Assembly: GCF_013167455.1 (NCBI RefSeq)
Contig: NZ_CP038328.1
Source: Escherichia coli O157:H7
GTDB taxonomy: Bacteria > Pseudomonadota > Gammaproteobacteria > Enterobacterales > Enterobacteriaceae
Direction: 5' to 3' (one strand)
Length of the DNA: 64,000 nucleotides
In this document: positions 1 to 64,000 of the stretch, piece after piece
Position numbering within the stretch: the first letter of the stretch is position 1
How the letters are laid out: every line of letters starts with the position of its first letter
Position numbers and translations under genes: made by a program
Notes under the pieces: model-generated
Seen by the model: the letters and a program-made list of their open reading frames with translations, nothing else
Told to the model about the DNA's origin: nothing
Database searches by the model: none

Positions 1-8086: not shown

Positions 8087-9748
8087 TTATATGAAAAAAA
8101 CCTCATACGCTTTCTTTTTCGGTTCCGGATTCAGGGACATCAGGGACACCGCATTGAAGAGCGCCATCAGCGGGTCAATTTTTCCCCGTCCGCTGGCCTG
8201 TTTGGTGATAAGAATGGCGTTACCTTTAGGCTCCACCCGGGCATTACCGACACACCAGGCCATCAGGGGCTGATCACCGTGAATCAGCACCCCTTCAGCC
8301 AGTTTGCGCTCGGTGGTTTTGATGGCCCCGCCCAGCTTCCAGCCCTGGCTTATCCCCACCACACTCTCATCGGGGATCCCGGCTTCCGCCAGTGAATCCA
8401 GAATCTGCCCCACACCTGACGGGTCAATACCGATATGATCCAGTAACTCAGCCTCATGAATACGACGCACATACTCCGCCACTTCCGCCGTGTCATCCCC
8501 GACCCGACGGACAATCGTCATGTCTCCACAGGCCACAAAATCCTGAAACCGGGATGCCTCACTCTTCCGTCTGACCACCGCGGTTTCATGCACCCAGGCA
8601 TGGCCCCAGCCCAGCCATTCGCGGGTTTCCCTGTCACGGCCAATCACGTACATTCCCAGCAGATCATCCAGGCCCCCGCCGTCAATCCCCACCGTCACCA
8701 CATCAGCGCGCTGCAGGATATCGTCCAGGCTGACGCGCCTGCCCTGCTGCTCCCAGAAATCCGCGCCCGCCCAGCGGTCAGAACGCAGGGCAAGACCGAT
8801 TTCCACATTGGCGTGTTTTGACATGAAGCCACGAAATGCTTCCTCACCAGCCTCCCGGGCTTTACGGTACTCCCGGTACAGAAAGGCCTCATCCACCGAA
8901 TAACCGAGATTCGGGTTAACCATGGCGAGGTTTTCCATCAGCAGGTGAGCCCCGCTTTCCACCATTTCAGGAGGATGCTCAAAAATCACCGGCAGAAAGT
9001 GCGGATCATGAATTTTGCCGTCACGGACATCCCGGGCATACTGCAGTTTCTGTCTGAACACCCCGGCGGGCGGTTCATTCGACTGGGTGGTCGTATACAC
9101 CACAAACCCTTCCGGACGGGAGGCAAGCCCGCCGATGGCTTCACGTAGCATGTCTTCCGCCTTGTACTGCTTGCCAAACAGCCACAGTTCATCAATCAGT
9201 GTCCCCACGGACTTGATACCGGACACCGTATTCGGATCGGCTGCCACCACCTTCAGGGTGGTGTCCGTCACCCGATGGGTGATGGTCCGGATATGTGTCT
9301 GCACCTGACAGAGGTCATCCAGATCATCGTCCCGTCGTACCATATCCCTGGCAGGGTTGAAGGCGTTAGCCGCCACCTCCACGGTCGGGGCCAGAATGGT
9401 GTAGCCCGCCGCCTGCCGCCAGTTCAGTAACAGCGCCGTCATCATGATCCCCGCAGCCAGCGTGGACTTACTGTTTTTCTTGGGGATAAGGATAAACACT
9501 TCCTTGATATGGCGAACACCGGTCTGCGCATCGTAGGAGCCAAACAGGGCCGCCACCAGGTCAAACACCCACGGTGCACAGGACTCCCCGAATGTCGGGC
9601 TACCCGGTGCATCCACAATTCGCAGTTGTTTAAAAATCGCCAGTGCATGTGCAGCCTGGTCCGGATAAATCGGAGCCGGAATAATCGACAGCCCCTTTTT
9701 CAGGCGCTCTGCCCAGTCCGGGCAGGCCGTGCTCCACACAGGTATCAT
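8087..9748 (-). CDS. terminase large subunit
   Basis: 553-aa ORF; 4-nt overlap with terS; position and size typical, sequence resembles HK97-type large terminases. Confidence 0.8.
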   Translation of the reverse strand: MIPVWSTACPDWAERLKKGLSIIPAPIYPDQAAHALAIFKQLRIVDAPGSPTFGESCAPWVFDLVAALFGSYDAQTGVRHIKEVFILIPKKNSKSTLAAGIMMTALLLNWRQAAGYTILAPTVEVAANAFNPARDMVRRDDDLDDLCQVQTHIRTITHRVTDTTLKVVAADPNTVSGIKSVGTLIDELWLFGKQYKAEDMLREAIGGLASRPEGFVVYTTTQSNEPPAGVFRQKLQYARDVRDGKIHDPHFLPVIFEHPPEMVESGAHLLMENLAMVNPNLGYSVDEAFLYREYRKAREAGEEAFRGFMSKHANVEIGLALRSDRWAGADFWEQQGRRVSLDDILQRADVVTVGIDGGGLDDLLGMYVIGRDRETREWLGWGHAWVHETAVVRRKSEASRFQDFVACGDMTIVRRVGDDTAEVAEYVRRIHEAELLDHIGIDPSGVGQILDSLAEAGIPDESVVGISQGWKLGGAIKTTERKLAEGVLIHGDQPLMAWCVGNARVEPKGNAILITKQASGRGKIDPLMALFNAVSLMSLNPEPKKKAYEVFFI

Positions 9749-10308
9749 CCGTTGCCCTCATTATCATTATTCACCACCAGGCGGGGTGGTGGTGGCACCG
9801 CAAAACGGTTAGCCGCTTTTTTCGCCGCGTCACCTTTTGCCGATTTTTTACCGGCATCCCCTTTTTTATGGTGCGTGAACTGCGCCAGCTTATAAGCCGC
9901 ATCCAGCGCCAGCCTGGGGTCGGTATTAATGTTCTCCACCAGAAGACGCCCCATCGCTTTCACCGGATCGGGAAGACCATCCTCCATATATTCAATACCA
10001 GGAGACATCACCGCGGACGGTGGCATCTCCGGATTGTTTTCATCCGGCTGTGGTATTGCAGCCGCCTCACGGCGACGGGGTTTATCCTCCTGCTCTGATT
10101 TTTTCTGCCGGTAAACAGGAACCTCATCCACCTCCACCGTCTCGCATTGTTTACGGGCTATAAACGCAAGCACCTCCGGATCTTTTGCCAGCTGCGAGCC
10201 TTTAACCCTGGCGGTCTTCGCCGAATAACCAGCGGCAATGGCTGACGCTGTTTTGTTTTTCCCGGACATGAGCGCCAGCGCAAATTTTCGTTTTTGCGTT
10301 GTCAGCAC
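9745..10308 (-). CDS. terminase small subunit
   Basis: 187-aa ORF immediately upstream of terL and downstream of the cos-like region; N-terminal MLTTQKRKFALALMSGKNKTASAIAAGYS. Confidence 0.65.
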   Translation of the reverse strand: MLTTQKRKFALALMSGKNKTASAIAAGYSAKTARVKGSQLAKDPEVLAFIARKQCETVEVDEVPVYRQKKSEQEDKPRRREAAAIPQPDENNPEMPPSAVMSPGIEYMEDGLPDPVKAMGRLLVENINTDPRLALDAAYKLAQFTHHKKGDAGKKSAKGDAAKKAANRFAVPPPPRLVVNNDNEGNG

Positions 10309-10597
10309 AGCCTCCTCCCGGGTCCAGAACGCACTCAGCCGGGTATGGTTCAGCCCATTTTTCCCGGCGTCTCATGCCGCAAATGTTAACTGCTGCCTGG
10401 TTAACATTTGCTGAAAAAGCCAGTTAACATTTTTTCCGCACAACAAACTGAATAATAAAGATAAAAACCGCAAAAATGCCCGGACAGCCAGTTAACATGT
10501 TAACTGCCCTGAAACGGGAATTTTTTCTCTGCGTGAGAGGGGGGGCGGTGTCCGGGGCGATCGTTTTTTTCGCCGGATGATCCCCCCCCGGGGCGGG
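10309..10597. other. putative cos / terminase recognition region
   Basis: Five GTTAAC-centred repeats (agccagttaacat twice, aaatgttaac…ggttaacattt inverted repeat) followed by a G/C-rich element gagggggggcggtgtccggggcgatcg…gatccccccccggggcggg; lies between HNH and terS. Confidence 0.5.
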
Positions 10598-10963
10598 TCA
10601 CAGTCCGATGATATCGTCTGCCCTGCCATGACCTCCGGACACCTCCGGCAGCGTCGGGTCCGGCATACCACTCGCCGTTTCACTGACTGACTTCTGGCGA
10701 TGGCATTCGGTACAGAGCGTCCAGAGATTCGTCTCCTCATTACCACCACCGAACTGAAGTGCAATTCGGTGATCGAGTTCACTGTCACAGAGGTCAACCA
10801 CACGACCACAGAGACAGCACTGCCCGGCATCCCTGAGCCAGATACGGCGCTTGAGGGAAACCCGGGCACTACCACTGACCCGACGCTGTTCACCCTTCAG
10901 GACATTCACCCGCCGGGTGTTCAGAGTTTTGATTCTGCCCGGTAACGTACGAAGCACAGCCAT
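10598..10963 (-). CDS. HNH endonuclease (terminase-associated)
   Basis: 121 aa; CCLCGRVVDLCDSELDHRIALQFGGGNEETNLWTLCTECH motif; HNH-cos-terS-terL arrangement as in HK97. Confidence 0.8.
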   Translation of the reverse strand: MAVLRTLPGRIKTLNTRRVNVLKGEQRRVSGSARVSLKRRIWLRDAGQCCLCGRVVDLCDSELDHRIALQFGGGNEETNLWTLCTECHRQKSVSETASGMPDPTLPEVSGGHGRADDIIGL

Positions 10964-11004
10964 GTAAAATCCTCGCCATATAACTTGTCACCAGAGGAAA
11001 GAAA

Positions 11005-11232
11005 ATGTCATCGAAAAACCGGACCCGCAGAACAACAACCCGCAACATCCGATTTCCAAACCAGATGATTGAACAAATTAACATCGCTCTTGACCAGAAA
11101 GGTTCAGAAAATTTTTCTGCGTGGGTCATTGAATCTTGCCGCCGGGAGCTGGCAGCAGACATAAAATATGCCCGTCAGTTGACTATAAAAAAGAATGATA
11201 CACAGTATGCTCTGCGATGGCTGTTCATATAA
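11005..11232 (+). CDS. ribbon-helix-helix-like small protein (possibly YlcI/YnfO-like)
   Basis: 75-aa plus-strand ORF opposite to the late operon; RNIRFPNQMIEQINIALDQKG…FSAWVIESCRREL looks like a beta-alpha-alpha fold. Confidence 0.4.
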   Translation: MSSKNRTRRTTTRNIRFPNQMIEQINIALDQKGSENFSAWVIESCRRELAADIKYARQLTIKKNDTQYALRWLFI

Positions 11233-11594
11233 CTATTTCTTTATATTGCTGAATTTATAAAAACTCACAGACATTAGCTGTATTAATTCCGAATTGAAAT
11301 AATCAGCCATATAGAATAAAAATAAAGCATAACAATAATAATCTTCTACCCAATCAGTACATTACTGCTGTGACTCCAACACGGCAGTTTTTTTATTGAA
11401 CAGATTCCAGTTTCTTCCACCATCGCACCGGACGGGCGACCATGAGGGGAGAACGCCGCGCTCCGTTTACGCGGTAAACCCCGGTGTGTATCGTTTTTGA
11501 TTATCCCCGCACACTCTCGCAGAGGAGTCTCCCTGTCGGGCTGCGGTCTCTGTTAATGCAGGAATACGGCGACGATACGGCGCATCAGCAAAAC

Positions 11595-12062
11595 TTAGTT
11601 CAGGCACTGAGTGCGGATATAGTCCTGTGCCCCTTCCAGCTGCTTCTGCATTGTCATCAACCGTTCTCTGAGGATGAAATAATCCCGTTCAGCGGTGTCT
11701 GCCAGTCGGGGGCCGGTTGCATTATCCACGCCGGAGGTGCCGGTGGCTTCACGCACGGTACCGGAGCAGGTGGCGTTGATCCGCAGGCGCTTACGACCAG
11801 CGGCAACATCAGCACGCAGAGTTTCATTTTCAGCTCTCGCATCGGCTAACTCCCTCGAGTATTTTGCATCGAGCGCAGCAACATCACGCTGGCGCACCTG
11901 CATGTCAGTAATGGTGGCATTCGCCTGTTCCAGCTCTCTGGCTTTTTTATCGCGCTGCGCTTTGTAGGTGAGCGCGTTGTCACGGTAATGGTTTGTTGCC
12001 AGCCACAGCGCACCACAGCCAACCGCCAGGACAATAATCACCACACACAGAACACGGTTCAT
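11595..12062 (-). CDS. Rz-like i-spanin
   Basis: 155 aa; N-terminal transmembrane segment then coiled-coil; last gene of lysis cassette. Confidence 0.8.
11657..11842 (-). CDS. Rz1-like o-spanin lipoprotein, embedded in Rz in another frame
   Basis: [34 protein letters not shown]: lipobox VVSAC plus proline-rich body; probable start at 11827. Confidence 0.75.
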
Positions 12063-12215
12063 CTCTCTTTCACCCCACCAGTCCCGATAACGTCAGGACT
12101 CGCCAGGCGGTGGAAAAGAAAATGGCAACCAGCATGACTAAAAATGAAATGCCGACAAGTACACAGAGGCTCTTCACCAGCGTTATGAGTTTATCTGATA
12201 TCATTAGCCACCCCA

Positions 12216-12785
12216 TCAATCCGCCTTTGTTATTTTCCCTTTGCCTGTATCAGCCAGGACAAAATCAATCAGCATATTCGCTTCATTTACCAGCGTACGG
12301 ATTTTTGATACATGCGCGGCTTTAACCTGTTTCCACTCATTCAGCCCGGTAGCAAACACACTGGCAATGTTTTTATCCCGTTTCATGTCAGCACAAGCCT
12401 GGTTGAGTTCTTCCATCACGCTCATTTTACGGGGATTAACGACAAAACCCTTCGTCCAGTACTCGTAAAGAACATCGTCGCACTCTTCCTGATACCGGAT
12501 GACCTTATCGCGGATTTCGGGTTTTACTTTGTTGGGATTAATGGTTTGTAGCCAGCCGGCAAGTTTTCGAAGTGGCATGGACACCATATTGCGTTGTTTC
12601 CCATCCTCAGCAACCATAACGATTTCCGTTATAGTTGACGCAAAACGCTGTCTTAACTTAGCCAACTGTGATTGCCAGGCCAGCCCCATCCCCGCAACGA
12701 CAGGTTTCATGGGAACGTATGGTTCGCCATTATGGTTAACTACATAAAGAGAGTTGCCGTGAAACGGCACGGCCATCATATTCAT
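12216..12785 (-). CDS. phage antirepressor (Ant/KilAC-type) within the lysis cassette
   Basis: 189-aa ORF between R and Rz; sequence family recalled from Stx-type prophages. Confidence 0.55.
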   Translation of the reverse strand: MNMMAVPFHGNSLYVVNHNGEPYVPMKPVVAGMGLAWQSQLAKLRQRFASTITEIVMVAEDGKQRNMVSMPLRKLAGWLQTINPNKVKPEIRDKVIRYQEECDDVLYEYWTKGFVVNPRKMSVMEELNQACADMKRDKNIASVFATGLNEWKQVKAAHVSKIRTLVNEANMLIDFVLADTGKGKITKAD

Positions 12786-13055
12786 CGGTTATTTCCTTTT
12801 AGTGATGAACCTTGTCTCACAGGAATCCAGCCCACAGAAAGGCACCGACAGCCAAACCGGTATCCTCAAGGGTCATCCTGAAAGGTTCTGTGTTGTGAGA
12901 TGCGCGTGAGATGCGCAGAAATGACAAAGGCATCATTACGGTGCCTGAGTGTTAAACAACTGTTTTGACTTTATTCACTTACATTTTGCCAATTTGCAGG
13001 ATTTCGTGTTATCCGTCCATGTAAGCAAACCTCATTTTTCAGCAAAATATTCTTC

Positions 13056-13589
13056 TTATCTGTCGATTCCCCAGCACGCCAGCGCGCTCTCCTGGTCACG
13101 ACGGGATATCTGACCGTAACAGTTGTTTGAACGAATACGGCAGTCTCTGCCACCGTCCTTAATCCACCAGCGAATCGCTTCGCAGGCACCTTTTCGATCA
13201 CCTGCATTAATTCGTCTGTAAAACGTCGACGGGAAACACTTACCGGGACCAATGTTGTACGGACAGAATGACGCGATCCCCGCTTTCTGGGGTTCGGTCA
13301 GCGGCACTTTGATGTTTTTCTCCACCCATGCCAGCGCCTTATCACGCTCAATGGCGTTAACCTGGTCGCATTTTTCCTTCGACAACTTCATGCCCGGGAC
13401 GACAGGTTTACCATCCACCAGGATGGCACCGCGGCAGATGGTCCAGATACCCGTACCATCACGGTATGCTGTGGTGTGGTTACCTTCCTTTTCATCCAGA
13501 AACTGGTCGAGGATTTCAGGCGCAGACGCCCCTGCACCAATCAGCGCCAGAACGGCAGCCGACAGGCCGTATCTGATTTTTGCGTTCAT
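13056..13589 (-). CDS. endolysin R (lysozyme with N-terminal signal-anchor)
   Basis: 177 aa; MNAKIRYGLSAAVLALIGAGASAPEIL… hydrophobic N-terminus, …HTTAYRDGTGIWTICRGA… lysozyme-like core. Confidence 0.8.
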   Translation of the reverse strand: MNAKIRYGLSAAVLALIGAGASAPEILDQFLDEKEGNHTTAYRDGTGIWTICRGAILVDGKPVVPGMKLSKEKCDQVNAIERDKALAWVEKNIKVPLTEPQKAGIASFCPYNIGPGKCFPSTFYRRINAGDRKGACEAIRWWIKDGGRDCRIRSNNCYGQISRRDQESALACWGIDR

Positions 13590-13639
13590 GGATATTTATC
13601 AGGATTTATCGATTTCAAATCCCTGGATATGTTAAGTCT

Positions 13640-13984
13640 TCAGGCCAGCGGTGGAGTCTTCAGAGAACCCGTAATTATTCCCGGTAGTTTTCCTCTGTAG
13701 GTTATCAACACATCCTGCGCCTCTAAAATGATGGGCCGCTTTTCCGGCAACGGACCATCCCCTTCACATAACCCGGCAGCAACATCCATGAAAAACTGCT
13801 TCGCCTGCTTTTTCGCCTCAGCTTCGTAAAACTCCAGCGTGGCACCTTCAGTACGGTCAAGACTAATCGCCACATCTGGCAACAACAGTGACGGATACCC
13901 ACCAATTTCCAGTGCCACAGTAACAGTAATCTTATCCGGGTAATTATTTATCCCTTTAACAACCAGTTCGTATTTTTTCTTCAT
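13640..13984 (-). CDS. hypothetical protein between holin and endolysin
   Basis: 114-aa ORF, same strand as S and R, no recognised motif. Confidence 0.4.
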   Translation of the reverse strand: MKKKYELVVKGINNYPDKITVTVALEIGGYPSLLLPDVAISLDRTEGATLEFYEAEAKKQAKQFFMDVAAGLCEGDGPLPEKRPIILEAQDVLITYRGKLPGIITGSLKTPPLA

Positions 13985-13988
13985 CGCT

Positions 13989-14195
13989 TTACTCTCCCCG
14001 CGCCGCCTTACGCTTATCTTCTTTAATCTTGAAATAAAGGTTTGTCAGATACGTCAGCAGGCCAAACAGCAGACTCCCCAGCACACCTATCGCCACCCAC
14101 TGGGACGGAGAGACTTTGTCCAGCAGCTGCAGTAACCAGTATCCCGTCCCCACCGCTGACGTGGTGTATGACACACCCGTTGTGATTTTTTCCAT
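13989..14195 (-). CDS. holin S
   Basis: 68 aa, [68 protein letters not shown]; two transmembrane segments, basic C-terminus; matches holin of Stx-type phages. Confidence 0.85.
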
Positions 14196-14642
14196 CTGAT
14201 GTATGTCTCCGTCACCGCCGACAGAAAATGAAAGTAAAGGAAAACAAAAAAGCCGCCAGTGTCACCCACTGACGGCCAACGCCGGGAGCCGTGATTATGG
14301 CATTCAGGCTCTGCTAAAAATGCCAGATAACATTCCGGCCTCCCCCGATTCAGGTTATAAATGACACAATATCTTGACAACATCCGTCACTGTCTGTCAG
14401 AAAATGTACTGCCATATAGAAGCAACATGTGAAGTACATCTATCCTTTTGAGCCAGCACCTCTCCACCGAAAGTCAGTGCTGGCTGTTTTTTTCCTTAAT
14501 AAAGCATCTGTAACTGAAACAATCCGCATATTGATAATATATTGACAGGCATCATTGCTGTCTGTGAAAAATAAGTCTCTACAAACATATAAGGCCTTTT
14601 AGCCAGCGTCTTCTTTTTCAGGTCAGTCGCTGGCTTTTTTTA

Positions 14643-16493
14643 TTATGCTGCCGGTGCATTTATCTCCAGCATCAGACTTTCTATCTCAACGCCATACGCT
14701 GCATTTTTTGTAACATCCGTCAGCGTCAGCGCATTCAGTCCCAGTGTCAGACTGTCTTTTATAACCTGGAATGCCGGGCCAGCCACTCCATTCAGTTTCG
14801 GAGTAACCGTGGCACTGCCGGCGGTGAACACCAGCTCCAGCGTCTGCCAGTCGTTACCGTAATCGCCGAACTCCCCCAGCTTCGTGTTTCCGGCTTTCCT
14901 GTGATGCATCAGATTCACTCTGCCGTCAGTGGTCTGAGTGAAGTACGACATCAGGAACGGATTACCGGTACCCGTCATCGCCACACCATCAGGAACGGGA
15001 GCATCCGTATACAGATAAATCCCCAGCCCGAACTGATTGTTGGTCAGCGCGCCTGACAGGCGGAACTTACAGGTCAGTCTGCCGCCCTGTGTCAGCAGGG
15101 TAATTGCGTCATCCACCGGATGCGTCAGGGACCAGGTTTTATTGCTCTGCTTGGTGATCTTAAATACACCATCTGACAACTGAATTCCGCCATCCTTAAT
15201 GCTCCAGCCCTGCGCAGCAGCCTCTCCGGCTGCCGGCAGCAGGGAGATTGTGCGAACGGACGTATCTGCAGACGGACCCGATGGCGTGTTGCCGCCGGGC
15301 GAGGGTTTGATTTCCGGTGCCTTACCACTGATGAAGGCTGAGGTGCGCCCGGCTGCGTTCAGAATAGCGGTTGCCAGACGATCCGGAATAATGCTCCTGC
15401 GCGCCCATGAACTGAAATGTGTCGGGCGGTTTGATGATACCTGGTTTCCATTCGTTCTCGATGCCGCACCGTAATATCCTGATGCCGGAATATCCGGATC
15501 TTCTGCCGGCGCGTTAGTGGCGGTATTGACGCCGTTACCGTCTGTCATGAAGGGCACAAAATAAACGCCCTCACTCTCCCTGTTTTTATACCCGCCGTAC
15601 ACGGTGTCGTACTGGGTAGCGTATGTATTTTTCCAGTAATACGTCGTGTCACCACAAATCCACGGCACATCTGCAGCACTGCCACCATGGCACTGCGCGT
15701 TAAACACGGAGAGGTCAGCACGAAACTGTGTCAGCATGGCTGTAAACAGCGCAGGTTGCTGTGCGTGGGTGGCGGCGCTCATGTCAAACTCTCCCTGCAT
15801 CCAGCACACCGCCAGCAACACATTTTTCGGGTTCTTCTGTAATGCAGCTTTAGTGCGCGCAATCAGGTCCTGATATAACGGTTTACCCACACCCCAGCGT
15901 GCCGAATCCTGGCTGGCCCCCGTGTCCGCACTGAATGTCCCCTCCGCGCCCTGGGTGAATGCAGAACCACCACGACAGCATGGTACCAGCAGGATCCCCG
16001 CGTTATTCGGGATATACGGGAGCAGTTTTTTGGCAATATGTAAGCCCTGGCCGACACAGCCGTACTGCCCTTTGCTCAGGTCTGCCTTCGGATGATTCAG
16101 CGTACTCATATCCTGCACATCATGCAGGCAGTGGTCGGCCGGAATAATATCGTTATATCTGCATGCAGCCCCACCCGGCGTAACTGTACTGCGGCGCGCC
16201 AGCTGTTTAATGCGCGGATCCGGAGCATCGTATGAATCCGGCAGCGGAAGCCCTTCACCGTAAGCCATGGCATTGGACTGCCCGGCCAGTACGATGACGT
16301 AGTACCAATCCGGCTCAGTTGCACCACTGACCACCACATCACCTTCTGCTGTAATCGCCTGCATCAGGGTATAAGGGGTTATGGCCACCGGACTACCAAA
16401 CGGCTGCCAGCCCTCTTTCAGTTTGTGTGTCAGCTTTTCCGCAAGGTCTGACGGCGACGCCGCCCTGACAACATCATAATGTTTAAATGTCAT
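14643..16493 (-). CDS. prophage sialate O-acetylesterase (NanS-p-like; N-terminal DUF1737 plus SGNH esterase)
   Basis: 616 aa; N-terminus MTFKHYDVVRAASPSDLAEKLTHKLKEGWQPFGSPVAITPY…; VIVLAGQSNAMAYG esterase motif; located upstream of S as in Stx phages. Confidence 0.75.
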   Translation of the reverse strand: MTFKHYDVVRAASPSDLAEKLTHKLKEGWQPFGSPVAITPYTLMQAITAEGDVVVSGATEPDWYYVIVLAGQSNAMAYGEGLPLPDSYDAPDPRIKQLARRSTVTPGGAACRYNDIIPADHCLHDVQDMSTLNHPKADLSKGQYGCVGQGLHIAKKLLPYIPNNAGILLVPCCRGGSAFTQGAEGTFSADTGASQDSARWGVGKPLYQDLIARTKAALQKNPKNVLLAVCWMQGEFDMSAATHAQQPALFTAMLTQFRADLSVFNAQCHGGSAADVPWICGDTTYYWKNTYATQYDTVYGGYKNRESEGVYFVPFMTDGNGVNTATNAPAEDPDIPASGYYGAASRTNGNQVSSNRPTHFSSWARRSIIPDRLATAILNAAGRTSAFISGKAPEIKPSPGGNTPSGPSADTSVRTISLLPAAGEAAAQGWSIKDGGIQLSDGVFKITKQSNKTWSLTHPVDDAITLLTQGGRLTCKFRLSGALTNNQFGLGIYLYTDAPVPDGVAMTGTGNPFLMSYFTQTTDGRVNLMHHRKAGNTKLGEFGDYGNDWQTLELVFTAGSATVTPKLNGVAGPAFQVIKDSLTLGLNALTLTDVTKNAAYGVEIESLMLEINAPAA

Positions 16494-16702
16494 TATTCCT
16501 CCCGGCCGGGATAGTGTATTAAATCAGATATGGAGTGGGCTGTAGTCCGGAAGCCTGAATGACACACGGGGACTACAGCCCAAGAAATGAAAAAAGGCCA
16601 CGCAGTTGCGCAGCCTGATAAACCCTGGTTAAAATCCACACGATAACAACACAACAATATCAGTATCTCATGCTATTGCCCGAACCCATTCGGGCATTTT
16701 TT

Positions 16703-16735
16703 TACCCATAAAAAATGCCCCTCCGGAGAGGGGCA
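16703..16735 (-). terminator. intrinsic terminator downstream of TerB-like gene
   Basis: gcccctccggagaggggc stem with U-run on the minus strand. Confidence 0.5.
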
Positions 16736-17065
16736 TGTTTGCATGCACATTCTTTTTCTTGCATGGTGCCGGGTGCCTCCCGGTGAATTCAGTATCAGCA
16801 CCTGAATCCGCGATTATCCCATATACCTGGTTGCTGATCGCCCCTCCGCACAGGGGGATTCACCATGCAGAAGTGTTTTTAATAAACAGCAAACAAAAAA
16901 ATCAAGCATTATGCAGGCTGTTTCTTTTTATCACCGGCCACAGCAATACCACAATGCCGCAGACCAGCACCCCATCCGCCAGCACCGACATGATTCTGCT
17001 GGTGAAATCCACCATCACCACCAGAAACAGCAGGAGTGCAGCCACAGCCAGGCGCAGTTTTACCG

Positions 17066-17497
17066 TCACAGGTGATTCTCCAGACGAAGACCCAGAACAC
17101 CGGCAATCTCTTCCAGCACCTTGCGCTCTTCCGGCTCAATTTCGCCGTCTGCCTCCGCAATGGCCACCGCCACATCCAGCACATCTTCCGCTTCACGCGT
17201 ATCGTGTTTCACATCCTCAATCTCGCGTAACGCGGCACGACGACCAATTTTAAAATTGGTATCCAGCTGACCGATAATGGTTGCGCTAATCGCATTAATT
17301 TCCGAGGTAAACGCAGACAACGCAGGCTGATTACGTAAGACCTGTTCGATCTTCGCTTTCTCGGATGCCTCGCATTCACCATCTGCATAGGCCACCAGGT
17401 ATGCAGCGTTAATCACCGCCTGTGCCAGATCGCGTTTCTCAAACTTTTTAATTTCCGCTGCCGCTCTGCGGGTTTTCTTTTTGAAGATTCCAAACAT
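17066..17497 (-). CDS. TerB-like (tellurite-resistance TerB domain) protein
   Basis: Start MFGIFKKKTRRAAAEIKKFEKRDLAQAVINAAYLVAYADGECEASEKAKIEQ…, acidic C-terminal half; occupies the position between the tRNAs and nanS-like gene. Confidence 0.6.
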   Translation of the reverse strand: MFGIFKKKTRRAAAEIKKFEKRDLAQAVINAAYLVAYADGECEASEKAKIEQVLRNQPALSAFTSEINAISATIIGQLDTNFKIGRRAALREIEDVKHDTREAEDVLDVAVAIAEADGEIEPEERKVLEEIAGVLGLRLENHL

Positions 17498-17666
17498 CGT
17501 GACGTTCCTTTGGGTGGGTGAGCCAACGCCCGGGAGCGATCTGCCCACAGAGAAAGTCACACTGACCACTCCGTAAGCTCACCCCCGAAAGGCTCTGTGG
17601 TTGATATGCGCCGGGCGTGGCGCAGATACAAAAAAGGCCCGCCGAAGCGAGCCTGGAAAATAAGTG

Positions 17667-17743
17667 TGGCGCGTTGTAGTGGAGTCTAACCACTGACCGA
17701 TTGCTTAGAAGGCAATTGCTCTGTCCGACTGAGCTAACAACGC
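17667..17743 (-). tRNA. tRNA-Arg (anticodon UCU)
   Basis: Cloverleaf gcgttgt/acaacgc acceptor, anticodon loop cuUCUaa, unusual T-loop ttagact, CCA encoded. Confidence 0.75.
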
Positions 17744-17756
17744 ATGATGCTGATAA

Positions 17757-17833
17757 TGGACCGCCATCGGGGACTTGAACCCCGCGCAGCCAGCTTCGAA
17801 GGCTGGCGCTCTGTCCCGATGAGCTAATAGCGG
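17757..17833 (-). tRNA. tRNA-Arg (anticodon UCG)
   Basis: Cloverleaf with anticodon stem ccagc/gctgg, loop cuUCGaa, T-arm cgggg-ttcaagt-ccccg, CCA encoded. Confidence 0.7.
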
Positions 17834-17842
17834 TATGTAATA

Positions 17843-17918
17843 TGGTGGCCCTTGCTGGATTTGAACCAGCGACCTGGCGATTATGAGTCGCTCGCTCTCA
17901 CCACTGAGCTAAAGGGCC
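17843..17918 (-). tRNA. ileZ: tRNA-Ile2 (anticodon CAU, ileX/ileZ-like)
   Basis: ggccctttagctcagtggtgagagcgagcgactCATaatcgcc…; near-identical to E. coli tRNA-Ile2 (ileX) from memory; first of three tRNAs downstream of Q. Confidence 0.75.
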
Positions 17919-17946
17919 GAGCCAAAAAATAATAATCAGATGAAAA

Positions 17947-18660
17947 TCAATAATCAAGCCCTTGCCTGGATACATATCTGTCTGGCGGGAAGCCATAATA
18001 GCGGTGAAATACAGAAATAAAGTAGGACCTGCTTGAATAACCGCATTTTTCTGCTATAGCCTGTCCATATCCATGCCGGGAACATAACATATTTACAGCA
18101 ACACGCATCCGCTCTTCCAGCAACAAGCGACTGAACATGCCCCCTTCATTTTTCAGTTTTGTCTTTAACAAACTCTCACTCATATGCAACTGTAGAGCAA
18201 TCGCACCAAGCGTCCAGCTTGCTGATATATCTGTCTGAATTATCGCCCTGACTTTGGCACTTATGCTGGATAAACATCCACTTAAAAACAATGACATCCG
18301 TTCATCTGTTTCAAACAGAGACAGGCAGGCCATCATAAGAAACATATCCGTGGCCTCTCCGGAAAATCCCTGGCTGGTAATTAAAGCCGCAGCCAACGCA
18401 GGATTGTTGGGTTCCAGCAACAGGTAAAGCGGAATGTCAGTCAGACGAGTCCTCGTCAGCTTATGCTGACTTTCCAGATATTGACTTACGACGGATTCGC
18501 TGATATCGACAATTTTAACTTTGCCATAATGCATAAGGAAAAGCTCCCTGATGCATTTGGTGGCCAGAACAACTGAGCCTGGCTTAAGTGACAACGTATC
18601 CTTTTCAAGAAAAATATTAATTGGGGAGCAAACCATGATAACTGAACAGACAACAGCCAT
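17947..18660 (-). CDS. AraC-family transcriptional regulator (prophage moron)
   Basis: 237 aa; C-terminal AraC HTH region …LGAIALQLHMSESLLKTKLKNEGGMFSRLLLEERMRVAVNML…GYSSRSYFISVFHRYYGFPPDRY. Confidence 0.7.
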   Translation of the reverse strand: MAVVCSVIMVCSPINIFLEKDTLSLKPGSVVLATKCIRELFLMHYGKVKIVDISESVVSQYLESQHKLTRTRLTDIPLYLLLEPNNPALAAALITSQGFSGEATDMFLMMACLSLFETDERMSLFLSGCLSSISAKVRAIIQTDISASWTLGAIALQLHMSESLLKTKLKNEGGMFSRLLLEERMRVAVNMLCSRHGYGQAIAEKCGYSSRSYFISVFHRYYGFPPDRYVSRQGLDY

Positions 18661-18794
18661 TATAATTTTACTTTCATTAGCAATTGGTTAGCTCAATTAT
18701 AGCCCCAAAAGGTAAATTATCATCAACACATAAGCAAAGGACTGACAGGTGTCGCCCCCCCACCAGCCGCCCATTCACCACAAATAAAAAGCCT

Positions 18795-18992
18795 TCAGGA
18801 CTGAAGGCGTCTGTAACAACCGCACTGATAGTCTGCCAGACCCGCCATAACAAGCTGGGTCAGTATTAACTGGCAGCGTTCGCGTGAAAGGTAAGTATTC
18901 TGCGCAATCTCCCCGACTGTCGCCGGTTCGGTAACGCTTAATTCATCAAACACAACTCTGGCGGTTTCTGTCATATCCTGCTGTTTCAGCAT
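18795..18992 (-). CDS. small putative winged-helix DNA-binding protein
   Basis: 65-aa ORF upstream of the AraC gene; …TVGEIAQNTYLSRERCQLILTQLVMAGL… resembles small wHTH regulators. Confidence 0.35.
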   Translation of the reverse strand: MLKQQDMTETARVVFDELSVTEPATVGEIAQNTYLSRERCQLILTQLVMAGLADYQCGCYRRLQS

Positions 18993-19116
18993 GTCTTTTT
19001 ACCCTTTCCGGTTAACGTGACATACCAATAACTCTTGTCTAAAAAGCCAGCAAGATAAAAAGCCAGTATTCACGACCACCAGCGTGTTTACTGTACTGCA
19101 CCAGGTTTACAGGTAC

Positions 19117-19140
19117 AAAAAAACCGCTCAGCGGCGGGTT
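19117..19140 (-). terminator. stem-loop plus U-tract (candidate late-operon terminator/antitermination target)
   Basis: Plus strand aaaaaaaccgctcagcggcggg; on minus strand a GC stem followed by U7. Confidence 0.4.
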
Positions 19141-19264
19141 TAAGTTGTGTGGCGAAGTAACCACTCTTAACAGCATATTTGATTTTTTACGATTGTAAAC
19201 GGTTGATTATTCATCTCCAATAAAAATAATTGTGTGGGTATGCCCTTAACAATGGATAAGAAAC

Positions 19265-19711
19265 ATGAATAAAATGACTGTACTATTACTTAGCGCAACT
19301 ATCATTTCAGGTTGTACTTCTTCCGTACCATTGATAAAGAAAACTCAATCAGGAAAACCTGAGGGGGTTTATCAAAATACGACAAAAGATAAAGTCAAAG
19401 ATGCCCTTGTGAATTACTGCAATAGTAGAGGGTTGATAATTTACAACGCGGATAACAGCAGTGTTATATGTGGTAAAGAACTGGAAGGCGGCTCTGCTGT
19501 TTTTGGACAAATGTTAATCGGCAATGCCTATTCAACAACCCCGGTATCAAAAGTCAGATTTACTATCGCTCAAGTTAATAACGATACAAAAGTGTGGGCC
19601 GATATGTGGATGGAAACTCAAATGGCAATGGGGCAAGTACAACAAATGTCTATAACAGACAACGCAAGCAAAAACACTATCCAACAACGTCTTGATGAAT
19701 TAAAACCTTAA
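19265..19711 (+). CDS. AT-rich lipoprotein (moron)
   Basis: 148 aa; signal peptide with lipobox LLSATIISGC; opposite strand to all surrounding late genes; own hairpin terminator at 19726-19747. Confidence 0.6.
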   Translation: MNKMTVLLLSATIISGCTSSVPLIKKTQSGKPEGVYQNTTKDKVKDALVNYCNSRGLIIYNADNSSVICGKELEGGSAVFGQMLIGNAYSTTPVSKVRFTIAQVNNDTKVWADMWMETQMAMGQVQQMSITDNASKNTIQQRLDELKP

Positions 19712-19791
19712 ATAAATTAAATAAAATGGGGAGAATAAATCGACTCCCCACACATTAAACTGATTCAATTACCCCCTCAATAAGAGGTCTT

Positions 19792-20172
19792 CTAACGATC
19801 CATCTCTAGCTCAATTTCTAACATCATTAACATGCCATCAACTACACCTTCAGCCTTTTGCAATAAACGCCCAACCCAGCAATCAGAACGCCCATGTTTA
19901 CGGGCAAGCGCCATAAAAGTCATACCACCTACATAATAATCCACTAATAAATCGTGCAAATCGCTGTTGTTCTTTTTCAGGCGAGCCATGCATCCACAAA
20001 TGATCATCGCGTCATCGTCACAACATTGCGGGCGGGATTTTACTTTTGAAGGGATTAGTCCTTTAAACCCTGCAGCAATAGACGACCAGGTGACATCCTC
20101 GTGATTATTTGCCACCCATGCCCCCCAACGTTCAAGAACCATTTGAATATCACGCATCAACTTTCTCCACAA
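19792..20172 (-). CDS. Q: late antiterminator Q (933W-type)
   Basis: …[60 protein letters not shown]… matches Q of Stx-type phages from memory; alternative start at 20157. Confidence 0.8.
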
Positions 20173-20174
20173 AA

Positions 20175-21170
20175 TCAGGCCAGCACGCCAATTGCCAGCG
20201 CACGATCGATAAAACGAAATATCAGCTCCAGCTGGGAGCCATACTTCTCTTCAAATGCCACGGTATCCGCATGCAGCTCGTCGTGATGCTTTCTGCACAA
20301 AGGCAACACAAAAAGGTCATGCGCTTTTGTTCCCATTCCACCCTGACCGTGACCTATCAGGTGGTGGGGATCATCAGCGGGCTTTCCACAACATGCACAC
20401 GGCTGTGTCTTAACCCAGCGCGTGTACTTTTCATTAACCCAGCGGCGACGTTTTGGGCGTAACATAAAAGACTCCGGCGACTCCGGATCCACTTTCAGCG
20501 CCAGCACCTTTTTCGCCTTATCCTGGATGATGCTGGTGGCAGGAACCGAAGGCACAAGGTCACTTTCCCGGGTAACAGACGGCACAACAGGCTTCGGTAA
20601 TCTCAGTGCCTTACGGGCTGCACTTTCCGGTAAGGCATCCGCCAGATCATTACGAATCAGCCACCAGCACAGTTCCGGCATTGTCACAACGTGACTGTCA
20701 TCAAAACCGAGATCCCGACGCACAACAGACAACACCCAGCGGGCACAGTTATCCGTTGCCATTGATTCCAGCCGTTCCGTGAACTGATCGCGCAGCTGGT
20801 TATCGCAGTGCCAGCACAGACGGATTGCACCCGGAGCGTGTCGCATTGTGGTCATGTTCTCGCTGTGCCAGTCGGAATGAGGCCACTGGCAGCCTTTTTC
20901 ACGAAGTAACCAGCTTTCAAGACATTCCACGCCACCAGCACGACGGATCACTGCCTCATTGCGGAACACGGCCCGAACGGCAGGATCATCCGCCAGCGGT
21001 TGTGATGCCGCCGGAACGGCACCACTGGCGAAAGATGAATAACGCTCCGGCTCAGGCTCCAGCAGGACACGCCCCTGCATAAACAGGGGCATCAGCTCTG
21101 AACCTGGCCTGAACAATACGATCCCCATACGCGGGGCAATTTCAGGGGTCAGTAGTGCTCTCACGGTCAC
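20175..21170 (-). CDS. DUF968-family prophage protein with C-terminal HNH-like Cys/His motif
   Basis: 331 aa; C-terminus …[45 protein letters not shown]…; immediately upstream of Q. Confidence 0.55.
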
Positions 21171-21171
21171 C

Positions 21172-22389
21172 TCAATGAACGGTATCGAGCAGCTTTAACA
21201 GCTCAGGGAATCGGGATTCGAAGAAATGCGGCTGCGTCTCGCGCGGATTTGCGGGACTGGTGATGTTCTTGCCGAACATGCAGCCTTTCGCTGTCAGCGA
21301 CCAGAATTTTTTGATGTTGTTAATCGCGGTACGACTGTATCGTTCGCGCTGCTCGACGATCCCCAGTTTCACCATCTGGTGATATGCCTGATTAGCCGTC
21401 AGGCGTATACCATACTGTTTCAGCAGTGCACTCAGTGACAGTGTCGGGCGACTTGAGCCATCGTGTGCATCAGCAGGAGCATCAATGGCATAGCGCGGTG
21501 CCAGATTCGGTAAGCCAACAGCCTCCTGGAGTTTCTGACAGGCACCAAGCACAGATGAGTTAGACAGGTTTAACTCCCGACGCATAAAGTCCAGCAGAAT
21601 CACACCAGCCTGCATCTTGTCAGCAGCCTGTCCGGATAATTTTTCCGGTGCGCTGGTTACCATGTCGAAAGTACGGATCACCTTAAGATGGAATGACGGG
21701 CTTATCCACATTGCATAGGCATACACCAGTTCCTTGCAGACATACGTTCCCCGTTCATTTCCCCCATGAATCACACTCACCGGGTCAACACCCAAATTCT
21801 GGGTGTTGGTCAATTCATGAACAAGTTCAACAGTTTGTTGGCTGGAAAGAAACTTTCCTGGCTCCTTGGTTCTGGCATTTGCACCAGATGCTACTGCTGC
21901 GCGATGTAGATCGTTCAGGCTGTAACGCCCATAAACATCACGACGAACTTCAATACCATCAATGACCATCAGATTATTCATACTTCGTTTCTCCTCTTGA
22001 TCAGGCGGCTGCACCCGCCGTTTTCTCGTACTTACTGATAGTGATCTCGACCTTCCCTTTCGGGATAACCGGTCCCACTCCACCAGCATTCTTTTCACCT
22101 GACTGTCGTCTTCCCACACACCCGCGTGGGTCAGGGCGTCAAACAGCGCCTTGTTATAGTTGTCCAGATCGCGGATCCTGTTATCCGGAGGAAACAACAC
22201 GATCTCCACTGAAGCAGGTGCCGACGTTGGTTTCGGCAGACGACGTAACTGCTCAATGATGGCGGCACACGCCGCGCTCTGAAATTTTCGCCCCGCCTCG
22301 CTTATCAGGCTCTTACCAGCAAATGCCCCTTTGTTGGGGTGTCGCCAGTACGTGTTCACGCTGGGCGGGAAAGGCAGGATCAGCTTCAT
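21172..22389 (-). CDS. RusA-like Holliday-junction resolvase fused in frame to a KilA-N-domain protein
   Basis: N-terminus MKLILPFPPSVNTYWRH…RDLDNYNKALFDALTHAGVWEDDSQV (RusA); from MNNLMVIDGIEVRRDVYGRYSLNDLHRAAV (KilA-N) with its own AGGAGA RBS; no stop between the two. Confidence 0.6.
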   Translation of the reverse strand: MKLILPFPPSVNTYWRHPNKGAFAGKSLISEAGRKFQSAACAAIIEQLRRLPKPTSAPASVEIVLFPPDNRIRDLDNYNKALFDALTHAGVWEDDSQVKRMLVEWDRLSRKGRSRSLSVSTRKRRVQPPDQEEKRSMNNLMVIDGIEVRRDVYGRYSLNDLHRAAVASGANARTKEPGKFLSSQQTVELVHELTNTQNLGVDPVSVIHGGNERGTYVCKELVYAYAMWISPSFHLKVIRTFDMVTSAPEKLSGQAADKMQAGVILLDFMRRELNLSNSSVLGACQKLQEAVGLPNLAPRYAIDAPADAHDGSSRPTLSLSALLKQYGIRLTANQAYHQMVKLGIVEQRERYSRTAINNIKKFWSLTAKGCMFGKNITSPANPRETQPHFFESRFPELLKLLDTVH

Positions 22390-22712
22390 ACTTTCAGGCC
22401 CCTCTGATGTAACCAGTGGGTTGCACGCAGCCTGGCGTTTTCCTCACCGGCAAGCAGTGAGCGGATAATCCCGACCGCCTCGCTGTCGTCGTCCTTCACC
22501 GCGGTATGAAGCGTGATGCCCCGGGCCACGCCACGCTTTATCGTGATGACACCTTTTTTCTCCAGTGCGCGAAGATGCTCCACCGCTGCATTCACTGAAC
22601 GGTATCCCAGCATGATTGCCACCTCCTGATTGGTTGGCGGGAAGCCACGTTCTTTCTGATAAGAAATCAGCATATCCAGCACCTGCTGCTGGCATTGAGT
22701 TAACGTCGTCAT
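22386..22712 (-). CDS. LexA-like DNA-binding domain protein lacking the peptidase domain
   Basis: 108 aa; MTTLTQCQQQVLDMLISYQKERGFPPTNQEVAIMLGYRSVNAAVEHLRALEKKGVITIKRGVARGI parallels LexA residues 1-70. Confidence 0.65.
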   Translation of the reverse strand: MTTLTQCQQQVLDMLISYQKERGFPPTNQEVAIMLGYRSVNAAVEHLRALEKKGVITIKRGVARGITLHTAVKDDDSEAVGIIRSLLAGEENARLRATHWLHQRGLKV

Positions 22713-23362
22713 GCCGCCATCTCCCTGACCAGTTTTTCCGCCTGCTGGCGAACCTGCGCCAGAAACGCCTCACCACATGCCTCAAGTTCATCGCGCCCGA
22801 TGTAGCTGATTGCCGGTCCCTTCCAGGTCTTATCGAAAACAGCAATAGCACCAGCGAAGAAAGCGCCTGTCGGCACCTGCTTCTCATCCTTCGGGATAAA
22901 CCAGGCAGGCAGTTCAAAACCAATACGCCCGCGAATAAAAGCAATATGGTCCGCATCTTCCGGCCACCACACTTCGCTGGTGGCAGCTTTGATCAGGAAA
23001 ACATAGCGCCCACCCTTATCACGCATGGCACTGGCATGTTTCATGATGTAACGCATGCCGGTGATGTATTGCCCCTCATGCTGACTGGCGCGGCTGTATG
23101 GGGGATTACCAAAGGCAGCCCCTTTAAGCTCCGCAAGACGTTCTGACCAGTCATGCGCCAGCGCGTTGTCTTCCGCCGTGTAATACGCAGCACATTTGGC
23201 GTTATCACCGTCAGTGAACAGATCCAGAACAAACGGGCCAAACAGGGTGTTAATTCCCCAGAAAATGTTGTCCGGCGTGCGCCACTGATCACCCACTTCC
23301 TTCAGTTCATGGGCTGGTTTGTTCCGCAGTTCCACCAGCTCCTGGCAATATTTATTACTCAT
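22709..23362 (-). CDS. phage DNA N6-adenine methyltransferase
   Basis: …AAFGNPPYSRASQ… (NPPY motif); start MSNKYCQELVELRNK taken at 23362, sharing one base with the upstream stop (TAATG). Confidence 0.7.
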   Translation of the reverse strand: MSNKYCQELVELRNKPAHELKEVGDQWRTPDNIFWGINTLFGPFVLDLFTDGDNAKCAAYYTAEDNALAHDWSERLAELKGAAFGNPPYSRASQHEGQYITGMRYIMKHASAMRDKGGRYVFLIKAATSEVWWPEDADHIAFIRGRIGFELPAWFIPKDEKQVPTGAFFAGAIAVFDKTWKGPAISYIGRDELEACGEAFLAQVRQQAEKLVREMAA

Positions 23363-23856
23363 TAAGCCCCCACGTAATTCCCTGACAGATACCACTCATC
23401 ACCCGATACAGCGCGCTTGCTGCTTTTCCGTAAACACTGCTCACGACGCGCCAGAAAATTGTTTCGTTCTGGCTGGGAGTGGCTTTCACGGAATGCCGCC
23501 ATCCACACCGTTGCAGCACGACGGTATAAGCCCCTGGACTCCAGTTCTTCCGCCTGGCGGGTCAGGCACAAAATCACCCGGGGATCGTTAGTGCCGACAT
23601 AGAAATTGCGCACAGGTCTGGTTTCACGAACTGGTTGTGGTTCCGGCTCCTGCGCTCTCTCAGTCAGGCGTGGGAAATGTCTGCGTGTATCTCCTTCACA
23701 ACGGTGAGCCACACGCCCACTCTGACGTAACTTGCTTGCTGACTGCAGAACGCGCTGCCGTGAGTAACCTGCAAAAGCATCCGCAATGTCTCCGGAAGTA
23801 CACCCCGGATGGGCTTCAATGAATTTCTGAACTTCATTCAAAAGACTCATGATCAC
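23362..23856 (-). CDS. putative regulator with PerC/ANR-like C-terminal motif
   Basis: 164 aa; …AEELESRGLYRRAATVWMAAFRESHSQPERNNFLARREQCL… resembles PerC-family proteins (recalled, unverified). Confidence 0.3.
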   Translation of the reverse strand: MIMSLLNEVQKFIEAHPGCTSGDIADAFAGYSRQRVLQSASKLRQSGRVAHRCEGDTRRHFPRLTERAQEPEPQPVRETRPVRNFYVGTNDPRVILCLTRQAEELESRGLYRRAATVWMAAFRESHSQPERNNFLARREQCLRKSSKRAVSGDEWYLSGNYVGA

Positions 23857-24671
23857 CCCCTGAATCCTGCCGGGATCTGGCTGTAGTCCACGTTGTCGTA
23901 ACTGGCTTTGAAGTACGGGTCCTCGCGTCTGGCTGCAGATACCGCAGGAACTTCCCAGGATTCTTCGAAATGACGATCCGGACCAAAGAACGTGACAGCC
24001 TGTTTCACAAATTGTGTGCCGCTGTTACCCATCGCAGATACCCAGCCCGCGTAGCGTTTCACACCTTCCAGCATGGTTTCGGGGTTTACCCCCTCATTCA
24101 AACGGGCTTTCCAGGCTTTGAAGGCTGCAGATTTTGAATTGCCACCAGCACGTTTGGGATATGCCAGCCATGCCTGCTCAAACTCCGGAGAGTATTCCGG
24201 TCGGTTTGAACGAACTCGCACGGACTCATCAACTGATGCACCAACAGCTATTGGTTCATTGACTGGTTCTTTGACTGGTTCAAAAGAGTGACTGGTTCTG
24301 GGTGAATCTCCTGCACTACCCCCTGGTGCAACTCCTGCACTACCTGGTGAATTTGCTGCGCCAGATAGTGAATTATTTGCACTACCCCCTAGTGAATCTC
24401 CTGCACCATCCAGATGAAGGAGATAGATATTACTTGAGTTACCTTTTTCACCTTTCCGGGTGACTTTTTTTACCAGCCCGGACTCACAAAGGGCCGCAAT
24501 ATGATTCATCACAGAACGTTTGCTAATCTCGCACTGGTCAGCAATATGCTGGTAGCTGGGCCAGCACTCCCCCTGATCGCTGGCATTATCAGCCAGCTTG
24601 ATCAGAACCAGTTTTCGCAATGGATTACCCACTCGAATTTTCATCGCTTTAACCATCAGCTCCATACTCAT
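23853..24671 (-). CDS. replication initiator (O-like: N-terminal HTH, low-complexity linker, C-terminal domain)
   Basis: 272 aa; …KLVLIKLADNASDQGECWPSYQHIADQCEISKRSVMNHIAALCESGLV…; middle encodes G/S/A/N-rich linker coinciding with DNA direct repeats. Confidence 0.55.
   Translation of the reverse strand: MSMELMVKAMKIRVGNPLRKLVLIKLADNASDQGECWPSYQHIADQCEISKRSVMNHIAALCESGLVKKVTRKGEKGNSSNIYLLHLDGAGDSLGGSANNSLSGAANSPGSAGVAPGGSAGDSPRTSHSFEPVKEPVNEPIAVGASVDESVRVRSNRPEYSPEFEQAWLAYPKRAGGNSKSAAFKAWKARLNEGVNPETMLEGVKRYAGWVSAMGNSGTQFVKQAVTFFGPDRHFEESWEVPAVSAARREDPYFKASYDNVDYSQIPAGFRG
24240..24420. repeat. two sets of short direct repeats (candidate origin iterons) inside the O-like gene
   Basis: 3x TGACTGGTTC (24262-24299) followed by about 5 copies of a 21-24-bp unit GTGAATCTCCTGCACTACCCCCT-like (24302-24415). 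Confidence 0.6.
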
Positions 24672-24892
24672 GCTGCACCTCCGAGATGCTTCATGTTTTT
24701 TCCGGAGCGAAAGGCTATAAGCGGCATACTGACGCGGTAATTACGGCCCAGCGGTTCACAAATCACCTTCTGACATTCACGGTCAACCAGGCTAACACGT
24801 AGAACATGCCCTGCAGGTGTGGTGTACCACTGACCCGGACGAGGACAACGGAAAGTCTGATTGGTAAACCGTTTGAAAATATTCCGGATCAT
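24668..24892 (-). CDS. hypothetical small protein
   Basis: 74-aa ORF translationally coupled (4-nt overlaps) to both neighbours. Confidence 0.4.
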   Translation of the reverse strand: MIRNIFKRFTNQTFRCPRPGQWYTTPAGHVLRVSLVDRECQKVICEPLGRNYRVSMPLIAFRSGKNMKHLGGAA

Positions 24893-26049
24893 TTGCGCCC
24901 CCTTACCTCTGAAGGGTTCAGCGACAAATTTATGAGGCAGGCCAGCGCCGAAGCATCATTAATATAATCATATAAGCTAACAGCCAGCGGAGATTCAGCT
25001 TTTGCCAACATAGGATAAAGCTGCTGCAGCCAGACCTTGTGGATTACCGACAGGTGGGAGTAAAGCACGCTGGCGTTATCTGCGGCATCGCTCAGCGTGG
25101 ATGGCTTTGAAAGCAGTTTTTCCATCTGGTTAAAGGCATTGATGTATGCCTCTTTGAACCGGGCAGCACGTTTACCCGTGAAACCCATAGCAAGAAACGC
25201 AAAACCGTCTCGTGTGATTTGATAGCAAGGGAGCTTGCGTGTACCACCGTTCGGTTGATTTACCGAAATCGATGTCTCCGCAAAATTGCGGGCACAAAAC
25301 TCAGGGGAACAATCCAGAGTGCGGATCTTTTTCAGCACATCGTCGTGACGCTTGGAGAAGAAGTTGGCAACAGCCAAAGAAGTGGTAACGGCCTGGCCGT
25401 TGTCAATGGTGATTTCAGGTTGAGTGAGGGCTTGGATCGTAGCCATGATGGCAGCCTCCGTTGACAGTGAAAAACTTCCACCACCGGAAACGCCAATTTC
25501 ACTGGTGGTGAACTGGACGGGGTTGGCGTAACCGGCGTCAACGGAGACCGGCGCACCTTTCGGTGCCCCCGCCCAGCCCACCATAATCTGGATGTGAGCA
25601 AATGCGGACGATAAAAAAGACGCTGGCGCGTCATACATCGCCGTTGACAATTTCAGGACGCCAATCCCGGCACCCGCTTTATAAGGTGCCTGAACAGTGT
25701 AACGTCCCGGAATTGCAGAATCAATATGCTGGTGGTCCTTCACACTCAACAAAATCACGCCTGAATTTCCACAAAGGACTAAAGCACTCATGCGGGTAGT
25801 CTTTGCGAAGATAGATAACGCGCTGTGTTTCTGGCTCCCAACGAATAACATGAACATAAAGTCCTCTTCCGTCACGAAACCAGCGGTTAAGTTCCTGCAC
25901 AACTCGCCCCCCACAGTCAGGTAAAGTTCTCTGTGGTTACTTACAGCCAGGTGATTTGGTAATCTGCATTCATGCCGTAACAACAAGTGTTCAGCGACGC
26001 TGACCACCAGCTGTTGCGACAAACGGTTATTTGCCGTTAAACTGTTCAT
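24889..26049 (-). CDS. Rha-family phage regulatory protein with unusual N-terminal extension
   Basis: 386-aa ORF; region MATIQALTQPEITIDNGQAVTTSLAVANFFSKRHDDVLKKIRTL…TRDGFAFLAMGFTGKRAARFKEAYINAFNQME is Rha-like; the first ~190 aa are unrecognised and may reflect a later true start. Confidence 0.5.
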   Translation of the reverse strand: MNSLTANNRLSQQLVVSVAEHLLLRHECRLPNHLAVSNHRELYLTVGGELCRNLTAGFVTEEDFMFMLFVGSQKHSALSIFAKTTRMSALVLCGNSGVILLSVKDHQHIDSAIPGRYTVQAPYKAGAGIGVLKLSTAMYDAPASFLSSAFAHIQIMVGWAGAPKGAPVSVDAGYANPVQFTTSEIGVSGGGSFSLSTEAAIMATIQALTQPEITIDNGQAVTTSLAVANFFSKRHDDVLKKIRTLDCSPEFCARNFAETSISVNQPNGGTRKLPCYQITRDGFAFLAMGFTGKRAARFKEAYINAFNQMEKLLSKPSTLSDAADNASVLYSHLSVIHKVWLQQLYPMLAKAESPLAVSLYDYINDASALACLINLSLNPSEVRGRK

Positions 26050-26630
26050 GCGTTAGTTTCTCCACAACCAGAAGCAATCGACGCCACGACGCCCGGAGCT
26101 GCACACTCGCGGGCGTTACTCTTTTCCGGTGCACAAAAAACACGAAATAACAGTGTTAAATGCTCCTGCCACTTCGCCATTACTTGGTAGCTGTTCTCTT
26201 CGATTTGCTCACGCTCAGCCTGGTCAATAACTCCATCAGCAGTTGCCTTGCGTAAGTACTGGGAATGCTTGCCAATCCATTCTATTGACTCCATCAGCCG
26301 CTGATTAATGTCACCATTGTCAATGTCATCAATGACCACCAGCGGCACAAACACCCCATAACTACGACGGGCTATTGCATCTGTTACATGCCTGGTACCA
26401 CTGGCATCCTGTAAAACCATGGCCCACTCAAGTGGAAAAATTTGATCCCCACCGCTACGCAGTCTGTTATGCAATTGATCTTTTGCTGGGGTGATATCAT
26501 CAGATTTATACAAACCAAGAATTTCTGCTGCTTCCTCATAGCCATGAGGTAAATCAGCAATCGTTCTTCGTATTGCTGCCACCAGCCATGCTGGTTGTTT
26601 ATCAACTTTCCATTCAGGTTCTTTACCCAC
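26046..26630 (-). CDS. early-right operon protein (CII position; possibly YdaT-like)
   Basis: 194-aa ORF immediately downstream of cro; no firm motif. Confidence 0.35.
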   Translation of the reverse strand: MGKEPEWKVDKQPAWLVAAIRRTIADLPHGYEEAAEILGLYKSDDITPAKDQLHNRLRSGGDQIFPLEWAMVLQDASGTRHVTDAIARRSYGVFVPLVVIDDIDNGDINQRLMESIEWIGKHSQYLRKATADGVIDQAEREQIEENSYQVMAKWQEHLTLLFRVFCAPEKSNARECAAPGVVASIASGCGETNA

Positions 26631-26657
26631 GGTTAATTCCTCATTTCTGTGGTGTTT

Positions 26658-26855
26658 TTATGCCGCAGCACTGTTAGTCTTTTGATATAAAGACACGTCA
26701 ACTTTCAGTTTCCCGTTAGTAATTTTTTCTAACTGGTACGCTCGGCCTTCAGGAATAATCTCAGGCCACTCTGAAACAGACGGATGCTTAATACCTAGGG
26801 CTTCGGCGGTTTTACAAACTCCGCCGAAATAATTAATCACGTCGGATTTCCGCAT
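26658..26855 (-). CDS. cro: Cro-like repressor
   Basis: 65 aa, divergent from the cI-like gene across an operator-containing 95-bp region. Confidence 0.7.
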   Translation of the reverse strand: MRKSDVINYFGGVCKTAEALGIKHPSVSEWPEIIPEGRAYQLEKITNGKLKVDVSLYQKTNSAAA

Positions 26856-26950
26856 TTCTGTCTCCCGTTAAATTACGTTAAGCAGAAATGTAGGATATCC
26901 AACATACCAATGTCAAGAATCCTACATAGTCATGTGGTAGGATTGCCTAC
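26856..26950. promoter_or_regulatory. OR-like operator/promoter region between cro and cI
   Basis: Three near-palindromic sites built on ATGTAGGAT…ATCCTACAT half-sites (26888-26905, 26919-26942, 26936-26951). Confidence 0.6.
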
Positions 26951-27604
26951 ATGATGAACATGAGTGATCGTATTCGCCAAAGGCGAAAAGAACTGAACCT
27001 GACACAACAAGCACTGGCTGATTTGACTGGTGTGAACCGTGTCACGGTTACTGGATGGGAAAAGGACGACTACCAACCAAATGGAGCCAACCTTCAAGCC
27101 CTAGCCAACGCACTTAAATGCGATCCTCTGTGGCTTGTTAGCGGAAAAGGCTCGCCTGAACCAAAGATAAATCTAAAACCTGAAATATTCGCAGTTAAAA
27201 AAGTCCCCCTCATCTCGTGGGTTCAGGCGGGTTCATGGACAATGACGGAGCCTGGTGTCAGGAAAGAAGATGCTGAAGAGTGGGTTTATACTACCGCCCT
27301 TGTATCAGAAATGGCATTTGCACTACGGGTCCGTGGTGATTCAATGACCAATCCCCTCGGCTCACCATCGATACCAGAAGGTTCTATCGTTATCGTAGAG
27401 CCAGATATTATTGATACAGAGTGTATTAACGGAAAAATCGTTGTTGCCCATATCAATGGTGGGCAAGAAGCGACACTCAAAAAATTTGTTGAGGACTGGC
27501 CGAACAGGTATCTCGTCCCACTAAATCCTAACTATAAAACTATTGAATGCGGTGAGAACTGCAGAATAGTTGGTCTTGTCAAACAAGTAATAATGGATTT
27601 TTGA
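26951..27604 (+). CDS. cI: CI-type repressor (HTH_XRE plus S24 LexA-like peptidase domain)
   Basis: 217 aa; N-terminal HTH (IRQRRKELNLTQQALADLTGVNRVTVTGWE), Ala-Gly cleavage site (VQAGSW), catalytic Ser (VRGDSM) and Lys (ATLKKF). Confidence 0.85.
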   Translation: MMNMSDRIRQRRKELNLTQQALADLTGVNRVTVTGWEKDDYQPNGANLQALANALKCDPLWLVSGKGSPEPKINLKPEIFAVKKVPLISWVQAGSWTMTEPGVRKEDAEEWVYTTALVSEMAFALRVRGDSMTNPLGSPSIPEGSIVIVEPDIIDTECINGKIVVAHINGGQEATLKKFVEDWPNRYLVPLNPNYKTIECGENCRIVGLVKQVIMDF

Positions 27605-27624
27605 CACATCTTCCTCACTATCGC

Positions 27625-27650
27625 AAAACCGGGGTATCCCCGGTTTTTTT
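27625..27650 (+). terminator. intrinsic terminator after cI
   Basis: aaaaccggggtatccccggttttttt. Confidence 0.7.
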
Positions 27651-27659
27651 ATGAGCCTA

Positions 27660-27720
27660 TCTTTTTATGTAGGATAACCAACATAAACTCTTGACACTCA
27701 CATGTTGGATATCCTACATT
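27660..27720 (+). promoter_or_regulatory. OL/pL-like operator-promoter
   Basis: Operator copies atgtaggataaccaacat and catgttggatatcctacat flanking TTGACA (27691-27696) with a -10-like tacatt 18 nt downstream. Confidence 0.5.
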
Positions 27721-28061
27721 TGTTTTTAGAGTTGTGGTGAATGCGCAGGCTGATGCGCGAAAGACATTGCAGCTATTGCGGAAAAGAGCTGTTCGGCGGG
27801 GCAATTAAACGCCCGTGAGAGTCTGAAATAACCGCAAGCCGGAGATCAGCACCGGTCACCACAACAGCCACTGCTTTGGCGGTACCAGTTTGTACACTTG
27901 CTTCCGGCTGGTACCGCTCTTTTTACAAAACAGAGAAGAGCATCACCGGACGACGGGCTCATAACCCAATCCATCCGGGCGGCTGCCACCGCAGGTGTTC
28001 TTCTCTGTTTTGTGGAGAAACCAACCGACCTTGCAGGGTCGATATGATGAGGAGCAACAAA

Positions 28062-28424
28062 ATGGCTAGCGAACGCAGTACTGATGTGCAGGCATTTATC
28101 GGGGAGCTGGACGGCGGCGTATTTGAAACAAAAATCGGCGCAGTTCTCAGTGAAGTCGCTTCCGGTGTGATGAACACGAAAACCAAAGGTAAGGTCTCGC
28201 TCAACCTGGAAATCGAACCGTTTGATGAGAACCGTGTGAAAATCAAACACAAACTCTCATATGTTCGCCCGACTAACCGCGGGAAAATTTCCGAAGAAGA
28301 CACCACCGAAACGCCGATGTATGTCAATCGCGGTGGTCGCCTGACTATTCTGCAGGAAGACCAGGGACAATTACTGACTCTTGCCGGTGAACCTGACGGA
28401 AAACTACGCGCAGCAGGTCATTAA
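28062..28424 (+). CDS. hypothetical early-left protein
   Basis: ATG 28062 preceded by AGGAG; 120 aa MASERSTDVQAFIGELDGGVFETKIGAVLSEVASGVMNTK…. Confidence 0.5.
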   Translation: MASERSTDVQAFIGELDGGVFETKIGAVLSEVASGVMNTKTKGKVSLNLEIEPFDENRVKIKHKLSYVRPTNRGKISEEDTTETPMYVNRGGRLTILQEDQGQLLTLAGEPDGKLRAAGH

Positions 28425-28489
28425 TATCGTTCTTAATTAACTGATTATTTATCTCATCACTGAATATCTTTATATAGTGAGGACTTATT

Positions 28490-29314
28490 ATGTCTCAGAA
28501 CTTAGACGCAACCGCAATTAATCAAATCCATGCCCTTATTTCTGCTCAGGGTGTTAATGAAATTATCAGTAAGATTGGTGCCGATGCTGTGGCATTGCCT
28601 GAGAATTTCCGCATTCATGATCTGGAAAAATTTAATTTAAATCGCTTCCGTTTCCGTGGTGCGCTTTCCACTGCCAGCATCGATGACTTTACCCGTTATT
28701 CTAAAGATCTTGCAGATGAAGGCACCCGCTGCTTTATCGATGCCGATAATATGCGTGCCGTCAGTGTGCTTAACCTGGGTACTATTGATGAACCAGGTCA
28801 CGCAGATAACACCGCCACTCTCAAGCTAAAAAAGACAGCACCGTTTTCTGCTCTGTTGTCTGTTAATGGCGAGCGTAACTCCCAGAAGTCACTGGCAGAA
28901 TGGATTGAAGACTGGGCCGACTACCTTGTGGGCTTTGATGCTAATGGTGACGCTATTCAGGCAACAAAAGCGGCTGCGGCTGTCCGTAAAATCACGATTG
29001 AAGCAAACCAGACCGCTGATTTTGAAGATAATGACTTCAGCGGCAAACGCTCCCTGATGGAGTCTGTCGAAGCGAAGACCAAAGATATTATGCCAGTGGC
29101 ATTTGAATTTAAATGCGTTCCGTTTGAAGGTCTGAAAGAACGTCCATTTAAATTACGCCTCAGCATTATCACTGGCGATCGTCCGGTACTGGTTCTGCGC
29201 ATTATTCAGCTGGAAGCAGTGCAGGAAGAAATGGCTAACGAATTTCGTGATCTGCTTGTTGAGAAATTCAAAGACAGCAAAGTAGAAACCTTTATTGGTA
29301 CTTTCACCGCCTGA
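28490..29314 (+). CDS. DUF2303-like prophage protein (YfdQ-like)
   Basis: 274 aa [21 protein letters not shown]…; size and N-terminus recall YfdQ of CPS-53. Confidence 0.45.
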
Positions 29315-29441
29315 TTTCATTACTGCAAATGCCCCTGCGGGGGCATTTATGGAAACGTAATTAACTCAATAATCGCCGGATGGTGAGGGCTTCCTTTTAC
29401 CAGAATTCAGCGCGGTGCAGCGCATATACGTGGAGAACAAA

Positions 29442-29978
29442 ATGTCATTTATTAAAACTTTTTCCGGGAAGCATTTTTATTATGACAGGATAAATAAAGA
29501 CGACATCGATATTAACGATATCGCGGTTTCCCTTTCAAATATCTGTCGCTTTGCCGGTCATCTTTCGCACTTCTACAGCGTCGCCCAACATGCGGTTCTT
29601 TGCAGCCAGCTGGTACCGCAGGAATTTGCTTTTGAAGCATTAATGCATGATGCAACAGAAGCGTATTGCCAGGACATCCCCGCTCCACTGAAACGCCTTC
29701 TTCCTGACTATAAACGGATGGAAGAAAAAATTGACGCCGTAATCCGTGAGAAATACGGGTTACCCCCAGTTATGAGTACGCCCGTGAAATATGCCGATCT
29801 TATCATGCTGGCAACCGAACGCCGCGATCTCGGGCTTGATGATGGCTCTTTCTGGCCTGTACTGGAAGGCATCCCGGCAACAGAGATGTTCAACGTGATT
29901 CCACTGGCACCTAGCCATGCCTACGAGATGTTTATGGAACGTTTTAACGAGTTATCGGAGTTACACAAATGCGCATGA
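29442..29978 (+). CDS. HD-domain phosphohydrolase (YfdR-like 5'-deoxynucleotidase)
   Basis: …SLSNICRFAGHLSHFYSVAQHAVLCS…LMHDATEAYCQDIPAPLK… His/Asp metal-binding motifs; ATG 29442 with GGAGA RBS. Confidence 0.65.
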   Translation: MSFIKTFSGKHFYYDRINKDDIDINDIAVSLSNICRFAGHLSHFYSVAQHAVLCSQLVPQEFAFEALMHDATEAYCQDIPAPLKRLLPDYKRMEEKIDAVIREKYGLPPVMSTPVKYADLIMLATERRDLGLDDGSFWPVLEGIPATEMFNVIPLAPSHAYEMFMERFNELSELHKCA

Positions 29979-30319
29979 ATGTTTTCGAAATGGAAGGGTT
30001 TCTTCGCGGGAAATGTGTACCGCGAGATCTGAAAGTGAATGAAACAAATGCTGAGTATCTGGTGCGTAAATTCGATGAAGTACGTGCTGAGGCTCGCAAC
30101 GAGGGTATTAACTATACCGCAAGCCGTCTTGCTGCTGCTTTCAATCACGGATTTATCAATAAGCCTTTGGCTGAAGTTTTCGACGTTACACGCATGATTC
30201 TGTCAGCAAAAGAAGAGTTAGCTAATGAATCGCATCCGATTGATGGCCTGTCCGGTGAATATGCAGAGAAATCCCTTGAAGAATGGGCGGAACGGCTTCG
30301 CAAAGGAGGCAGCCAGTGA
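29969..30319 (+). CDS. hypothetical protein
   Basis: 116-aa ORF overlapping neighbours at both ends (translational coupling). Confidence 0.45.
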   Translation: MRMNVFEMEGFLRGKCVPRDLKVNETNAEYLVRKFDEVRAEARNEGINYTASRLAAAFNHGFINKPLAEVFDVTRMILSAKEELANESHPIDGLSGEYAEKSLEEWAERLRKGGSQ

Positions 30320-30789
30320 CTGGACATGCAGCAATCCTCGACATGTGCTGTGGCAGTCGCATGTTCTGGTTCGATAAGAATGACGACCGGGCGATATTTA
30401 GCGATATCAGAAAGGAAGAGCACACATTGTGTGATGGACGACGCCTGATTATCAGTCCTGATCTGATAGCTGATTTTCGTGCACTACCATTTGCAGACGC
30501 ATCTTTTTCGATGGTTATATTCGACCCTCCGCATCTTGAGCGTGTTGGTGATAACGCCTGGATGGGAAAGAAATATGGACGGCTGAATAAAGATACCTGG
30601 CGTGATGATTTGCGGCAGGGATTTAAAGAAGCCTTTCGTGTGTTGCGTCCATCCGGCGTTCTGATTTTTAAATGGAATGAAACGCAAATACCTGTTCGCC
30701 AGATATTGGTACTGACCGACAGAAAACCTGTTATCGGTCAACGAACAGGAAAAAACGATAAAACCCACTGGATTATTTTTATGAAATAG
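30316..30789 (+). CDS. small putative SAM-dependent (DNA) methyltransferase
   Basis: …ILDMCCGSRMFWF… (motif I-like) and …VIFDPPHLERVG… (DPPH, cf. DPPY/DPPW); GTG 30316 after AAAGGAGG, or ATG 30343. Confidence 0.5.
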   Translation: MTGHAAILDMCCGSRMFWFDKNDDRAIFSDIRKEEHTLCDGRRLIISPDLIADFRALPFADASFSMVIFDPPHLERVGDNAWMGKKYGRLNKDTWRDDLRQGFKEAFRVLRPSGVLIFKWNETQIPVRQILVLTDRKPVIGQRTGKNDKTHWIIFMK

Positions 30790-30935
30790 GCATCCAGTGA
30801 GTAGGTTCGTAAGGTTACAGATACGTATATCTGAATAATTAAATTCAGTTCTGTAAATAAAATTTAATCCTTAACCGGAGGGATTCCTGCACCCTCAGAA
30901 CATCAGGAGACCGCCCGAAAGGGCGGTAATGAAAA

Positions 30936-31403
30936 ATGGCTGAATTAACCAAATGGCTACAAAACACGATTACCGGAATTGAAACGGTAGTAGACGATAA
31001 ATCGTTTGTATGTGATGAAATAGTATTCAAAATCGATGTGGTTAAAAACGTACTTACCGCATTTAAAGTCGCGCTGGTATCGCTGGAAGCCGAACCGGTG
31101 ACATGGCGATATCGCTACGTGAGAAAAGGCGTTACGAACTTTCAGGAGAAGCCGTGGGTTGGTGACTGGAAATATGTACCGACAAAAGAGGATTGCAACG
31201 ACAGGCCGAACTATGAAATTCAGGCGTTATTCACGGCCCAGCCTGTGCCACTGACACCCGAAGGATTGATTAAAGCGGTGCGCTTCTATGAACAGGTTAA
31301 GAGTGAAAATCCGCCAGTCGAAACCGGAGCATGGAAAGACGCTGTTGACTGGGTGCTCAAAGAGGCTTGTCAGGCTGTAAACATTGGCATCAAAGGAGAG
31401 TGA
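30936..31403 (+). CDS. hypothetical protein sharing an N-terminal module with CDS 31599..32333
   Basis: MAELTKWLQNTITGIETVVDDKSF… versus MNTLTKEWLQNTITSIESARDEIPF…. Confidence 0.5.
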   Translation: MAELTKWLQNTITGIETVVDDKSFVCDEIVFKIDVVKNVLTAFKVALVSLEAEPVTWRYRYVRKGVTNFQEKPWVGDWKYVPTKEDCNDRPNYEIQALFTAQPVPLTPEGLIKAVRFYEQVKSENPPVETGAWKDAVDWVLKEACQAVNIGIKGE

Positions 31404-31404
31404 G

Positions 31405-31596
31405 ATGAACGGACAAATATCAATTGTTCGACCGGGAGCATGTGACGATCGCGAGATACGAATGATTATTCGTCTGGCGATGGGGAAAACAATAACAGCT
31501 CTCATTACTCCTGAAAATCTCGCATTAGCATTAACAGGAAAGTCAGACTTGCCAGTAGAGCTAAAGCTGCGAAATGTTGAGATTAAGGTGAAATAG
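31405..31596 (+). CDS. hypothetical small protein
   Basis: ATG 31405 after GGAGAG; 63 aa. Confidence 0.35.
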   Translation: MNGQISIVRPGACDDREIRMIIRLAMGKTITALITPENLALALTGKSDLPVELKLRNVEIKVK

Positions 31597-31598
31597 TT

Positions 31599-32333
31599 AT
31601 GAATACTCTTACCAAAGAATGGTTACAGAACACGATTACCAGCATTGAGTCAGCACGGGATGAAATACCGTTCGGACTCGATGAAGATCAAAACAACATG
31701 CTTACCGCATTAAAAATTACACTGGCATCACTGGCAGCAGTATCGGATGAACGAGCAGCCTATGAATTATTTATGGAGAAGCGTTTCGGGGAATCTGTAG
31801 ATCGCCGTAGGGCAAAAAATGGCGATAGAGAATACATGGCATGGGATATGGCGCTTGGCTGGATTATCTGGTGTCACCGCGCCGCCATGCTTCAGGGTAG
31901 CCAACCTGTAAGCCAAACTTACAACTTGCCAGAATTAATCGAAGGCATGGAAGTTTCCATTGATATAAGCACTTGTGATGCTGATTTAGGTAATCGCTAT
32001 TTCGGCACCGTCACCGAAGCGTTAGAACTTGATACAGCCAAGAATGGTTACATCCTCTTGGTTCAGGACGCAGAGCCAAACTTCGATGTAAATGGCAACT
32101 CTCCGGGAACTCCGGATAGTTGGATAAGCTGTAGTGATCGAATGCCTGAAAAGGGCCAGAACGTGCTTATTTCAGTGAATTTCGATAGCTCTCTGGTTGA
32201 ACCGCTAATATGCTCCGCACGCTATACCGGAAGCACCTTTCGGCGCGGAGATGCAACGATTAAGCCGGGTAATGGTATTGAGCAAGCAACTCACTGGATG
32301 CCGCTACCGGAACCGCCGCAGGAGGTGAAGTGA
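31599..32333 (+). CDS. DUF551-like prophage protein
   Basis: C-terminus …ISCSDRMPEKGQNVLI…ATHWMPLPEPPQ typical of DUF551. Confidence 0.55.
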   Translation: MNTLTKEWLQNTITSIESARDEIPFGLDEDQNNMLTALKITLASLAAVSDERAAYELFMEKRFGESVDRRRAKNGDREYMAWDMALGWIIWCHRAAMLQGSQPVSQTYNLPELIEGMEVSIDISTCDADLGNRYFGTVTEALELDTAKNGYILLVQDAEPNFDVNGNSPGTPDSWISCSDRMPEKGQNVLISVNFDSSLVEPLICSARYTGSTFRRGDATIKPGNGIEQATHWMPLPEPPQEVK

Positions 32334-32905
32334 TGAACAACTTAATGATCGACCTTGAGACGATGGGGAAAAATAAGGATGCACCGATCGTTTCCATTGG
32401 CGCGGTGTTCTTCACTCCAGAAACCGGAGACATCGGACAAGAATTCTATGCGGTTGTCAGCCTAGACAGTGCTATGAAGCAAGGAGCTACACCTGACGGC
32501 GATACCATCCTGTGGTGGTTGAAACAAAGCCCTGAAGCGCGAGCTGCAATCTGTATTGATGATACTTTGTCGATCAGCGATGCTCTCTCAGAACTAAACC
32601 ATTTCATTAACCGGCACGCAGACAATACGAAATATTTAAAAGTCTGGGGTAACGGGGCCACCTTCGACAACGTAATTTTACGTGGAGCTTACGAGCGAGC
32701 AGGACAAATCTGCCCGTGGGCGTACTGGAATGACCACGATGTACGCACGATCGTTACGCTTGGGCGTTCCATCGGATTCGACCCCAAAATGGACATGCCT
32801 TTCGATGGCGAACGGCACAACGCCCTGGCTGATGCCCGTCATCAGGCAAAATATGTTTCCGCTATCTGGCAGAAATTAATTCCTGCCACCAGCACAGAAT
32901 TATGA
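32330..32905 (+). CDS. DEDDh-type 3'-5' exonuclease
   Basis: LMIDLETMGKNKDAPIVSIGAVFF (Exo I), …WGNGATFDNVIL… (Exo II), …HNALADARHQA… (Exo III). Confidence 0.65.
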   Translation: MMNNLMIDLETMGKNKDAPIVSIGAVFFTPETGDIGQEFYAVVSLDSAMKQGATPDGDTILWWLKQSPEARAAICIDDTLSISDALSELNHFINRHADNTKYLKVWGNGATFDNVILRGAYERAGQICPWAYWNDHDVRTIVTLGRSIGFDPKMDMPFDGERHNALADARHQAKYVSAIWQKLIPATSTEL

Positions 32906-32914
32906 TTTTCCCGG

Positions 32915-33223
32915 GTGCAGCCGGTTTTGATGGAGAAAATTATGAACACCTTGTTTTTACTGATGGCTGAATTCAATACCCCAAACATTGAACTCTCAGC
33001 AGTTAGCCAAAAGTACTTTGGTATGAGTCCAGCCACGGCAGAAGCAAAAGCAAACGCTTGTAAGTTGCCCGTTCCAACATATCGCATCGGCACATCACAA
33101 AAAGCAAAACGTTGCATCAATATTCAGGATCTTGCGGAATACATAGACAAAAGGCGAGAAGAAGGACGTATCGAGTGGGAACAGGTCAGAACAGTCAAAC
33201 AGAAGGGCAAAGAAAATCACTAA
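32915..33223 (+). CDS. small DNA-binding protein (PrtN/excisionase-like)
   Basis: Last plus-strand gene of the early-left operon; …KYFGMSPATAEAKANACKLPVPTYRIG… HTH-like; probable start at 32930 or 32942. Confidence 0.45.
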   Translation: MQPVLMEKIMNTLFLLMAEFNTPNIELSAVSQKYFGMSPATAEAKANACKLPVPTYRIGTSQKAKRCINIQDLAEYIDKRREEGRIEWEQVRTVKQKGKENH

Positions 33224-33231
33224 AGAAAAAA

Positions 33232-33258
33232 CCCGCCTGAAGGCGGGTTTTCAAAAAG
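33232..33258. terminator. bidirectional intrinsic terminator at the prophage/island junction
   Basis: aaaaaacccgcctgaaggcgggttttcaaaaa: GC stem flanked by A-run and T-run. Confidence 0.7.
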
Positions 33259-33270
33259 CACCAGCTATGA

Positions 33271-33444
33271 TCATGCTGCTTTGAGACGACGAAGCTTACC
33301 CTGCTGCTCTTTACCAGAGACAGTAGCGTGAGTGAACGCATTAGGAGCAGCCTTCATCAGAACTTCAACAGCAGCACCCATACCTACGAATGCTTTCATT
33401 GTGTCGAACTTAACCTGTGGCTTGGTTGCTTTTTGATCTTCCAT
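33271..33444 (-). CDS. small protein (57 aa), third gene of the junction cassette
   Basis: Below the ORF-track size cut-off; ATG 33444 preceded by GGAG; MEDQKATKPQVKFDTMKAFVGMGAAVEVLMKAAPNAFTHATVSGKEQQGKLRRLKAA. Confidence 0.45.
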   Translation of the reverse strand: MEDQKATKPQVKFDTMKAFVGMGAAVEVLMKAAPNAFTHATVSGKEQQGKLRRLKAA

Positions 33445-33483
33445 AGAAAACTCCAGAAGTTATACCGAAACAATTCCTGTTGT

Positions 33484-33903
33484 TTACTCATCATCAATAG
33501 ATGATACGCAATATTTATTTTTAAATTTAAGGTTCTTTGGCGTAACTTCATCAGAGATATCAAAACCGTCCAGAATTCTATTGAATGTAGCTTCTGGCAT
33601 ATCATCATGAACAGAAATCTCACCCGATCGCTGCTTTCTAACCATGTTATCCACTCGCCAAATTATAGCTTCAGCGTAAACAACATAACTTGGATGCTTG
33701 ATAAAGCGATGATCACCAGAATTCAAGACGCAAGACGGATCGTGGGGGACACCATCCTTGATACTAGAAATATTAACAACTAAAACACAATAACAATCGT
33801 TAACGGGGTAATAAACAGGATCATTACAAATCACATGAAGATGATTGCATGGTCCAGTTGGGGCAAGCACAGTTCCTTTCCTGTATGGCTGATAATCCGT
33901 CAT
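33484..33903 (-). CDS. hypothetical protein (candidate toxin/effector partner)
   Basis: 139 aa, Cys/His-rich (…CNHLHVICND…HDPSCVLNSGDHRFIKHPSY…); ATGA overlap with the upstream gene. Confidence 0.55.
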   Translation of the reverse strand: MTDYQPYRKGTVLAPTGPCNHLHVICNDPVYYPVNDCYCVLVVNISSIKDGVPHDPSCVLNSGDHRFIKHPSYVVYAEAIIWRVDNMVRKQRSGEISVHDDMPEATFNRILDGFDISDEVTPKNLKFKNKYCVSSIDDE

Positions 33904-34472
33904 GATAATTGCAAAGAAAATTCCTTAAGTTTCTGAGATTCTTCCATTTTGCCAATTATGCGATTAGCCTCATCCTCGCTTTTACCCTCACTGATCAGCA
34001 TTTCTTTCAGGTCTATAGGCTTACGAGAATTGCCAGGATCGTGCCACTCTGGACAAACGCTTTCTAAATGCGTCATATTTGCGAGATCAAATCGGTTCAT
34101 ATGCCCATACCGAGAATAGATTTCATCTAAAATCCGGATATCTGCACGACTCAATTCATCAAAGACCTCGTCTGCATCCATTTCCCTCGGATCTGAACGC
34201 AACGATACATTATGCCCGTTCGTCTCTATCAAGTTGTACCAGTAGTCACCAATGCCTTCAGCCTTACCGCGAATCAAGTTCAGCGTATTCGACATGACTG
34301 GTCCAAATTTCATAGAGTAAAGGCTATCTTCGCCGATCATCCTGCCATGCTTCAAAATCGACTGGCGGTTAGACAGATAGAGCAGCTTCATCAATTTCAG
34401 ATATGCCATGCGCCCACCTCTCTTAAGAAGTAGGTATGCAGCCATTTGAGCTACTTTTTCTTCGCAAAACAT
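33900..34472 (-). CDS. Panacea (DUF4065/SocA-like) antitoxin-domain protein
   Basis: 190 aa; N-terminus MFCEEKVAQMAAYLLLKRGGRMAYLKLMKLLYLSNRQSILKHG resembles the N-terminal signature of Panacea-domain proteins (recalled); AT-rich. Confidence 0.5.
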   Translation of the reverse strand: MFCEEKVAQMAAYLLLKRGGRMAYLKLMKLLYLSNRQSILKHGRMIGEDSLYSMKFGPVMSNTLNLIRGKAEGIGDYWYNLIETNGHNVSLRSDPREMDADEVFDELSRADIRILDEIYSRYGHMNRFDLANMTHLESVCPEWHDPGNSRKPIDLKEMLISEGKSEDEANRIIGKMEESQKLKEFSLQLS

Positions 34473-35191
34473 ATAAGAAACCTCAAAGATAGTGAACTTT
34501 ATAATTATTCTCGATACTTCATGGGTTGCTTCATCACCAACATGAGCTTCTTATGGTGTGCCCACTTGGGCCTAAGCAACCAGTTACCTCGTTTGTCAAG
34601 TTTATAGCTGGCTTTAACCATGGTCAATTGAAGTGATGAGCAAATGATGCTTTCTAAGAATAACAGGTTCCCAATAGGCTCCCACAAAGTGCATAACTAG
34701 TTGTTTTTCAAAAACGGTACATCCTATCGAGCATTGGTGCAACGCTAAACCGACCACTCCAGTGAACGTCAGTTTTTTCAGGCATTGCGCTGGTTTGGTT
34801 GATTTTTTGCATTTCAGAATTACCGTGCATTTTCAAATGTAGAGATTATTTTATCGATATATCATGTGGTTATGTTATTCAGCATCACTGTTCAGGAGGC
34901 TCAATAACGGGGTACTATACCATAACAACAGGAAGCGCCTGTCTCATTGCAAAAGAAAATTGAGATCCTCTCAAGGCATGAAGCTCTCACGAAGTGAATA
35001 TCTAATCTTATTAGATGTTAGCGTTGTGAAAAGCAATGATAAACAATACAGATTCGACGATAAATAAAAATCACACATTAAACTCCGGTGATATCTCTCC
35101 CTGCTAATAGCACTGATAGAGAAAAAAAGAACCCAATAAACATTGGGTTCTTTTATGTAATACCTTTCATACCATCGAAGAACTTCACATA

Positions 35192-45995: not shown

Positions 45996-46916
45996 TTACC
46001 CCTTGCCTTTTACACTGCTGATAAAGGTGGAACGGGCAGATGTCGATCCCAGGCGTTCAGCTTCATCAAGCAGTTTTAACGCCTTATCAACATCACCTTT
46101 CGCGACAGCGTTTTTGATCGCGGTATTAAAATAACTTTCCGTGTCGTTGAGCATCGGCTCGCTTTTCTTCACCGGCACCGGAGCGGGTGCAGCCACAGCT
46201 GGTGCCGCCGTGTTGCCTACCGTAACCGGAGCTGGAGCGGAAGAACCAAATAAAGGCCCGACCAACACGCTGGAGCTGGAGTTCGTTTTCACTTTCAGTT
46301 TCAGTAAGCCATCGGTGGTATGACGAGCAACCGGATCGGGAATATCCGGGATCGAGTTACCAACGCCTTTGGCATAGGCTTTAGCCGGGTCGAGCAGTTG
46401 GGTCGTCTGCTGGAGATCTTTTTCCGTGGTAAAGACCAGAACATAAAGTTTTTGCTGCCCCAACGCCGGTGTCAGGCGCATAACGCCTTCCAGCCGATCT
46501 GCACTCATCACGCCTGGTTCCTGGTAGGTGAAATAACTGCTGGGGAAGAAGGCTGATGGGGTCATGTTCTGATCAAGAATCAGCACGTTCGGCGCAAAAA
46601 CGCTGGTTTGTTTGTTCACTTCGCTGGTCAGCGTCAGGGTCAGTTCGCCAATGTTTGCCGGGACGCTGTACGCAGCAACCGGACCACTGATGCCGGGAAC
46701 GTTCAGTTGTTGGCCGCCGGTCGCCAGTTGGGTGGTCTGGGTTTTAGATTGATCGACCGGTGTCCAGGTGAGTTGTTGCAGCGCGGCAGATGGAATGGCT
46801 GGCGCGTCGCTGGTGTTTTGCGGTACGTAGTTAACATCGGCAAGGCTGATTCCAGGCGCGCTTGCCAGTAACCCTGCTGATAAACAGAGGGCGATGAGAC
46901 TTTTATTCATTTTCAT
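45996..46916 (-). CDS. malM: maltose operon periplasmic protein
   Basis: MKMNKSLIALCLSAGLLASAPGISLA…. Confidence 0.95.
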   Translation of the reverse strand: MKMNKSLIALCLSAGLLASAPGISLADVNYVPQNTSDAPAIPSAALQQLTWTPVDQSKTQTTQLATGGQQLNVPGISGPVAAYSVPANIGELTLTLTSEVNKQTSVFAPNVLILDQNMTPSAFFPSSYFTYQEPGVMSADRLEGVMRLTPALGQQKLYVLVFTTEKDLQQTTQLLDPAKAYAKGVGNSIPDIPDPVARHTTDGLLKLKVKTNSSSSVLVGPLFGSSAPAPVTVGNTAAPAVAAPAPVPVKKSEPMLNDTESYFNTAIKNAVAKGDVDKALKLLDEAERLGSTSARSTFISSVKGKG

Positions 46917-47009
46917 TGTTTTCACCTCAAAATCTGGAGCTCAGCGGTAGCCAGGCAATAGCGCGCTAAACCCGATAATCAGAGGGGCTTTCGCCCCTTT
47001 CAGATAATG

Positions 47010-47062
<53 letters not shown>

Positions 47063-47066
47063 GCTA

Positions 47067-48437
<1,371 letters not shown>

Positions 48438-48478
48438 TCACATCACCTGTGACAGGCTTTGTGTGTTTTGTGGGGTGC

Positions 48479-49594
48479 TTAAACGCCCGGCTCCTTATGC
48501 AGTCGACGACATGCAGTGCCATCCTCACGGAACAGATGGCAACGCTCTGGCGGCAGGCCGATAGCGAATGTGGCACCTTCTTCTACCAACACCACGTCGT
48601 TCTGGCGGTACACCAGGTTTTGACGAATGGAAGGGATCTGGATATGGATTTGGGTTTCGTTGCCGAGTTGCTCGACGACCTGAACTTCACCCTCAAGGAT
48701 GACGTCAGCGATATCACTCGGCAGTAGATGTTCCGGGCGAATACCCAGCGACATATTGGCTCCAACCTGGACATCACGGCTTTCAACTGGCAGCCAGACT
48801 TGCTGACGATTTGGCATCGGCAGCTCCACCTGCACTTGATCGATTGCGGTGGCGGTCACTTTTACCGGCAGGAAGTTCATCTTTGGCGAACCGATAAATC
48901 CGGCGACAAAACGGTCTGCCGGATAGTGGTACAGCTCCAGCGGTTTCCCAACCTGCGCCACGCGACCGGCGTCCAGCACCACGATTTTGTCGGCCAGCGT
49001 CATCGCTTCGACCTGATCGTGGGTGACGTAAATCATTGTGCGGCCCAGGCGTTTATGCAGACGGGAGATTTCGATACGCATTTGCACACGCAGTGCAGCA
49101 TCGAGGTTGGAGAGCGGTTCATCGAGCAAAAATACGCTTGGCTCGGCCACCAGCGTACGGCCAATCGCCACACGCTGACGCTGACCACCGGAGAGCGCTT
49201 TCGGTTTGCGATCCAGCAAATGCGCCAGTTGTAGCACTTCCGCCACCTGGTTGACGCGTTGGTTAATCACCTCTTTTTTTGCGCCTGCCAGTTTCAGGCC
49301 AAATGACATGTTTTCTGCTACTGACAGGTGGGGATAGAGCGCGTAGGACTGAAACACCATACCAACGCCACGTTCTGCTGGCGGAGTGTCATTCATCCGT
49401 TTCTCACCGATGAACAGGTCGCCGCTGGTGATCGTCTCAAGCCCGGCAATCATGCGCAGTAAAGTCGATTTACCGCAGCCAGACGGTCCGACAAACACCA
49501 CGAATTCACCTTCATGGATATCGAGATTGATATCTTTCGATACCACGACCTCGCCCCAGGCTTTCGTTACATTTTGCAGCTGTACGCTCGCCAT
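48479..49594 (-). CDS. malK: maltose ABC transporter ATPase
   Basis: [44 protein letters not shown]…; 371 aa from the internal Met. Confidence 0.97.
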
Positions 49595-49684
49595 GCCCTT
49601 CTCCCTTTGTAACAACCTGTCATCGACAGCAACATTCATGATGGGCTGACTATGCGTCATCAGGAGATGGCTTAAATCCTCCAC

Positions 49685-51149
<1,465 letters not shown>

Positions 51150-51151
51150 TG

Positions 51152-51285
51152 CTGTGAAATGCCGGATGCGGCGTGAACGCCTTGTCCGGCCTACAAAACC
51201 GAAACGTATGTAGGCCTGATAAGACGCGTCAGCGTCGCATCAGGCAGTTGTTGTCGGATAAGGCATGAAAGCCTTATCCGTCCTG
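51152..51285. repeat. REP/BIME cluster between malE and malF
   Basis: Several gccggatg…ccggcctaca / gtaggcctgataagacgcg…cgcatcaggc units. Confidence 0.85.
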
Positions 51286-51302
51286 GAATGAGGAAGAACC
51301 CC

Positions 51303-52847
51303 ATGGATGTCATTAAAAAGAAACATTGGTGGCAAAGCGACGCGCTGAAATGGTCAGTGTTAGGTCTGCTCGGCCTGCTGGTGGGTTACCTTGTTGTTTT
51401 AATGTACGCACAAGGGGAATACCTGTTCGCCATTACCACGCTGATATTGAGTTCAGCGGGGCTGTATATTTTCGCCAATCGTAAAGCCTACGCCTGGCGC
51501 TATGTTTACCCGGGAATGGCTGGAATGGGATTATTCGTCCTCTTCCCTCTGGTCTGCACCATCGCCATTGCCTTCACCAACTACAGCAGCACTAACCAGC
51601 TGACTTTTGAACGTGCACAGGAAGTGTTGTTAGATCGCTCCTGGCAAGCAGGCAAAACCTATAACTTTGGTCTTTACCCGGCGGGCGATGAGTGGCAACT
51701 GGCGCTCAGCGACGGCGAAACCGGCAAAAATTACCTCTCCGACGCTTTTAAATTTGGCAGAGAGCAAAAACTGCAACTGAAAGAAACGACCGCCCAGCCC
51801 GAAGGCGAACGCGCAAATCTACGCGTGATTACCCAGAATCGTCAGGCGCTGAGTGACATTACCGCCATTCTGCCGGATGGCAACAAAGTGATGATGAGCT
51901 CCCTGCGCCAGTTTTCTGGCACGCAGCCGCTCTACACACTCGACGGTGACGGCACGTTGACGAATAATCAGAGCGGCGTGAAATATCGTCCGAATAACCA
52001 AATTGGCTTTTACCAGTCCATTACCGCCGACGGCAACTGGGGTGATGAAAAGCTAAGCCCCGGTTACACCGTGACCACCGGCTGGAAAAACTTTACTCGC
52101 GTCTTCACCGACGAAGGCATTCAGAAACCGTTCCTCGCCATTTTCGTCTGGACCGTGGTGTTCTCGCTGATCACTGTCTTTTTAACGGTGGCAGTCGGCA
52201 TGGTTCTGGCGTGTCTGGTGCAGTGGGAAGCGTTGCGCGGCAAAGCGGTCTATCGCGTCCTGCTGATTCTGCCCTACGCGGTGCCATCGTTCATTTCAAT
52301 CTTGATTTTCAAAGGGTTGTTTAACCAGAGCTTCGGTGAGATCAACATGATGTTGAGCGCGCTGTTTGGCGTGAAGCCCGCCTGGTTCAGCGATCCGACC
52401 ACCGCCCGAACGATGCTGATTATCGTCAATACCTGGCTGGGCTATCCGTACATGATGATCCTCTGCATGGGCTTGCTGAAAGCGATTCCGGACGATTTGT
52501 ATGAAGCCTCAGCAATGGATGGCGCAGGTCCGTTCCAGAACTTCTTTAAGATTACGCTGCCGCTGCTGATTAAACCGCTGACGCCGCTGATGATCGCCAG
52601 CTTCGCCTTTAACTTTAACAACTTCGTGCTGATTCAACTGTTAACCAACGGCGGCCCGGATCGTCTTGGCACGACCACGCCAGCCGGTTATACCGACCTG
52701 CTTGTTAACTACACCTACCGCATCGCTTTTGAAGGCGGCGGGGGTCAGGACTTCGGTCTGGCAGCAGCAATTGCCACGCTGATCTTCCTGCTGGTGGGTG
52801 CGCTGGCGATAGTGAACCTGAAAGCCACGCGAATGAAGTTTGATTAA
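51303..52847 (+). CDS. malF: maltose ABC transporter permease
   Basis: [40 protein letters not shown]…; 514 aa. Confidence 0.97.
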
Positions 52848-52861
52848 GGGAGATAACAAAA

Positions 52862-53752
52862 ATGGCAATGGTCCAACCGAAATCGCAAAAAGCACGTTTG
52901 TTTATTACTCACCTGCTACTGCTACTTTTTATCGCGGCGATTATGTTCCCGCTGCTGATGGTCGTCGCTATCTCACTGCGCCAGGGGAACTTTGCGACCG
53001 GCAGCCTGATCCCGGAGCAAATCTCCTGGGATCACTGGAAACTGGCATTAGGTTTTAGCGTGGAACAGGCTGATGGTCGCATTACGCCACCGCCATTCCC
53101 GGTGCTGCTGTGGCTGTGGAACTCGGTAAAGGTCGCCGGGATTTCCGCGATTGGCATTGTGGCGCTCTCCACCACCTGCGCCTACGCTTTCGCCCGTATG
53201 CGCTTTCCAGGCAAAGCGACGCTGCTGAAAGGAATGCTGATTTTCCAGATGTTCCCGGCAGTACTTTCACTGGTCGCGTTGTATGCGTTGTTTGATCGTC
53301 TGGGTGAGTACATTCCATTCATTGGCCTGAATACTCACGGCGGCGTAATTTTCGCGTATCTGGGTGGGATTGCGCTGCACGTCTGGACCATCAAAGGCTA
53401 TTTCGAAACCATCGACAGTTCGCTGGAAGAAGCGGCTGCGCTGGATGGTGCGACACCGTGGCAGGCCTTCCGCCTTGTCCTGTTGCCGCTGTCAGTACCG
53501 ATTCTGGCGGTGGTATTCATCCTGTCGTTTATCGCTGCCATTACTGAAGTTCCGGTCGCGTCGCTGTTACTGCGTGACGTAAACAGCTACACCCTGGCCG
53601 TGGGGATGCAGCAATACCTCAATCCGCAAAACTACCTGTGGGGTGACTTTGCCGCCGCTGCCGTGATGTCTGCATTACCGATCACCATCGTCTTCTTGCT
53701 GGCTCAACGCTGGCTGGTCAACGGCCTGACGGCAGGTGGTGTGAAAGGTTAA
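52862..53752 (+). CDS. malG: maltose ABC transporter permease
   Basis: [39 protein letters not shown]…; 296 aa. Confidence 0.97.
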
Positions 53753-53821
53753 AGATGTTGTTCTGCCAATGTTATGCCGCTGCACCCTCAACTTACGTTA
53801 TCCCAACTTGTGACTGTTATT

Positions 53822-53850
53822 CGGCGCTCCACGGAGCGCCTTTTTTTCTT
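53822..53850 (+). terminator. intrinsic terminator after malG
   Basis: ggcgctccacggagcgcctttttttc. Confidence 0.7.
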
Positions 53851-54123
53851 TCGTCTGCAATCTGAATCGTTCGCCGGTTAATATTTCCATCATAGAGCTT
53901 ATTATTTTTACGTTATTTGTTTTCCCACTTACGATAATTCTCTTTCGTGCTCTGAGTCACGGCAATAGTATTGTTTTTATCAATTTTGGATAATTATCAC
54001 AATTAAGATCACAGAAAAGACATTACGTAAACGCATTGTAAAAAATGATAATTGCCTTAACTGCCTGACAATTCCAACATCAATGCACTGATAAAAGATC
54101 AGAATGGTCTAAGGCAGGTCTGA

Positions 54124-55599
54124 ATGAATACCCAGTATAATTCCAGTTATATATTTTCGATTACCTTAGTCGCTACATTAGGTGGTTTATTATTTGGCTA
54201 CGACACCGCCGTTATTTCCGGTACTGTTGAGTCACTCAATACCGTCTTTGTTGCTCCACAAAACTTAAGTGAATCCGCTGCCAACTCCCTGTTAGGGTTT
54301 TGCGTGGCCAGCGCTCTGATTGGTTGCATCATCGGCGGTGCCCTCGGTGGTTATTGCAGTAACCGCTTCGGTCGTCGTGATTCACTTAAGATTGCTGCTG
54401 TCCTGTTTTTTATTTCTGGTGTAGGTTCTGCCTGGCCAGAACTTGGTTTTACCTCTATAAACCCGGACAACACAGTGCCTGTTTATCTGGCAGGTTATGT
54501 CCCGGAATTTGTTATTTATCGTATTATTGGCGGTATTGGCGTTGGTTTAGCCTCAATGCTTTCACCAATGTATATTGCGGAACTTGCTCCTGCTCATATT
54601 CGCGGGAAACTGGTTTCATTTAACCAGTTTGCGATTATTTTCGGGCAGCTTTTAGTTTACTGCGTAAACTATTTTATTGCGCGTTCCGGTGATGCCAGCT
54701 GGCTGAATACTGACGGCTGGCGTTATATGTTTGCCTCGGAATGTATCCCTGCACTGCTGTTCTTAATGCTGCTGTATACCGTGCCAGAAAGTCCTCGCTG
54801 GCTGATGTCACGCGGCAAGCAAGAACAGGCGGAAGGTATCCTGCGCAAAATTATGGGCAACACGCTTGCAACTCAGGCAGTACAGGAAATTAAACACTCC
54901 CTGGATCATGGCCGCAAAACCGGTGGTCGTCTGCTGATGTTTGGCGTGGGCGTGATTGTCATCGGCGTTATGCTCTCCATCTTCCAGCAATTTGTCGGCA
55001 TCAATGTGGTGCTGTACTACGCGCCGGAAGTGTTCAAAACGCTGGGGGCCAGCACGGATATCGCGCTGTTGCAGACCATTATTGTCGGAGTTATCAACCT
55101 CACCTTCACCGTTCTGGCAATTATGACGGTGGATAAATTTGGTCGTAAGCCACTGCAAATTATCGGCGCACTCGGAATGGCAATCGGTATGTTTAGCCTC
55201 GGTACCGCGTTTTACACTCAGGCACCGGGTATTGTGGCGCTACTGTCGATGCTGTTCTATGTTGCCGCCTTTGCCATGTCCTGGGGTCCGGTATGCTGGG
55301 TACTGCTGTCGGAAATCTTCCCGAATGCTATTCGAGGTAAAGCGCTGGCAATCGCGGTGGCGGCCCAGTGGCTGGCGAACTACTTCGTCTCCTGGACCTT
55401 CCCGATGATGGACAAAAACTCCTGGCTGGTGGCCCATTTCCACAACGGTTTCTCCTACTGGATTTACGGTTGTATGGGCGTTCTGGCAGCACTGTTTATG
55501 TGGAAATTTGTCCCGGAAACCAAAGGTAAAACCCTTGAGGAGCTGGAAGCCCTCTGGGAACCGGAAACGAAGAAAACACAACAAACTGCTACGCTGTAA
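54124..55599 (+). CDS. xylE: D-xylose:proton symporter
   Basis: MNTQYNSSYIFSITLVATLGGLLFGYDTAVISGTVESL…; 491-aa MFS sugar transporter. Confidence 0.97.
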   Translation: MNTQYNSSYIFSITLVATLGGLLFGYDTAVISGTVESLNTVFVAPQNLSESAANSLLGFCVASALIGCIIGGALGGYCSNRFGRRDSLKIAAVLFFISGVGSAWPELGFTSINPDNTVPVYLAGYVPEFVIYRIIGGIGVGLASMLSPMYIAELAPAHIRGKLVSFNQFAIIFGQLLVYCVNYFIARSGDASWLNTDGWRYMFASECIPALLFLMLLYTVPESPRWLMSRGKQEQAEGILRKIMGNTLATQAVQEIKHSLDHGRKTGGRLLMFGVGVIVIGVMLSIFQQFVGINVVLYYAPEVFKTLGASTDIALLQTIIVGVINLTFTVLAIMTVDKFGRKPLQIIGALGMAIGMFSLGTAFYTQAPGIVALLSMLFYVAAFAMSWGPVCWVLLSEIFPNAIRGKALAIAVAAQWLANYFVSWTFPMMDKNSWLVAHFHNGFSYWIYGCMGVLAALFMWKFVPETKGKTLEELEALWEPETKKTQQTATL

Positions 55600-55642
55600 T
55601 CTTCCTGTCCAGCACGCCGCGCCAGTTCGGCGTGCTGTCTTT

Positions 55643-56053
55643 TTACTCCCGCTTCAGCCGTTTCGAATTACACAGCCACAGGGTGACCACCAGTAACAGG
55701 ATCGCAGCCGAGTAGATCAACACATCCAGTGGCGATTTATGATCGACGATGATCAAGCGCACAATGGCGGTGATCCCAATATAGACAAAGTAACGTAGCG
55801 GGAAGTGAAAACCGGACTGAAAGTACTTCACAATCAGCGCGATAAATTCGAAATAGAGAAAGTAAACCACCAGTCCTTCTACCAGCTCATATTTGCTGGC
55901 TTGTTCTGGCGCGAACAGCACATCAGCCAGATGCACCGTTTCTTTGCCGAGGAAGACAACCAAAATAAGGCCGAGGCACAGCAGGCCAAGATTGAGTACG
56001 GTCTGCAAAATGGTGGAGATAAACTCCACGCGCGGACGAGAGAGTGACGTCAT
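55643..56053 (-). CDS. psiE: phosphate-starvation-inducible protein
   Basis: 136 aa, [40 protein letters not shown]…. Confidence 0.95.
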
Positions 56054-56159
56054 AGCAGTACCTCCTTCACAGTGGCGAGCTTCCTGTATAACGCAAAAAT
56101 GTGACGGAGATCTATATTTTTTGTGTATGTTTTGTTCAACCTGGATTTGGAGCGCGCCT

Positions 56160-56235
56160 CCACCAAAGCCGGATATACCTACCCGTAGGCCGGATAAGCC
56201 GCGCCTGGCGGCGCATCCGGCAAGACAAACCGCAC
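56160..56235. repeat. REP-like element
   Basis: gtaggccggataagccgcgcctggcggcgcatccggc. Confidence 0.7.
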
Positions 56236-56352
56236 CAAAGCCGGTAATTCAAAAATCACCCATTCAGGTGATTCCCAGCCACCAGCAATGCGCGAAAAAT
56301 CGACAATGTTCCTCTGGAACAAATGAAACGTAACCTGATAAAGGTGGTAAAA

Positions 56353-56601
56353 ATGAAGCCTTATTTTGCTGCTTTGATGTTATCAGTCTCTGCTCTTCCT
56401 GCTTATGCTGGTCCGCTCGGTACTGCTGATAAAGCCGACCTACCGCAAAGCAATGTCTCCAGCCCAATGATGGCCCAGTCGCTCAGGCAACCAGACCTGC
56501 AACCGATATCGACGGACAGGAAGACAGAATGTTTTCGCCTTTACACACCAGATCGCAAACCGGGGGTGAACTGCGTTCCTGATGGCTCAACAGGCCATTA
56601 A
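56353..56601 (+). CDS. small secreted protein (YjbT-like?)
   Basis: ATG 56353 after AGGTGG; signal peptide MKPYFAALMLSVSALPAYA, 82 aa; opposite strand to its neighbours. Confidence 0.5.
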   Translation: MKPYFAALMLSVSALPAYAGPLGTADKADLPQSNVSSPMMAQSLRQPDLQPISTDRKTECFRLYTPDRKPGVNCVPDGSTGH

Positions 56602-56647
56602 GAATAAAGGTGCCAGTGATTGCGAAAACTGGCACCTTTCCCATGAC

Positions 56648-58744
56648 TTAGCGGAAATTGACGCTACGGTCGCTGGTCATGTCATACAACTGGAACTTAC
56701 GCCCAAGTTGCTGACCACCGTCACGCGTCAGCGGCGTCCAGCCAATCGCCGCACGGCTGCGTGTCGGGCCAGACGAGAAGAGATCCAACGGTACAGAGAC
56801 ATACACGCCTTTGGTGAAGTCCCCTTCGCCGTACTCCTCTTTCGAAACGTTGGTGATCGTGGCATAGCCGCCCACCACCACGCCGCTGTCAAAGCGTTTA
56901 GCGATCTCCAGCGTGCCGCCTTTATCCCCTGCCAGATACTGCCCGACGCTGGCTTTAACTAACACATCCTGAGCGAAAGATGGCGTCCAGTAGGCGGTCA
57001 GATGTCCGGTTTTCACGCTGTAGTCGGTGAATTTCATCATATCCTTTGCACTACGCCAGTCGCGCTGTTTAACGTAGTTGGCATCCAGACCAAACGCCCA
57101 GTTGCTGTCCAGCGGGCGATACAACACTTCTGCCCCCGCACCGCCAAACATGGTTTCGAGATAACCTCCGTAGACCTGACCGTAGAAGCCGTTGCCCAGA
57201 TGCTGGAAGTAGTTGGCTTGCAGGTTATTCACATAGACATCGTTCTGCACATACTCGCGCACATGGGTACGCACGCGCGGTAAGTGCGAGTCCTGCGGCG
57301 GATTGGTGTAGTTAAACTTGTCGTAGTTGTTGGCAAGATTTGCAAACAGGCTGCCGGTGGTCAGCAGATGGTCCGTCAGCCACAAATCTGCCGTTCCCAT
57401 CACGCCCAGCTGATACATGTAAAAGTTTTCCGGGCCACCGACCGACTGGTTCAGCACCGGATCGATATGGAAATCAAAGCGCGATTTGTCGATATACCAG
57501 CCCTGCTCGGTGGACTTCGGAACCACTGGCTCGACGCGTTTTTGCGCCAGCTTCGTTTCGTGGCCCAACGGCTCTCCGGCGAGATGATTTTTCAGGCTGG
57601 CGACATCCGTTTCCGTCGTCACCTGCGGCATGTTAAGGCGATTTTCCGTAACGCGGATCGTCTTGATCCCATCCGGCAGATCATTCATCACGATCCGATT
57701 AGCACGAACGATCCCTTCGCGCGAATCACGATATTTCACCTGCTCGCCGGTAACATACAGCGTATCGCCTTTCGCCTGGATCTGCGGATCGGCAAGTCCG
57801 GCATTGTATTTCAACAGCGTTAACTGATTCGCCACCACCGAATGCTGCAAAATGGCATCCTGCGGCTGCGGTTGATATTGCGGGCGGGCGTTATCGTTGT
57901 AAGACGGGCGCAGATCGTTAAAGTTGGTGCGCAGCGTGACGCCAAACATAAAGGTGTTGGCACGTTCATAGCTAAGGTTAACGTCGGCCCAATCGGTAAC
58001 GCGATAAATCGCCCCGACGTTAAACTTACTTTTTTGCTCCAGCTTACCGGCAAAATCCTGCTGATAATTATTGCCTTCATACTCCAGTTTCAGGCGCAGC
58101 GGTTGCCAGGGCGTCTGGTATTCCACGCCGCCAAACAGTGAGGCAGGACCGTGGAACATCTGGCTACCGTCGATAGATCCCGCCTGTTTGTAGCTGTTAT
58201 CGCGATAGCAATATTTATCACTGGCTGAACAGAGCGGATTTTTCACATTACCGCTTGTGCCCAAATATCCCCAGCCCAGGCCAAGCGTAAAATCGAACGG
58301 CCCCCAGGCTTTGCTGGCAACAAGATATTCCGCATCAAACAGCCCCGTACCGCCGATATCCCGCGCACCAACCGCCACTTGCGGCAGCCAGTAACTCTCT
58401 TCCCACAAACGCAGTTTGAGATCGAAGGCTTTATCTTTATACGTTTGATCGCCAGAGAACGCTTCGACGCTGCTGTACTGCCGGGTGCGCACGTCGGTGT
58501 AGCGCAGCGTTGTTTCCAGCCACGGGAAGAGTTGCACTGAAGCTGAGTAATAACGGTACTGATCGTTATCGCGATAGTTCAGACTCAACTCCCCTTCCCG
58601 CGCCATGCGAGCCGTGGGCGTTTGTAATAATCCTACGCCACCGAAATCCGACTGCGACGGACCAATGGGCGCAGGATATGTTTCGCCGTAGCAAGCTGTG
58701 CTAATGCCCAGCGCCAGTAAGCTAAGCAGATGTCTTTTTTTCAT
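56648..58744 (-). CDS. yjbH: outer-membrane polysaccharide export protein
   Basis: 698 aa, [36 protein letters not shown]…. Confidence 0.9.
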
Positions 58745-59481
58745 TATTGAGGTATCCGCTGCGTCAGAGTCTGAAGAATGTCGGCGTTAAGGGCATCAGG
58801 CATCTCACTCCAGACGGAGTCCGCGAGGCCAACATAAATAATGCTGCCGGGCATCGGCTCTACGTGACGCTTGTTCCAGTAAGCCACCGGCGCTTTTTGT
58901 GTGCGTCCGTCCGGGTAAACCACCCACGCGTAGCTACGATCCGCACCGCCAAGCAGACTTTGCCCGGAGAGATAGCTCGCCACGTCGCGACCGGGAGTGA
59001 ATGGCTGATTGCCAGGACGGCTGATAAGCCCGAACAACGTGACCGTGGACGGTGGTGGTCCGACCCACAGCGTGTAGTTGCCCTGCAACGGCGGGTTAGC
59101 GCGTTCAGCAACGCGGACGATATCGGGATCAAGATTGATTTTTTGCCTGCCCGTCACCTTCAACGCCTGAATTTGCTGGCGTAAGGCGTTAATCGCAGCG
59201 GCATCGTCGGCGCTGGAATCTGCGCCCTGTTCTGCCAGCCGTGTCAGCAACGCCTGCTGCTGACGCAATGCTGCCGCCGTTGCCAGCTCTTCGCTAATCA
59301 CCGCACCAGGCCACCAGCTGTTTGCCAGCCGCGGTTGGCCTACCAGATCGATTAAATGCTCTGCGCCCGTTAGCGTTTTGGCCTCACTGCTGCCATTGCT
59401 GAACACCTTGACGGTTCCTGCCGCGAAGACCGATGACGCTCCCACACTCAAAAGCAACGCGACAATAGTTTGTTTAATCAT
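58744..59481 (-). CDS. yjbG: periplasmic protein of the yjbEFGH operon
   Basis: [30 protein letters not shown]…; start taken at the internal Met giving 245 aa and an ATGA overlap with yjbF. Confidence 0.88.
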
Positions 59482-60146
59482 TGTTTTGCCGCCTTGATGA
59501 GAGTGGTTTTCACCGGGAAATAATCCGCGCCGAGATACTGTTCCGACTGGCGAATTTGCCCTCCGCTGTCGATCCAATAGCGGTTATGCCAGCGCGCCTG
59601 GTCGGTGGAGACTTCTTCGTCCAGCACGCGAACCGCGGTTTCATCGCTGCCGACCTTAACGGTACCGGTGCCATCCCATTTGAAGACTGAGCGTGCGGTG
59701 GCGTAGCGTACCTGCTGGTACTCGGTCCAGCCCATCGTGCGCATCCAGGTTGCGCCATCAATGATTTGTGCGGGTTTAATCAGCGGGTCGGCGGCAAGGT
59801 TATTCACTTCAATCAGGTTGTCGCCGCCAAGCAAAGTCTTCACCAGACGACCATGTTGTGTGACGAGAGTGGCCTGATCCTGAGTGACCCATTTTTGTTG
59901 TCCGTCTTCAGCGAAGGCCAGCACCACAAACAACTGCGGCCCACCATTAAGCTGCATGTACTGGCTGGCGTAGGGCATATTTTGAATATCATCGTCCGTC
60001 AGCTGTACGCCTGGCGTGCCGAACAGACTGTCCCACAGTGAATTGCCCAGCTCTTTAGTCGTGGCTGAACAGGCCTGTAATAGCAGGCAGATAAGAATGA
60101 ATGCAGGTCGCTTCACGACTCTTCTCCAGAGGGGCAGAATAACCAC
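59478..60146 (-). CDS. yjbF: lipoprotein of the yjbEFGH operon
   Basis: Lipobox ILICLLLQACS; true start may lie about 10 codons inside the ORF. Confidence 0.85.
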   Translation of the reverse strand: MVILPLWRRVVKRPAFILICLLLQACSATTKELGNSLWDSLFGTPGVQLTDDDIQNMPYASQYMQLNGGPQLFVVLAFAEDGQQKWVTQDQATLVTQHGRLVKTLLGGDNLIEVNNLAADPLIKPAQIIDGATWMRTMGWTEYQQVRYATARSVFKWDGTGTVKVGSDETAVRVLDEEVSTDQARWHNRYWIDSGGQIRQSEQYLGADYFPVKTTLIKAAKQ

Positions 60147-60229
60147 ACCGGAGTGTGGTTATGGTAAATCCCTTCATACTTCTAGCCACAGATGCAATGA
60201 CTCGAATTATTTTGGGGATACATACTTTA

Positions 60230-60472
60230 TTACTGGGTACTGGTGGTCGTGGTTGTGGTGGTCCCGGTATTAGAACCATCACCGCCACCGGTTGCCGCGA
60301 GCGCGACACCCACCGCCGAGCTTACGGTGCTGACGCTGGTCGCGGAGGAACTCCCCGCCGAAACCGACGTTGCTGCCGACCCTGCCGCTTCGCCCACCTG
60401 TACAGGTGCAGCCCACGCAGAAGTCGCCGCAAGCGCAGATATGGCAAAAATGCCATACAGAACTTTTTTCAT
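60230..60472 (-). CDS. yjbE: small secreted Thr/Ser/Ala-rich protein
   Basis: [21 protein letters not shown]…[15 protein letters not shown]; 80 aa. Confidence 0.9.
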
Positions 60473-60855
60473 AACAATTTCCCTTCATTGAATGAATGGA
60501 GATTTACCCAAAAACATTTCGGGCGGGATCGAGTATACACAACTAAAGCATGCGAATTACGGCGCGGGGAATTAGAGATGGGGTTTTAGGATAATTGGAA
60601 TGAATATCAAATATAAGCTACAACCTATATATAAATAACATTAAAAATCATAGTGTTAAAATAAAAGTAAAAGTAATTAATCTGAGTATTTTCCGAAATC
60701 AATCACGATTAAAAATCTATTTTAGGATTAACCTCACGGTATGATTTCCGTTAAATCACAGACAAGGGGATTTATCTGATAAAACAATGCCGACTTATAG
60801 TCGGCATTGTTTTTAAGGTTATTTAATTAATCGTGCTATGCATTAATTGCCGAAT

Positions 60856-60965
<110 letters not shown>

Positions 60966-60984
60966 CATCAGGCATGAACGATGA

Positions 60985-64000: not shown

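Follow-up and report, generated by a model that had tools for sequence, protein, structure and literature searches.

In the prophage analysed here, the gap between the HNH endonuclease gene and the terS-terL pair (positions 10309-10597 of the window, by which we mean the entire 64-kb stretch of DNA under analysis; all of these genes lie on the minus strand) carries a dense group of GTTAAC repeats together with two G/C-rich runs. The question that it raises is twofold: is this the cos site at which the phage genome is cut for packaging, and which of its elements are read by which packaging protein? We consider the explanation developed below to be, as a whole, very probable: the gap is the cos site of a Stx1a-converting, Pankowvirus-like prophage, with phages 2851, BP-4795 and Lys8385Vzw as relatives. 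Which DNA is packaged and spread depends on the cos site, and marking it correctly shows where the virion genomes of Stx1a, Stx2c and some Stx2a phages truly end.

The locus and the position of the cut

The gap is framed by the following genes:

10598-10963, minus strand: HNH endonuclease gene (phrog_589, E 5.6e-42; 121 aa, with CxxC...CxxC and HNH)
9745-10308, minus strand: terS, small terminase (phrog_641, E 2.6e-68)
8087-9748, minus strand: terL, terminase large subunit (phrog_9, E 4.5e-147)
6086-8023: prohead protease-major capsid fusion gene, located after terL

The HNH gene is the last one before the cos site, its 3' end lying 50 nt short of the cohesive end (10547), and its counterparts in sibling phages are labelled as HNH endonuclease or DNase. 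The segment matches 94 phage records at 95-100% identity, nearly all of them from Stx1a-, Stx2c- or Stx2a-converting E. coli phages and including 2851 (genus Pankowvirus), BP-4795, 1717 and YYZ-2008. Of 5426 complete E. coli genomes, 1243 carry the cos block, at 2941 places in all and with up to seven copies per genome, and in the E. coli genomes searched RefSeq has nothing annotated under it. Just upstream of the HNH gene, a small plus-strand gene (11005-11232; 75 aa, phrog_949, DUF3950 in phage 2851) breaks the otherwise one-directional late region.

The cut was assigned by proxy from the sibling phage Lys8385Vzw, whose TerL and TerS are 98.9% and 99.5% identical to those encoded in the window. 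The GenBank record of this phage ends with ...GGACACCGCCCCCCCT and starts with CTCACGCAGAG (longer start read: CTCACGCAGAGAAAAAATTCCCG), its termini thus lying exactly at the proposed cut, and the phage has been classed as cos by PhageTerm, with 3' cohesive ends of the sequence CGCCCCCCCT (PMC7946995). Both the record termini and the PhageTerm end fall inside the stretch gagggggggcgg that an earlier, sequence-only reading of this DNA had singled out as part of a candidate cos site, and this call is supported. By this proxy, terminase cutting of the concatemer leaves the 10-nt 3' overhang CGCCCCCCCT, and the left end of the genome is placed at 10537, from where it runs toward terS. A 3' overhang implies two nicks, which we infer to lie at 10538/10537 on the minus strand (CCCT^CTCA) and at 10547/10548 on the plus strand (GCG^GTGT); the plus strand itself reads GAGGGGGGGCGG at 10537-10548 and CCCCCCCCGGGGCGGG at 10582-10597. 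The elements around the cut are:

10582-10589, minus strand: G-run GGGGGGGG (gene strand), 34 nt upstream of the bottom-strand nick
10538-10547, minus strand: cosN with the 10-nt 3' cohesive end CGCCCCCCCT (the plus strand reads AGGGGGGGCG)
10507-10537, minus strand: left-end block CTCACGCAGAGAAAAAATTCCCGTTTCAGGG, +1..+31, with an A6 tract at 10521-10526

The cos site of Lys8385Vzw is essentially the same element, with the same intergenic sequence and all five GTTAAC sites included; the differences are that the window copy is a prophage, its cut placed via the ends of the sibling, and that its G-run counts 8 G as opposed to 7 G in the Lys8385Vzw record. The paper on Lys8385Vzw (PMC7946995) covers the 10-nt end only, whilst the flanking G-run, the A-tract block and the GTTAAC repeats are not described there. 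Given that the 10-nt end has been published for a near-identical phage and that the HK97 gene arrangement is known, the finding of a cos site at this position is already known; beyond the literature searched lie the anatomy of the core across the family and the association of GTTAA repeats with an SF6-type TerS, which we put forward as reasonable hypotheses drawn from sequence comparison. Among the E. coli copies (viral contigs L012-L068), the ninth base of the overhang was seen to vary (CGCCCCCC(C/G/A)T; window position 10539), and such overhang variants could affect the annealing of ends from co-resident prophages.

The conserved core and the terminase proteins

The same kind of cut is found in distant phages:

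HK97: ...ATGAC, CGCCGCCAAA, GTTTG; 10-nt 3' overhang
Acinetobacter phage fEg-Aba01: ...GGACAC, CGCCCCCCAT, CGCACGC; PhageTerm plus a heat/cool restriction test (PMC7354433)
Burkholderia phage Bcep176: the 10 nt CGCACGTTCC stand at either end of the record, as a terminal redundancy
Xanthomonas phage Xop411: record starts with CCCATTCGCAG; record start only

When the ends of HK97, fEg-Aba01 and Bcep176 and the record start of Xop411 are aligned with the window, the cut falls in the same register. The core of fEg-Aba01 is almost identical to that of the window (GGACAC, CGCCCCCCAT, CGCACGCACAAAAAAAATTCCC), and its ends are experimentally verified 10-nt 3' extensions. This phage also shares the TerS type (51% identity over residues 2-50) and the presence of GTTAA repeats between core and terS, although these are three direct AAGTTAAA units with 11-13 bp spacing instead of the GTTAAC palindromes of the window, and its cut-to-terS distance is 72 nt.

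A larger set was compiled from 57 viral contigs sharing the core, 51 prophages obtained via TerS alignment and reference phages, which together gave 52 distinct sequences. The consensus of these 52 distinct loci consists of a G-run some 45-52 nt before the top-strand cut, an ..AAAGT-like sequence, AC, the variable 10-nt overhang, C.CAcgc.cAgA, an A/T-tract and TTCCC; AC stands directly before the overhang, in the same register, in 50 of the 51 loci from the TerS scan. An overhang that is variable between lineages and enclosed by conserved flanks is the pattern expected when enzymes read the flanks. On the left-end side, the block in the window is nearly identical in Salmonella FSL SP-016 and in Acinetobacter phages. 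On the other side, a run of 5-9 G is found at the same distance in the 52 distinct family loci, including HK97, fEg-Aba01 and Bcep176, and is also present in TerL relatives with an unrelated TerS: as the run is kept in HK97 and in these relatives, we tentatively attribute it to recognition by TerL and/or the HNH protein or to a cosQ-like role. The G-run can be described as a conserved upstream cos element, which may be contacted by TerL or the HNH protein or may act in cosQ-like termination.

The sequence-only reading had likened the two G/C-rich runs to cohesive-end sequences: this is correct for the first, whereas the second (10582-10589) is a separate upstream element and not a hairpin partner of the first. 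Pairing of the G-run with the C-run of the overhang in a hairpin or cruciform was rejected on two counts, with DNA folding of 10530-10600 giving -13.6 kcal/mol (z = -0.35 versus shuffles) and the C-run not being conserved in relatives that keep the G-run. Among the E. coli copies the length of the G-run ranges from 7 to 13, of which some may be explained by homopolymer sequencing error.

The terminase subunits differ in their affinities. TerL is homologous to HK97 gp2 (BLASTP, 23% identity over 490 aa, E 1e-11), whereas BLASTP comparison of the window TerS with HK97 gp1 revealed no detectable similarity (E 1.2). Instead, TerS residues 2-57 correspond to Pfam Terminase_2 (SF6/SPP1 type), and a profile built from four TerS sequences of the family matches the small-terminase DNA-binding domains in PDB entries 4zc3, 2cmp and 3zqp (E 1e-4 to 5e-4): the N-terminal domain is a helix-turn-helix of the SF6/SPP1 type. 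The combination of an HK97-type TerL cutting machinery with an SF6-type TerS makes this module a hybrid.

The HK97 cos site, with gp74 as HNH protein, gp1 as TerS and gp2 as TerL (PMC9410871, PMC11331095), displays the HNH-cos-terS-terL order of the window, and both systems have a 10-nt 3' overhang and homologous TerL proteins. The upstream side of the HK97 cos site can be aligned with the window (G-run, ATCA, ~32-34 nt, GAC|CGCC). In contrast, the left ends differ (GTTTGAATTTAACGCTAACCCGATTTTTTT in HK97 versus CTCACGCAGAGAAAAAATTCCC in the window), and HK97 holds 49 nt and a single mapped TerS site between cut and terS as opposed to 229 nt and five repeats. The earlier claim of an HK97-type arrangement is upheld by the gene order, with the HNH gene directly upstream of cos and terS, and by the gp2-homologous TerL. 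The likeness to HK97-type packaging holds for TerL, gene order and the 10-nt 3' ends between HNH gene and terS, the last of these by proxy (Lys8385Vzw, fEg-Aba01, HK97), but not for the small terminase, which is not of the gp1 type.

The resemblance to lambdoid phages that had been noted for the cohesive end is likewise partial: a G/C-rich end is indeed present at the cut, but it is a 10-nt 3' end of the HK97 type, produced with an HK97-clade TerL, and not the 12-nt 5' overhang made by a gpA-type terminase. The layout of the lambda cos site (cosQ-cosN-cosB, R3-I1-R2-R1) is similar, with an element upstream of the nick, a G/C-rich end, ~150 bp of repeats in two orientations and an A/T-rich spacer before the small-terminase gene. 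However, lambda uses the gpNu1/gpA terminase family without an HNH protein, and the window lacks the IHF consensus: a consensus scan for WATCAANNNNTTR with at most one mismatch gave no match on either strand of 10300-10600. We conclude that the lambda resemblance is one of architecture, not of ancestry.

From this anatomy we propose that the HK97-clade TerL and the adjacent HNH protein would recognise the flanks of the cut, namely the G-run at 10582-10589 and GGACAC on one side and CTCACGC together with the A-tract on the other, and that each of the two enzymes would nick one strand, the plus-strand nick falling in GCG^GTGT. Such a division of labour fits the suggestion made for HK97. Phage HNH enzymes linked to cos sites are reported to nick CG^GT (AC^CG on the other strand; PMC3592412), and the plus-strand nick GCG^GTGT agrees with this specificity, the reference HNH enzymes being only distantly related and from phages of Gram-positive hosts. 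Packaging would then proceed from 10537 toward lower coordinates.

The GTTAAC repeats and the small terminase

Between the left-end block and terS the following repeat elements are found:

10489-10506: perfect 18-bp palindrome CAGTTAACATGTTAACTG, two GTTAAC cores, +32..+49
10433-10488: A/T-rich spacer (A+T up to 85%) with phased T-tracts, separating the first GTTAAC group from the second
10418-10430 and 10486-10498: direct repeat AGCCAGTTAACAT, two copies
10421-10430, minus strand: third GTTAAC site, ATGTTAACTG (gene strand), +108..+117
10379-10411: 12-bp perfect inverted repeat with arms GCAAATGTTAAC (10379-10390) and GTTAACATTTGC (10400-10411) separated by N9, holding the fourth and fifth GTTAAC sites

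The GTTAAC cores start at 10385, 10400, 10423, 10491 and 10499, which means that five of the 26 GTTAAC sites of the 64-kb window lie within 120 bp. The sequence-only reading had reported five cores in about 130 bp, and the clustering is confirmed by a comparison with random placement of 26 sites over 64 kb (at least five in 130 bp: P ~5e-6). The direct repeat in two copies was also found as described, whilst the inverted repeat is present and perfect but 12 bp in length, not 10 bp. Four exact copies of the extended motif ATGTTAACTG are found in the window, each of them within the cos region, alongside one ATGTTAACCA; a dispersed regulatory motif was rejected, as no other exact copy of ATGTTAACTG exists in the 64-kb window.

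The terS gene starts here with GTG, preceded by GGAGGAGG and located 229 nt from the cut. In 'short' prophages (Salmonella FSL SP-016 and many from enterobacteria), the same core is separated from terS by 38-39 nt (38-47 nt among the 'short' relatives as a whole), and their terS start GTAAACATGTTAAC aligns exactly with the window palindrome CAGTTAACATGTTAACTG: compared with these prophages, the E. coli Stx lineage possesses ~190 extra bases and a new terS start. In related prophages of Salmonella, Enterobacter and Burkholderia, the minimal cos lacks these repeats. Judged by these alignments, the GTTAAC repeats lie downstream of the cut and outside the minimal core, as an extension specific to this lineage, and the first palindrome may be a relic of the ancestral terS start. 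A minus-strand ORF of 24 codons (10424-10498; MLTGCPGIFAVFIFIIQFVVRKKC) opens at an ATG inside the GTTAAC palindrome, at the position of the terS start of related 'short' prophages; it encodes a hydrophobic peptide and is probably a relic.

Within the 107 nt upstream of terS in 49 distinct loci, taken from prophages of four bacterial orders that share the SF6/SPP1-type TerS, 73 GTTAA/TTAAC motifs are found versus 7.7 expected from the flanks, in a test that ignores kinship and uses loci that are not phylogenetically independent. Prophages of Burkholderia, Pseudomonas, Pandoraea and Janthinobacterium carry GTTAATGGCTTTAAC across the terS start codon, and Acinetobacter prophages exhibit independent arrays of 2-6 AAAAGTTAAAG or GTTAAC units. 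Of five TerL relatives with a different type of TerS, four lack GTTAA-type motifs and HK97 has a single TTAAC; in Vibrio Fayden, Xanthomonas Xop411, Paracoccus Pthi1 and Stenotrophomonas Silvanus, core and G-run are kept with no GTTAA between core and terS. Repeated elements are present between nick site and small-terminase gene, and comparison links them to the TerS type. Some of the TTAAC signal is forced by coding, as terS of the relatives starts with M-(A)-L-T = ATG(GCN)TTAAC. Within E. coli, the GTTAAC cores are invariant in 23 distinct variants bar one singleton change, in a set with too little overall variation to prove selection on the cores alone. The 'short' relatives package with only one GT(A/T)AACATGTTAAC site, so that four of the five present here may be dispensable. 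A literature search for this family found no described cosB or TerS site and no data on TerS-DNA binding, which does not prove their absence.

From this co-occurrence, we suggest that the TerS domain of this family would recognise GTTAA(C) and that the five repeats would make up a cosB-like array. The five ATGTTAACTG-type sites, reaching from +34 to +153, would provide docking positions for the helix-turn-helix domains of an oligomeric TerS, with the A/T-rich spacer allowing the DNA to bend around the TerS ring. A broader, modular view of the whole site strikes us as quite conceivable, if falling a little short of probable: the cos site would be a modular hybrid of a core read by TerL and the HNH protein and an exchangeable GTTAA(C) cosB read by an SF6/SPP1-type TerS otherwise typical of pac phages, in which copies would have risen from one to five and which could permit cross-packaging. 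The core would here comprise the G-run, AC|10 nt|CxCACGC and the A-tract, the HNH protein would make the CG^GT nick opposite the gene strand, and the E. coli Stx lineage would have reached five sites by expansion from the single one that most Proteobacterial prophages carry.

In four enterobacterial 'short' prophages (L072, L074, L075 and L076), a second GT(A/T)AAC motif was observed ~25-30 nt upstream of the bottom-strand nick (...GGTGTAAACGTCGATCG... or GTTAACCTCAATCG; the homologous place in the window reads GAAAAAAAC), which would give these prophages candidate TerS sites on both sides of the nick.

Alternative readings and consequences for packaging

The alternative that survives best, although we hold it to be unlikely, accepts the cos site and places the primary TerS site in the A-tract block at +8..+25 (CAGAGAAAAAATTCCC) as in HK97, leaving the GTTAAC repeats as accessory elements or in another role such as terS autoregulation. 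By position, the A-tract block may indeed be the primary TerS site: the TerS site of HK97 is a single 15-bp element at +15..+29 beside a T-tract, which HK97 TerS binds with the tract included, no part of the left end is better conserved across the family than the A/T-tract block, and the 'short' relatives hold only 38-47 nt between cut and terS in total. Autoregulation would agree with the GTTAA pair that overlaps the terS start codon in many relatives. However, TerL relatives with an unrelated TerS (Fayden, Xop411, Silvanus) retain the A-tract block as well, which ties it to TerL and the HNH protein rather than to TerS, and since HK97 TerS is not detectably similar to the TerS of the window, the HK97 binding site cannot be transferred to it.

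We consider it less likely again, and improbable overall, that the GTTAAC block is debris: duplicated remnants of the ancestral terS start (ATGTTAAC = Met-Leu-Thr), dating from an insertion or recombination event and with no present function. That the palindrome at +32..+49 lines up with GTAAACATGTTAAC, where terS starts in FSL SP-016 and other enterobacterial prophages, speaks for such an origin, as do the end of similarity right after ATGTTAAC, the 24-codon ORF that still opens at that ATG, and the remaining copies, AA(A/C)ATGTTAAC(T/C)(G/A)G, which resemble the terS start region. Yet decay would not preserve two sites as perfect palindromes, the five cores are kept in the 23 variants while the sequence past the last repeat diverges in some of them (L023, L053), the block persists in the 1243 E. 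coli genomes given above, and GTTAA arrays expanded independently in Acinetobacter prophages. In L023 and L053, the stretch from the last GTTAAC site to terS is far more diverged than the repeat block, and in L053 the TerS frame is shortened to 99 aa; divergence beginning after the repeats suggests a mosaic recombination boundary at this point. A partial match in E. coli TB354, limited to the terS-proximal 55 bp, results from an IS1 truncation and is uninformative.

A regulatory role separate from packaging, with the GTTAAC palindromes as operators of a regulator or as a promoter for terS-terL, is in our view very unlikely. Palindromic and inverted-repeat sites are typical of operators, but the confinement of the exact motif to the cos region argues against this use; one promoter-like match overlaps the repeats (10401-10430), but its orientation (plus strand) is the reverse of that of terS, and with two such matches against 1.7 in shuffled sequence they are no commoner than expected. 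In lambdoid Stx phages, transcription reaches the head genes by read-through from the Q-dependent late promoter. The gene strand of the region revealed no terS promoter and no intrinsic terminator after the HNH gene, and an Rfam search returned no family match, with one chance miRNA match (E 0.95). That the repeats are a pac site for headful packaging as in SF6/SPP1 phages is scarcely credible: the TerS helix-turn-helix domain does match the small-terminase DNA-binding domains of these pac phages, but Lys8385Vzw is a 3' cos phage with defined ends according to PhageTerm, TerL falls in the HK97 cos clade, several family members have defined 10-nt ends, and the mapped, unique ends of sibling and related phages contradict permuted headful DNA, the outcome that the sequence-only reading had set against its own cos call.

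With the GTTAAC array as the putative docking site of TerS, the comparative anatomy points to a defined stretch as the candidate binding site of an SF6-type small terminase in a cos system. As several co-resident prophages, with up to seven cos copies in a single E. coli genome, share cos and terminase type, cross-packaging is possible: if true, the terminase of one induced phage could package co-resident prophages, including defective stx carriers. Marking the cos site also helps in judging which prophages are packageable, an example being the PPompW prophages (PPompW_132418, LC567822.1, L130 1046-2504). In these, ISEc20 (IS110 family) lies inside the cos G-run (window ~10586), flanked by ...TTTCGGGGGGG on one side and GGGGGATCATCC on the other, and the region upstream of ISEc20 holds tRNA genes and Q, without lysis genes and without the HNH gene. 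With the HNH gene lost and an IS in the G-run, PPompW is probably unable to cut its own cos site.

Follow-up and report, generated by a model that had tools for sequence, protein, structure and literature searches.

The antirepressor-like gene inside a lysis cassette of Escherichia coli O157:H7 is preceded by an RNA leader whose conserved fold covers its ribosome-binding site and which has no match in Rfam. The structure of this leader is under selection, as recorded in compensatory base changes across related phages. We analyzed one 64,000-nucleotide stretch of contig NZ_CP038328.1 (here referred to as "the window"), in which two genes had been described as interrupting the holin, endolysin, and spanin genes of a late operon. 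The gene arrangement is ordinary and not new, because it has been annotated for years in Stx phages (BP-4795) and in the Qin prophage of K-12; the leader is the new part.

The lysis cassette and its passengers

The late operon lies on the minus strand in the order S, ydfR, R, ant, 48-aa open reading frame (ORF), and Rz/Rz1. The features are as follows, together with a second leader copy elsewhere in the window.

13989 to 14195, minus strand: S holin gene, 68 aa, P21-type class II (pin)holin (Pfam Phage_holin_2_1, PF04971, 1.2e-32)
13640 to 13984, minus strand: ydfR (YdfR/DUF1327), 114 aa (Pfam DUF1327, 4.7e-46)
13056 to 13589, minus strand: R, SAR-type endolysin (Pfam Phage_lysozyme, PF00959, 3.8e-24; phrog_7 endolysin)
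12202 to 12961, minus strand: inserted "ant module" (blastn break points against PhiR12_5)
12919 to 12945, minus strand: degenerate terminator-like hairpin, GGCACCGTAATGATGCC then TTTGTCATTT, 5' of the leader
12783 to 12896, minus strand: structured leader RNA, ending at the ant start codon (covariance model, 117 bits, E 7e-29)
12216 to 12785, minus strand: Ant-like gene, 189 aa (P22_AR_N, 1.4e-45, and ORF11CD3, 5.5e-6)
12070 to 12216, minus strand: 48-aa single-pass membrane ORF, orf48 (phrog_4906, 1.5e-30; hydropathy)
11595 to 12062, minus strand: Rz i-spanin (Pfam Phage_lysis, PF03245, 4.9e-50)
11657 to 11842, minus strand: Rz1 o-spanin, embedded in Rz (Pfam Rz1, PF06085, 1.7e-21)
17495 to 17603, minus strand: second, diverged leader copy (covariance model, 29 bits, E 2e-5)
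17066 to 17497, minus strand: TerB-domain ORF behind the second leader (Pfam TerB, 2.9e-16)

The preliminary description had the coordinates of the 189-aa and 114-aa ORFs exactly right, and their place inside a lysis cassette is borne out by neighbors (S, R, Rz, and Rz1) that are all confirmed by Pfam. The profile searches that it had proposed as a check matched phage families, P22_AR_N plus ORF11CD3 for one ORF and DUF1327 for the other, and both passengers are genuine gene families rather than chance ORFs. That gene list was correct for these two, yet it overlooked a third co-oriented passenger, the 48-aa membrane ORF, and it overlooked the structured leader RNA held in the 270-bp gap between R and ant.

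A 3-kb block spanning the locus is covered at ≥80% in 569 of 5,426 complete E. coli genomes and in 40 phage records, and it is 100% identical in E. coli FRIK1989; the ant block is 99 to 100% identical across many Stx1a and Stx2a phages. Genes and order are shared with the BP-4795 cassette (S-ORF47-R-ant-ORF50-Rz), one of the Stx phages in which the ant and hypothetical ORFs already carry annotation, and gene order is shared with the Stx1 phage of Morioka V526. The Qin cassette essQ-ydfR-rrrQ-rzpQ is a close known relative that has the same S-ydfR-R arrangement. Unlike the Stx phages, the window has no stx upstream, and a TerB-like ORF occupies the position that stx has in FRIK1989. The ydfR tail is of a short form (114 aa, versus 103 to 263 aa in other phages). 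Anti-sRNAs of the AsxR/AgvB type were considered and set aside, as they are located 3' of stx and not at this locus. Searches of PDB sequences matched nothing.

The window holin also differs from its Stx-phage and lambdoid relatives in having no second start codon. In-frame ATG, GTG, and TTG are absent from the eight codons directly 5' of the S start, so that no S71-type antiholin form of S is expected; homologues in BP-4795 and at one further locus (L217) are 71 aa, versus 68 aa here. The N terminus of R, as read from its sequence, is a Gly/Ala-rich hydrophobic stretch of the SAR type, from which release is predicted.

Expression of ant from the late operon, as had been suggested, agrees with the layout: the genes are co-oriented, promoter-like sites are not in excess, and a terminator-like hairpin lies 5'. 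Between 11000 and 14700 we counted 4 promoter-like sites versus 5.1 expected, with none on the minus strand between R and ant, and a promoter belonging to the ant module itself was rejected because such sites were not above chance.

The ant module is a 760-bp insert composed of the terminator-like hairpin, the 114-nt leader, and the ant gene. In PhiR12_5, a 60-aa ORF is annotated in its place, and the flanks are still homologous (R plus 94 nt on one side and orf48-Rz on the other). The start of orf48 overlaps the ant stop codon by one base (TGATG), and the ORF, which is annotated as a CDS in RefSeq and in BP-4795, ends 7 nt before Rz. PhiR12_5, a phage without ant, has a 43-aa ORF before Rz that is 67% identical to orf48. 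Membership of orf48 in the ant module was rejected, given that it remains with Rz in PhiR12_5; the 48-aa membrane protein moves with Rz rather than with ant.

As extra DNA between late genes with variable cargo, the ant module resembles the morons known from late operons of lambdoid phages (Juhala et al. 2000, cited in PMC4104026). Classical morons, however, bring their own promoter and end in a downstream terminator, whereas no promoter-like site above chance was found here and the terminator is 5' of the cargo. Altogether, we read the locus as a late operon from an E. coli prophage of the lambdoid, Stx-phage type, whose lysis cassette carries three passengers of different origin: ydfR is linked to the cassette, the Ant-like gene is module cargo, and the 48-aa protein is linked to Rz. 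Gene identities, synteny, module boundaries, and the RNA helices with their distribution are shown by the data, whereas RNase E modulation, translational gating, and any antirepressor activity are inferred; we think this account as a whole reasonably probable.

Structure and covariation of the leader RNA

The leader contains a long hairpin (helix E) in which CCTTT...GATGA pairs with TCATC...AAAGG, the strand that includes the Shine-Dalgarno sequence. An inner hairpin is also present, and CACAGA pairs over a long range with TCTGTG (helix A). Across 39 distinct sequences, 21 of the 27 leader pairs show compensatory changes (4 in helix A, 14 in helix E, and 3 in helix D), which for the Shine-Dalgarno-containing helix E means 14 of its 16 pairs. 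None of 500 shuffles attained the observed value on any of five measures. Paired cells amount to 89% and drop to 27 to 56% when the partners are slid; the alignment was built with a model that did not include helix A. The covariation result was replicated in species-representative genomes.

The fold that sequesters the Shine-Dalgarno sequence is the minimum free energy structure in 36 of the 39 sequences (mean, −40.9 kcal/mol), and cognate duplex energies were compared with noncognate ones for the leader helices. A candidate alternative pairing, GAACC:GGTTC, which would exclude this fold and free the Shine-Dalgarno sequence, is kept at 98.5% but hardly varies (at one pair, AU:35 and GC:3). Its mean stability is lower by 6 kcal/mol, and in a few sequences the two are about isoenergetic. 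A hand-drawn main fold, GAACCTT:AAGGTTC plus CAGGA:TCCTG, was demoted because it covaries little on either alignment; for helix C, no fair score was obtained, as the MAFFT column register was off by one for some types. A leader peptide was also rejected: the ORF that starts at a conserved ATG can be as short as 3 or as long as 33 codons, changes frame even among near relatives, and is missing in some.

Rfam 15 gave no match at an E value of ≤1 in window positions 10900 to 14700 or over the leaders of the P22, Salmonella, Photorhabdus, and Hamiltonella loci, and we found no description of the leader in the openly searchable literature. Lambda cIII mRNA, represented in Rfam by the family Lambda_thermo, is subject to translational control by alternative structures. 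The leader is likewise a cis-acting phage mRNA leader, in which pairing at the ribosome-binding region would set translation and a second conformation is possible. It has no sequence or model similarity to the cIII element (no Rfam match) and differs from it in its additional long-range helix, in the terminator linked to it upstream, and in its portability before many different cargo genes.

Translation of ant is probably gated by this leader, judging from the predicted fold and its covariation. The most stable predicted fold buries the Shine-Dalgarno sequence in the long hairpin, and the second covarying helix joins the 5' flank to the apical region, as either a pseudoknot or an alternative state. 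Of 38 related leaders, 29 have a strong GC hairpin followed by a T-run on their 5' side, typically at a distance of some 36 nt; the terminator-like hairpin upstream of ant is degenerate. We infer that the Ant-like protein would be made only if Q-antiterminated transcription crossed the module and the leader were opened, a double lock that would suit a product harmful in the lysogen. Candidate cues for opening include RNase III, temperature, the transcription speed of Q-modified polymerase, and a trans factor.

The roughly 25-bp imperfect helix of the leader, with its internal loops, resembles phage RNase III sites. The leader could instead be a processing or stability element, for example, one that directs RNase III cutting of the late transcript. 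It could also be a recombination linker for cargo swaps, as might be expected from the sharp module boundaries and the unrelated cargo that share it. We consider such roles in place of a translational gate improbable, with about one chance in four, since a pure DNA linker would not retain pairing through compensatory changes in three helices, and the Shine-Dalgarno sequence always falls within the helix, which points to translation. Processing and gating are mutually compatible readings of the leader.

The Ant-like protein and other leader-linked cargo

The leader is found in late operons across Enterobacterales, including P22, where it lies upstream of ORF201. It precedes genes encoding Rha plus ORF11CD3, KilA-N, KilA-N plus P63C, ANT, HNH_3 plus AP2, and TerB, and E. 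coli, Salmonella, Photorhabdus, and Hamiltonella all keep it after an endolysin or spanin gene. The second copy in the window ends at the start codon of the TerB ORF and has a strong terminator (17630 to 17653) and three tRNA genes upstream; the leader-TerB pairing recurs in Salmonella (L091/L093; covariance model, 46 bits). These assignments come from a covariance-model scan of loci gathered beforehand. The matches of a first viral pattern scan, mostly due to chance, were sorted by inspection and afterwards with the covariance model, and in a genome scan all 40 of the pattern-matching loci outside the family (MAGs and isolates from unrelated phyla) failed the covariance model.

With odds that we put slightly short of even, we propose that the 114-nt element belongs to an undescribed cis-regulatory RNA family, in which a portable terminator is combined with a pseudoknotted or bistable, Shine-Dalgarno-sequestering leader in Q-dependent late operons, and that this family gates potentially harmful cargo (Ant-like, Rha, KilA-N, ANT, and TerB) in temperate phages across Enterobacterales. 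Because it can be mutated, the leader offers a concrete way into the control of the enigmatic Rha-, KilA-, and Ant-like genes in phage late operons, and it is present in genetically tractable phages, namely, P22 and the Stx phages.

The 189-aa protein had been called an Ant/KilAC-type antirepressor. The Ant half of that label holds for the N-terminal domain: P22_AR_N matches residues 5 to 113, and identity to P22 Ant is 50% over the first 127 residues. The KilAC half was dropped, as KilAC/ANT (PF03374) gave no Pfam match at an E value of ≤0.01, although PF03374 is detectable in other leader-linked cargo proteins. The P22_AR_C domain that Pfam finds in P22 Ant is absent here and is replaced by ORF11CD3 (residues 122 to 164). 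By profile and homology, the protein joins a KilA-N/APSES-like N-terminal domain, common to P22 Ant, to an ORF11CD3 helical hairpin. That it is a truncated Ant was rejected because full-length homologues of about 188 aa are conserved across many genera, at 60 to 94% identity.

P22 Ant is encoded in immI with arc and mnt and is controlled by the sar antisense RNA, whereas the window gene lies in the lysis cassette, between R and orf48/Rz, behind the leader. Antirepressor activity may nonetheless exist, and the preliminary description had suggested induction of other resident prophages in trans. A working late antirepressor that cross-induces co-resident prophages or blocks re-repression, accompanied by a 114-aa protein that tunes lysis timing, has in our estimate about one chance in five. 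The N-terminal identity to P22 Ant is in keeping with it, as is the number of possible targets: O157-type genomes hold many lambdoid prophages, and the query matched up to 18 places per genome. A double lock of upstream terminator and hidden Shine-Dalgarno sequence would be expected if leaked product induced prophages, and the Gifsy phages of Salmonella have trans-acting antirepressors (PMC3121763). Against this stand the missing P22_AR_C and KilAC domains, the N-domain fold, which is of a DNA-binding type, and the leader and position shared with cargo that are not antirepressors (Rha, KilA-N, HNH/AP2, and TerB). Moreover, the literature that we found does not establish which Ant domain binds repressor. 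Searches of the openly searchable literature found no functional study of a lysis-cassette ant.

Iyer and colleagues reportedly analyzed the shuffling of such domains in 2002, as credited in Pfam entries. The window protein shares this shuffling of N- and C-terminal domains with the "Bro network" of Rha, KilA-N, ANT, ORF6N, and P22_AR proteins (PMC10111431), of which it combines two domains, P22_AR_N and ORF11CD3. Leader-linked relatives join Rha or KilA-N to the same ORF11CD3 C-terminal domain. The Ant-like protein might belong to this network, like Rha, Roi, and KilA, and serve in late regulation through DNA binding or in host takeover, unrelated to repressor inactivation, with ORF11CD3 as a dimerization or partner-binding hairpin common to several members; we regard this as possible, at somewhat under one chance in three. 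The TerB and HNH/AP2 cargo indicate that the leader is not restricted to the Bro network. "Antirepressor" is an unearned label for these late-operon proteins, and because only one domain is common with P22 Ant, claims of prophage cross-talk in Shiga toxin-producing E. coli need a direct test.

The YdfR-family protein

The 114-aa protein belongs to the YdfR family (DUF1327 match of 155 bits versus a cutoff of 25). Its gene begins 4 nt past the holin stop codon, and the S-YdfR-R order with 4-nt spacing recurs in K-12 Qin and at further loci (L216 and L217 to L220). Across the family, ydfR is tied to Phage_holin_2_1 and a SAR lysozyme, with or without ant, and always 4 nt behind the holin; it is a long-standing and closely linked part of such cassettes. 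Among 1.84 billion proteins, clustering at 50% identity leaves no more than 56 representatives, so that the family is a narrow one. Its conserved N-terminal domain spans approximately residues 1 to 75, followed by a variable tail, and window and K-12 YdfR are 47% identical over residues 1 to 74. An AlphaFold model has three strands and a helix (pLDDT of 72 to 89 over residues 1 to 70), for which a BFVD fold search matched only uncharacterized proteins at E values of >0.01.

The protein had also been proposed as a lysis regulator, for which we found no support: YdfR has no transmembrane segment, is acidic (pI of about 5), and would be a small cytoplasmic protein, and cassettes with other endolysin types lyse without it. 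The sole experimental data on the family concern K-12 YdfR, which binds the catalytic half of RNase E (residues 1 to 597/1 to 598) by two-hybrid assay and copurification, through a surface formed by YdfR residues 1 to 72, and with whose preparations RNA copurifies (PMC13232886). These RNase E-binding residues coincide with the conserved domain of the family. The two proteins share the DUF1327 N-terminal domain and the place between holin and lysozyme; their C-terminal tails are unrelated, and RNase E binding is reported for the K-12 protein. By analogy, the most likely partner for the N-terminal domain of the 114-aa protein is likewise the RNase E catalytic half, and YdfR might tune the decay or processing of RNA at late stages of infection and not act on the membrane stages of lysis. 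Few phage modulators of host RNA decay are known, among them T7 gp0.7, phiKZ Dip, and T4 Srd; YdfR, should it act on RNase E, would be a further one, from a temperate phage.

It is quite unlikely, at around one chance in ten, that the passengers are selfish or decaying hitchhikers with no role for the phage. Such decay could account for the highly variable YdfR C termini, with many truncated, duplicated, or fused forms, and for the degenerate terminator upstream of the leader in the window. It accords poorly with a YdfR N-terminal domain and holin spacing kept between such distant relatives, with an Ant-like protein that stays full-length over many genera, and with selection acting on the leader structure. 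An obligatory functional link between YdfR and the leader was rejected: ydfR cassettes without ant (L004, L007, L217, and L220) give no leader match, and leaders are also present in phages without ydfR (P22 and Photorhabdus).

Gene order and distribution of the lysis cassette

The late operon lies on the minus strand, and its genes are, in 5'-to-3' order, as follows:

14643-16493, minus strand: NanS-p-like esterase gene
13989-14195, minus strand: holin S (Phage_holin_2_1, 1e-32)
13640-13984, minus strand: 114-aa ORF (DUF1327, 5e-46)
13056-13589, minus strand: lysozyme R (Phage_lysozyme, 4e-24)
12216-12785, minus strand: 189-aa ORF, ant (P22_AR_N, 1e-45; ORF11CD3, 6e-6)
12070-12216, minus strand: 48-aa single-pass membrane ORF (phrog_4906)
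11595-12062, minus strand: spanin gene Rz (Phage_lysis, 5e-50)
11657-11842, minus strand: Rz1, embedded in Rz (Rz1 profile, 2e-21)

Because all of these genes have strong profile matches, the report of extra genes within the lysis cassette is confirmed at the coordinates originally claimed. The preliminary description correctly listed the 114- and 189-aa ORFs but missed a third passenger, the 48-aa ORF, which overlaps the ant stop codon by one base (TGATG) and stops 7 nt short of Rz. A 270-bp gap separates R from ant.

The gene arrangement as such is already known. E. coli FRIK1989 carries a 100% identical copy of the 3-kb block, many Stx1a phages have it at 99.8% identity, and 569 of 5,426 complete E. 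coli genomes cover at least 80% of it. In BP-4795, S, ORF47, R, ant, ORF50, and Rz are already named in the hand-made annotation; the K-12 Qin cassette consists of essQ-ydfR-rrrQ-rzpQ. In 2021, a survey covering 279 Stx phages catalogued the cassette and "Ant" families, with no functional tests (PMC8136144). The initial finding is real but ordinary, and partly mislabelled as to KilAC, and the functions it proposed lack support; what is added beyond the known arrangement is a structured leader module.

A structured RNA leader upstream of ant

Comparison with PhiR12_5, a phage that has homologous R and orf48-Rz genes but a 60-aa ORF where the window has ant, fixed the inserted block at 12202-12961. 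Its break points imply that the block comprises a terminator-like hairpin, the leader (12783-12896, minus strand, ending at the ant start codon), and ant itself. In the Salmonella phages S149 and PS34, the region downstream of gene 15 contains a match to part of the gap (∼12780-12921), and there the matching DNA is followed by a KilA-N gene and a Rha gene. Compensatory changes were evident when leader regions were aligned. Viral contigs were scanned with a pattern and then with a covariance model (R1), which yielded 39 distinct copies; Rfam 15 contained no match for the leader.

In the model-built alignment, 14 of the 16 pairs of helix E, a long hairpin, are changed on both sides, as are 3 of the 4 pairs of helix D, an inner hairpin, by compensatory change. 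Helix A, a long-range pairing that was left out of the R1 model structure, has 7 pairs (4 compensatory; 94.8% of cells paired) and occurs as CACAGA:TCTGTG, CTCAGA:TCTGAG, CATCGA:TCGATG, CACCGA:TCGGTG, GTCGAA:TTCGAC, CAGAGA:TCTCTG, CAAAGA:TCTTTG, CCCGAG:CTCGGG, CATGAG:CTCATG, and CCAAGAA:TTCTTGG. None of 500 shuffles attained the observed value on any of five measures. Paired cells amounted to 89%, falling to 27 to 56% when partners were slid by 1 to 3 columns, and an earlier MAFFT alignment agreed. Cognate duplexes were far more stable than non-cognate ones for both helix A (−7.9 versus −3.2 kcal/mol) and helix E (−12.2 versus −6.9 kcal/mol), a difference replicated in species-representative genomes. 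The alternatives of a leader peptide and of a promoter were rejected; no promoter was seen in the region.

In helix E, CCT(T)...ATGA is paired with TCAT...A(A)GG; the latter strand is the Shine-Dalgarno sequence of the cargo gene, and the fold that buries it is the predicted minimum free energy structure in 36 of the 39 sequences (mean, −40.9 kcal/mol). Helix A connects the 5' flank with the apical region and therefore crosses helix E, which may indicate either a pseudoknot or a competing state. GAACC could also pair with GGTTC; this third pairing is nearly invariant, its one compensatory change being a replacement of A-U by G-C in three sequences. It is predicted to be 6 kcal/mol less stable on average, and its formation would free the Shine-Dalgarno sequence. 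A switch of this kind is plausible. Between the terminator-like hairpin and the leader lies a perfect 11-bp tandem direct repeat (12895-12916, minus strand; two copies of GCGCATCTCAC), the second copy of which extends into the leader match at its 5' end.

Cargo, spread, and proposed regulation

Leader copies precede genes of several types: P22_AR_N+ORF11CD3, Rha+ORF11CD3, Rha, KilA-N, KilA-N+P63C, ANT, HNH_3+AP2, and TerB. The P22 copy (84 bits; locus L222, AF217253, 4778-4898) lies between gene 15 and ORF201. The annotated ORF201 begins at 4827, and the terminal ATG of the model, in the same frame, lies 69 nt further in, at 4896. The annotated start is probably part of the structured leader, with the true start perhaps 23 codons further downstream. 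In 933W-type phages there are two copies, one before ant and another after Rz. Scanning one genome per species gave model-confirmed copies in Yersinia, Serratia, Xenorhabdus, Citrobacter, Siccibacter, Phytobacter, Entomohabitans, Pseudocitrobacter, Rosenbergiella, and Arsenophonus; the pattern-hit loci outside the family all failed the covariance model (40 of 40).

A second, diverged copy in the window (17495-17603, minus strand; 29 bits, E = 2e-5) directly precedes a TerB-domain ORF (17066-17497, minus strand), a pairing also found at Salmonella loci L091 and L093. In Stx phages, the stx genes hold the place of this ORF. Upstream of the TerB leader, a strong intrinsic terminator (17630-17653) follows three tRNA genes (Met-CAT, Arg-TCG, and Arg-TCT; 17667-17918, minus strand); 933W-type phages have a similar tRNA cluster downstream of Q. 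Strong intrinsic terminators lie upstream of the leader in 29 of 38 copies, most often ∼36 nt away; the window's own terminator upstream of the ant leader is degenerate.

Since a terminator lies upstream of the cargo and no promoter was seen, we infer that cargo transcription would require Q-antitermination; translation would additionally require leader opening. Terminator and leader would form a double lock, sensible for products harmful in the lysogen, and candidate triggers of opening are a trans factor, RNase III, temperature, and Q-modified polymerase kinetics. Among known systems, the nearest in logic are the alternative mRNA structures of lambda cIII and phage RNase III sites, to which the leader has no sequence relationship. 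The structured leader module appears to be undescribed so far.

The passenger proteins and the holin

The label "Ant/KilAC-type" initially given to the 189-aa protein is apt for its N-terminal part, which shares 50% identity with P22 Ant residues 1 to 127, but not for KilAC, as profile searches detected no KilAC/ANT domain in the protein; it has ORF11CD3 instead of the P22_AR_C domain of P22 Ant. Because of this make-up, we assign it by sequence to the domain-shuffling "Bro network" (PMC10111431), and its putative antirepressor activity is possible. Truncation is ruled out by ∼188-aa homologues (60 to 94% identity) in many genera, including Salmonella, Photorhabdus, Xenorhabdus, Serratia, Proteus, Sodalis, Arsenophonus, and Hamiltonella. 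In Photorhabdus, Salmonella, and Hamiltonella, the homologue directly follows an endolysin or spanin gene, each time with ∼170 nt of noncoding DNA upstream. A 60-aa ORF with a lipobox (LLVGC) overlaps the ant stop in Salmonella prophage L091 (4564-4746); it possibly encodes an o-spanin or unimolecular spanin, in which case ant would there also lie between an endolysin and a spanin-like gene.

The 114-aa protein belongs to the YdfR family (DUF1327), which is narrow (56 representatives at 50% identity out of 1.84 billion proteins), with named members from Escherichia and Shigella. Conservation spans residues 1 to ∼75, including a VEGAxLEFYEA motif, and the tails are highly variable (103 to 287 aa). 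Variants include internally duplicated forms (P0001 and P0002), holin-fused forms (P0010, a read-through fusion), and one in which the N-domain is fused to a KilAC/ANT fragment (P0038). The N-domain also occurs in a 263-aa form in phage Stx1_14040 (L003, 4202-4993), and P0241 is among N-domains joined to very different tails. Two giant proteins, P0261 (3,093 aa) and P0281 (3,443 aa), match YdfR residues ∼13 to 55 in 14 to 19 repeated stretches at 28 to 33% identity, which may reflect a shared beta-repeat or a compositional effect.

In every context examined, with or without ant, ydfR lies 4 nt downstream of a Phage_holin_2_1 holin gene and upstream of a gene for a 173- to 177-aa lysozyme. The 114-aa protein is 47% identical over residues 1 to 74 to K-12 YdfR, the sole source of experimental data on the family. 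In a 2026 study, K-12 YdfR bound the N-terminal half of RNase E by two-hybrid assay and copurified with RNase E 1-598 and with RNA, the surface for RNase E mapped to residues 1 to 72, and overexpression altered few transcripts (PMC13232886). With modest confidence, we suggest that the 114-aa protein modulates RNA decay; no support was found for a role in lysis timing, which leaves the earlier guess of a lysis regulator unsupported.

The pinholin (13989-14195, minus strand) is 68 aa long and has no upstream in-frame start; the dual-start arrangement of phage 21, with its antiholin S71, is therefore missing. Holins of close relatives (BP-4795 and L217) have 71 aa, and similarity to BP-4795 stops precisely where the holin gene begins (query position 2799). 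Terminator-like hairpins in convergent orientation (14251-14277 on the minus strand and 14620-14636 on the plus strand) lie in the esterase-holin gap (14200-14640), which had no Rfam match; published EHEC anti-sRNA pairs lie at the moron site downstream of pR', 3' of stx. The lysis block is 100% identical to that of the FRIK1989 Stx1a prophage, yet stx genes are missing from the window upstream of the esterase gene: in their place, 16500-18700 holds the TerB ORF, the tRNA genes, and a gene for a 237-aa AraC-family regulator (17947-18660), making this region a sharp mosaic junction.

Follow-up and report, generated by a model that had tools for sequence, protein, structure and literature searches.

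The window, that is, the whole 64,000-nucleotide stretch of DNA analysed here, carries a prophage integrated beside a displaced 5' fragment of dusA, next to zur; the end of the window falls within the structural genes of the prophage. The features of the locus are given in Table 1. Along the minus strand they follow in the order Q, an opposite-strand gene for a putative lipoprotein, a pR'-like promoter with an early terminator, a small protein, an AraC-like regulator, three tRNAs, a terminator-like hairpin, a structured leader, tciA-tciB, the convergent sRNAs STnc100 and AgvB, nanS-p and the lysis genes. A sequence-only reading of this DNA had described Q followed by the tRNAs, and then a NanS-type esterase with S-R-ant-Rz behind it: the latter are found where it placed them, on the minus strand, and the former order holds too, but with three intervening genes that went unmentioned, among them the YdeO-like AraC regulator.

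Table 1. Features of the locus, with their positions in the window and the basis of each assignment.
Feature	Position	Strand	Basis or detail
Q antiterminator gene, 126 aa	19792..20172	-	PHROG 79, Q-like, E=1.5e-51
Putative lipoprotein gene, 148 aa, between Q and pR'	19265..19711	+	ORF; PHROG 3152, E=3e-104, no assigned function
pR'-like promoter and short leader	19112..19200	-	TTTACA 19199-19194, TATGCT 19177-19172; promoter/terminator scan
Small protein, 65 aa	18795..18992	-	ORF; PHROG 331; homologue in phiSTEC1575-Stx2k
AraC-family regulator, YdeO/GadX type, 237 aa	17947..18660	-	NCBIfam YdeO E=4e-31, GadX E=1e-24
tRNA-Ile2(CAU)	17843-17918	-	ARAGORN; Rfam tRNA 72.5 bits (gathering score 29)
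tRNA-Arg(UCG)	17757-17833	-	ARAGORN; Rfam tRNA 56 bits (gathering score 29)
tRNA-Arg(UCU)	17667-17743	-	ARAGORN; Rfam tRNA 66.7 bits (gathering score 29)
G+C-rich hairpin and U-run after argO, terminator-like	17635..17654	-	Terminator scan
Structured tciA leader	17498..17608	-	5' flank CCACAGAG 17600-17593; anti-SD CCUUU 17592-17588; inner hairpin; CUCUGUGG 17552-17545; SD AAAGG 17511-17507
tciA, TerB-domain protein, 143 aa	17066..17497	-	Pfam TerB; PHROG 632
tciB, DUF3927 small membrane protein, 55 aa	16902..17069	-	DUF3927 E=4.8e-17; PHROG 1470 E=4e-30
sRNA STnc100	16704-16897	-	Rfam RF02076, 142.7 bits (gathering score 47)
sRNA AgvB (anti-GcvB)	16641-16702	+	Rfam RF02702, 96.5 bits (gathering score 56)
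nanS-p-type esterase, 616 aa	14643..16493	-	Pfam DUF1737, SASA, DUF6645
Lysis cassette	11595..14195	-	ORFs; RefSeq annotation of 98% identical UTAK-1 region
Holin S	13989-14195	-	ORF, UTAK-1 annotation
YdfR-like gene	13640-13984	-	ORF, UTAK-1 annotation
Lysozyme R	13056-13589	-	ORF, UTAK-1 annotation
ant	12216-12785	-	PHROG Ant E=2e-112
Small ORF in lysis cassette	12070-12219	-	ORF
Rz	11595-12062	-	ORF, UTAK-1 annotation

The pR'-like promoter lies on the downstream side of Q, at a distance of 590 bp, and its leader terminates early, at a hairpin with a U-run (19135-19123, terminator scan). A conserved counterpart of this block stands immediately 3' of Q in Stx2a_WGPS8, whose Q has 73% DNA identity to that of the window, and the block is conserved in UTAK-1 and PPyecE_EH1910 as well. 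The opposite-strand gene (38% G+C) encodes a protein with an N-terminus that, as read from the sequence, resembles a lipoprotein signal. Further along, the gene of the 65-aa protein, which is annotated as TrmB-family in one relative, is followed by a terminator-like hairpin (18808-18791, terminator scan), and the AraC-like gene has a promoter-like site at 18723-18696 (ATGATA-16-TATAAT); both NCBIfam matches of its product are under the curated cut-offs. Terminator-like sites are enriched, with 23 found by the scan and 6.6 expected.

All three tRNA calls were confirmed by ARAGORN and Rfam, and a promoter-like site stands ahead of the array at 17957-17929 (promoter scan). The CAT tRNA, labelled tRNA-Ile by RefSeq in near-identical genomes, is 100% identical to an Stx2a-phage gene annotated as ileZ (tRNA-Ile) and is also close in sequence to P1 trnI, a tRNA-Ile2. 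The codons ATA, AGA, AGG and CGA are 2 to 13 times commoner in the prophage genes than in the window's host genes, rare codons amounting to 15-30 per 1000 in the structural, lysis and early groups and to 4.6 per 1000 in the host genes. In tciA they number 7 per 1000, against 78 per 1000 in stx2A. The description of the trio as rare-codon tRNAs thus fits the prophage genes at large but hardly tciA, and decoding of AUA, AGA/AGG and CGA would serve the prophage as a whole. The hairpin after argO has been kept in phages of the Stx2a and Stx2k types, in JLK-2012 and in PPyecE, and recurs at cassette borders; one locus (L063) has two copies of it around an extra cassette.

The 143-aa TerB-domain gene that had been read between the tRNAs and the esterase is real: TciA matches Pfam TerB (PF05099) with E=2.2e-12 over residues 26-138 and the solved Klebsiella TerB 2JXU with E=4.4e-8, and it falls in PHROG 632, "tellurite resistance" (E=1.7e-69). 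It is, however, half of a two-gene operon, the second gene, tciB, having been missed; the two genes overlap in a GTGA, which contains the GTG start of tciB and the stop codon of tciA. An ORF resembling tciB adjoins or overlaps this stop codon in 12/15 loci, taken from lambdoid, P1, D6, N4-like, jumbo and Pseudomonas phages, and in all 33 of the 33 distinct extracted pairs. The dN/dS values of 0.014-0.044, at dS 0.4-1.5, point to strong purifying selection on the pair, and together with this adjacency and the conserved motifs of TciA (paired ADGxxxxxE and invariant acidic residues) they argue for TciA and TciB being a functional pair. When TciA and TciB were modelled with AlphaFold (AF2) as a single chain joined by a linker, TciA came out helical and confident, with pLDDT 80-93 over residues 20-143, and TciB as a single long helix, with no interface information. 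The best Foldseek match of the model in the PDB, 2H5N, has a probability of 1.0 but E=7e-3 and TM 0.57-0.63, and is weakly informative, and 2JXU is absent among the structural matches listed. For none of TciA, TciB, Q, the lipoprotein and the esterase did NCBIfam give a specific family, and the literature yielded no published experiment on any phage TciA or TciB.

STnc100 starts 5 nt past the tciB stop and converges with AgvB, the anti-GcvB function of which has been described (PMC4104026). Terminator-like hairpins bound tciAB on both sides (17654-17635 and 16736-16715), and the second of these (terminator scan), earlier taken for the TerB gene's own terminator, is that of STnc100. The esterase gene has 97.6% DNA identity to yjhS of Stx1a phages, whose annotation reads 9-O-acetyl-N-acetylneuraminic acid deacetylase.

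Genes for Stx subunits are absent: tblastn of the Stx1 and Stx2 subunits against the whole 64-kb window gave a best E of 0.15, in agreement with the absence of stxA and stxB first noticed in the sequence-only reading. The likeness to Stx phages (933W, Sakai Sp5, Stx2a_WGPS8, phiSTEC1575-Stx2k, Stx1a) includes the Q-type antiterminator, the pR'-like block and the class II holin S, and phiSTEC1575-Stx2k has the same AraC-like gene ahead of its tRNAs and stx2k. In 933W and many Stx2a phages, ileZ-argN-argO is 93.8% identical to the tRNA trio of the window, and in Stx2a and Stx2k phages the homology runs past argO through the hairpin and the start of the leader, to about 17600; it then breaks, ahead of stx2A in the one case and of tciA in the other, before the ribosome-binding stretch AAAGGAAC is common again. 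On the other side, STnc100 lies directly 3' of stx2B in Stx2a and Stx2k phages (two) and 3' of tciB in the window, PPyecE and JLK-2012. Stx1a phages are 97.6% identical from nanS-p up to ~95 nt past stx1B, a stretch that in one such phage covers AgvB and most of STnc100. Because the upstream flank is common to Stx2 phages and the downstream flank to Stx1a and Stx2 phages, the TerB gene occupies the position of stxAB. The window differs from the Stx phages in having tciAB instead of stxAB and an extra leader stretch of ~90 nt, in the opposite-strand gene that parts pR' from Q, and in lysis and head genes of other mosaic types.

Both flanks are shared, so the alignment supports the view, already put forward in the sequence-only reading, of a toxin-less relative with different cargo in the slot; the control of that slot by Q, which was part of the same view, is suggested by homology. 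We believe, with a probability of roughly 70%, that the prophage is a lambdoid one of the Shiga-toxin-phage family and that the region forms the "moron slot" of its late operon, with tciAB as the late cargo. The pR' moron slot has already been described (Tree et al. 2014, PMC4104026): there, cargo genes come after a Q-antiterminated pR', as they do after the pR'-like promoter of the window, and a convergent sRNA pair, here STnc100/AgvB, lies between the cargo and a conserved downstream ORF. The locus is an instance of that description, with no essential difference.

Nor is the arrangement new, since this is an ordinary, annotated lambdoid prophage, the module of which is already labelled TciA/TciB. 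The full 3.6-kb module is present in 644 of 5,426 complete E. coli genomes and tciAB in 801 of them, often in multiple copies (median 4 places). Prophages without stx but with the same cargo include PPyecE_EH1910 (LC567835), JLK-2012 (NC_049942), UTAK-1 and many in O145, O157 and other genomes; they carry tciA-tciB, STnc100 (with or without AgvB), nanS-p and lysis genes at 96-99.9% DNA identity, under labels such as "TciA/TerB-like protein", "tciA/tciB" and [quoted passage not shown]. JLK-2012 differs by its Asn/Thr/Gly tRNAs and PPyecE by the lack of tRNAs, and the Q alleles of prophages of these types differ from that of the window. A paper on an O26 Stx1 phage contains nothing about TerB cargo. 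For genome scanning, it follows from such prophages that a Stx-phage late region need not mean a toxigenic one; its flanks, with the tRNAs and hairpin on one side and STnc100 on the other, allow the slot to be typed.

More distant relatives are found in P1 (also D6 and P7), where tciA-tciB-tciC comprises a TerB gene 42-51% identical to that of the window with a DUF3927 gene immediately after it, and flanking tRNA genes that include a tRNA-Ile2. Unlike those of the window, the P1 genes are placed after the C1-controlled ban promoters and ahead of ban rather than in a late operon under Q, and have a third small gene, tciC (35 aa), beside them. TciA homologues also occur in virulent N4-like and jumbo phages. 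The company of tRNA genes could mean that tciAB is functionally tied to them, beyond a common insertion hot spot: a tRNA gene lies <750 bp from tciAB in 7/15 loci of unrelated phage types, namely the window (Ile2/Arg/Arg), JLK-2012 (Asn/Thr/Gly), P1 and D6 (tRNAs on both sides), and a Klebsiella prophage, a Pseudomonas phage and an Erwinia jumbo phage with tciAB inside a tRNA array. Upstream tRNAs, in at least 5 different sets, are also carried by 50/60 lambdoid-type loci from IMG/VR, a search with the TciA alignment that returned relatives >=90% identical only, so that it offers no distant lineages for the linkage. In lambdoid phages, however, the adjacency is expected, because both features occupy the single moron site after pR'; the remaining 8/15 loci have no tRNA within 750 bp (7 none in the stretch fetched, 1 at 1.9 kb), tciA makes little use of the rare codons, no biochemical link is known, and the tRNA genes and conserved hairpin could merely be recombination joints. 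We consider a functional tie improbable.

Work on the Stx phages of Sakai has demonstrated both antitermination at pR' and a distinct promoter for the tRNAs (PMC7547250). By homology to Stx phages, polymerase from pR' would halt at the early terminator in the lysogen, and the tRNAs, the AraC-like gene and the sRNAs would be transcribed from their own promoters. On induction, Q would render the polymerase terminator-resistant, and transcription would pass the hairpin behind the tRNAs and continue through tciAB and nanS-p to the lysis genes; expression of tciAB would then depend on Q, and TciA and TciB would be produced late in lytic growth. Between the post-tRNA hairpin and tciA, a simple sigma-70 consensus scan, which weak or non-sigma-70 promoters can escape, found no promoter-like site.

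The conserved structured leader pairing with the ribosome-binding site of tciA is possibly a new item. Its anti-SD arm is predicted to pair with the tciA Shine-Dalgarno sequence, and the loop of the inner hairpin holds an 8-nt segment that is the perfect complement of the leader's 5' flank, two of these loop/5'-flank pairs being compensated in jumbo phages. The leader is kept ahead of tciA alleles whose proteins share only 30-100% identity, both in prophages of E. coli and Klebsiella and in jumbo phages of the Erwinia type; the element is absent from P1 and D6, and no Rfam family matched it. In the RNAalifold analysis the pairs are mostly invariant, so that covariation support for the SD-sequestering helix is thin, at only 2-3 pairs. 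The minimum-energy fold of the window's own leader is an alternative structure with the SD free. An identity with the PasA/PasC sRNA was considered, because TerB figures as a conserved neighbour in a 2026 preprint, and was dropped. The ~100-nt leader may be an undescribed cis-regulatory RNA that gates TciA/TciB translation, with tciAB a hairpin-bounded cassette moving with tRNA arrays between phage families, a combination that we regard as possible but doubtful.

The interest of the locus lies in TciA/TciB, among the most frequent slot cargoes in EHEC-type genomes, rather than in the common annotated arrangement: the pair is strongly conserved, occurs also in virulent phages and has a conserved structured leader, and knowledge of its role would show what the switch behind toxin production turns on in many non-Stx prophages of pathogenic E. 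coli. The terZABCDE(F) operon is known for tellurite resistance, phage inhibition and colicin resistance. TerB of this operon (IncHI2 plasmids, EHEC islands; 2JXU) has, like TciA, the Pfam TerB domain and two acidic ADGxxxxxE motifs, whereas tciA of the window is a stand-alone gene with a small membrane partner. One could accordingly see in tciAB a trait of lysogenic conversion, expressed in the lysogen by transcription that runs on from the tRNA promoter or starts at a promoter missed by the scan, and protecting the host, like the plasmid ter operon, from stress by tellurite or oxidants, from pore-forming colicins or from phage. Membership of the TerB family, the historical ter phenotypes behind the name "tci" (P1 record notes; PMC7824862), the multi-copy abundance of the module in EHEC-type genomes counted above, and neighbouring cargo active in the lysogen (AraC-like regulator, AgvB; PMC10877973, PMC4104026) are all in line with this. 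But TerB stands alone, none of terZ, terA, terC, terD and terE being found near tciAB among the ORFs or in the annotation of relatives; a terminator-like hairpin separates the tRNAs from tciA, with no promoter-like site after it; the leader is predicted to be able to sequester the ribosome-binding site; and homologues occur in strictly virulent phages, where no lysogen needs protection. Lysogenic conversion is, on this evidence, unlikely.

Presence in virulent and jumbo phages would also suit an anti-defence decoy, a phage copy of the TerB sensor module that disturbs host TerB defence or the Ter stress system during infection, as the defence systems Dionysus, Bunzi and Shango contain TerB domains (bioRxiv 10.1101/2025.09.30.679545). 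PADLOC gave no significant defence-protein match, the best for TciA being PDC-S48 (E=0.0035, 14.5 bits, no stretch passing alone) and TciB having none at all; TciA thus lacks specific similarity to the TerB proteins of defence systems, and a simple decoy leaves the conserved membrane partner TciB unexplained. We hold this to be very improbable.

Our own suggestion, made tentatively and with less than even confidence, is that TciA is a cytoplasmic, acidic TerB-fold protein that, in the infected cell, would act at the inner membrane together with co-translated TciB, for instance by excluding superinfecting phages or colicins or by stabilising the membrane until lysis, and that it is not a host-damaging toxin. 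Such a role at the membrane in lytic growth is suggested by the strong purifying selection on the pair and by its presence in virulent phages; a lytic-cycle role is also in line with the place of the P1 genes, downstream of the C1-repressed ban promoters. The role of TerB was left open in two phage papers (PMC3728262, PMC8421299). Competition with superinfecting phages is the use that Iyer et al. put forward for phage Ter components (PMC7824862), and the TerB domains of anti-phage systems have been described as shuttling between cytoplasm and membrane (bioRxiv 10.1101/2025.09.30.679545). Against our suggestion, PADLOC gave no significant match, the fusion model showed nothing of an interface, and in a CRISPRi screen tciABC of P1 was dispensable for plaque formation (PMC10695390).

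The genes relevant to the late region lie on the minus strand (see table), and the three tRNAs, the TerB gene, the NanS-type esterase, Q and the lysis genes named by the sequence-only reading are all present (ARAGORN, Rfam, Pfam), with ARAGORN and Rfam both accepting all three tRNA calls. The claimed absence of stxA and stxB stood as well: nowhere does the 64-kb window encode an Stx subunit. Other claims stood in part: Q does precede the tRNAs but is separated from them by three genes; the terminator ascribed to the TerB gene is there but is part of the sRNA STnc100; and the TerB gene (tciA) is confirmed but is not a single-gene cargo, tciB having been missed. The GTG start of this DUF3927 ORF overlaps the tciA stop codon as GTGA, making the cargo an operon of two genes, tciA-tciB. 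The tRNA with anticodon CAT is identical to ileZ (annotated as tRNA-Ile) of an Stx2a phage and close to trnI of P1, named tRNA-Ile2 in the P1 record; its RefSeq label in near-identical genomes is tRNA-Ile.

Features of the prophage late region, in order from Q to the lysis genes
Feature	Coordinates	Strand	Evidence or remarks
Q	19792-20172	-	late antiterminator gene
Putative lipoprotein gene, 148 aa, 38% G+C	19265-19711	+	inserted between Q and pR'-like promoter
pR'-like promoter	19199-19172	-	best late-operon promoter candidate; followed by hairpin and U-run
65-aa gene			between Q and tRNAs
AraC-family regulator gene, YdeO/GadX type, 237 aa	17947-18660	-	between pR' and tRNAs; own strong promoter-like site
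tRNA, anticodon CAT	17843-17918	-	ARAGORN; Rfam tRNA model well over threshold
tRNA Arg-TCG	17757-17833	-	ARAGORN; Rfam tRNA model well over threshold
tRNA Arg-TCT	17667-17743	-	ARAGORN; Rfam tRNA model well over threshold
Terminator-like hairpin and U-run after argO	17635-17654	-	conserved in Stx2a/Stx2k phages
Leader	17498-17608	-	candidate regulatory RNA
tciA, TerB-domain, 143 aa	17066-17497	-	Pfam E=2.2e-12; solved TerB 2JXU E=4.4e-8
tciB, DUF3927, 55 aa	16902-17069	-	Pfam E=4.8e-17; PHROGs name "TciB-like"
sRNA STnc100	16704-16897	-	142.7 bits
sRNA AgvB (anti-GcvB)	16641-16702	+	96.5 bits; convergent with STnc100, between tciB and nanS-p
nanS-p-type esterase gene, 616 aa	14643-16493	-	DUF1737, SASA, DUF6645 domains
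Holin, YdfR-like, lysozyme, antirepressor-like gene, Rz	14195-11595	-	downstream of nanS-p

The spot of the putative lipoprotein gene holds other genes or IS elements in relatives. The AraC-family gene, also found ahead of stx2k in phiSTEC1575-Stx2k, is of the same class as PsrA, PsrB and PatE, the prophage regulators of acid resistance and type III secretion in EHEC (PMC10877973). The nanS-p/holin S intergenic region (14196-14642) has terminator-like hairpins at 14277-14251 (-), 14339-14322 (-) and 14620-14636 (+); because the holin/lysozyme operon typically adjoins pasA/pasC directly (2026 preprint), a pasA/pasC-type sRNA might sit here. The window begins inside the head genes and covers the right prophage end only (~34800-36200, 36467 onward), where no integrase was seen and which adjoins a displaced dusA 5' fragment and a frameshifted DUF2713 gene, next to zur (names from the annotation of near-identical genomes).

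Alignment places tciAB where stx would be, with both flanks common to Stx-phage late regions. On the upstream side, the pR'-like block is conserved in an Stx2a phage, where it lies directly 3' of Q, the tRNA trio shares 93.8% identity with the trios of 933W and many Stx2a phages, and homology with one Stx2a and one Stx2k phage extends through the post-argO hairpin and the motif TATCTGCGCC, after which the tci phages, unlike these two, have an extra ~90 nt. The ribosome-binding stretch AAAGGAAC is common to all, just ahead of the stx2A or tciA start codon. On the downstream side, STnc100 lies directly 3' of stx2B in the Stx2a and Stx2k phages, whereas in the window it starts 5 nt after the tciB stop, and an Stx1a phage is near-identical to the window from nanS-p via AgvB and most of STnc100, as far as ~95 nt past stx1B, the esterase gene having 97.6% DNA identity to yjhS/nanS-p of Stx1a phages. 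With the flanks shared, stxAB and tciAB are alternative cassettes, and the original interpretation, a TerB-like gene in the stx slot, is supported but incomplete. Some relatives have a further two-ORF cassette between the tRNAs and tciA, bordered by a second hairpin copy, which suggests that the post-argO hairpin marks cassette joints. In L063, one of the compared tciAB loci, two hairpin copies flank an extra two-ORF cassette between tRNAs and tciA at 4235-5000; the window's own hairpin has a weak match (19.5 bits, E=0.023) to the 3' end of the STnc100 model.

The arrangement is real, ordinary and already known, since the pair is annotated, the module is common and the site has been described. 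RefSeq names the pair "tellurite resistance TerB family protein" and "DUF3927 family protein", and phage records name it TciA/TciB, after P1. The full 3.6-kb stretch is found in 644 of 5,426 complete E. coli genomes at ≥80% coverage (identity up to 99.9%) and tciAB alone in 801 of them, genomes with any tciAB match having it in a median of four places and a maximum of ten. The site after the Q-antiterminated pR' was described as a moron site by Tree et al. (2014): Sp5 has stx2 there, other prophages have different coding genes, and convergent sRNAs separate the cargo from the conserved downstream ORF (PMC4104026). TerB is also named as one of the conserved neighbours of prophage sRNAs in a 2026 preprint (10.64898/2026.05.13.724894). 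Some novelty lies only in a very common cargo of untested function and its conserved leader.

In Stx phages, pR' is constitutive and terminated early in lysogens, and the tRNAs have a separate promoter (PMC7547250). Here, a promoter-like site lies just ahead of the tRNAs and a terminator-like hairpin just behind them, no promoter-like site was found between that hairpin and tciA, and terminator-like sites are enriched over the region (23 observed, 6.6 expected). By analogy, pR' would be active constitutively in the lysogen with transcription stopped early, the tRNAs would be driven by their separate promoter, and we infer that after induction Q-modified polymerase would be the main reader of tciAB, as of stx2 and nanS-p.

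The literature on phage TciA/TciB yielded no experiment (PMC3728262, PMC8421299); P1 tciABC was dispensable in a CRISPRi screen (PMC10695390). Purifying selection on tciA is strong (dN/dS 0.014-0.044 at dS 0.4-1.5), and TciA from 13 phage lineages shows no variation in two ADGxxxxxE motifs and further acidic residues. A TciB-like hydrophobic ORF begins a few bases from the tciA stop in 12/15 loci from very different phages, and likewise in each of the 33 distinct pairs extracted. Phage records with homologues number 130 and include those of virulent N4-like and jumbo phages; in P1 the tci genes sit between the C1-repressed ban promoters and, further downstream, ban itself. Together, the selection, invariant motifs, TciB pairing, virulent-phage homologues and P1 gene position point to a role for TciA/TciB in lytic growth at the inner membrane. 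Competition with superinfecting phages is the function put forward by Iyer et al. (PMC7824862), and TerB domains, which several anti-phage systems contain, are said to move between cytoplasm and membrane (10.1101/2025.09.30.679545). Within the lytic, inner-membrane role, membrane exclusion or membrane stabilisation is a tentative choice, to which we would give roughly one chance in three; the rivals include tciAB as a lysogenic conversion trait and TciA as an anti-defence decoy.

A tRNA-linked role for tciAB is a further rival, on which codon usage and gene neighbourhood bear. As the sequence-only reading had proposed to check, rare codons are commoner in the prophage genes than in the window's host genes: per 1000 codons, ATA 7.3 against 1.3, AGA 5.5 against 0.4 and CGA 4.5 against 2.0, with AGG at 4.6 against 0.9. 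The enrichment is spread across early, lysis and structural genes and is highest in small A+T-rich cargo genes. tciA itself, however, has one such codon among its 143, against 25 among the 319 of stx2A; the tRNAs suit the whole prophage, and stx2A in relatives, and are not for tciA. On the host side, an ORF of 526 aa between ubiC and malM (44187-45767, -) is very rich in ATA codons, with 18, and a related genome has the matching gene, labelled as a frameshifted member of the SopA family. tRNA genes lie ≤750 bp from tciAB in 7/15 loci (the window, JLK-2012, a Klebsiella prophage, P1, D6, an Erwinia jumbo phage and a Pseudomonas phage), and likewise in 50/60 lambdoid loci of IMG/VR, with at least five different tRNA sets. 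Such proximity is expected in lambdoid phages from the shared moron site, and is more striking in P1/D6 and the jumbo phage. In unrelated phage families tciA-tciB stands beside or inside tRNA clusters (loci L008, P1; L012, D6; L011, Erwinia phage ChrisDB; L006, JLK-2012; L014; L017).

Finally, the ~100 nt ahead of tciA have a fold more stable than shuffled sequence (z=-3.5), in which the 5' arm AGAGCCUUUCGGGGGUGAGC can pair with the 3' arm GGCUCACCC...AAAGG, the arm holding the Shine-Dalgarno (SD) sequence. E. coli and Klebsiella prophages with TciA only 42% identical have retained both arms, as has an Erwinia jumbo phage, the leader interior having diverged; over 18 sequences, 97.7% of cells pair, most pairs being invariant with compensatory change in only 2-3. 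Additionally, in 60/62 distinct sequences every base of an 8-nt segment in the loop of the inner hairpin is complementary to the 8 nt directly 5' of the element, as CCACAGAG/CUCUGUGG in enterobacterial prophages and CCGUAGAG/CUCUACGG in jumbo phages (two compensated pairs), 8/8 complementarity being found in 0.5% of shuffled 8-mer trials. An exact-pattern scan of IMG/VR gave at least 120 stretches, and in the 80 inspected among those listed the pattern lies 7 nt ahead of the tciA start: 71 precede an intact TciA homologue (30-100% identity), eight a truncated, frameshifted or contig-cut ORF with a TciA-like N-terminus, and for one no start codon was found. The leader matches no Rfam family and is a candidate regulatory RNA. 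The minimum-energy fold of the window's own leader is an alternative that leaves the SD free, so a two-state switch is possible. In P1 (L008, 2430-2470) and D6 (L012, 2930-2965), a hairpin CACCGGGAAGCACCCGGCACC upstream of tciA resembles the STnc100 conserved core CACCGGGAGGCACCCGGCACC, which in lambdoid phages lies downstream of tciB.

Follow-up and report, generated by a model that had tools for sequence, protein, structure and literature searches.

Reading frame at the locus and its two domains

The window, i.e. the whole analysed stretch of 64,000 nucleotides of Escherichia coli O157:H7 DNA, holds on its minus strand an uninterrupted ATG-to-stop ORF of 405 codons (1218 nt, positions 21172-22389). 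Its parts are as follows (all on the minus strand).

21172..22389, the whole ORF: RusA residues 1-105, a 31-residue out-of-frame linker and full KilA-N, predicted 45.4 kDa
22075..22389, rusA in its native frame, codons 1-105 (Pfam, PDB 1Q8R alignment, ORF coordinates)
22074..22076, the lesion: 3 G (CCC on the plus strand) where relatives have 4 G, a 1-nt homopolymer deletion (alignments, indel census)
22001..22075, relic of the native RusA C-terminus in the other frame, GPVIPKGKVEITISKYEKTAGAAA, followed by TGA at 22001-22003
21982..22074, linker, codons 106-136, DRLSRKGRSRSLSVSTRKRRVQPPDQEEKRS: RusA C-terminal coding sequence and the 19-nt intergenic spacer, read in the wrong frame
21991..21996, KilA-N Shine-Dalgarno sequence GAGGAG, 9 nt upstream of the ATG, the same as in relatives
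21172..21981, native KilA-N gene, 269 aa, 29.9 kDa, with the KilA-N domain at 21655-21963 (Pfam, PHROG, exact protein match); the N-terminal peptide of its product begins at MNNLMVIDGIEVR

The start codon of rusA overlaps the stop codon of an upstream LexA-like gene (ATGA). The RusA family model PF05866 matches residues 6-104 of the ORF (E 7.5e-13) but covers model positions 1-110 of 124 only, and PHROG 34 matches with E 2.2e-48. The KilA-N model PF04383 matches residues 143-245 (E 1.4e-21), in this case nearly from end to end (model positions 5-105 of 107). The PF04383 family takes in phage P1 KilA, baculovirus Bro proteins and fungal APSES-type DNA-binding domains. PHROG 129 ("transcriptional regulator") covers the whole 269-aa protein, its match starting at M137, and the C-terminal part of this protein corresponds to PHROG 6486, which is without annotation. 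Genuine RusA homology ends at residue 105 and the KilA-N gene starts at M137.

A preliminary description of this locus had reported an uninterrupted frame with RusA followed by KilA-N, its strand unstated, and KilA-N with a ribosome binding site and an ATG of its own (MNNLMVIDG). Both observations are borne out, the former by ORF coordinates and Pfam, the latter by GAGGAG, spaced 9 nt from the ATG at residue 137. The RusA-like domain had been extended there to about residue 125, which does not agree with the end of the Pfam match or with residues 106-136, where the C-terminus is read in the wrong frame.

Conserved and lost segments of RusA

Mutagenesis has identified R69, D70, D72, N73, K76 and D91 of E. 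coli RusA as residues required in catalysis or DNA binding (PMC10956419), and the roles of catalytic and DNA-binding residues are also described in PMC1636454. RusA is a dimer, and its active sites form only on dimerisation (PMC10956419). In the alignment with 1Q8R, the six residues are kept in the window as R73, D74, D76, N77, K80 and D95, all of them upstream of the frame shift. They are thus common to the window protein and E. coli K-12 RusA (DLP12 prophage; PDB 1Q8R, 2H8C and 2H8E). In contrast to the K-12 protein, the window protein exchanges the equivalents of residues 102-120 for an unrelated basic sequence and 269 further residues. With the reading frame repaired, RusA residues 3-120 align to 1Q8R residues 6-116 of 120 (E 1.5e-17). 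The score against the K-12 RusA equivalog model is 69 bits, well under the cut-off of 200, indicating that the RusA subfamily in the window differs from the K-12 equivalog.

The fold is not complete in the protein as encoded. Equivalents of E. coli RusA 102-120 are lost, including 7 positions invariant in 20 homologs, and, on this comparison, RusA as encoded is truncated or disrupted. The lost segment probably supplies the final strand of a four-stranded sheet which makes up the dimer interface; this reading is based on an alternating V-E-I-T-I pattern and on a strand at 113-120 in the AlphaFold model of the repaired protein, a model of low confidence (pLDDT 54.8). With the conserved C-terminal segment gone, the RusA moiety probably cannot act as a Holliday-junction resolvase. 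A literature survey gave no data on C-terminal truncations of RusA and nothing decisive on truncations or fusions; in the FokI-RusA paper, fusions were N-terminal only.

Single-base deletion and the linker

The window reads TGGGAC where relatives examined read TGGGGAC, the G run spanning rusA codons 105-106. In codons, GAG TGG GAC CGG in the window is aligned with GAG TGG GGA CCG in relatives. When one G is put back, the frame gives a 129-aa RusA (14.2 kDa) that ends with TGA 19 nt ahead of the KilA-N ATG. An indel relative to intact homologs is therefore combined here with another frame that restores a conserved and widespread 129-aa RusA. The relic of the native C-terminus holds residues G106, P107, G112, V114, E115, I116 and I118, which are invariant in the 20 homologs, and in their place the window's frame encodes DRLSRKGRSRSLS... 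The linker DRLSRKGRSRSLSVSTRKRRVQPPDQEEKRS contains 8 Arg and 6 Ser and has a pI of 11.8.

The rusA stop codon is kept at 22001-22003, out of frame, about 24 codons downstream of the deletion, and is bypassed because the upstream change from G4 to G3 shifts the frame. The shifted frame then runs into KilA-N owing to a CAA that stands shortly before the Shine-Dalgarno sequence in this allele, at a position where many relatives have TAA. At the local base composition, the chance that a stretch of 31 codons stays open is about 0.23, so the open linker frame is unremarkable in itself.

Comparison with homologous prophages, suggested in the preliminary description, revealed the frameshift at the junction. 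The earlier explanation of a lost stop codon comes close, as the stop is passed over owing to the 1-nt deletion, but is wrong in its mechanism, the TGA itself being intact. Nor can RusA be regarded as fused in frame as a whole protein, since its C-terminus sits in the other frame.

A 5-bp GC hairpin (GGCGG-GUGCAG-CCGCC, 22004-22019, minus strand) can form at the native stop of rusA, shortly before the Shine-Dalgarno sequence of KilA-N. The 66-nt segment that includes it has a folding energy of -10.6 kcal/mol, which is no better than that of shuffled sequences (z = -0.13), and the hairpin is therefore probably merely an effect of the Ala/Gly-rich codons of the RusA tail.

Homologous loci and the frequency of the deleted allele

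The junction was compared by megablast with 5426 complete E. coli genomes and 50,697 phage records, and thousands of homologous loci were found, with 95-99% identity. Among the matches listed, 40 of 40 in E. coli and 40 of 40 in phages span one base more than the query, and in the full-length ones RusA-family and KilA-N proteins are annotated as separate features. All six annotated relatives (E. coli Z1323CEC0012, G5, 96_1414B and CD45, and phages mEp460 and SfV) have GGGG, and in each of them a rusA gene of 390 nt, a gap of 19 nt and a KilA-N gene of 810 nt are found in RefSeq/GenBank. Gene order is also kept in annotated relatives: dam, LexA-like, rusA, KilA-N, DUF968/HNH and Q.

Phages SfV and mEp460 are named relatives with the same order of the two genes, annotated as orf43 (RusA) and orf44 in the former, and as gp47 (Holliday junction resolvase) and gp48 (KilA-N) in the latter. 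Their junction region of 521 nt is 96-97% identical to that of the window, and the KilA-N Shine-Dalgarno sequence and ATG are identical. The difference is that both phages carry GGGG and two separate genes, whereas the window carries GGG and one ORF of 1218 nt. The two genes belong to known families, as ordinary members, and copies nearly identical to them are found in SfV, mEp460, cdtI and Stx-converting phages.

To assess the frequency of the deletion, a 71-nt probe centred on it was mapped to 2849 places in 2229 E. coli records, corresponding to 2220 complete genomes. At a threshold of at least 99%, the deleted allele was found in none of the 2849 places; the top identity of the probe was 98.6%, corresponding to the single gap. 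Exact scans of IMG/VR gave 0 contigs with the G3 allele and at least 120 contigs with the G4 allele. At the protein level, the repaired 129-aa RusA and the 269-aa protein from M137 each match exactly a protein present on at least 1000 public contigs, while the exact 405-aa protein is absent among about 15 billion public protein sequences. The junction peptide, searched against 5.8 billion protein clusters, retrieved no clean full-length fusion and no match with both Pfam domains. This search returned a handful of sporadic, frameshifted rusA fragments.

Two such fragments illustrate how frame shifts occur in this segment. In a Logan assembly (P0049, SRR21970386), the same G4 to G3 deletion is located in the same run and gives the same wrong-frame peptide, DRLSRKGRSRSLSVS... 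The shifted frame ends there at 130 aa because TAA just before the Shine-Dalgarno sequence replaces CAA of the window, and KilA-N is called separately (269 aa). In a 666-nt metagenome contig with 1.27x coverage (P0031), a neighbouring C is lost and a second frame shift follows.

The intact allele was examined at 118 IMG/VR loci. RusA terminates at its own stop in all of them, and in 102 the KilA-N ATG is exactly 19 nt past it. When deletion of one G was simulated in these loci, the frame stayed open into KilA-N in 41 and was closed by a stop in the remaining 77 (65%). Since the shifted frame is open in just 41 of 118 relatives, the potential for fusion is accidental.

The IMG/VR relatives also include two kinds of variant rusA ends. 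In one of the 118, the rusA TGA is lost by substitution and RusA gains 9 residues (…AAARLRGETKYE) before another stop is reached. A true loss of the stop codon at this position therefore extends the protein briefly and does not produce a fusion. In 14 relatives, rusA has another C-terminus (…KYEKASCKLATR) and no KilA-N gene follows.

Prophage and its insertion site

Positions 34727-64000 of the window (29,274 nt) are 100.000% identical, with no mismatches and no gaps, to E. coli O157:H7 FORC_044, a strain with an intact dusA and without a prophage at this site. The dusA site is likewise empty in O157:H7 genomes whose flank is 100% identical. In view of this identity with a chromosome in which dusA is uninterrupted, the window is O157:H7-lineage chromosome with an additional lambdoid prophage, similar to SfV and mEp460, in dusA. 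The prophage part itself (window positions 1-34727) has top matches in complete E. coli genomes of only 97.8% identity over 81% of the query. Insertion is in the 5' part of dusA, adjoining a DUF2713 gene and zur, and the other end of the prophage lies beyond the window start.

At the prophage end by the attachment site, a cassette of two genes was observed (33484-34472, minus strand). The first is an ORF of 190 aa (33900-34472, minus strand), whose equivalent in 96_1414B is annotated as "Panacea domain-containing protein". Its stop overlaps (ATGA) the start of an ORF of 139 aa without assigned function (33484-33903, minus strand). The cassette looks like a putative PanA-type antitoxin-toxin pair.

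The Q gene (19792-20172, minus strand) is of the short, 126-aa type (PHROG 79), in contrast to the antiterminator of 250 aa in mEp460, SfV and most relatives. Similarity to these relatives ends at about 20179, which marks a mosaic joint. Just downstream of Q, on the opposite strand, is a moron-like ORF of 148 aa (19265-19711, plus strand) with a lipoprotein-like signal (…LSATIISGC…) and a match to PHROG 3152 (unknown function).

Further downstream of the Q-like antiterminator, three tRNA genes are located at 17667-17918 (minus strand), one with CAT anticodon (tRNA-Ile in relatives), followed by Arg-TCG and Arg-TCT. This trio, in the region 14643-17918, is of the type typical of Stx-converting phages, but no stx genes are present. 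Past the trio, relatives carry genes of the TerB family and DUF3927, and then a SASA-family esterase. In the window, the SASA-family esterase (616 aa, 14643-16493, minus strand) is about 1.17 kb distant from the tRNAs.

Differences of one base were also noted elsewhere in the prophage. A run of eight C at 10582-10589, between the small terminase and HNH endonuclease genes, differs by one base in length from that in 96_1414B, which is ordinary homopolymer length variation. The major capsid gene is annotated as frameshifted in 96_1414B (positions 1-1024 of the compared locus), while the capsid ORF of the window is intact (645 aa, 6086-8023) and has one extra C at 7769 relative to 96_1414B. Private single-base frameshifts thus occur in other members of this prophage group as well.

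Origin of the joined reading frame

Taken together, comparison with relatives indicates that the fusion ORF is made up of two adjacent prophage genes of ordinary type, brought into one frame through loss of one G, and is not an evolved bifunctional enzyme. The ancestral state, seen in every relative examined, is a rusA gene of 129 codons ending with TGA, a 19-nt spacer and a KilA-N gene of 269 codons with its own ribosome binding site, placed in the early, nin-like operon of a lambdoid prophage of SfV/mEp460 type. In the window, one G is missing from the GGGG run in rusA codons 105-106. Ribosomes starting at the rusA ATG would translate 105 correct codons and 31 codons in the wrong frame, pass the out-of-frame TGA, enter the KilA-N frame by way of CAA and finish at the KilA-N stop. 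RusA would retain its catalytic Asp and Lys residues and lose the C-terminal segment corresponding to 102-120 of the E. coli protein.

The Shine-Dalgarno sequence and ATG of the native KilA-N gene are intact and the 269-aa ORF is identical to a widespread protein. Because these signals are kept, it is plausible that the native protein of about 30 kDa (29.9 kDa) is still translated from them. Its level may be altered, since ribosomes would elongate through the start site and would no longer terminate just upstream of it. The chimera of 45.4 kDa may be made in addition, and in that case it is likely misfolded at its N-terminus and has no selected function.

We consider it rather probable that the deletion is a real, recent and private mutation of this prophage. 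The host flank is flawless relative to FORC_044 over its whole length. In an indel census of the window against the six relatives, covering the shared early region (20179-26126), the deletion in rusA is the sole unpaired private 1-nt indel. In addition, the same G4 to G3 slip arose independently in another allele, that of SRR21970386. RusA-type resolvases are accessory genes, and loss of one in a resident prophage should therefore be tolerated.

A sequencing or assembly artefact is a serious, although less probable, explanation. The true chromosome would then have GGGG and two separate genes, and the deletion would stem from a miscalled homopolymer or from faulty polishing of a repeated module. 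Deletion of a single base in a homopolymer is the classic error of long-read and 454 sequencing, and the allele is unique to this record in comparison with E. coli genomes, the protein collection and IMG/VR. Moreover, a single E. coli genome can carry as many as 4 copies of the rusA/KilA-N module, which favours mis-mapping in polishing, and low-quality public contigs, such as the metagenome contig P0031, have frame shifts at several nearby points of rusA. This explanation is weakened by the clean indel census and host flank: the 29,274 nt shared with FORC_044 are without a mismatch or gap, and the shared early genes carry no further private 1-nt indels. In addition, a run of four G is short for a systematic homopolymer error.

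If the deletion is real, a stably made chimera of RusA 1-105, with its catalytic and DNA-contact residues intact, the highly basic linker and complete KilA-N might have gained a new or dominant-negative activity, which we regard as very improbable. Were it true, the chimera might tether the KilA-N regulator to branched DNA or poison RusA dimers from other resident lambdoid prophages, and it would represent a snapshot of a one-base slip creating a new domain architecture in a phage.

A natural bifunctional protein, one possibility offered in the preliminary description, would mean a selected tethering of a RusA junction-binding or nuclease module to the KilA-N DNA-binding module. An uninterrupted ORF, retention of the RusA catalytic residues and the whole KilA-N are in accordance with it. 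However, all relatives examined have two genes, the architecture was detected in none of the 2849 E. coli places, in no IMG/VR contig and in no two-domain match of the junction search, and the exact protein, absent from public collections, is unique to this record. The linker is also out-of-frame RusA sequence that displaces family-invariant residues, and in 77 of 118 relatives a stop closes the linker frame, making this reading extremely improbable. An evolved fusion was accordingly rejected as a candidate, as it fails in both features expected of it, a recurring architecture and a maintained linker frame.

Programmed recoding is the least probable reading of all. Here the G run would be a site of ribosomal frameshifting or of transcriptional slippage, RusA and a RusA-KilA-N fusion would both be normal products, and the present allele would be one hard-wired form of this. 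In 41 of the 118 intact relatives KilA-N would indeed be entered in frame after a +1 shift at the run, but the shifted frame is closed in 65% of them and is not conserved. A G4 run followed by ACC is not a known slippery motif, and the sole local RNA structure is the 5-bp hairpin, which lies about 55 nt past the run and has the stability z-score of -0.13 given above. The bifunctional and recoding readings account, even jointly, for a very small share of the probability. Nothing in these results points to a conserved recoding device or to a fusion under selection.

Implications for annotation and for prophage evolution

For annotation, the locus is best entered as rusA with a frameshift, either a pseudogene or a possible sequencing error, followed by an intact KilA-N gene. 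The label "bifunctional resolvase/regulator" would seed a false domain architecture in databases. The frameshifted rusA opens no long-standing question. It does illustrate that the outcome of a frameshift, a truncated protein or two genes joined into one, is set by the distance between the genes and by one CAA/TAA polymorphism. A real mutation would be a further example of the decay of accessory recombination genes in resident prophages of the O157:H7 lineage.

Follow-up and report, generated by a model that had tools for sequence, protein, structure and literature searches.

The 64,000-nucleotide stretch of Escherichia coli O157:H7 DNA analysed here (the window) holds a lambdoid prophage whose neighbours are zur, dinF and plsB. 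The early operon of this prophage lies on the minus strand and contains cro, a cII-like gene, a Rha-like gene, an ORF of 74 aa, a replication initiator gene and genes for a PerC/ANR-like activator, Dam, a LexA-like protein, RusA, an HNH/DUF968 protein and Q. The cI-like repressor gene (26951-27604) is divergent from the adjoining cro, and the Rha-like gene (24889-26049) is located upstream of the initiator gene. Downstream of the initiator lies the gene for the PerC/ANR-like transcriptional activator (23362-23856, minus strand; PHROG 1324, E=2.6e-78, with NCBIfam ANR_neg_reg matching below its cutoff), and the second gene downstream encodes the Dam-type DNA methyltransferase (22709-23395, minus strand; PHROG 111, E=2.9e-90). 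With Rha-like and HTH_36 initiator genes next to cI, the region is by its sequence of the Eru6 replication type known from Stx phages, as PMC8951638 defines it. A promoter scan returned 0 sites, and the single terminator-like hairpin detected was at chance level. GC skew was also tried as an origin marker between 18 and 31 kb; its minimum sits at the cI/cro divergence and away from the repeats described below, so that it is uninformative here.

The replication initiator gene (23853-24671, minus strand) is an ORF of 272 aa whose product has a winged helix at its N-terminus and a helical domain at its C-terminus, joined by a linker that the repeats encode. Over aa 3-271 it matches PHROG 270 ('replication initiation protein', E=1.7e-88), and at aa 17-67 it matches Pfam HTH_36 (E=2.7e-11), with a weak Pfam match to DnaD_N; it belongs with the HTH_36-type phage replication initiators (PHROG 270, 8540 and 391). 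Further matches are to several PHROG families named 'replication initiation O-like' in the N-terminal half, and to 'DnaD-like helicase loader' and 'primosomal protein' families in the C-terminal half. The DNA-binding N-terminal domain (aa 1-88; 24408-24671, minus strand) adopts a winged-helix fold in an AlphaFold2 model of aa 1-92 (pLDDT 90), and its recognition helix is predicted around aa 51-63 (KRSVMNHIAALCE). The C-terminal helical domain (aa about 157-250; 23922-24203, minus strand) carries the motif FEQAWxxYPKRxGGNxK...RY...TFFGP. The initiator is 100% identical in amino acids to the 'replication protein' encoded by orf39 of SfV, 98% identical to its counterpart in Stx2a_WGPS2 and 88% identical at the protein level to sb42 of ST64B. 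At the nucleotide level, the gene is 98.5% identical in Stx2a_WGPS2, the Eru6 representative (AP012537), and 98-99% identical in mEp460, cdtI and several Stx2 phages. The gene had been described in an earlier note as 'O-like', which was right insofar as it encodes a phage replication initiator (PHROG 270, HTH_36) but not as regards sequence kinship to lambda O: Pfam Phage_rep_O gave no match to the protein, and the N-terminal alignment with lambda O reached an hhalign probability of 3%.

Inside this gene, five 15-bp units reading GTGCA-N5-TTCAC in gene sense are spaced 24, 21, 21 and 24 bp apart within 24302-24406, an interval that Tandem Repeats Finder reports as 4.6 copies of a 24-bp unit. 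The unit core pattern, allowing up to 3 mismatches, matches 10 times in the window against 1.49 expected. All units are given here in gene sense on the minus strand. Iteron 1 (GTGCAGGAGATTCAC; 24392-24406) has a dyad at 4 of 5 arm positions, as does iteron 2 (GTGCAAATAATTCAC; 24368-24382), whose arms are those of iteron 1 and whose centre differs. Iteron 3 (GCGCAGCAAATTCAC; 24347-24361) has a single arm base, C in place of T, that sets it apart from SfV and most close relatives. Iteron 4 (GTGCAGGAGTTGCAC; 24326-24340) is a perfect 5/5 dyad, and iteron 5 (GTGCAGGAGATTCAC; 24302-24316), 24 bp from iteron 4, is the one nearest to the invariant core described next. Four of the five units thus score at least 4/5. 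Together the iterons encode aa 89-123 of the 272-aa protein. A near-match to the unit occurs 600 bp downstream (23685-23699); no other repeat clusters were seen in the early region.

The second component lies 2 bp past the last iteron. Three exact copies of TGACTGGTTC are found on the plus strand at 24260-24269, 24272-24281 and 24289-24298, with a partial fourth copy (TGGTTC) at 24252-24257; across the whole window there are 4 matches where 0.13 would be expected, a number that none of 100 shuffled sequences reached. In coding sense the repeated element reads GAACCAGTCA, and the whole core (24252-24301, minus strand) reads CC AGAACCAGTCAC TCTTTT GAACCAGTCA AA GAACCAGTCA AT GAACCA. GAACC recurs within it at distances of 17, 12 and 12 nt, and the copies fall in different frames: the first is translated as R-T-S-H, those after it as E-P-V. 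Repeats and core together supply the codons for residues about 89-140 (GAGDSLGGSANNSLSGAANSPGSAGVAPGGSAGDSPRTSHSFEPVKEPVNEP), a linker of low complexity, rich in G/S/A/N/P, between the N-terminal winged helix and the C-terminal helical domain. The earlier note had reported three copies of one repeat and about five units of 21-24 bp in such a linker of the initiator gene, and exact matches and Tandem Repeats Finder bear out both the repeats and their placement; the sequences it quoted are the reverse complement of the coding sense because the gene is on the minus strand. The TGACTGGTTC copies, by contrast, are not a second kind of iteron as had been proposed, but part of an invariant, family-wide core, CC-AGAACCAGTCAC-N6-GAACCAGTCA-N2-GAACC.

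About 75 relatives were compared in total. Those found by protein similarity comprise ST64B, Aeromonas AsXd-1, Vibrio D67, D68, D96a and phiV039C, Stx2a_F403, Stx2_EH2085, one Klebsiella phage, Pectobacterium ZF40, mEp013 and two more distant phages; a second set of 62 loci came from scans of one genome per species and was selected on the core motif. A search of viral contigs with an N-terminal alignment yielded only near-identical SfV-type loci (n=80), which served for polymorphism only; the pattern applied to them missed 37 of the 80. Plasmid records carrying the initiator gene resemble circular phage genomes and added little. The earlier note had named functional relatives without the repeats as a refutation, and none turned up: every relative examined has an array of 3-8 units in the corresponding part of the gene, including the isolated phages SfV, ST64B, cdtI, mEp460, AsXd-1, ZF40 and the Vibrio phages. 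Unit calling failed in 8 heterogeneous arrays. The 182 spacings measured all fall between 21 and 24 bp, with a last step of 24 bp in each of the 56 arrays measured. At least 4 of 5 arm positions are complementary (a 5-N5-5 dyad) in 179 of 246 units (73%), against 65 of 2962 control 15-mers (2%) taken from adjacent coding sequence. When units were picked by the dyad alone, identity within an array was 0.88 for the arms, 0.58 for the 5-bp centre and 0.37 for the spacer, the gradient that would be expected of a dimer contacting two half-sites. Copy number varies even among near-identical phages, with 5 units here and 8 in cdtI, and among Eru5-type phages there are 3 in Stx2a_F403 and 7 in Stx2_EH2085.

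The arms fall into classes by lineage (GTGCA..TTCAC, GTGAC..GTCAC, GGGCA..TGCCC, TGCCA..TGGCA, GTGTA..TACAC, GGTCA..TGACC and AGGCC..AGCAC), and each class pairs with its own recognition-helix sequence. The helix CEIDRSTVRKHI accompanies AGGCC..AGCAC in 7 of 7 loci, CEIGRSTVK accompanies GGGCA..TGCCC, and CECSKSAVR accompanies TGCC..GGCA; this covariation is partly linkage, since both elements lie within one gene. Units occur in both orientations in 11 arrays; GTGCAGGAGATTCAC and its reverse complement, for instance, yield different peptides and an identical dyad site. The reading frame changes between units, through steps of 22 and 23 bp, in 21 of 56 arrays. Flipped units and frame changes are not explicable by a repeated peptide, and the peptides that the units encode are unrelated between lineages while the DNA geometry is kept. 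On these comparisons of sequence a purely protein-level repeat can be regarded as excluded, and the units look like binding sites for a dimeric winged-helix protein.

The core is invariant. Across eight diverged lineages found by protein similarity, 237 of 237 same-residue codon pairs in its 11 codons are identical, compared with 442 of 1117 (40%) in the N-terminal domain of the same lineages, where no 11-codon window exceeds 48% and synonymous change is saturated. The constraint amounts to full nucleotide identity over about 37 bp, or roughly 40 bases, inside a coding region, in prophages of many bacterial genera. The exact pattern AGAACCAGTCAC-N6-GAACCAGTCA was found in species-representative genomes of 62 Gammaproteobacteria, in genera that include Photorhabdus, Xenorhabdus, Pseudomonas, Shewanella, Marinomonas, Haemophilus, Microbulbifer, Proteus, Providencia and Serratia, and at every locus with enough upstream sequence it lies within an HTH_36 initiator gene, 2 bp after an iteron array. 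The third GAACC, which the search pattern did not demand, stands at a constant offset in 56 of 58 distinct loci. The N6 spacer is pyrimidine-rich and variable (TCTTTT, TCTTCT, TCTCTT, TCTTTA and others). Degenerate GAACC or AACCAGT repeats remain in the distant members PotUPM1 and mEp013.

Searches for a familiar identity of the core were negative: nothing in Rfam matched with E up to 1; neither a promoter nor an RNA family was found in it, nor a hairpin that is conserved, nor a signal for recoding; comparison by eye with consensus sequences for the DnaA box, IHF, FNR/CRP and sigma-54 showed no match; and a literature search on the motif returned nothing relevant. A TTTGA-N5-TCAAA hairpin or dimer site around the second GAACCAGTCA copy was considered and rejected, the dyad being lost in Pseudomonas variants, and so was a programmed -1 frameshift at TCTTTT-GA, whose slippery site is not conserved. 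Invariance, the 17/12-nt periodicity and the rigid coupling to the last iteron point to the core as a cis-acting origin element.

The base composition of the region differs from that of the lambda origin. In the 40 bp past the last unit A+T is 55% here and 52-60% in core-bearing relatives, compared with 75% in lambda, and the strongly AT-rich tract that adjoins the repeats in lambda is absent. The core itself is 55-61% A+T, with the mean of 52 loci peaking at 61%, and for this reason is not a classical unwinding element. Averaged over 52 relatives, A+T has a modest maximum to either side of the array, one at -150..-120 and one at 0..+40, and the core is the local maximum of this average. The most A+T-rich stretch near the repeats (24412-24451, about 70% in 30-nt windows) lies on their promoter-proximal side, where it encodes the wing of the winged helix, and it is a possible alternative unwinding site.

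As the earlier note had remarked, no helicase or loader gene follows the initiator: the next genes are those for the PerC/ANR-like activator and Dam, and PHROG and NCBIfam matches revealed none elsewhere in the early region either. This is unusual within the family: most relatives encode a helicase or loader immediately after the initiator. AsXd-1, whose initiator has the same C-terminal domain as the one here, follows it with DnaC-like and DnaB-like genes, and an Enterobacter locus with that domain continues with ORFs of 294 and 460 aa, which match by size only. Va_PF430-3 has a DnaC-like gene downstream, the Klebsiella phage a P-like loader, ZF40 and phiV039C a DnaB-like helicase, and Stx2a_F403 a primase-helicase. 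Many Pseudomonas loci have, judged by ORF length and motif only, a Walker-A ORF of 250-290 aa, often followed by one of about 455-465 aa. The type of downstream helicase or loader goes with the type of C-terminal domain, which is presumed to be an adaptor to a DnaC/DnaB-type helicase system. The initiator family works with five helicase-delivery arrangements, including one in which nothing is phage-encoded. For the phage described here, having no helicase or loader of its own, we infer that the C-terminal domain recruits host DnaB-DnaC.

Taken together, the anatomy of the repeats, their conservation, their covariation with the DNA-binding domain and the constraint at the nucleotide level suggest origin activity, with protein binding, unwinding and helicase recruitment as its presumptive steps. 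The repeats are very probably the replication origin of the prophage, placed inside its own initiator gene. The account as a whole, in which 24252-24406 would be an origin made of initiator-bound iterons and a core for opening or contact, and would recruit the host helicase, is in our judgement probable and the best explanation of the data. Under such a scheme, derepression would lead to rightward early transcription from the cro side, which would cross the origin site, as in lambda, and produce the initiator. Dimers of the winged-helix domain would occupy the five dyads, about two helical turns apart and on one face of the helix, and the resulting initiator-iteron complex, resembling the lambda O-some, would stress the adjoining core. 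The DNA would be opened first at the invariant core, or the core would be contacted a second time by a conserved part of the initiator. The helicase would be delivered there, with the C-terminal domain bringing in host DnaB-DnaC, and host primase and polymerase would follow it.

The core most likely serves as a duplex-opening site, or as a second contact for a conserved part of the initiator or for a conserved host protein. A bolder possibility, which we hold tentatively and regard as appreciably less probable than its negation, is that the core represents an origin element of a new kind, which replaces the AT-rich unwinding element and which a highly conserved part of the initiator family, or a conserved host protein, reads as a sequence-specific site for recognition or opening. 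If so, it would be the phage counterpart of DnaA-trios or of plasmid unwinding-element repeats, shared unchanged by prophages from Haemophilus to Pseudomonas, and would give a universal handle on the prophage replicons of this very large family, those of Eru5 and Eru6 Shiga-toxin phages included.

These features were also weighed against explanations that dispense with an origin at this site. In one of them the repeats do no more than encode a linker of low complexity, rich in G/S/A/N/P and prone to slippage; they have no role at the DNA level, and the origin lies elsewhere. This would fit the spacings in the window (24, 21, 21 and 24), all multiples of three, the similar peptides of 7-8 residues, the variation of copy number as in ordinary tandem repeats, and the poor conservation between lineages of linker peptides of a sort common in flexible linkers. 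Yet a peptide repeat would not be expected to show dyad symmetry in 73% of units against 2% of controls, to keep its arms over its centre, to include flipped units in 11 arrays and frame changes in 21 of 56, or to hold its DNA geometry while the peptides become wholly different between lineages, and we rate this account as very improbable. Less easily dismissed, though still decidedly unlikely, is the idea that the units are true initiator sites used for autoregulation, copy-number control or 'handcuffing' while replication starts elsewhere. Plasmid iterons do have both initiation and control roles (PMC4980987), no strong AT-rich tract lies beside the array, and there is the extra near-match at 23685-23699. 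A regulatory site is hard to reconcile, however, with an array in the middle of the gene and distant from the promoter, with a geometry that matches oriλ (SPP1 oriL likewise has its repeats within an initiator gene; PMC6316719), with the rigid coupling of the array (2 bp, last step 24 bp) to an invariant element of non-coding type, and with the early region, where other repeat clusters were not seen.

Two further explanations concern the core alone. It might be a joint for homologous recombination that shuffles N-terminal and iteron modules with varied C-terminal modules and has no origin role. A mosaic boundary does fall directly after the GAACC repeats, N-terminal matches ending at aa 136-142 and C-terminal ones starting at aa 142-157; one N-terminal class pairs with different C-terminal domains, and vice versa; and the identity of about 30-37 bp is close to the minimum for RecA-type recombination. 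But 100% identity, synonymous sites included, among phages of Haemophilus, Vibrio, Pseudomonas and Escherichia calls for strong purifying selection, and selection for evolvability is weak. A patch of homology needs neither the periodicity of GAACC (17, 12 nt) nor a fixed 2-bp distance to the last iteron, and degenerate GAACC repeats are still found in PotUPM1 and mEp013; we therefore consider a recombination joint unlikely. The other explanation has the core act through RNA or translation, as a recoding or frameshift signal that yields a truncated DNA-binding isoform, or as a structured RNA. It draws on a TGA in the -1 frame directly after TCTTTT in most variants and on the different frames of the first and later repeat copies. 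Against it, the N6 spacer varies and there is no conserved slippery heptamer, the TTTGA-N5-TCAAA dyad is not kept in Pseudomonas variants, Rfam gives no match, and direct repeats cannot form a helix, so that this explanation is hardly credible. An origin built from iterons and core remains the reading that we prefer.

Replication of Shiga-toxin and other lambdoid prophages controls toxin gene dosage. The present comparisons provide origin predictions at the base-pair level for Eru6 and Eru5, which can be extended to their relatives in no fewer than 62 gammaproteobacterial species; Stx2a_F403, an Eru5 phage, has a related initiator, its own iterons and the same core. The Eru papers (Llarena et al.; PMC8044961, PMC8951638) base their classification on gene content alone and state the replication proteins of Eru phages as unknown; the word 'iteron' has 0 occurrences in these two papers, and neither iterons nor an origin is mentioned in them. 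The literature searched contained nothing on the origin or the proteins of the non-lambda Eru replication types (PMC8951638), and nothing relevant was found on iterons of SfV or ST64B, although they may have been described elsewhere. The matched classes of recognition helix and iteron constitute a natural table for studying winged-helix DNA specificity, and the core poses a concrete, testable puzzle: how such origins open without an AT-rich tract.

Among the closest parallels is the origin of lambda, whose annotated iterons were run through identical scripts as a positive control and were recovered as CCCTC-N5-GAGGG, spaced 20, 24 and 23 bp, in the middle of gene O. The lambda-like arrangement asserted in the earlier note holds in its geometry, with 15-bp 5-N5-5 dyads, 20-24 bp apart and in 3-8 copies, that match the lambda iterons. 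As in oriλ, the putative origin lies mid-gene, where it encodes the linker that joins an N-terminal domain for DNA binding to a C-terminal one for recruitment, and the number of its dyad iterons (4-6 in lambda and Stx phages) varies and alters the length of the protein. Stx phages, with 6 iterons against 4 in lambda, have an O that is longer by 13 residues, and in lambda the iterons adjoining the AT-rich tract are the best bound and are needed for unwinding (PMC7466680). The flank differs, being an invariant GAACC core of 55-61% A+T here and a tract of 75% A+T in lambda, and a P-like loader gene follows in lambda and not here.

Direct repeats within an initiator gene, gene 38, are also known from oriL of the Bacillus phage SPP1 (PMC6316719). 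That phage (G38P, the loader G39P and the helicase G40P) differs from the one here in having its own loader and helicase and an AT-rich unwinding element, and the kinship seen is a weak fold match. The iteron plasmids RK2, F and pPS10 use winged-helix initiators on directly repeated sites, as is predicted here. In plasmids, iterons usually lie between genes and bind monomers, whereas the units here are dyads inside coding sequence and the element flanking them is not AT-rich. At the origins of RK2 and F, Rep recognises specific repeats of the unwinding element on one strand (PMC4081077); these repeats are the best precedent for a sequence-constrained repeat element beside iterons. The placement of an origin inside an initiator gene is already known, given the precedents of lambda and SPP1 oriL, and the departures from it are the invariant core that is not AT-rich, the lack of a loader gene and the interchangeable C-terminal adaptors. 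Judged on its sequence, the locus would be a lambda-like origin in an unrelated family of initiators.

Within the iteron array of the initiator gene (15-bp units, GTGCA-N5-TTCAC in gene sense), the left arm of iteron 3 (24347-24361) reads GCGCA in place of GTGCA, owing to a T-to-C change. The change is synonymous (GGT to GGC). Neither SfV nor cdtI has it, and of the 43 closely related viral contigs from which the array was recovered, 41 lack it and two share it. A lone near-copy of the iteron, GTGAAGGAGATACAC, was found on the minus strand at 23685-23699, with two mismatches and four of the five arm positions complementary. It falls within the PerC/ANR-like gene, approximately 600 bp downstream of the iterons, and could be a chance occurrence or an outlying site for the initiator; in ST64B, GTGAAGGAGATTCAC serves as a true iteron. 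A hairpin of the terminator type, TCACCTTTCCGGGTGA with a T-run after it, is present on the plus strand at 24448-24463; it is antisense to the initiator gene and, in gene sense, just precedes the iteron array. The number of such hairpins is at the level of chance (one found versus 1.1 expected).

Among other relatives, the initiators of Vibrio phages D67 and D96a have C-terminal domains identical to each other, while their N-terminal domains differ markedly (48% and 32% identity to the window protein, respectively). Despite this N-terminal divergence, both contain GTGAC/GTGAT-N5-GTCAC units (D67 locus L005, 2769-2830; D96a locus L095, 2762-2880). The invariant GAACC core is lacking in D96a. 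In Pseudomonas phage PotUPM1 (locus L097, gene nt 231-410), the gene is 70% G+C and has seven CCCCGCAG..TGCAC units, after which come four GAACC repeats spaced 11-12 nt apart (AGAACCGTAAT, AGAACCAACAAG, GAACCGTCAGCA and GAACCGCAA). These repeats are the core in degenerate form, in a distant member of the family.

The host genes zur, dinF and plsB (36407-42427) form the right flank of the prophage, which therefore spans roughly 1-36 kb of the window. In the prophage, a 405-aa ORF on the minus strand (21172-22389) combines a RusA-like resolvase (aa 1-113) with a domain of PHROG 129 ('transcriptional regulator'; aa 137-403), whereas in SfV the resolvase and the regulator are separate genes, orf43 and orf44. 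The single ORF could reflect a fusion or a sequence change.

In the stretch 16500-18660, an AraC-family regulator resembling YdeO/GadX (17947-18660) is located between Q and a cluster of tRNA genes, Arg-tct, Arg-tcg and Met (17667-17918). The tRNA-Arg(tct) of this cluster decodes AGA, which is the rare codon that the invariant core contains in fixed form. No ORF of the size of the Stx A subunit lies between the tRNA cluster and the 616-aa gene at 14643-16493. The position of the cluster, downstream of Q, is the same as that of the tRNA cluster in Stx phages.

Follow-up and report, generated by a model that had tools for sequence, protein, structure and literature searches.

A structured, apparently three-module leader RNA behind the early-left promoter of an Escherichia coli O157:H7 prophage

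In phage lambda, an RNase III processing hairpin lies in the slot between boxA and N. The C4 RNA of phages P1 and P7 is released by RNase P, which gives a precedent for processed phage RNA. RNAs of the HK022 put type bind the beta' zinc-binding domain of RNA polymerase and suppress termination in cis. The put RNA consists of two adjacent stem-loops and is about 70 nt long (PMC9378689). The dicBF operon of the Qin prophage yields both terminated and read-through transcripts with a DicF precursor of 190 nt, and the dicF terminator terminates only partially (PMC10448788, PMC5069750). Theta ribozymes are HDV-like, trim the 3' trailers of tRNAs and adjoin phage tRNAs (PMC10879173). The locus compared here with these systems is the leader between the early-left promoter (pL) of a prophage and its first early-left gene, yfdP. 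It is part of a stretch of 64,000 nucleotides of E. coli O157:H7 (GCF_013167455.1, contig NZ_CP038328.1), which is called the window.

Layout of the early-left leader

Promoter scan identified a sigma-70 type early-left promoter (TTGACA-N18-TACATT, 27691-27720, + strand) flanked by two operator-like palindromes at 27667-27684 and 27702-27719, while cro is driven from the - strand by a mirror-image promoter. The start of transcription was predicted at 27728/27729, from promoter spacing only. The intrinsic terminator 3' of cI separates transcription of cI from the pL unit, and the annotation of phage SfV places a rho-independent terminator at the equivalent site. A structured leader of about 340 nt had been proposed behind the pL-like promoter, and the analysis confirmed it. 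The RNA between pL and yfdP (28062) is about 335 nt long, non-coding and highly structured, with a minimum free energy (MFE) of -136.8, compared with -111.6 +/- 5.5 in 100 shuffles (z = -4.56), and compensatory changes in relatives preserve each of its helices. Homology blocks in blastn break at 27728, 27857 and 27877. Judged from these sequence comparisons, the leader appears to be composed of three conserved, separately inherited RNA modules, M1, M2 and M3 (Table 1). A promoter identical to pL is also found upstream of M1 in many IMG/VR prophages.

The modules are followed by a conserved tail in which the Shine-Dalgarno sequence of yfdP, GAGGAG, is unpaired in the MFE structure. The product of yfdP is not N-like and belongs to a family of unknown function (phrog_204); yfdQ, yfdR and others come next in the gene order. 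In the CPS-53 prophage of K-12, only the last ~25 nt of the whole leader are kept upstream of yfdP. The leader has been lost there, and data from the model strain are therefore not applicable to it. No strong + strand terminator apart from M2 was found in the early-left operon, and none was found in the interval from cro to Q. A Rfam search of the window showed that the same prophage also encodes a C4 RNA.

Table 1. Coordinates of the features of the leader and its surroundings in the window
Feature	Position	Strand	Details	Basis
Intrinsic terminator 3' of cI	27626-27650	+	aaaccggggtatccccggttttttt	read directly
OL/pL	27667-27720	+	two operator-like palindromes and promoter	promoter scan
M1, putative tRNA-shaped junction RNA	27731-27865	+		modularity, covariation, covariance model
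M1 P1	27731-27739 with 27857-27865	+	inner 7 bp solid	
M1 P2	27743-27747 with 27754-27758	+	loop GGCUGA, 27748-27753	
M1 variable insert	27759-27837	+		
M1 P4	27838-27842 with 27852-27856	+	loop AGAUCAGCA, 27843-27851	
M2, putative DicF-like small-RNA/terminator module	27875-27924	+		fold, family alignment with DicF variants
M2 parts	27875-27882; 27878-27918; 27919-27924	+	UUUGGCGG motif; 13-bp hairpin; tail C-UUUUU	
M3, homologue of the 'X' module	27925-28013	+		fold, covariation
M3 closing stem	27925-27947 with 27994-28013	+	~23 bp	
M3 arm 1	27946-27977	+	holds CGGGCUCAUAACCC at 27954-27967	
M3 arm 2	27979-27992	+		
Conserved tail	28014-28061	+	GGAGAAACCAAC, small hairpin (28025-28042), Shine-Dalgarno GAGGAG (28049-28054)	
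yfdP, first early-left gene	28062-28424	+	phrog_204	ORF list, PHROG, PGAP name YfdP

Search for N, boxA and put elements

The original prediction had noted that no N gene is recognisable, and none was found in a PHROG comparison of the leader ORFs and yfdP, by tblastn or in the PGAP annotation of a near-identical prophage. The last shares 99.8% identity with the window across a query of 471 nt (27600-28070), and the only antiterminator in its PGAP annotation is one of the Q family. A tblastn search of the whole window with lambda N, P22 gp24, 933W N and Nun gave nothing better than E = 0.2, and it is a weak test because the four queries were only approximate sequences. The view that the prophage is without an N homologue is supported by these results. 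The leader had been credited with a single mini-ORF, a GTG ORF of 23 codons. This ORF is present, with a length of 24 codons, and is accompanied by an ATG ORF of 25 codons; neither matched any PHROG family. A truncated N was considered for the GTG ORF, whose product MVNAQADARKTLQLLRKRAVRRGN has an arginine-rich look, and was rejected as the frame is broken in relatives. Family members carry GCGUAG, an in-frame stop that arises as a compensatory stem change, and the insert lengths of M1 in the family are not multiples of three; the ORF is therefore regarded as non-coding. A boxA-like sequence in the tail of M2 (CGCUCUUUUUACAA) was also rejected as not conserved, sister leaders having CGUCCUUUUUACAA in its place; this check covered boxA only.

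The leader had also been likened to the put elements of HK022, and this likeness did not hold. A covariance model was built from seven put RNAs, namely putL and putR of HK022, putL of HK639 and four others. It recovered controls at 95.5, 91.2 and 46.5 bits and gave at most 7 bits anywhere in the window, and 4.0 bits in the leader with filters off. The reading of the leader as a put-type antiterminator was rejected on this negative result and on an architecture unlike put. The resemblance to HK022 and HK639 is that of a structured, cis-encoded RNA immediately downstream of pL in a phage without N. The differences are several. M1 does not consist of two stem-loops but forms a junction of several helices, which its own ends close, and the leader matches the put model neither in sequence nor in structure. 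Elsewhere M1 coexists with an N-like gene, and it is also present in lytic phages. Put of the HK022 type has one copy just downstream of pL and another downstream of pR/cro, whereas this prophage has no second copy on the pR side, where neither M1 nor put was matched. There, cro (26658-26855) is separated from its neighbour (26046-26630, both on the - strand) by only 27 nt, exactly as the original prediction had it. In phage L291, M1 follows boxA and precedes an N-like gene, hence M1 is not a substitute for N.

Structure and distribution of the first module

In M1 a covarying 7-bp P1 abuts the 5-bp P4 with no linker between them. The family comprises 83 distinct covarying cores, for which a pair count gave 93.9% paired in register compared with 27-52% when the register is slid. 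The core can be written as GUGGUGAAUGCGCAGGCUGAUGCGC ... AAGCCGGAGAUCAGCRCCGGCCACCAC with an exchangeable insert of 6-170 nt. Among relatives the P2 stem is swapped while its loop stays invariant. The loops of P2 and P4 are Watson-Crick complementary (GCUGA/UCAGC) in 95.7% of cells, and this pairing shows no covariation since both loops are invariant. The M1 covariance model scored the M1 of the leader at 80.7 bits and found 97 matches in 100 sources. Conservation of the core sequence is very high, suggesting a specific partner, which the model preferred below does not name.

Rfam searches (E <= 10 for the leader and four related loci, gathering thresholds for the whole window) found no family over M1, M2 or M3, and the sole match was that of P4, which partly resembles rydB over 18 nt (E = 2.8). 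Literature searches with the M1 core sequence found no paper, and those with keywords nothing relevant. M1 is the novel part of the leader; together with its partner module X it stands out as an abundant, strongly conserved and covarying RNA family absent from Rfam. ARAGORN called only three tRNAs in the window, all at 17667-17918, and did not call M1; the Rfam tRNA model gave no match in the leader. CCA stands in register in only 4 of the 83 cores, so that a 3' NCCA end is not conserved, and if M1 were derived from a phage tmRNA, its tRNA-like domain would lack both G3:U70 and a conserved CCA.

Several other identities were considered for M1 and set aside. A hammerhead reading of CUGAUG...GAAA failed as GAAAGAC is not conserved in relatives. 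An HDV-like or theta ribozyme fold found no Rfam ribozyme match, and by inspection its topology does not fit: the 5' and 3' ends of M1 pair together, which is incompatible with the nested HDV double pseudoknot and its catalytic C in J4/2. The motifs GTTRRRY and RYYYAAC occur in the wrong order for an integron attC site. Near-matches to M1/M2 at 17371 and 63183 are attributed to chance because they lie inside the coding sequences of TerB and lysC.

Homologues of M1 were found in very diverse phages, lytic and temperate alike, often in or beside tRNA arrays and also at the heads of early operons. A tRNA lies within 1 kb of 25 of 96 copies, on the same strand in all 25. In 7 copies the tRNA starts 4-9 nt downstream of M1, and at other loci M1 begins 2-3 nt past a tRNA-like 3' end (T-arm and acceptor-like strand, uncalled by ARAGORN). 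M1 is usually coupled to an upstream stem module, X, which carries tRNA-fragment-like cargo, and a P1-like plasmid has the array tRNA-tRNA-X-M1-X-M1-like. The position between boxA and an N-like gene was seen in one case, L291. In HK633, M1 lies downstream of pR'/qut, in some phages it stands directly upstream of a Shine-Dalgarno sequence and a cro-like gene, and in one lineage it is split by ~560 nt with two small ORFs. M1 and M2 also occur independently of each other. Terminator-like sites were present within 200 nt downstream of M1 in 33 of 80 cases and upstream in 14 of 80, with a background of 56 in 300. This enrichment, and the 2-3 nt between the predicted start of transcription and M1, would match a polymerase-modifying RNA as well as the model preferred below.

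Comparison with the tRNA-like elements of the MALAT1 mascRNA and P1/P7 C4 precursor type brought out likenesses. M1 may share with them a coaxial stack of 7 bp and 5 bp with a terminal loop, and a second-arm loop which would pair with the terminal loop; it also has a variable insert at the place of the anticodon arm, and a position flush against genuine tRNAs. Differently from these elements, M1 lacks the CCA as well as the canonical sequences of D and T loops and is undetected by tRNA finders; its cleavage by RNase P is only proposed. M1 may represent an undescribed class of structured RNA, which could be a natural scaffold with the shape of a tRNA, could act as a new ribozyme, or could be bound by one of the core machines of the host, be it RNase P, RNA polymerase or the ribosome. 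We put this forward tentatively, at somewhat less than an even chance. If it is true, phages of Proteobacteria would employ M1, in tRNA arrays and in front of early operons, for the processing, stabilisation or presentation of small RNAs, and in this prophage transcription from pL would produce M1 before any other RNA.

The DicF-like module, the third module and their interpretation

M2 begins twelve nucleotides after M1. Its hairpin stands exactly where it had been described, with ggtaccag at 27881-27888, ctggtacc at 27908-27915 and gctcttttt at 27916-27924. The 13-bp stem (dG -20.7 kcal/mol) followed by C-UUUUU has the form of an intrinsic terminator, and compensatory variants of the hairpin were found in relatives. 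A simple terminator scan missed it because of its unusually large loop of ~15 nt. In the leader of cdtI, M2-M3-yfdP is 99% identical to the window and the interior of M1 is replaced by an unrelated one. This leader contains a 123-nt segment that matches, at 89% identity (E = 2e-44), the stretch of Qin just before dicF. In cdtI the Qin pre-dicF element thereby directly precedes M2 and is followed by TTTGGCGGTA[C/T]CAGTTT. M2 shows 16/17 identity to dicF. Qin-type loci hold several DicF variants with a UUUGGCGG-hairpin-U5 plan and an adjoining M1-like element. M2 sits at the dicF position.

The likeness to dicBF extends to the whole locus. Both lie in a repressor-controlled early operon of a lambdoid prophage, have a long hairpin with UUUGGCGG at its base and U5 behind it, and carry immediately upstream a structured element of ~135 nt with GUUGUGG/CCACAAC-type closing sequences. 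In both, the operon runs past the terminator into protein genes and an M1-like element occurs in the same locus. The distance from the predicted start of transcription to the U-run of M2 is ~198 nt, against the 190 nt of the Qin precursor. In contrast, M2 stands at the very start of its operon whereas dicF is preceded by three small ORFs, M2 is followed by yfdP and not by dicB, and the loop and putative seed sequence differ from those of DicF. The Rfam DicF model (RF00039) gave no match in 27720-28065 even at E <= 10, and the M2 equivalent of BUCT554 scored 22.3 bits, below the gathering score of 48. In RNAduplex with the ribosome-binding site of ftsZ, DicF reached -37.6 kcal/mol (z = -2.05), while the value for M2 was -24.7 kcal/mol (z = +1.04). 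M2 was therefore rejected as an ftsZ-directed orthologue of DicF, since it has no special ftsZ complementarity.

M3 follows M2 directly. Its stem had been described as 14 bp; the 3' arm at 28000-28013 was right, but the 5' arm is acaaaacagagaag at 27925-27938 instead of 27926-27939, and the stem is in fact ~23-25 bp long (Table 1). RNAalifold on 9 variants found 8 pairs with double-sided changes in it. The stem encloses an arm that is identical to the anticodon stem-loop of the initiator tRNA. Homologues of M3 (X) lie directly upstream of M1 in other phages, and in Klebsiella phage GZ7 the M3 inner arm comes just after tRNA-Arg. The closing stem is long enough for an RNase III hairpin, which is a near-continuous duplex of at least about 20 bp. 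Like the RNase III hairpin of the lambda N leader, M3 is a long, near-perfect hairpin just upstream of the ribosome-binding site of the first gene, and in L291 it is M1 that is found between boxA and the N-like gene. The lambda hairpin has no sequence similarity to M3, which differs also in its interior, a conserved pair of hairpins that includes the initiator-tRNA-like anticodon arm; the cleavage of M3 is only predicted.

We give an even chance to the explanation that the leader is a three-module non-coding RNA cassette laid out like the dicF segment of Qin, with partial termination and processing of the read-through RNA. Transcription would start 2-3 nt before M1. M1 would fold with its 7-bp closing helix stacked on the 5-bp hairpin, the second hairpin at the position of a D-arm and the loops complementary. 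The M2 hairpin and U-run would act as the intrinsic terminator of a DicF-family small RNA. Most polymerases would halt there, and the leader would most likely yield in this way, by partial termination as documented for dicBF, an M1+M2 RNA of ~198 nt as counterpart of the 190-nt DicF precursor. Host RNases, possibly RNase III, RNase E or RNase P, may cut it into smaller stable species. Some polymerases would read through M2 without a dedicated factor, as at dicF, and their RNA would run via M3, with its RNase III-type stem of 23-25 bp, to the exposed ribosome-binding site of yfdP. As the operon has no strong terminator but M2, and cro lies so close to the next gene, the phage would need neither N nor put, and the late genes would be handled by Q. 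M1 and M3 would then be generic phage modules for scaffolding or punctuation, with conserved closing stems and exchangeable inserts.

Such a cassette would explain early-left expression without N or put in SfV, mEp460, cdtI and the Stx2c- and Stx2a-converting phages. It predicts a DicF-like small RNA as the first product after derepression, which would be relevant to the induction of Shiga-toxin prophages and to prophage-host cross-talk. The position of M1 flush with phage tRNAs and the design of conserved stems with exchangeable cargo hint at a general phage device for RNA processing or display.

Other explanations were weighed against this cassette. The modules may be mosaic baggage, with the short stems (GUUGUGG/CCACAAC and ACAACAGG.../...CCGUUGU) as recombination linkers and the leader providing only spacing and tolerance of transcription. 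Homology breakpoints do coincide with the stem sequences, interiors are freely swapped (M1, M1', Qin-type), one lineage has the interrupted M1 with its two small ORFs in ~560 nt, and K-12 CPS-53 has lost the leader. We nevertheless consider it unlikely. P1, P2 and the M3 stem are maintained by compensatory base changes, which argues for selection on RNA or single-strand structure and not on DNA identity alone; M1 is co-oriented with the neighbouring tRNAs in 25 of 25 cases and its family is retained in lytic and temperate phages. The chances are somewhat poorer that M1 is a cis-acting processive antiterminator unrelated to put, which would fold on emerging from the polymerase, remain bound to it and take it past M2 and any Rho-dependent sites. 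M1 fails the put model and has another architecture, in L291 it occurs alongside boxA and an N-like gene, and in HK633 it is downstream of pR'/qut, where Q already acts. Moreover, the M1-like element of Qin comes after the dicF terminator and not before it, cdtI-type leaders keep M2-M3-yfdP with an unrelated M1 interior, and many copies lie inside the tRNA arrays of lytic phages. What speaks for such an antiterminator is the start of M1 2-3 nt after the predicted start of transcription, as in HK022 putL (PMC9378689), its position directly upstream of a Shine-Dalgarno sequence and cro-like gene in other phages, the excess of terminator-like sites within 200 nt downstream, and the lack of N in this phage. 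The near-invariance of the core across very different phages would likewise be expected if M1 were bound by a conserved machine of the host.

M1 could also belong to a new class of self-cleaving ribozymes, or be strictly a substrate of RNase P, with a cut at the 5' edge as its sole role; this would make it a counterpart of the theta ribozymes, which show that phage self-cleavers can be placed beside tRNAs (PMC10879173). The start of M1 2-3 nt after tRNA-like 3' ends in several loci, the tRNAs that begin 4-9 nt after it in 7 loci, and the invariant loops and junction with covarying stems, a pattern typical of cores that are catalytic or tightly folded, are consistent with this. Like theta ribozymes, M1 is a conserved structured RNA abutting tRNA genes in Caudoviricetes. 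However, the theta fold is unlike that of M1, whose self-cleavage is hypothetical, and the hosts are Bacteroidota and Bacillota for theta against Proteobacteria for M1. With no match to a Rfam ribozyme family at E <= 10, a topology which by inspection is not the HDV double pseudoknot, and a hammerhead-like CUGAUG...GAAA not conserved in relatives, a cleaving M1 of this kind is improbable, and its RNase P version is already contained in the cassette explanation. The poorest prospects are those of a regulated attenuator or riboswitch, in which a ligand, a protein or an uncharged tRNA toggles the M2 terminator. The leader is long, highly structured and holds a terminator, and the initiator-tRNA-like arm of M3 and the tRNA-shaped M1 hint at contacts with the translation machinery. 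But neither the MFE nor the centroid fold has an antiterminator helix competing with the M2 stem, no riboswitch family was matched in Rfam, and M1 and M2 are not bound to each other in their occurrence; M3, lying after the terminator, cannot influence termination at M2. No regulated alternative structure was found, and the attenuator of the original prediction is reasonable in a weak sense, for the conserved structure of the intrinsic-terminator type within the operon.

Modular layout of the leader and its prophage setting

The window contains a lambdoid prophage, and its features are collected in the table. The early-left operon is of the type found in CPS-53, SfV, mEp460, cdtI and Stx2c-phage, and the gap between cro and the next gene is 27 nt as predicted. 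An isrK/C4-antirepressor (immI-like) module appears to be part of the pR operon. The Rfam matches of C4 and isrK reach gathering level and fall within a mechanical 386-aa ORF, so the N-terminal part of this ORF is probably non-coding.

A 471-nt query covering the leader, the structured untranslated RNA of about 340 nt between the pL-like promoter and yfdP, was compared with phage and E. coli collections by blastn. The matches break at fixed points, which define three modules, M1, M2 and M3. All features described in the original prediction are present in the leader, and it folds far better than shuffled sequences (z = -4.56). The GTG ORF reported with 23 codons has 24; it falls in an invariant M1 block and was rejected as coding sequence.

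Features of the window
Feature	Position	Strand	Remarks
M1	27731-27865		
M2	27875-27924		
M2 descending arm and tail	27916-27929		CGCUCUUUUUACAA
M3 (a short tail follows)	27925-28013		
cI	26951-27604	+	
cro	26658-26855	-	
186-type CII-like gene	26046-26630	-	
Strong terminator	27626-27650		3' of cI
Promoter TTGACA-N18-TACATT	27691-27720	+	between two operator-like palindromes; mirror of cro promoter
yfdP	start 28062		first ORF with ribosome-binding site; then yfdQ, yfdR, others
Mechanical ORF	24889-26049		
C4 and isrK region	25501-25689	-	C4 antisense RNA 25501-25588; isrK 25613-25689
AgvB (anti-GcvB sRNA)	16641-16702	+	3' of prophage tRNA cluster and TerB/DUF3927 genes
STnc100	16704-16897	-	3' of the same cluster and genes
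tRNA(CAT)-tRNA-Arg-tRNA-Arg, then TerB, DUF3927	17000-17918	-	prophage cassette
naRNA4/REP-type elements	51213-51283; 60884-60955		
STnc430	60669-60818		
Lysine riboswitch	62871-63067	+	5' of lysC (63160 onward); host DNA, end of window

Antitermination elements and the M2 and M3 hairpins

The predicted absence of an N-like protein was upheld, as no N was found by PHROGs, tblastn or PGAP annotation. The two leader mini-ORFs gave no PHROGs match, yfdP belongs to phrog_204 (function unassigned in PHROGs), and in a prophage that matches the 471-nt query at 99.8% identity, a Q-family antiterminator is the only one annotated by PGAP. The tblastn search with four N/Nun proteins, which gave no match, is a weak test, its query sequences being approximate. 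The leader had also been likened to put, the cis-acting antiterminator RNA of HK022. The putL and putR sites located in HK022 and homologues from HK639, CobraSix, S9-5, phiEt88 and UPF_BP1 were aligned (A1) to give the covariance model R1, which recovers its controls at 95.5, 91.2 and 46.5 bits. R1 found nothing above 7 bits in the window, and with filters off its best leader match was a 21-nt hairpin of 4.0 bits. These scores are far below the controls; therefore the leader is not a put element, contrary to that reading.

The predicted terminator-like hairpin is M2, a 13-bp stem (dG -20.7) followed by C-UUUUU. Its first 17 nt are identical to dicF at 16 positions. Position in cdtI is the stronger argument for kinship: cdtI is 99% identical to the window over M2-M3-yfdP, and the 123 nt directly 5' of its M2 match the Qin sequence directly 5' of dicF at 89% identity (E = 2e-44). 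Qin-type loci hold several DicF alleles built on this plan, each followed by an M1-like element (M1'); M1' is also found in SfV, where it scores 25.5 bits with R2, the M1 covariance model. M1 is followed by a UUUGGCGG hairpin of this kind in 13 of 86 contexts. M2 is DicF-like in plan and position, but the DicF covariance model gave no match to it and the ftsZ complementarity of DicF is absent; it was thus classed as a putative DicF-family paralogue rather than as DicF itself. The likeness of the M2 tail to the boxA consensus CGCUCUUUAACAA is probably fortuitous, since sister leaders have CGUCCUUUUUACAA.

The predicted 14-bp stem is present, with one arm shifted by one base, and forms only part of the 23-25 bp closing helix of M3. 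This helix covaries, with double-sided changes at 8 pairs (9 variants). M3 is homologous to X, a stem module of other phages, whose copies show the same interior with M1 directly after. The interior arm of M3 contains CGGGCUCAUAACCC, which is the anticodon stem-loop, including the three G-C pairs, of initiator tRNA in E. coli. The same 13-mer occurs in a genuine C1xA72-type tRNA-Met (L290), and in Klebsiella phage GZ7 the arm also stands 3' of tRNA-Arg, within the late leader. Its loop variants CCCAUAA and CUCAUUA show that strict tRNA constraints do not act on the loop. M3 lies just 5' of the SD, which is unpaired, and its predicted stem is shaped like an RNase III substrate.

The M1 family and its genomic contexts

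The 136-nt M1 block was found alone by blastn in unrelated phages, and its carriers include T1-like IME207, an Ackermannviridae Klebsiella phage, a Uetakevirus, lambdoid HK633 and a P1-like plasmid. Three IMG/VR pattern scans gave at least 83 distinct cores, in which a 5' block, an insert of 6-170 nt and the invariant 3' block AAGCCGGAGAUCAGCRCCGGCCACCAC follow in order. Among the cores listed, the invariant 5' block is GUGGUGAAUGCGCAGGCUGAUGCGC, one pair of helix P1 is GC in 63, UA in 12, AU in 5 and CG in 1, and helix P2 shows CG in 66, UA in 11 and UG in 4; both helices covary. In the 28-sequence alignment 93.9% of cells are paired versus 27-52% with partners slid, and the covariation score was reached by none of 500 shuffles. 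Further copies have the whole P2 stem swapped (GACGG/CCGUC, GUGUA/UACAU, GUGCG/CGCAC) around a fixed GGCUGA loop. GCUGA of this loop is complementary to UCAGC or UCAGU of the P4 loop in all variants, making loop pairing plausible but unproven, because both loops are invariant.

The modelled geometry of M1 appears tRNA-like. A 7-bp helix is continuous with a 5-bp hairpin, a 3-nt linker leads to a D-arm-like hairpin, and the insert occupies the anticodon-arm position. M1 has no CCA end and gave no match to tRNA models or any Rfam family, and its core sequence was not found in the searched literature. The K-12 sRNA RydB (L132 714-781, - strand) holds GCCGGAGAUAAGCGCCGG, almost the same as the P4 hairpin, with CUUAUC just 5' that could pair with the hairpin loop; RydB may be a degenerate M1 relative or a coincidence.

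With R2 the M1 of the window reaches 80.7 bits, and the model found 97 copies in 100 sources, at times two per locus. A tRNA lies within 1 kb in 25 of 96 copies, always on the same strand. It starts 4-9 nt 3' of M1 in 7 copies, and in several loci M1 starts 2-3 nt past a tRNA-like 3' end (T-arm and acceptor-like strand, no ARAGORN call). Most copies directly follow an X module, consisting of ACAACAGGUAAGAGCAUU, a variable cargo of 45-70 nt often resembling a T-arm or initiator-tRNA anticodon arm, and AGUGCUCUUUCC. In other phages M1 is directly 5' of an SD and cro-like gene. The 200 nt 3' of M1 are enriched in terminator-like sites (33/80, versus 14/80 upstream and 56/300 in background).

The tRNA-TerB-DUF3927 cassette of the window recurs in the P1-like plasmid (L378 1265-3121) in the order tRNA-Asn, tRNA-Thr, X, M1, X, M1-like, TerB, DUF3927, tRNA-Ile; X-M1 units are absent from the window's late region. 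In an IMG/VR prophage with the same cI/pL (L080, +70 to +640 from M1 start), M1 is broken after CGCCCGU by about 560 nt holding two small opposed ORFs, after which come an intact M1'-type element and then M2-M3-yfdP. vB_EcoM-720R4 and SKA5 have the same interrupted layout, with the blastn match split in two.

About 200 nt 5' of X-M1, HK633 (L130 988-1020) and Klebsiella phage T765 (L129 1012-1044) have tmRNA-tag-like frames, GCAAACGAAGAAAUGUAUCUGGCCGUAGCUUAA (ANEEMYLAVA*) and ANDNTFLAVA*, whose differences are consistent with coding constraint. Rfam tmRNA matches there are weak (tmRNA_permuted E = 0.41, with the stop codon as its exact end) and ARAGORN made no call at these frames; the element may represent an unusually built tmRNA-like RNA of phages. 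X-M1 modules can mislead tRNA/tmRNA finders: at L285 3303-3398 an ARAGORN 'tmRNA' with the implausible tag AKAVRLRKCSFRCGECAG* overlaps an X-M1 unit, probably picking up T-arm-like X cargo together with M1.

Transcription through the leader

No strong + strand terminator besides M2 was found in the early-left operon, and the stretch from cro to the Q region has none either. Rho loading would probably be limited as well, given how densely the untranslated leader folds. The best-supported reading is partial termination and read-through with RNase trimming. Transcription from pL would give an M1+M2 RNA by partial termination, the predicted +1 to the M2 U-run being about 198 nt; read-through transcripts would cross M3 to yfdP, the modules would be trimmed by host RNases, and neither N nor put would be needed. 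For dicBF, terminated and read-through transcripts are both documented, and DicF has a 190-nt RNase III-dependent and a 53-nt RNase E-dependent form (PMC10448788; PMC5069750).

The main rival explanation, that M1 modifies RNA polymerase, is weakened by its occurrence together with an N-like gene in L291, within tRNA arrays and 3' of Q-modified promoters, and by cdtI-type leaders, in which the M1 interior is replaceable. In L291 (IMG/VR 2903556799_000003, ~3790-4300) an HK022-like OL/pL is followed by boxA (CGCUCUUUAACAA) in place of putL, then M1 and an 84-aa N-like ORF (phrog_271, E = 7e-5), and this natural hybrid would be useful for studying M1 action in an N-dependent leader.

Follow-up and report, generated by a model that had tools for sequence, protein, structure and literature searches.

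A common N-terminal module in two neighbouring mosaic genes of an Escherichia coli O157:H7 prophage

Introduction

Two neighbouring open reading frames in a prophage of Escherichia coli O157:H7 start alike and end in different domains, which raises the questions of what their common start is, how two copies of it came to lie side by side, and what it could contribute to its carriers. No part of lambdoid and Stx prophage genomes is less well understood than the ea/exo-xis region, in which they lie. Ea22, which phage lambda encodes at this locus, is pro-lysogenic. An initial annotation of a 64-kb stretch of DNA (the window) described the pair as early genes with a duplicated N-terminal module, attributed their divergence to module shuffling of a common targeting or interaction domain, and proposed pairwise alignment, structure prediction and a survey of other prophages as checks. 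Here we report an analysis along these lines.

Results

ORF1 (30936..31403, forward strand, 155 aa) and ORF2 (31599..32333, forward strand, 244 aa) both begin with ATG in the open reading frame list of the window. They lie within an operon that runs from a cI-like repressor to an excisionase-like gene, with homologues of yfdQ and yfdR just upstream of both. The prophage adjoins a fragment of dusA (tRNA-dihydrouridine synthase) and resembles CPS-53 (KplE1) of E. coli K-12 in this region, where CPS-53 likewise has yfdP-yfdQ-yfdR upstream and an excisionase-type gene downstream. The designation ‘early genes’ is reasonable in such a setting, which is like that of eaA in the P22-like phage BTP1 (in the pL operon, between erf/abc2 and xis).

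BLASTP between the two proteins returned a single significant segment, pairing residues 1-52 of ORF1 with residues 1-47 of ORF2 (26/53 identical, 49%; E=3e-9) with one 6-residue and one 1-residue indel. Beyond it there was only noise (E>1), and the downstream parts are unrelated. The pairwise alignment thus bears out a common start of ~47-53 residues followed by divergence. The wording ‘begin almost identically’ is apt for the first ~17 residues. Over its second half the module has diverged further, and the ORF1 copy has a 6-aa insertion and lacks the PFGL loop motif. Chance similarity is ruled out by the E value and by the 806 clusters that a profile of the module matches (below). The aligned codons have a DNA identity of 68% (pS 0.48, pN 0.27), the best stretch being 21/23 nt over KWLQNTIT. 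Across the 64-kb window, tblastn found exactly two copies of the module and no more.

In ORF1 the module comprises residues 1-55 (30936..31100, forward strand), as delimited by BLASTP against ORF2 and by the AlphaFold2 (AF2) model. It belongs to a sublineage with the 6-aa insertion, also seen in P0313, P0322, P0330-P0337, P0378 and P0394, and ends in the junction VALVSLEAEPV. The C-domain that follows (residues 56-155; 31101..31400, forward strand) is predicted as a small beta sheet (56-98), an LFTAQP linker, two helices and a C-terminal IKGE; Ea22 proteins also end in KGE (PMC7093339). As a whole, ORF1 matches phrog_660 (E=1.4e-47), has no match in Pfam, and was modelled with a mean pLDDT of 71. 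In other proteins its C-domain follows no fewer than 7 different N-modules, with PF13935 Ead/Ea22-type ones and a lambda Ea22-type coiled coil among them, and all of these fusions join at LEAEP[VM]AW; the lambda-type Ea22 N-termini (P0067, P0120, P0137) carry it through the LEAEPMAW form of this joint. The domain also occurs in lytic, T7-like and P2-like phages. A likeness of the ORF1 C-domain to the solved C-terminal domain of lambda Ea22 is unsupported, since a Foldseek comparison of both full-length models against the PDB gave no match with E<=0.001.

Between the two genes lies a 63-aa ORF (31405..31596, forward strand; phrog_1222, E=7.5e-38) that consistently accompanies ORF2-type module genes on their upstream side; in most loci it is found directly 5′ of the module despite differing C-terminal partners. 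ORF2 itself (phrog_60, E=6e-44; PF04448, E=1.3e-21) has thousands of relatives and is a chain of four parts. Its N-module (residues 1-47; 31599..31739, forward strand), delimited by BLASTP and AF2, is of the canonical EaA-type form with the loop RDEIPFGLDED. A second, YfdT-like module (residues 48-100; 31740..31898, forward strand) ends in the linker RAAMLQG and is missing from an otherwise identical gene in locus L047. The middle segment (residues 101-173; 31899..32117, forward strand) is modelled with low confidence (pLDDT<50 over residues 101-168) and has no Pfam match at E<=10; PGAP gives it no annotation and breaks the intact ORF2 up around it into two pseudogenes. The C-terminal DUF551 domain (residues 174-241; 32118..32321, forward strand) is beta-rich (pLDDT ~85) and matches the full PF04448 model with 77.7 bits against a cut-off of 22, which makes ORF2 a member of that family.

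Both of these known parts have counterparts in CPS-53. Residues 37-97 of ORF2 are 72% identical to residues 30-90 of YfdT (E=2e-30), and YfdS, much like ORF2, has a C-terminal DUF551. The likeness to YfdT (101 aa) is however limited to those residues, its N-terminus being another helical module and ORF2 being 143 aa longer. YfdS also has a different N-terminal module, and ORF2 joins YfdT-like and YfdS-like parts with an extra middle segment. An ORF further upstream (29969..30319) has its first 36-42 aa in common with YfdS.

To survey the module we searched 1.84 billion proteins with its profile and matched 806 representative clusters at E<=1e-3 (510 at E<=1e-10). These counts come from an exhaustive search of representatives; an earlier word-indexed search, for which the module was a short query, had yielded nothing but short or partial proteins. 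The module sits almost always at residues 1-50, in proteins of 50-364 aa. Its boundary is sharp: column entropy rises from ~0.3 bit (positions up to 47) to ~3 bit (position 49 onwards) at the junction ALASLEAEPV. Behind this junction, greedy clustering of 134 representatives distinguished ~48 different first downstream segments (two earlier clusterings, confounded by shared linker motifs, were discarded). DUF551 was found in 25/134 and PF04447 in 5/134; DUF551 covers the C-terminal domain only, and is absent from ORF1 and from ~80% of the module-bearing representatives.

It is with this module that the EaA proteins of P22-like and lambdoid phages begin. By tblastn and BLASTP it stands at the start of EaA in BTP1, ST64T and phage L; it is also found in N15 gp45, phi80, HK140 and mEp460. 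EaA (P22/BTP1 eaA, ST64T Eaa1, phage L EaA-1; ‘DUF550 domain-containing protein’ in RefSeq) has the same TKEWLQ...ALASL module as ORF2 and the same setting, in a pL operon upstream of xis. In BTP1 the match covers residues 1-47 of both proteins (28/47 identical, 60%; E=5e-15), and in EaA/Eaa1 of other P22-like phages identity is 54-62% over 52 aa (tblastn); the ORF1 copy is diverged. Only the front end is common, as in EaA the module is followed by a dATP/dGTP pyrophosphohydrolase domain (PF04447/DUF550) for which neither ORF1 nor ORF2 gave a match. Lambda Ea22 and P22 Ead offer a second comparison, with a constant helical N-terminal part, variable and portable C-terminal domains and an exo-xis locus. 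Ea22 forms tetramers with a variable C-terminal domain on a constant N-terminal/coiled-coil part, and one variant carries DUF551 (PMC10834534). The N-terminal part there is a long coiled coil, in contrast to the ~50-aa hairpin here, and PF13935 was found neither in ORF1 or ORF2 (E<=0.01), nor in the isolated modules (E<=10), nor in the 134 module-bearing representatives (E<=1e-3).

The N-module, the ORF1 C-domain and the ORF2 middle segment had no match in Pfam, NCBIfam or PADLOC even at E<=10, and a PADLOC-DB search of ORF1, ORF2 and the neighbouring genes gave no hit at E<=0.01. Searches of PDB sequences with two profiles (A3 and A4) gave no match at E<=1 and E<=10, respectively. A literature search for the motif strings ALASLEAEP, TKEWLQ, CRAAMLQ and LYTAPP retrieved no relevant paper.

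Structure prediction gave the same fold for the module in both proteins, a confident antiparallel helical hairpin with heptad-like conserved hydrophobic residues. Helices span residues 6-22 and 29-63 in ORF2 (pLDDT 87-96) and residues 2-20 and 27-51 in ORF1, and the module is accordingly predicted to be a small two-helix hairpin. Near-invariant positions also map to its surface and loop (K6, Q10, E17, R20, D21, P24, F25, G26, L27, E29, N33). Between divergent module copies synonymous sites are saturated (pS 0.82-0.86), as against a pN of 0.17-0.20. The module is thus conserved as a protein, since its amino acids are kept where synonymous sites are saturated, and on this substitution pattern it is under purifying selection at the protein level.

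DNA comparisons locate where these genes exchange parts. Genes with at least 6 different partners match ORF2 at 94-99% identity as far as codon 44-47, after which identity drops to ~25%; further breakpoints, forming a second class, occur at codon ~98. The gene variants break precisely at the conserved linker motifs ASLEAEPV, LYTAPP, AAMLQG and GNSPxxPD-W. In the particular case of a widespread 187-aa gene (L042 type), the ORF1 leader and 5′ end are fused to ORF2 with the crossover inside the shared module, making it a deletion derivative from natural recombination between the two copies. These breakpoints, this recombinant, the dozens of unrelated downstream sequences and the reuse of the ORF1 C-domain strongly support the proposed module shuffling.

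Three other readings were considered. One holds that the ORF1 module is not translated, the real start being GTG 31038, so that only ORF2 would carry it. Indeed, PGAP/RefSeq annotates a truncated 121-aa product from this GTG in strain RM8352, and the conserved non-coding leader of ORF1 (30862..30935, forward strand) places a stable hairpin (7 bp, GC, with a GAAA loop; 30910-30927) 8 nt before ATG 30936, where a Shine-Dalgarno sequence is expected. The leader has an RNA fold z of -2.4, and scans of it matched nothing in Rfam and revealed neither a promoter nor a terminator pattern. We regard the GTG start as very improbable indeed: the 34 in-frame codons upstream of it encode a recognisable, selected module copy, the full-length form is annotated in phage mEp460_4F5, full-length 155/156-aa clusters exist, and the layout of ~75-nt leader plus ATG is conserved before three different module-bearing genes. 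Elsewhere, in other prophages, the same leader precedes DUF4014 and DUF7167 genes. A second reading attributes conservation of the 5′ end to DNA or RNA (a recombination boundary, translational coupling or a regulatory RNA), with the peptide incidental. It draws on the coincidence of breakpoints with the module end, on the exchange between the two copies, on the near-identity of module DNA across different partners in the E. coli phage pool, and on the end of ORF1 (AAAGGAGAGTGAgATG), whose codons also provide the ribosome-binding site for the gene that follows. However, the pS/pN contrast between divergent lineages, which also encode the junction ALASLEAEPV with differing codons, rules out conservation at the DNA level only, and the lack of an Rfam match and the confident hairpin fold with its hydrophobic heptads speak against this reading, which is very unlikely. 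DNA homology probably assists exchange without explaining why the module is conserved. The third reading is a recent tandem duplication within this prophage, after which the C-terminal halves would have been replaced. The copies are in direct orientation, 663 nt apart, and use the same codon at 18/26 identical residues, but they have only 49% aa and 68% nt identity, plus the 6-aa indel; each has relatives of 88-100% identity elsewhere, joined to other partners; their upstream contexts differ (the non-coding leader for ORF1, the 63-aa ORF for ORF2); and 62/80 related viral loci have a single copy, the two-copy state occurring only in this exact arrangement. Divergence, outside relatives and differing contexts rule out recent local duplication, which we take to be extremely unlikely. 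‘Duplicated’ was therefore a misleading description: these are paralogues with 49% identity, each from a sublineage that is widespread in its own right, and they are found together only in this prophage type. From their distinct sublineages it follows that the two copies were brought together by mosaic recombination and not by local duplication.

Discussion

We consider it very likely that ORF1 and ORF2 are accessory proteins of mosaic build, encoded in the early-leftward (‘ea’, exo-xis-equivalent) operon of an E. coli prophage, that their ~50 shared residues form an EaA-type N-module used as an interchangeable front end by hundreds of proteins of temperate enterobacterial phages, and that a fixed junction (..ALASLEAEPV..) fuses it to highly diverse downstream modules. 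What the module does is a separate matter. Because it combines purifying selection at the protein level with a helical-hairpin fold, a role as an interaction domain is plausible, be it in targeting/interaction, as suggested at the outset, or in oligomerisation. One possible hypothesis, which on the predicted fold and by analogy we rate a little short of probable, is that the hairpin acts as a protein-protein interaction scaffold, through self-association into a helical bundle, docking on a common partner, or both. It may then present the variable C-terminal domains, much like the N-terminal/coiled-coil part in the lambda Ea22 tetramer, and the proteins that bear it would modulate host physiology early after induction. 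Taken as a whole, with description and scaffold function blended, this explanation is probably the right one. ORF1 lacks the near-invariant RDEIPFGLDE loop and has the 6-aa insertion, and therefore the two copies may not share a partner. The AF2 model is of a monomer, from which self-association and binding of a particular partner are not distinguishable. The functional analogies with Ea22 and with YfdS/YfdT, for their part, derive from a common architecture and from modules other than the N-module.

A narrower alternative is that the module is a specific adaptor, which would dock all of its carriers onto one conserved partner and serve targeting, not self-association. The candidate partners would be a hub protein of the host or the YfdQ/YfdR-type proteins encoded alongside, which act on DnaA. 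Near-invariant surface and loop residues beyond the needs of a simple hydrophobic core would fit such docking, as would the position of the genes just downstream of yfdQ and yfdR homologues. In CPS-53, YfdQ with YfdR plus YfdS or YfdT damps DnaA-dependent replication initiation, and the multicopy phenotype needs yfdS or yfdT together with yfdQR (PMC4776307). Yet YfdS and YfdT themselves do without the N-module, P22-like, lambdoid and N15-like phages have module-bearing genes with no yfdQR nearby, and the PFGL loop is missing from ORF1, all of which makes a dedicated adaptor unlikely. Broader still, and a long shot, is the idea that the EaA-type hairpin, together with the ALASLEAEPV junction, marks out an extensive and uncurated ‘polymorphic early-effector’ system in temperate enterobacterial phages. 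A constant 47-aa head would dock on one host or phage hub, and recombination at conserved linker motifs would exchange what follows it, drawing on small variable cassettes that number in the hundreds. Such cassettes frequently open with a hypervariable beta segment of 25-40 aa, flanked by EPVAW and PLYTAPP. Polymorphic toxin/effector families have a conserved N-terminal part, a demarcation motif (e.g. VENN in CdiA) and variable C-termini. The resemblance, a constant N-terminal region and a short conserved junction with diverse C-terminal cassettes swapped by recombination, is one of analogy only: no homology was found, and the proteins here are small, cytoplasmic products of a phage early operon and, unlike those families, have no secretion/delivery domain, toxin domain or adjacent immunity gene. 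The pair is ordinary, well-documented phage gene mosaicism and no new kind of system.

The reading of ORF1 and ORF2 as mosaic proteins with a common head has practical consequences for the ea/exo-xis region, which, as the Ea22 and YfdQRST genes illustrate, influences the lysis-lysogeny decision and host replication. Many ‘hypothetical’ proteins encoded there are strings of a few recurring modules with fixed linkers and one uncurated 50-aa hairpin head, and the recombination joints are documented here at codon resolution. Recognising the modules provides a way to parse and annotate such proteins, where RefSeq now truncates ORF1 and splits ORF2. With a single small domain in common, the search for a partner need be made only once for hundreds of proteins. 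Should the polymorphic early-effector idea prove true, these genes would amount to a recombination-driven diversity library for host manipulation, with a logic analogous to that of polymorphic toxins, and the two heads with different cargo in this prophage would be two effectors acting on the same hub.

A shared N-terminal module in two neighbouring genes

ORF1 (30936..31403, + strand; 155 aa) and ORF2 (31599..32333, + strand; 244 aa), both with ATG starts, lie in the ORF list exactly where the initial annotation placed them, on either side of a 63-aa ORF (31405..31596; phrog_1222). Comparison of the two proteins by BLASTP gave a sole significant segment (E=3e-9), in which residues 1-52 of ORF1 align with residues 1-47 of ORF2 with 26/53 positions identical; relative to ORF2, ORF1 has an insertion of 6 residues and a deletion of one. 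Beyond this N-terminal module, nothing aligned. The reported common start followed by divergence is therefore confirmed and spans more than a few residues. Across aligned codons of the module, DNA identity is 68% (pS 0.48, pN 0.27), the same codon is used at 18 of the 26 identical residues, and the best-matching DNA stretch has 21/23 nt identical across KWLQNTIT. A tblastn search of the 64-kb window found no third copy.

The module had also been described as duplicated, a term that misleads. ORF1-type and ORF2-type modules each have near-identical relatives elsewhere with other partners, and their upstream contexts differ, being a non-coding leader for ORF1 and the 63-aa ORF for ORF2-type modules. 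Among 80 related IMG/VR loci, a single copy is present in 62, and the other 18 have two copies, always in exactly the ORF1/63-aa ORF/ORF2 arrangement. Local duplication was rejected given the separate relatives, the unlike contexts, the 62/80 single-copy loci, the 6-aa indel and an identity of 49%. By sequence comparison, the two heads are distinct paralogous modules united by mosaic assembly.

Conservation and predicted fold of the module

A survey of the module elsewhere, as initially suggested, used a profile from the module alignment (A2) searched against 1.84 billion representative proteins. At E<=1e-3 the profile matched 806 clusters, and at the stricter E<=1e-10 it matched 510. The proteins range from 50 to 364 aa, and the module almost always takes up their residues 1-50; several annotated phages also carry it. 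The module heads EaA/Eaa1 of the P22-like phages BTP1, ST64T and phage L, and is further seen in N15 gp45, phi80, HK140, mEp460 and Stx-phage relatives. Residues 1-47 of BTP1 EaA share 60% identity with ORF2 (E=5e-15), and BTP1 eaA sits in the pL operon with erf/abc2 on one side and xis on the other. The module is spread across several PHROGs families (660, 60, 5117, 3323); none of the models in Pfam, NCBIfam or PADLOC covers it, nor does any PDB sequence.

Among 134 representatives, column entropy is ~0-1 bit to position 47 and ~3 bits from position 49. W8, L9, I13 and L35 are invariant, with T5, K6, Q10, E17, R20, D21, P24, F25, G26, L27, E29, N33, A37 and A41-A47 nearly so. Divergent versions have saturated synonymous sites (pS 0.82-0.86) with a low pN of 0.17-0.20, and the ALASLEAEPV motif that closes the module (the junction) uses different codons in different lineages, so the module is selected as a protein. 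Structure prediction of both proteins with AlphaFold2, likewise proposed at the outset, gave antiparallel helical hairpins as heads (helices 6-22 and 29-63 in ORF2, pLDDT 87-96; 2-20 and 27-51 in ORF1, pLDDT 60-83). Conserved hydrophobic residues recur at 3-4 spacing (L9, I13, M/I16, I23; L35, L38, L42, L45), and since positions 37, 41, 43 and 44 hold small residues, the helices could pack tightly. Helical hairpins usually work by packing against other helices, and the predicted fold fits an interaction or oligomerisation role.

Exchange at the junction and downstream linkers

Past the junction the sequence is extremely diverse, with ~48 different first downstream segments among the 134 representatives (greedy clustering). 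Pfam domains in this set are DUF551 (25/134) and PF04447 (DUF550; 5/134), the remainder having none, while short linkers recur: LYTAPP-like in 85/134, AAMLQ/K in 75/134 and GNSPV-like in 37/134, with a PxQE C-terminal end in 59/134. Breakpoints were mapped in related viral loci anchored at the ATG, with ORF2 as reference. Across the 160 nt upstream and nt 1-135, these loci are 94-99% identical to ORF2 in DNA; from codon 44-47 identity is ~25% (random), a drop seen with at least 6 different downstream partners; a second breakpoint class falls at codon ~98, directly past AAMLQ. A 187-aa gene is carried by at least 15 viral contigs (L042 3325-3888; L034-L043, L048, L050-L053) and by O157:H7 genomes, EDL933 among them. 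Its 5' part agrees at 94% with the leader and first ~16 codons of ORF1; the match to ORF2 runs from codon 5 to ~99 at 97%, and a different tail follows. Its crossover lies within the shared TKEWLQNTIT, with ORF1-type and ORF2-type informative sites in patchwork. This gene is a natural recombinant of the ORF1 5' end and ORF2, as expected if exchange between the direct-repeat modules removed the ORF1 body together with the 63-aa ORF. The module shuffling proposed in the initial annotation is thus borne out by both breakpoint classes, the diverse cargo and this recombinant.

A common lineage, represented by the 65-aa protein P0001 (at least 1000 contigs, e.g. NZ_CP018241.1 5082511-5082738), has a deletion of ~1.5 kb through which ORF1 codon ~51, in the junction motif, is fused out of frame to the 3'-5' exonuclease gene at about window position 32560. 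The ORF1 C-domain, the 63-aa ORF and ORF2 are lost, as is the start of the exonuclease gene (its 5' end).

ORF2 consists of the N-terminal module (aa 1-47), a YfdT-like module ending in RAAMLQG (aa 48-100; 72% identical to K-12 YfdT 30-90, E=2e-30), a middle segment of low pLDDT for which no family was found (aa 101-173) and a DUF551 domain (aa 174-241; E=1.3e-21). The 181-aa protein of locus L047 is a natural variant that omits the YfdT-like module, with the joint EAEPV/SQTYN at the site where ORF2 reads SQPV/SQTYN. For ORF1, AlphaFold2 places a small beta sheet (aa 56-98; pLDDT ~83) directly after VALVSLEAEPV, and the C-domain ends with an LFTAQP linker, two helices and a C-terminal IKGE. 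This C-domain occurs behind at least 7 other N-terminal helical modules, every joint reading ..IALASLEAEP[VM]AW. Partners include a YfdT-type N-terminus and, in the representatives P0067, P0120 and P0137, a lambda-type Ea22 (PF13935) N-terminus with coiled coil, and pieces of the domain are present in lytic, T7-like and P2-like phages.

In most proteins with the module (P0286-P0428), a hypervariable segment of 25-40 aa stands right after EAEPV, starting with AW/AY and ending with PLYTAPPAPV. In the ORF1 model (aa 56-98) it forms the small beta sheet, with the conserved parts as first and last strands, and it looks like a candidate diversified binding element. The end of ORF1 (31390-31407) reads ...ATC AAA GGA GAG TGA g ATG, and a ..GAAGGAGAGTGAGATG boundary likewise precedes module genes in loci L057 and L058. 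The IKGE codons double as the Shine-Dalgarno (AAGGAG) of the ORF that follows, so the C-terminal 'K/RGE' described for Ea22 proteins (PMC7093339) may reflect an RBS constraint at the gene boundary, not a protein motif.

Operon context, leader and annotation

The window holds a prophage of E. coli (STEC O121/O157/O111-type), one end of which adjoins a tRNA-dihydrouridine synthase (dusA) gene fragment; the 1.6-kb region with ORF1 and ORF2 is 99.9% identical across 70 complete genomes. The tightly packed + strand operon runs from a LexA-family cI-like repressor through yfdP, yfdQ (DUF2303), yfdR (HD phosphohydrolase), a 116-aa ORF, a SAM methyltransferase, ORF1, the 63-aa ORF, ORF2 and an Rv2179c-like 3'-5' exonuclease to a PrtN-like (excisionase-type) gene. 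The operon corresponds to lambda's exo-xis region, to the 'ea' region of P22 and, in the K-12 prophage CPS-53, to the yfdPQRST-torI segment, so that its position makes 'early genes' seem a fair label. The ORF1-type module with its leader was found in 929/5426 E. coli genomes, and ORF2-type module DNA in 532/5426.

A third mosaic gene of the operon (29969-30319, + strand) begins with 36-42 aa that are 88% identical to K-12 YfdS (MRMNVFEMEGFLRGKCVPRDLKVNETNAEYLVRKFD) and then diverges completely. Past the shared start YfdS runs into DUF551, which this ORF lacks; in its 208-aa Stx2a-phage relative (L084 1167..1793), the two parts are separated by an additional coiled-coil insert. At the prophage end adjoining the dusA fragment, a Panacea-domain (SocA-like antitoxin) gene (33900..34472) overlaps a 139-aa ORF (33484..33903), both on the - strand. 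The two, which had no match in PADLOC or NCBIfam, are probably a toxin-antitoxin cargo pair.

The operon is gap-free except for 146 nt of AT-rich non-coding DNA before ORF1 (30790-30935), of which the last ~75 nt (30862-30935) form a conserved leader. A hairpin with a 7-bp GC stem (30910-30927; ACCGCCC-GAAA-GGGCGGT) lies 8 nt 5' of the ORF1 ATG, and a variant leader at locus L075 keeps the stem via G-U wobble pairs. The leader stands before three different module genes and, in other prophages, before unrelated genes of the DUF4014 and DUF7167 types. It is present in 929/5426 E. coli genomes, and a single genome can have it at up to 4 sites. It has no Rfam family, and a scan for promoter and terminator patterns came up empty; it may serve as a portable 5'-UTR, processing element or translation-control element.

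In the RefSeq/PGAP annotation of RM8352 (NZ_CP028110.1; L001 12239-13534, window 31038-32333), ORF1 begins at a GTG at window 31038, giving 121 aa and dropping the module, and ORF2 is broken into two 'partial'/'incomplete' DUF551 pseudogenes, so that the module is invisible in public annotation. The 244-aa ORF2 of RM8352 is intact, with a one-nucleotide difference and uninterrupted translation. Truncation and split look like an annotation artefact that stems from the genes' mosaic architecture.

Relation to known families and possible function

ORF2 is a bona fide DUF551 member, whereas ORF1 is not. Neither matches PF13935 (Ea22), although the ORF1 cargo domain is common to some Ea22-like proteins; EaA shares its head with both, but its DUF550 domain is missing from them, and YfdT has one module in common with ORF2. 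That accessory proteins of the ea/exo-xis region are mosaic at the domain level is already known, and the sequenced genomes with these exact genes number in the hundreds. In the libraries and papers searched, neither the 50-aa head, as a domain, nor the linker 'grammar' appears to be curated.

We consider it very probable that the head is a portable N-terminal helical hairpin under purifying selection, which, with its fixed junction, is swapped among many cargo modules by recombination at conserved linkers. More tentatively, and with slightly less than an even chance, the predicted fold and analogy suggest a protein-protein interaction scaffold presenting variable C-terminal domains, through self-association and/or docking on a common partner. 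That head and junction would mark a polymorphic library of early effectors, all docking on a single hub, is improbable. Lambda Ea22 offers the best analogy for these proteins: it forms tetramers and carries a variable CTD on a constant N-terminal and coiled-coil part (PMC10834534), and it is pro-lysogenic even though its sequence is diverse (PMC7093339). When present in multicopy, the CPS-53 genes yfdQ and yfdR, combined with yfdS or yfdT, inhibit the initiation of replication; YfdR is a DnaA-binding protein (PMC4776307). As ORF2 unites YfdT-like and YfdS-like (DUF551) modules downstream of yfdQ/yfdR homologues, a reasonable guess, resting on these other modules and not on the shared head, is that ORF2 would modulate host replication or the lysis-lysogeny balance.

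Follow-up and report, generated by a model that had tools for sequence, protein, structure and literature searches.

Positions 33484-34472 of the E. coli O157:H7 DNA analyzed here probably encode a toxin-antitoxin pair of type II, a PanAT pair of class T6 that the prophage bears as cargo near attP, with the 57-aa ORF beside it standing as a separate gene. An earlier note on the window (the whole stretch analyzed, 64,000 nucleotides of contig NZ_CP038328.1) had described three same-direction minus-strand ORFs of 190, 139, and 57 aa as one compact unit. The ORF coordinates confirm that all three are present (Table 1), as is the 4-nt overlap (ATGA) between panA and panT at 33900-33903. The panA gene has a ribosome-binding site, GAGG at 34484-34481, 8 nt 5′ of its ATG, and the 57-aa ORF has one of its own, as had been noted, in the form of GGAG about 8 nt 5′ of its ATG. 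The panT ATG overlaps the panA stop codon, an arrangement that suggests translational coupling; the 57-aa ORF starts 39 nt past the panT stop codon, and a terminator scan placed no terminator between these two genes. The description as one compact three-gene unit holds physically, but by conservation the region consists of a two-gene unit plus an unrelated neighbor.

Table 1. Positions of genes, candidate signals, and prophage features in and around the panAT pair
Feature	Position	Strand	Basis
panA, 190-aa Panacea-domain antitoxin gene	33900-34472	minus	ORF list, Pfam, RefSeq
panT (cluster T6 type), 139-aa toxin gene, predicted MazF/Kid/CcdB fold	33484-33903	minus	
57-aa ORF	33271-33444	minus	ORF reading
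Intrinsic terminator hairpin	33227-33252	minus	Terminator scan and sequence reading
Candidate sigma-70 promoter for panAT, TTGACC-17-TAAACT	34599-34627	minus	Weak evidence
Near-palindrome, 14 bp, overlapping the candidate panAT promoter	34614-34627		
Cargo segment, 1.2 kb: panA, panT, and 193 bp of upstream DNA	33458-34665	none	Comparison with prophage L032
dusA 5′ remnant, prophage-chromosome junction	34726-34830	minus	RefSeq partial tRNA-dihydrouridine synthase CDS

The call of a Panacea domain in the 190-aa protein, for which a profile search had been proposed, was borne out by Pfam PF13274 (SocA_Panacea), with an i-Evalue of 3.7e-19 and a score of 70.2. In this hmmscan match, PanA residues 27-137 are aligned with model positions 1-109 of 113. 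The RefSeq name for the protein is 'Panacea domain-containing protein' (WP_000458584.1), and it also matches phrog_1281 (E=2.6e-26), while a PDB sequence search with PanA returned nothing significant. One RefSeq genome labels the PanA orthologue a 'SocA domain-containing' antitoxin. PanA is built from a Panacea core of approximately residues 1-150, followed by a C-terminal helical tail of about 40 residues, and is a stand-alone Panacea protein without a DNA-binding domain. Stand-alone Panacea domains can neutralize toxins directly, and other PanAs neutralize through added domains or C-terminal helices, with the Panacea domain proposed as a sensor (Ernits et al. 2023, PMC10440598). No conserved promoter or operator was found 5′ of panA across homologous loci, and the DNA in this position shows no relationship even where the PanAs themselves share 86-87% identity. 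The candidate promoter in the window matches 9 of 12 consensus positions and is not above chance (three such sites in the region against a shuffle expectation of 4.4), nor is the palindrome that overlaps it. With an antitoxin that cannot be assigned a domain for binding DNA, and with the search for a shared operator negative, there is no support for autoregulation of the kind typical of type II systems.

Evidence for a two-gene unit comes from the distribution of the pair among bacteria. A PanA homologue lies directly upstream of panT, on the same strand, in all 24 of the 24 PanT loci that have upstream DNA, and further PanT loci that were examined also have PanA directly upstream in every case. 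These loci comprise 21 from contigs of one genome per species, together with contigs carrying selected homologues. They come from Enterobacterales, Vibrionales, Alteromonadales, Methylococcales, Burkholderiales, and several alphaproteobacterial orders, and the two genes usually overlap by 4 nt. The earlier suggestion that the 190-aa protein is coupled to a toxin-like partner is supported both by the ATGA overlap and by this adjacency. The surroundings of the pair include a P4-type integrase/AlpA island in Shewanella and, in Proteus, neighboring tail-fibre genes and in one case an Abi_2 gene. In prophages of Klebsiella, Enterobacter, and E. coli, the pair lies within the tail module; in another E. 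coli element, it adjoins the gene for a 2,791-aa MuF polyvalent protein; and in alphaproteobacteria, it is found in chromosomes. Flanking genes differ in each of these contexts, and the conserved neighborhood stays within the three genes of the PanAT criterion. On the comparison of loci, the mobile unit consists of the two ORFs only, and the pair travels together between unrelated mobile elements.

The earlier note had regarded the cassette as an undescribed system, a view that does not survive comparison with the literature, as the pair falls in a PanT cluster that has already been catalogued and that includes a validated member. The definition of PanAT systems comes from Kurata et al. (2022, PNAS, PMC8832971), who sorted the partners of PanA into 88 toxin clusters, of which T6 was labeled 'EndoA/PemK/MazF-family RNAses' by HHpred. 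In the part of that source covered here, T6 pairs have a 'noNTD' PanA, antitoxin-then-toxin order, and a spacing that is mostly -4 or -1. The validated T6 pair is Pseudomonas moraviensis PanA/PanT (WP_083354365.1 / WP_083201923.1), in which PanT is toxic, PanA rescues growth, and the two pull down together; this PanT selectively inhibits 35S-methionine incorporation, and RNA cleavage was inferred there (PMC8832971). Three genomes connect the 139-aa family, the loci of which were recovered independently by tblastn and jackhmmer, with the T6 rows in the covered part of Dataset S1. The spacing is -4 both in the row for Pantoea septica LMG 5345 and in our locus L013, -1 both in the row for Chimaeribacter coloradensis ('Yersiniaceae bacterium 2016Iso4') and in locus L012, and +15 in the row for Gluconacetobacter diazotrophicus PA1 5, where locus L024 has 15 nt. 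Because these genomes are common to both sets and the spacings are equal, the 139-aa protein can be identified as a T6 PanT. The assignment of PanT to T6, as read from the covered rows, runs through members of the cluster other than P. moraviensis PanT. The exact accessions of the present pair are absent from the supplement of Kurata et al., and the part of Dataset S1 examined holds no E. coli T6 row.

The resemblance to the P. moraviensis pair extends to several features. Both have a stand-alone ('noNTD') PanA upstream of the gene for a toxin of about 135 aa, with an overlap of -4 or -1, and neither toxin gives a CDD or Pfam match, but both have a MazF-like fold. The N-terminus of P. moraviensis PanA, MIFSEQKVAQ, also resembles the MFCEEKVAQ of the E. 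coli protein. A difference lies in the genetic setting, as the P. moraviensis pair is flagged 'NotPhage', whereas the E. coli pair is carried on a dusA-integrating lambdoid prophage. The pair is a further member of the catalogued T6 family, with one tested relative, and in this sense a largely ordinary find. What it adds is an E. coli representative for a PanAT class of which the single tested member is from Pseudomonas.

The 139-aa protein had been called Cys/His-rich with no recognizable fold, and six cysteines and six histidines were indeed counted. The absence of a fold is true of sequence profiles, as PanT has no meaningful Pfam, NCBIfam, or PADLOC match (chance-level matches to DapC and ICMT were ignored) and its sole family match is phrog_19071, function not known. 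It is false of predicted structure. The AlphaFold model of PanT, made from an alignment of 44 homologues, is confident (pLDDT 92.4, pTM 0.86), and two structure searches assign this model to the SH3-like barrel of MazF, Kid, and CcdB, with MazF and Kid scoring above CcdB in both. The family is large, as 2,702 clusters were found at E<=0.001 when 1.84 billion representatives were searched with a profile. Its members keep the N-terminus MT.YQPYRKGT, and therefore the real start is the ATG at 33903, and the RefSeq model of 128 aa, which begins at the GTG at 33870, is too short. The annotation can be corrected to a toxin of 139 aa that starts at the ATG overlapping the panA stop codon, with the option of naming it a MazF-fold PanT toxin instead of 'hypothetical protein'.

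The sequence methods used here draw no such line to MazF, while HHpred as run by Kurata et al. does (PMC8832971). None of 66 PanT family members matches Pfam PF02452 (PemK_toxin), even at E<=0.1, which sets PanT apart from MazF/PemK, and a PDB sequence search with the toxin profile gave nothing significant. When the family was compared by hhalign with an alignment of four MazF sequences, three of them approximate, the probability was 0.5% and only the C-terminal helix was aligned; a template this thin cannot be weighed against homology of PanT and MazF. Within the same 66 members, H21 is invariant (66/66) and D55, C58, and H65 are each present in 65/66, and further conserved positions are Ser/Thr at 47 and 72, Y76, G113, and S117. 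The catalytic residues of MazF are Arg29 and Thr52. In a manual alignment, Arg29 appears to fall on the invariant L22 of PanT, which would be a difference from MazF, and Thr52 appears to fall on S46/S47, where Ser/Thr is found in 66/66. With an invariant leucine at the position of this arginine in that alignment, RNase chemistry is putative for PanT, and the conserved set of PanT is instead His/Asp/Cys/His. Compared with MazF, modeled PanT also has a very short beta1-beta2 loop and carries two additional helices at its C-terminus (residues 104-131). The panAT pair resembles MazEF and Kid-Kis (PemIK) in being an antitoxin-first operon with overlapping genes and in its target, translation, as seen for the T6 relative of PanT. 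It differs from MazEF in the antitoxin, MazE being of the AbrB/SpoVT type and PanA a Panacea-domain protein that lacks a DNA-binding domain.

PanT could be a CcdB-like gyrase poison or another non-RNase effector built on the SH3-like barrel, perhaps an enzyme that depends on Zn or has a Cys-His-Asp centre, and we consider this improbable. The P. moraviensis T6 toxin specifically inhibits translation, and not DNA or RNA synthesis; CcdB is outscored by MazF and Kid in both structure searches; and the HHpred results of Kurata et al. favor EndoA/PemK/MazF (PMC8832971). PanT would most likely act as a sequence-specific MazF-type endoribonuclease with another catalytic set, comprising the invariant H21, D55, C58, and H65, and the interest of the pair lies in this T6 chemistry, in which an invariant His/Asp/Cys/His set on a MazF scaffold would replace Arg/Thr. 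A more speculative proposal, which we hold to be similarly doubtful, is that T6 PanTs are not RNases at all, and that an H21/D55/C58/H65 site (Zn or Cys-His-Asp) on the MazF barrel would hit the translation machinery, with the Panacea domain of PanA sensing a competing phage and releasing the toxin. If this were true, the pair would represent a new abortive-infection system in a swappable slot close to att.

The pair is accessory cargo beside the attP of a dusA-integrating lambdoid prophage similar to Lys8385Vzw. Integrases specific for dusA have already been described (PMC4482086). Identity between the window and the circular form of phage Lys8385Vzw ends at 34735, with divergence beginning at 34736, which places the att crossover at about 34735. 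The prophage-chromosome junction had been located correctly by the earlier note, as phage identity up to 34735 and the dusA remnant put the pair some 260 bp inward from the end of the prophage. Genes on the circular phage run in the order xis-like gene (PrtN-family), 57-aa ORF, 139-aa ORF, 190-aa ORF, attP, and int. Among the matches listed, E. coli O103 RM8385, four other genomes, and Lys8385Vzw, a phage that has been isolated, agree with the region at 100% identity. Comparison with a pair-less O157:H7 prophage (L032) gives clean boundaries, since homology stops at about 33454-33457 and restarts at 34666, and the cargo segment stops 70 bp short of the att end of the prophage. In its place, L032 has about 0.8 kb encoding one 177-aa protein, which belongs to phrog_4350 (function not known) and has no Pfam or PADLOC match, and phage mEp460 has the same layout as the pair-less dusA prophages. 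Of 5,426 complete E. coli genomes, 204 carry the full cassette, and the xis-like gene and the 57-aa ORF occur without the pair in about 360 further E. coli genomes. Mobility of the pair is supported by its place as cargo at a prophage end, by these swap boundaries, and by its presence or absence among related prophages. The result is a panAT copy on an isolated, inducible phage, with sister prophages that provide natural 'empty' and 'alternative cargo' alleles. Such a setting is convenient for work on T6 toxin chemistry, on Panacea sensing, and on phage exclusion versus lysogen stabilization.

Two statements about the chromosomal side did not hold. The cassette had been called AT-rich relative to both flanks, and the cargo, at 40.6% GC, is so relative to the phage side (47.4%) only, because the chromosomal flank (34736-36400) is lower still, at 35.0%. 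The cassette had also been thought to take the place of the yjbL/yjbM genes of K-12. However, an ORF of 318 aa at 35192-36148 remains between the prophage end and zur, and this is a DUF2713 (YjbM-like) gene as annotated in near-identical genomes; with this ORF still ahead of zur, the K-12 genes have not been replaced by the cassette.

In its position, panAT resembles the toxin-antitoxin and Abi cassettes carried as morons near the att sites of prophages, as it fills a discrete variable slot that runs from a conserved phage gene to attP, has its own upstream region, and is replaced by alternative cargo in related phages; homologous pairs in other prophages likewise occupy moron sites in the tail module or at tail-fibre genes. 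It is unlike them in having no defence phenotype on record and in being absent from PADLOC 2.0. The role of a defence cassette, which had been put forward for the unit, is supported by context only: none of the three proteins matches any family in PADLOC-DB 2.0 at E<=1, and the literature searched for such a phenotype gave two Atkinson/Hauryliuk papers and no account of PanAT acting against phages. The pair might be inert, decayed, or non-toxic in function, a hitch-hiking remnant of the prophage, and we regard this as unlikely. In the part of the study covered here, eight of 25 PanTs tested were non-toxic in E. coli, including the PanT of a cluster T1 pair from an E. coli prophage (PMC8832971), and the mistaken start of panT in RefSeq can be read in the same direction. 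The two ORFs themselves speak against decay, as both are intact and, in the rows sampled from the 204 E. coli carriers, 97.7-100% identical; PanT has all of the residues conserved across its family, and even very distant taxa retain an intact pair.

The manner in which PanA might neutralize PanT was approached by modeling the two proteins as one chain. The fused model PanA-(G4S)6-PanT (AF2, 20-row paired alignment) has a pTM of 0.83 and a disordered linker with a pLDDT of about 35, where a pTM of about 0.5 is expected for two unplaced domains of these sizes. With so high a pTM across a disordered linker, AlphaFold appears to predict a confident PanA:PanT interface. The tail helix of PanA (residues 166-190) is predicted to be ordered in this model (pLDDT 86-96). 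From the T6 relative and from modeling, we infer that PanA and PanT would be produced from one transcript by coupled translation, that PanA would bind PanT directly and hold it inactive, and that free PanT would arrest growth by blocking translation. The payoff to the phage, judged from genomic context only, may be exclusion of competing phages by a mechanism of the abortive-infection type, or stabilization of the lysogen.

A different mode of neutralization is known from SocAB of Caulobacter, a type VI system whose antitoxin has the same PF13274 SocA_Panacea domain as PanA. It is very unlikely that PanA works in this way, as a proteolytic adaptor that hands PanT to ClpXP. The Panacea domain was first characterized in SocA, and both the weak match of PanA to the NCBIfam SocA_antitoxin model (NF047745, E=0.022) and the RefSeq label of one orthologue recall that relationship. 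However, the match amounts to 14.4 bits and the equivalog cut-off is 190. PanA falls far below this cut-off and is therefore not a SocA orthologue. Moreover, SocB belongs to cluster T10 (PMC8832971), and not to T6 as PanT does. The validated T6 pair also forms a stable complex in pull-down, as in type II systems, and the predicted PanA-PanT complex in the fused model is confident; direct binding, which is expected for PanAT, contrasts with the degradation by ClpXP that operates in SocAB.

The neighbor of the type II pair, the 57-aa ORF, has its own history. It forms a PHROG family of its own (phrog_2741, E=1e-34) and is kept beside the xis-like gene at 97-98% nucleotide identity in phage mEp460 and in the roughly 360 E. 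coli genomes, all of them without panAT. Its inclusion in the unit, as first described, has to be withdrawn, since the ORF is missing from the 24 PanAT loci elsewhere and conserved where the pair is absent. On this comparison of sequences, the 57-aa ORF is an independent gene of the phage, conserved in its own right, and no toxin-antitoxin component. A three-gene system with the 57-aa protein as a functional third component (chaperone, regulator, or second effector) is scarcely credible, for although the ORF shares the direction of the pair and a common terminator, lies close behind panT with its own Shine-Dalgarno sequence, and would be in keeping with the accessory third genes allowed in some PanAT loci (Kurata et al., PMC8832971), it has no homologue in 24 PanAT loci elsewhere, belongs to a family of its own, is conserved without panAT, and lies outside the swapped cargo segment.

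The terminator that follows the 57-aa ORF had been placed at 33232-33258 and described as bidirectional. A strong hairpin is present, with an 11-bp stem that includes 6 G-C pairs and is followed by a T-run, but it lies at 33252-33227, and the T-run criterion holds on the minus strand only, so that the scan does not show it to be bidirectional. This terminator would end read-through transcripts of panAT and the 57-aa ORF, and it adjoins the stop codon of the convergent xis-like gene.

The att-proximal position of dusA-integrated lambdoid prophages is a swappable one, and a 177-aa protein gene is an alternative cargo there: wherever a sampled prophage is without panAT, as in O157:H7 strains and phage mEp460, this gene takes the place of panAT in the slot extending from the 57-aa ORF to attP. 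The slot occurs without panAT in approximately 360 E. coli genomes. The 177-aa protein (WP_000956557.1) matched neither Pfam nor PADLOC entries. With or without panAT, dusA-type lambdoid prophages conserve the 57-aa ORF beside their xis-like gene, and these two convergent genes meet at a shared hairpin. No transmembrane segment was evident in the 57-aa protein upon inspection by eye. The xis-like gene fills the excisionase position and is annotated as an excisionase in phage mEp460; its RefSeq PrtN-family name is probably misleading.

Features of the panAT cargo slot and its flanks (window coordinates unless a locus is named)
Feature	Location	Strand	Remarks
xis-like gene	32915-33223	+	RefSeq: pyocin activator PrtN family protein
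57-aa ORF	33271-33444	-	phrog_2741; WP_000390073.1
14-bp near-palindrome	34614-34627		TTAACCATGGTCAA
DUF2713 (YjbM-like) ORF, 318 aa	35192-36148	-	intact
zur	~36467-36982	+	
177-aa protein gene	L032 (O157:H7 prophage without panAT):3942-4475	-	phrog_4350, E=2e-103
mEp460 gp23	L030 (phage mEp460):3442-3975		counterpart of the 177-aa protein gene

Within the cassette, the RefSeq toxin model (WP_014640052.1, 128 aa) begins at an internal GTG at position 33870 on the minus strand. This start looks mis-annotated, because an upstream ATG at 33903 on the same strand, which overlaps the panA stop codon, is kept in 44 homologues. Upstream of panA, the near-palindrome covers the -35 element of the sole promoter-like site, and it may be a chance occurrence, as the regions preceding homologous pairs do not conserve it.

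Outside the cassette, the window differs from the E. coli O103 genome RM8385, since the intact DUF2713 ORF corresponds to a frameshifted pseudogene of 986 nt in the RM8385 record and the position of zur is shifted by 29 nt.

Homologous PanAT pairs were also observed at the end of a Proteus prophage, where an Abi_2-domain gene is the neighbour (L007:2657-3721), and in a different E. coli element, where the pair adjoins a 2,791-aa MuF/LPD polyvalent protein (L039:1-4311). The recurrence of PanAT pairs at phage accessory sites hints at a role in phage-phage conflicts.
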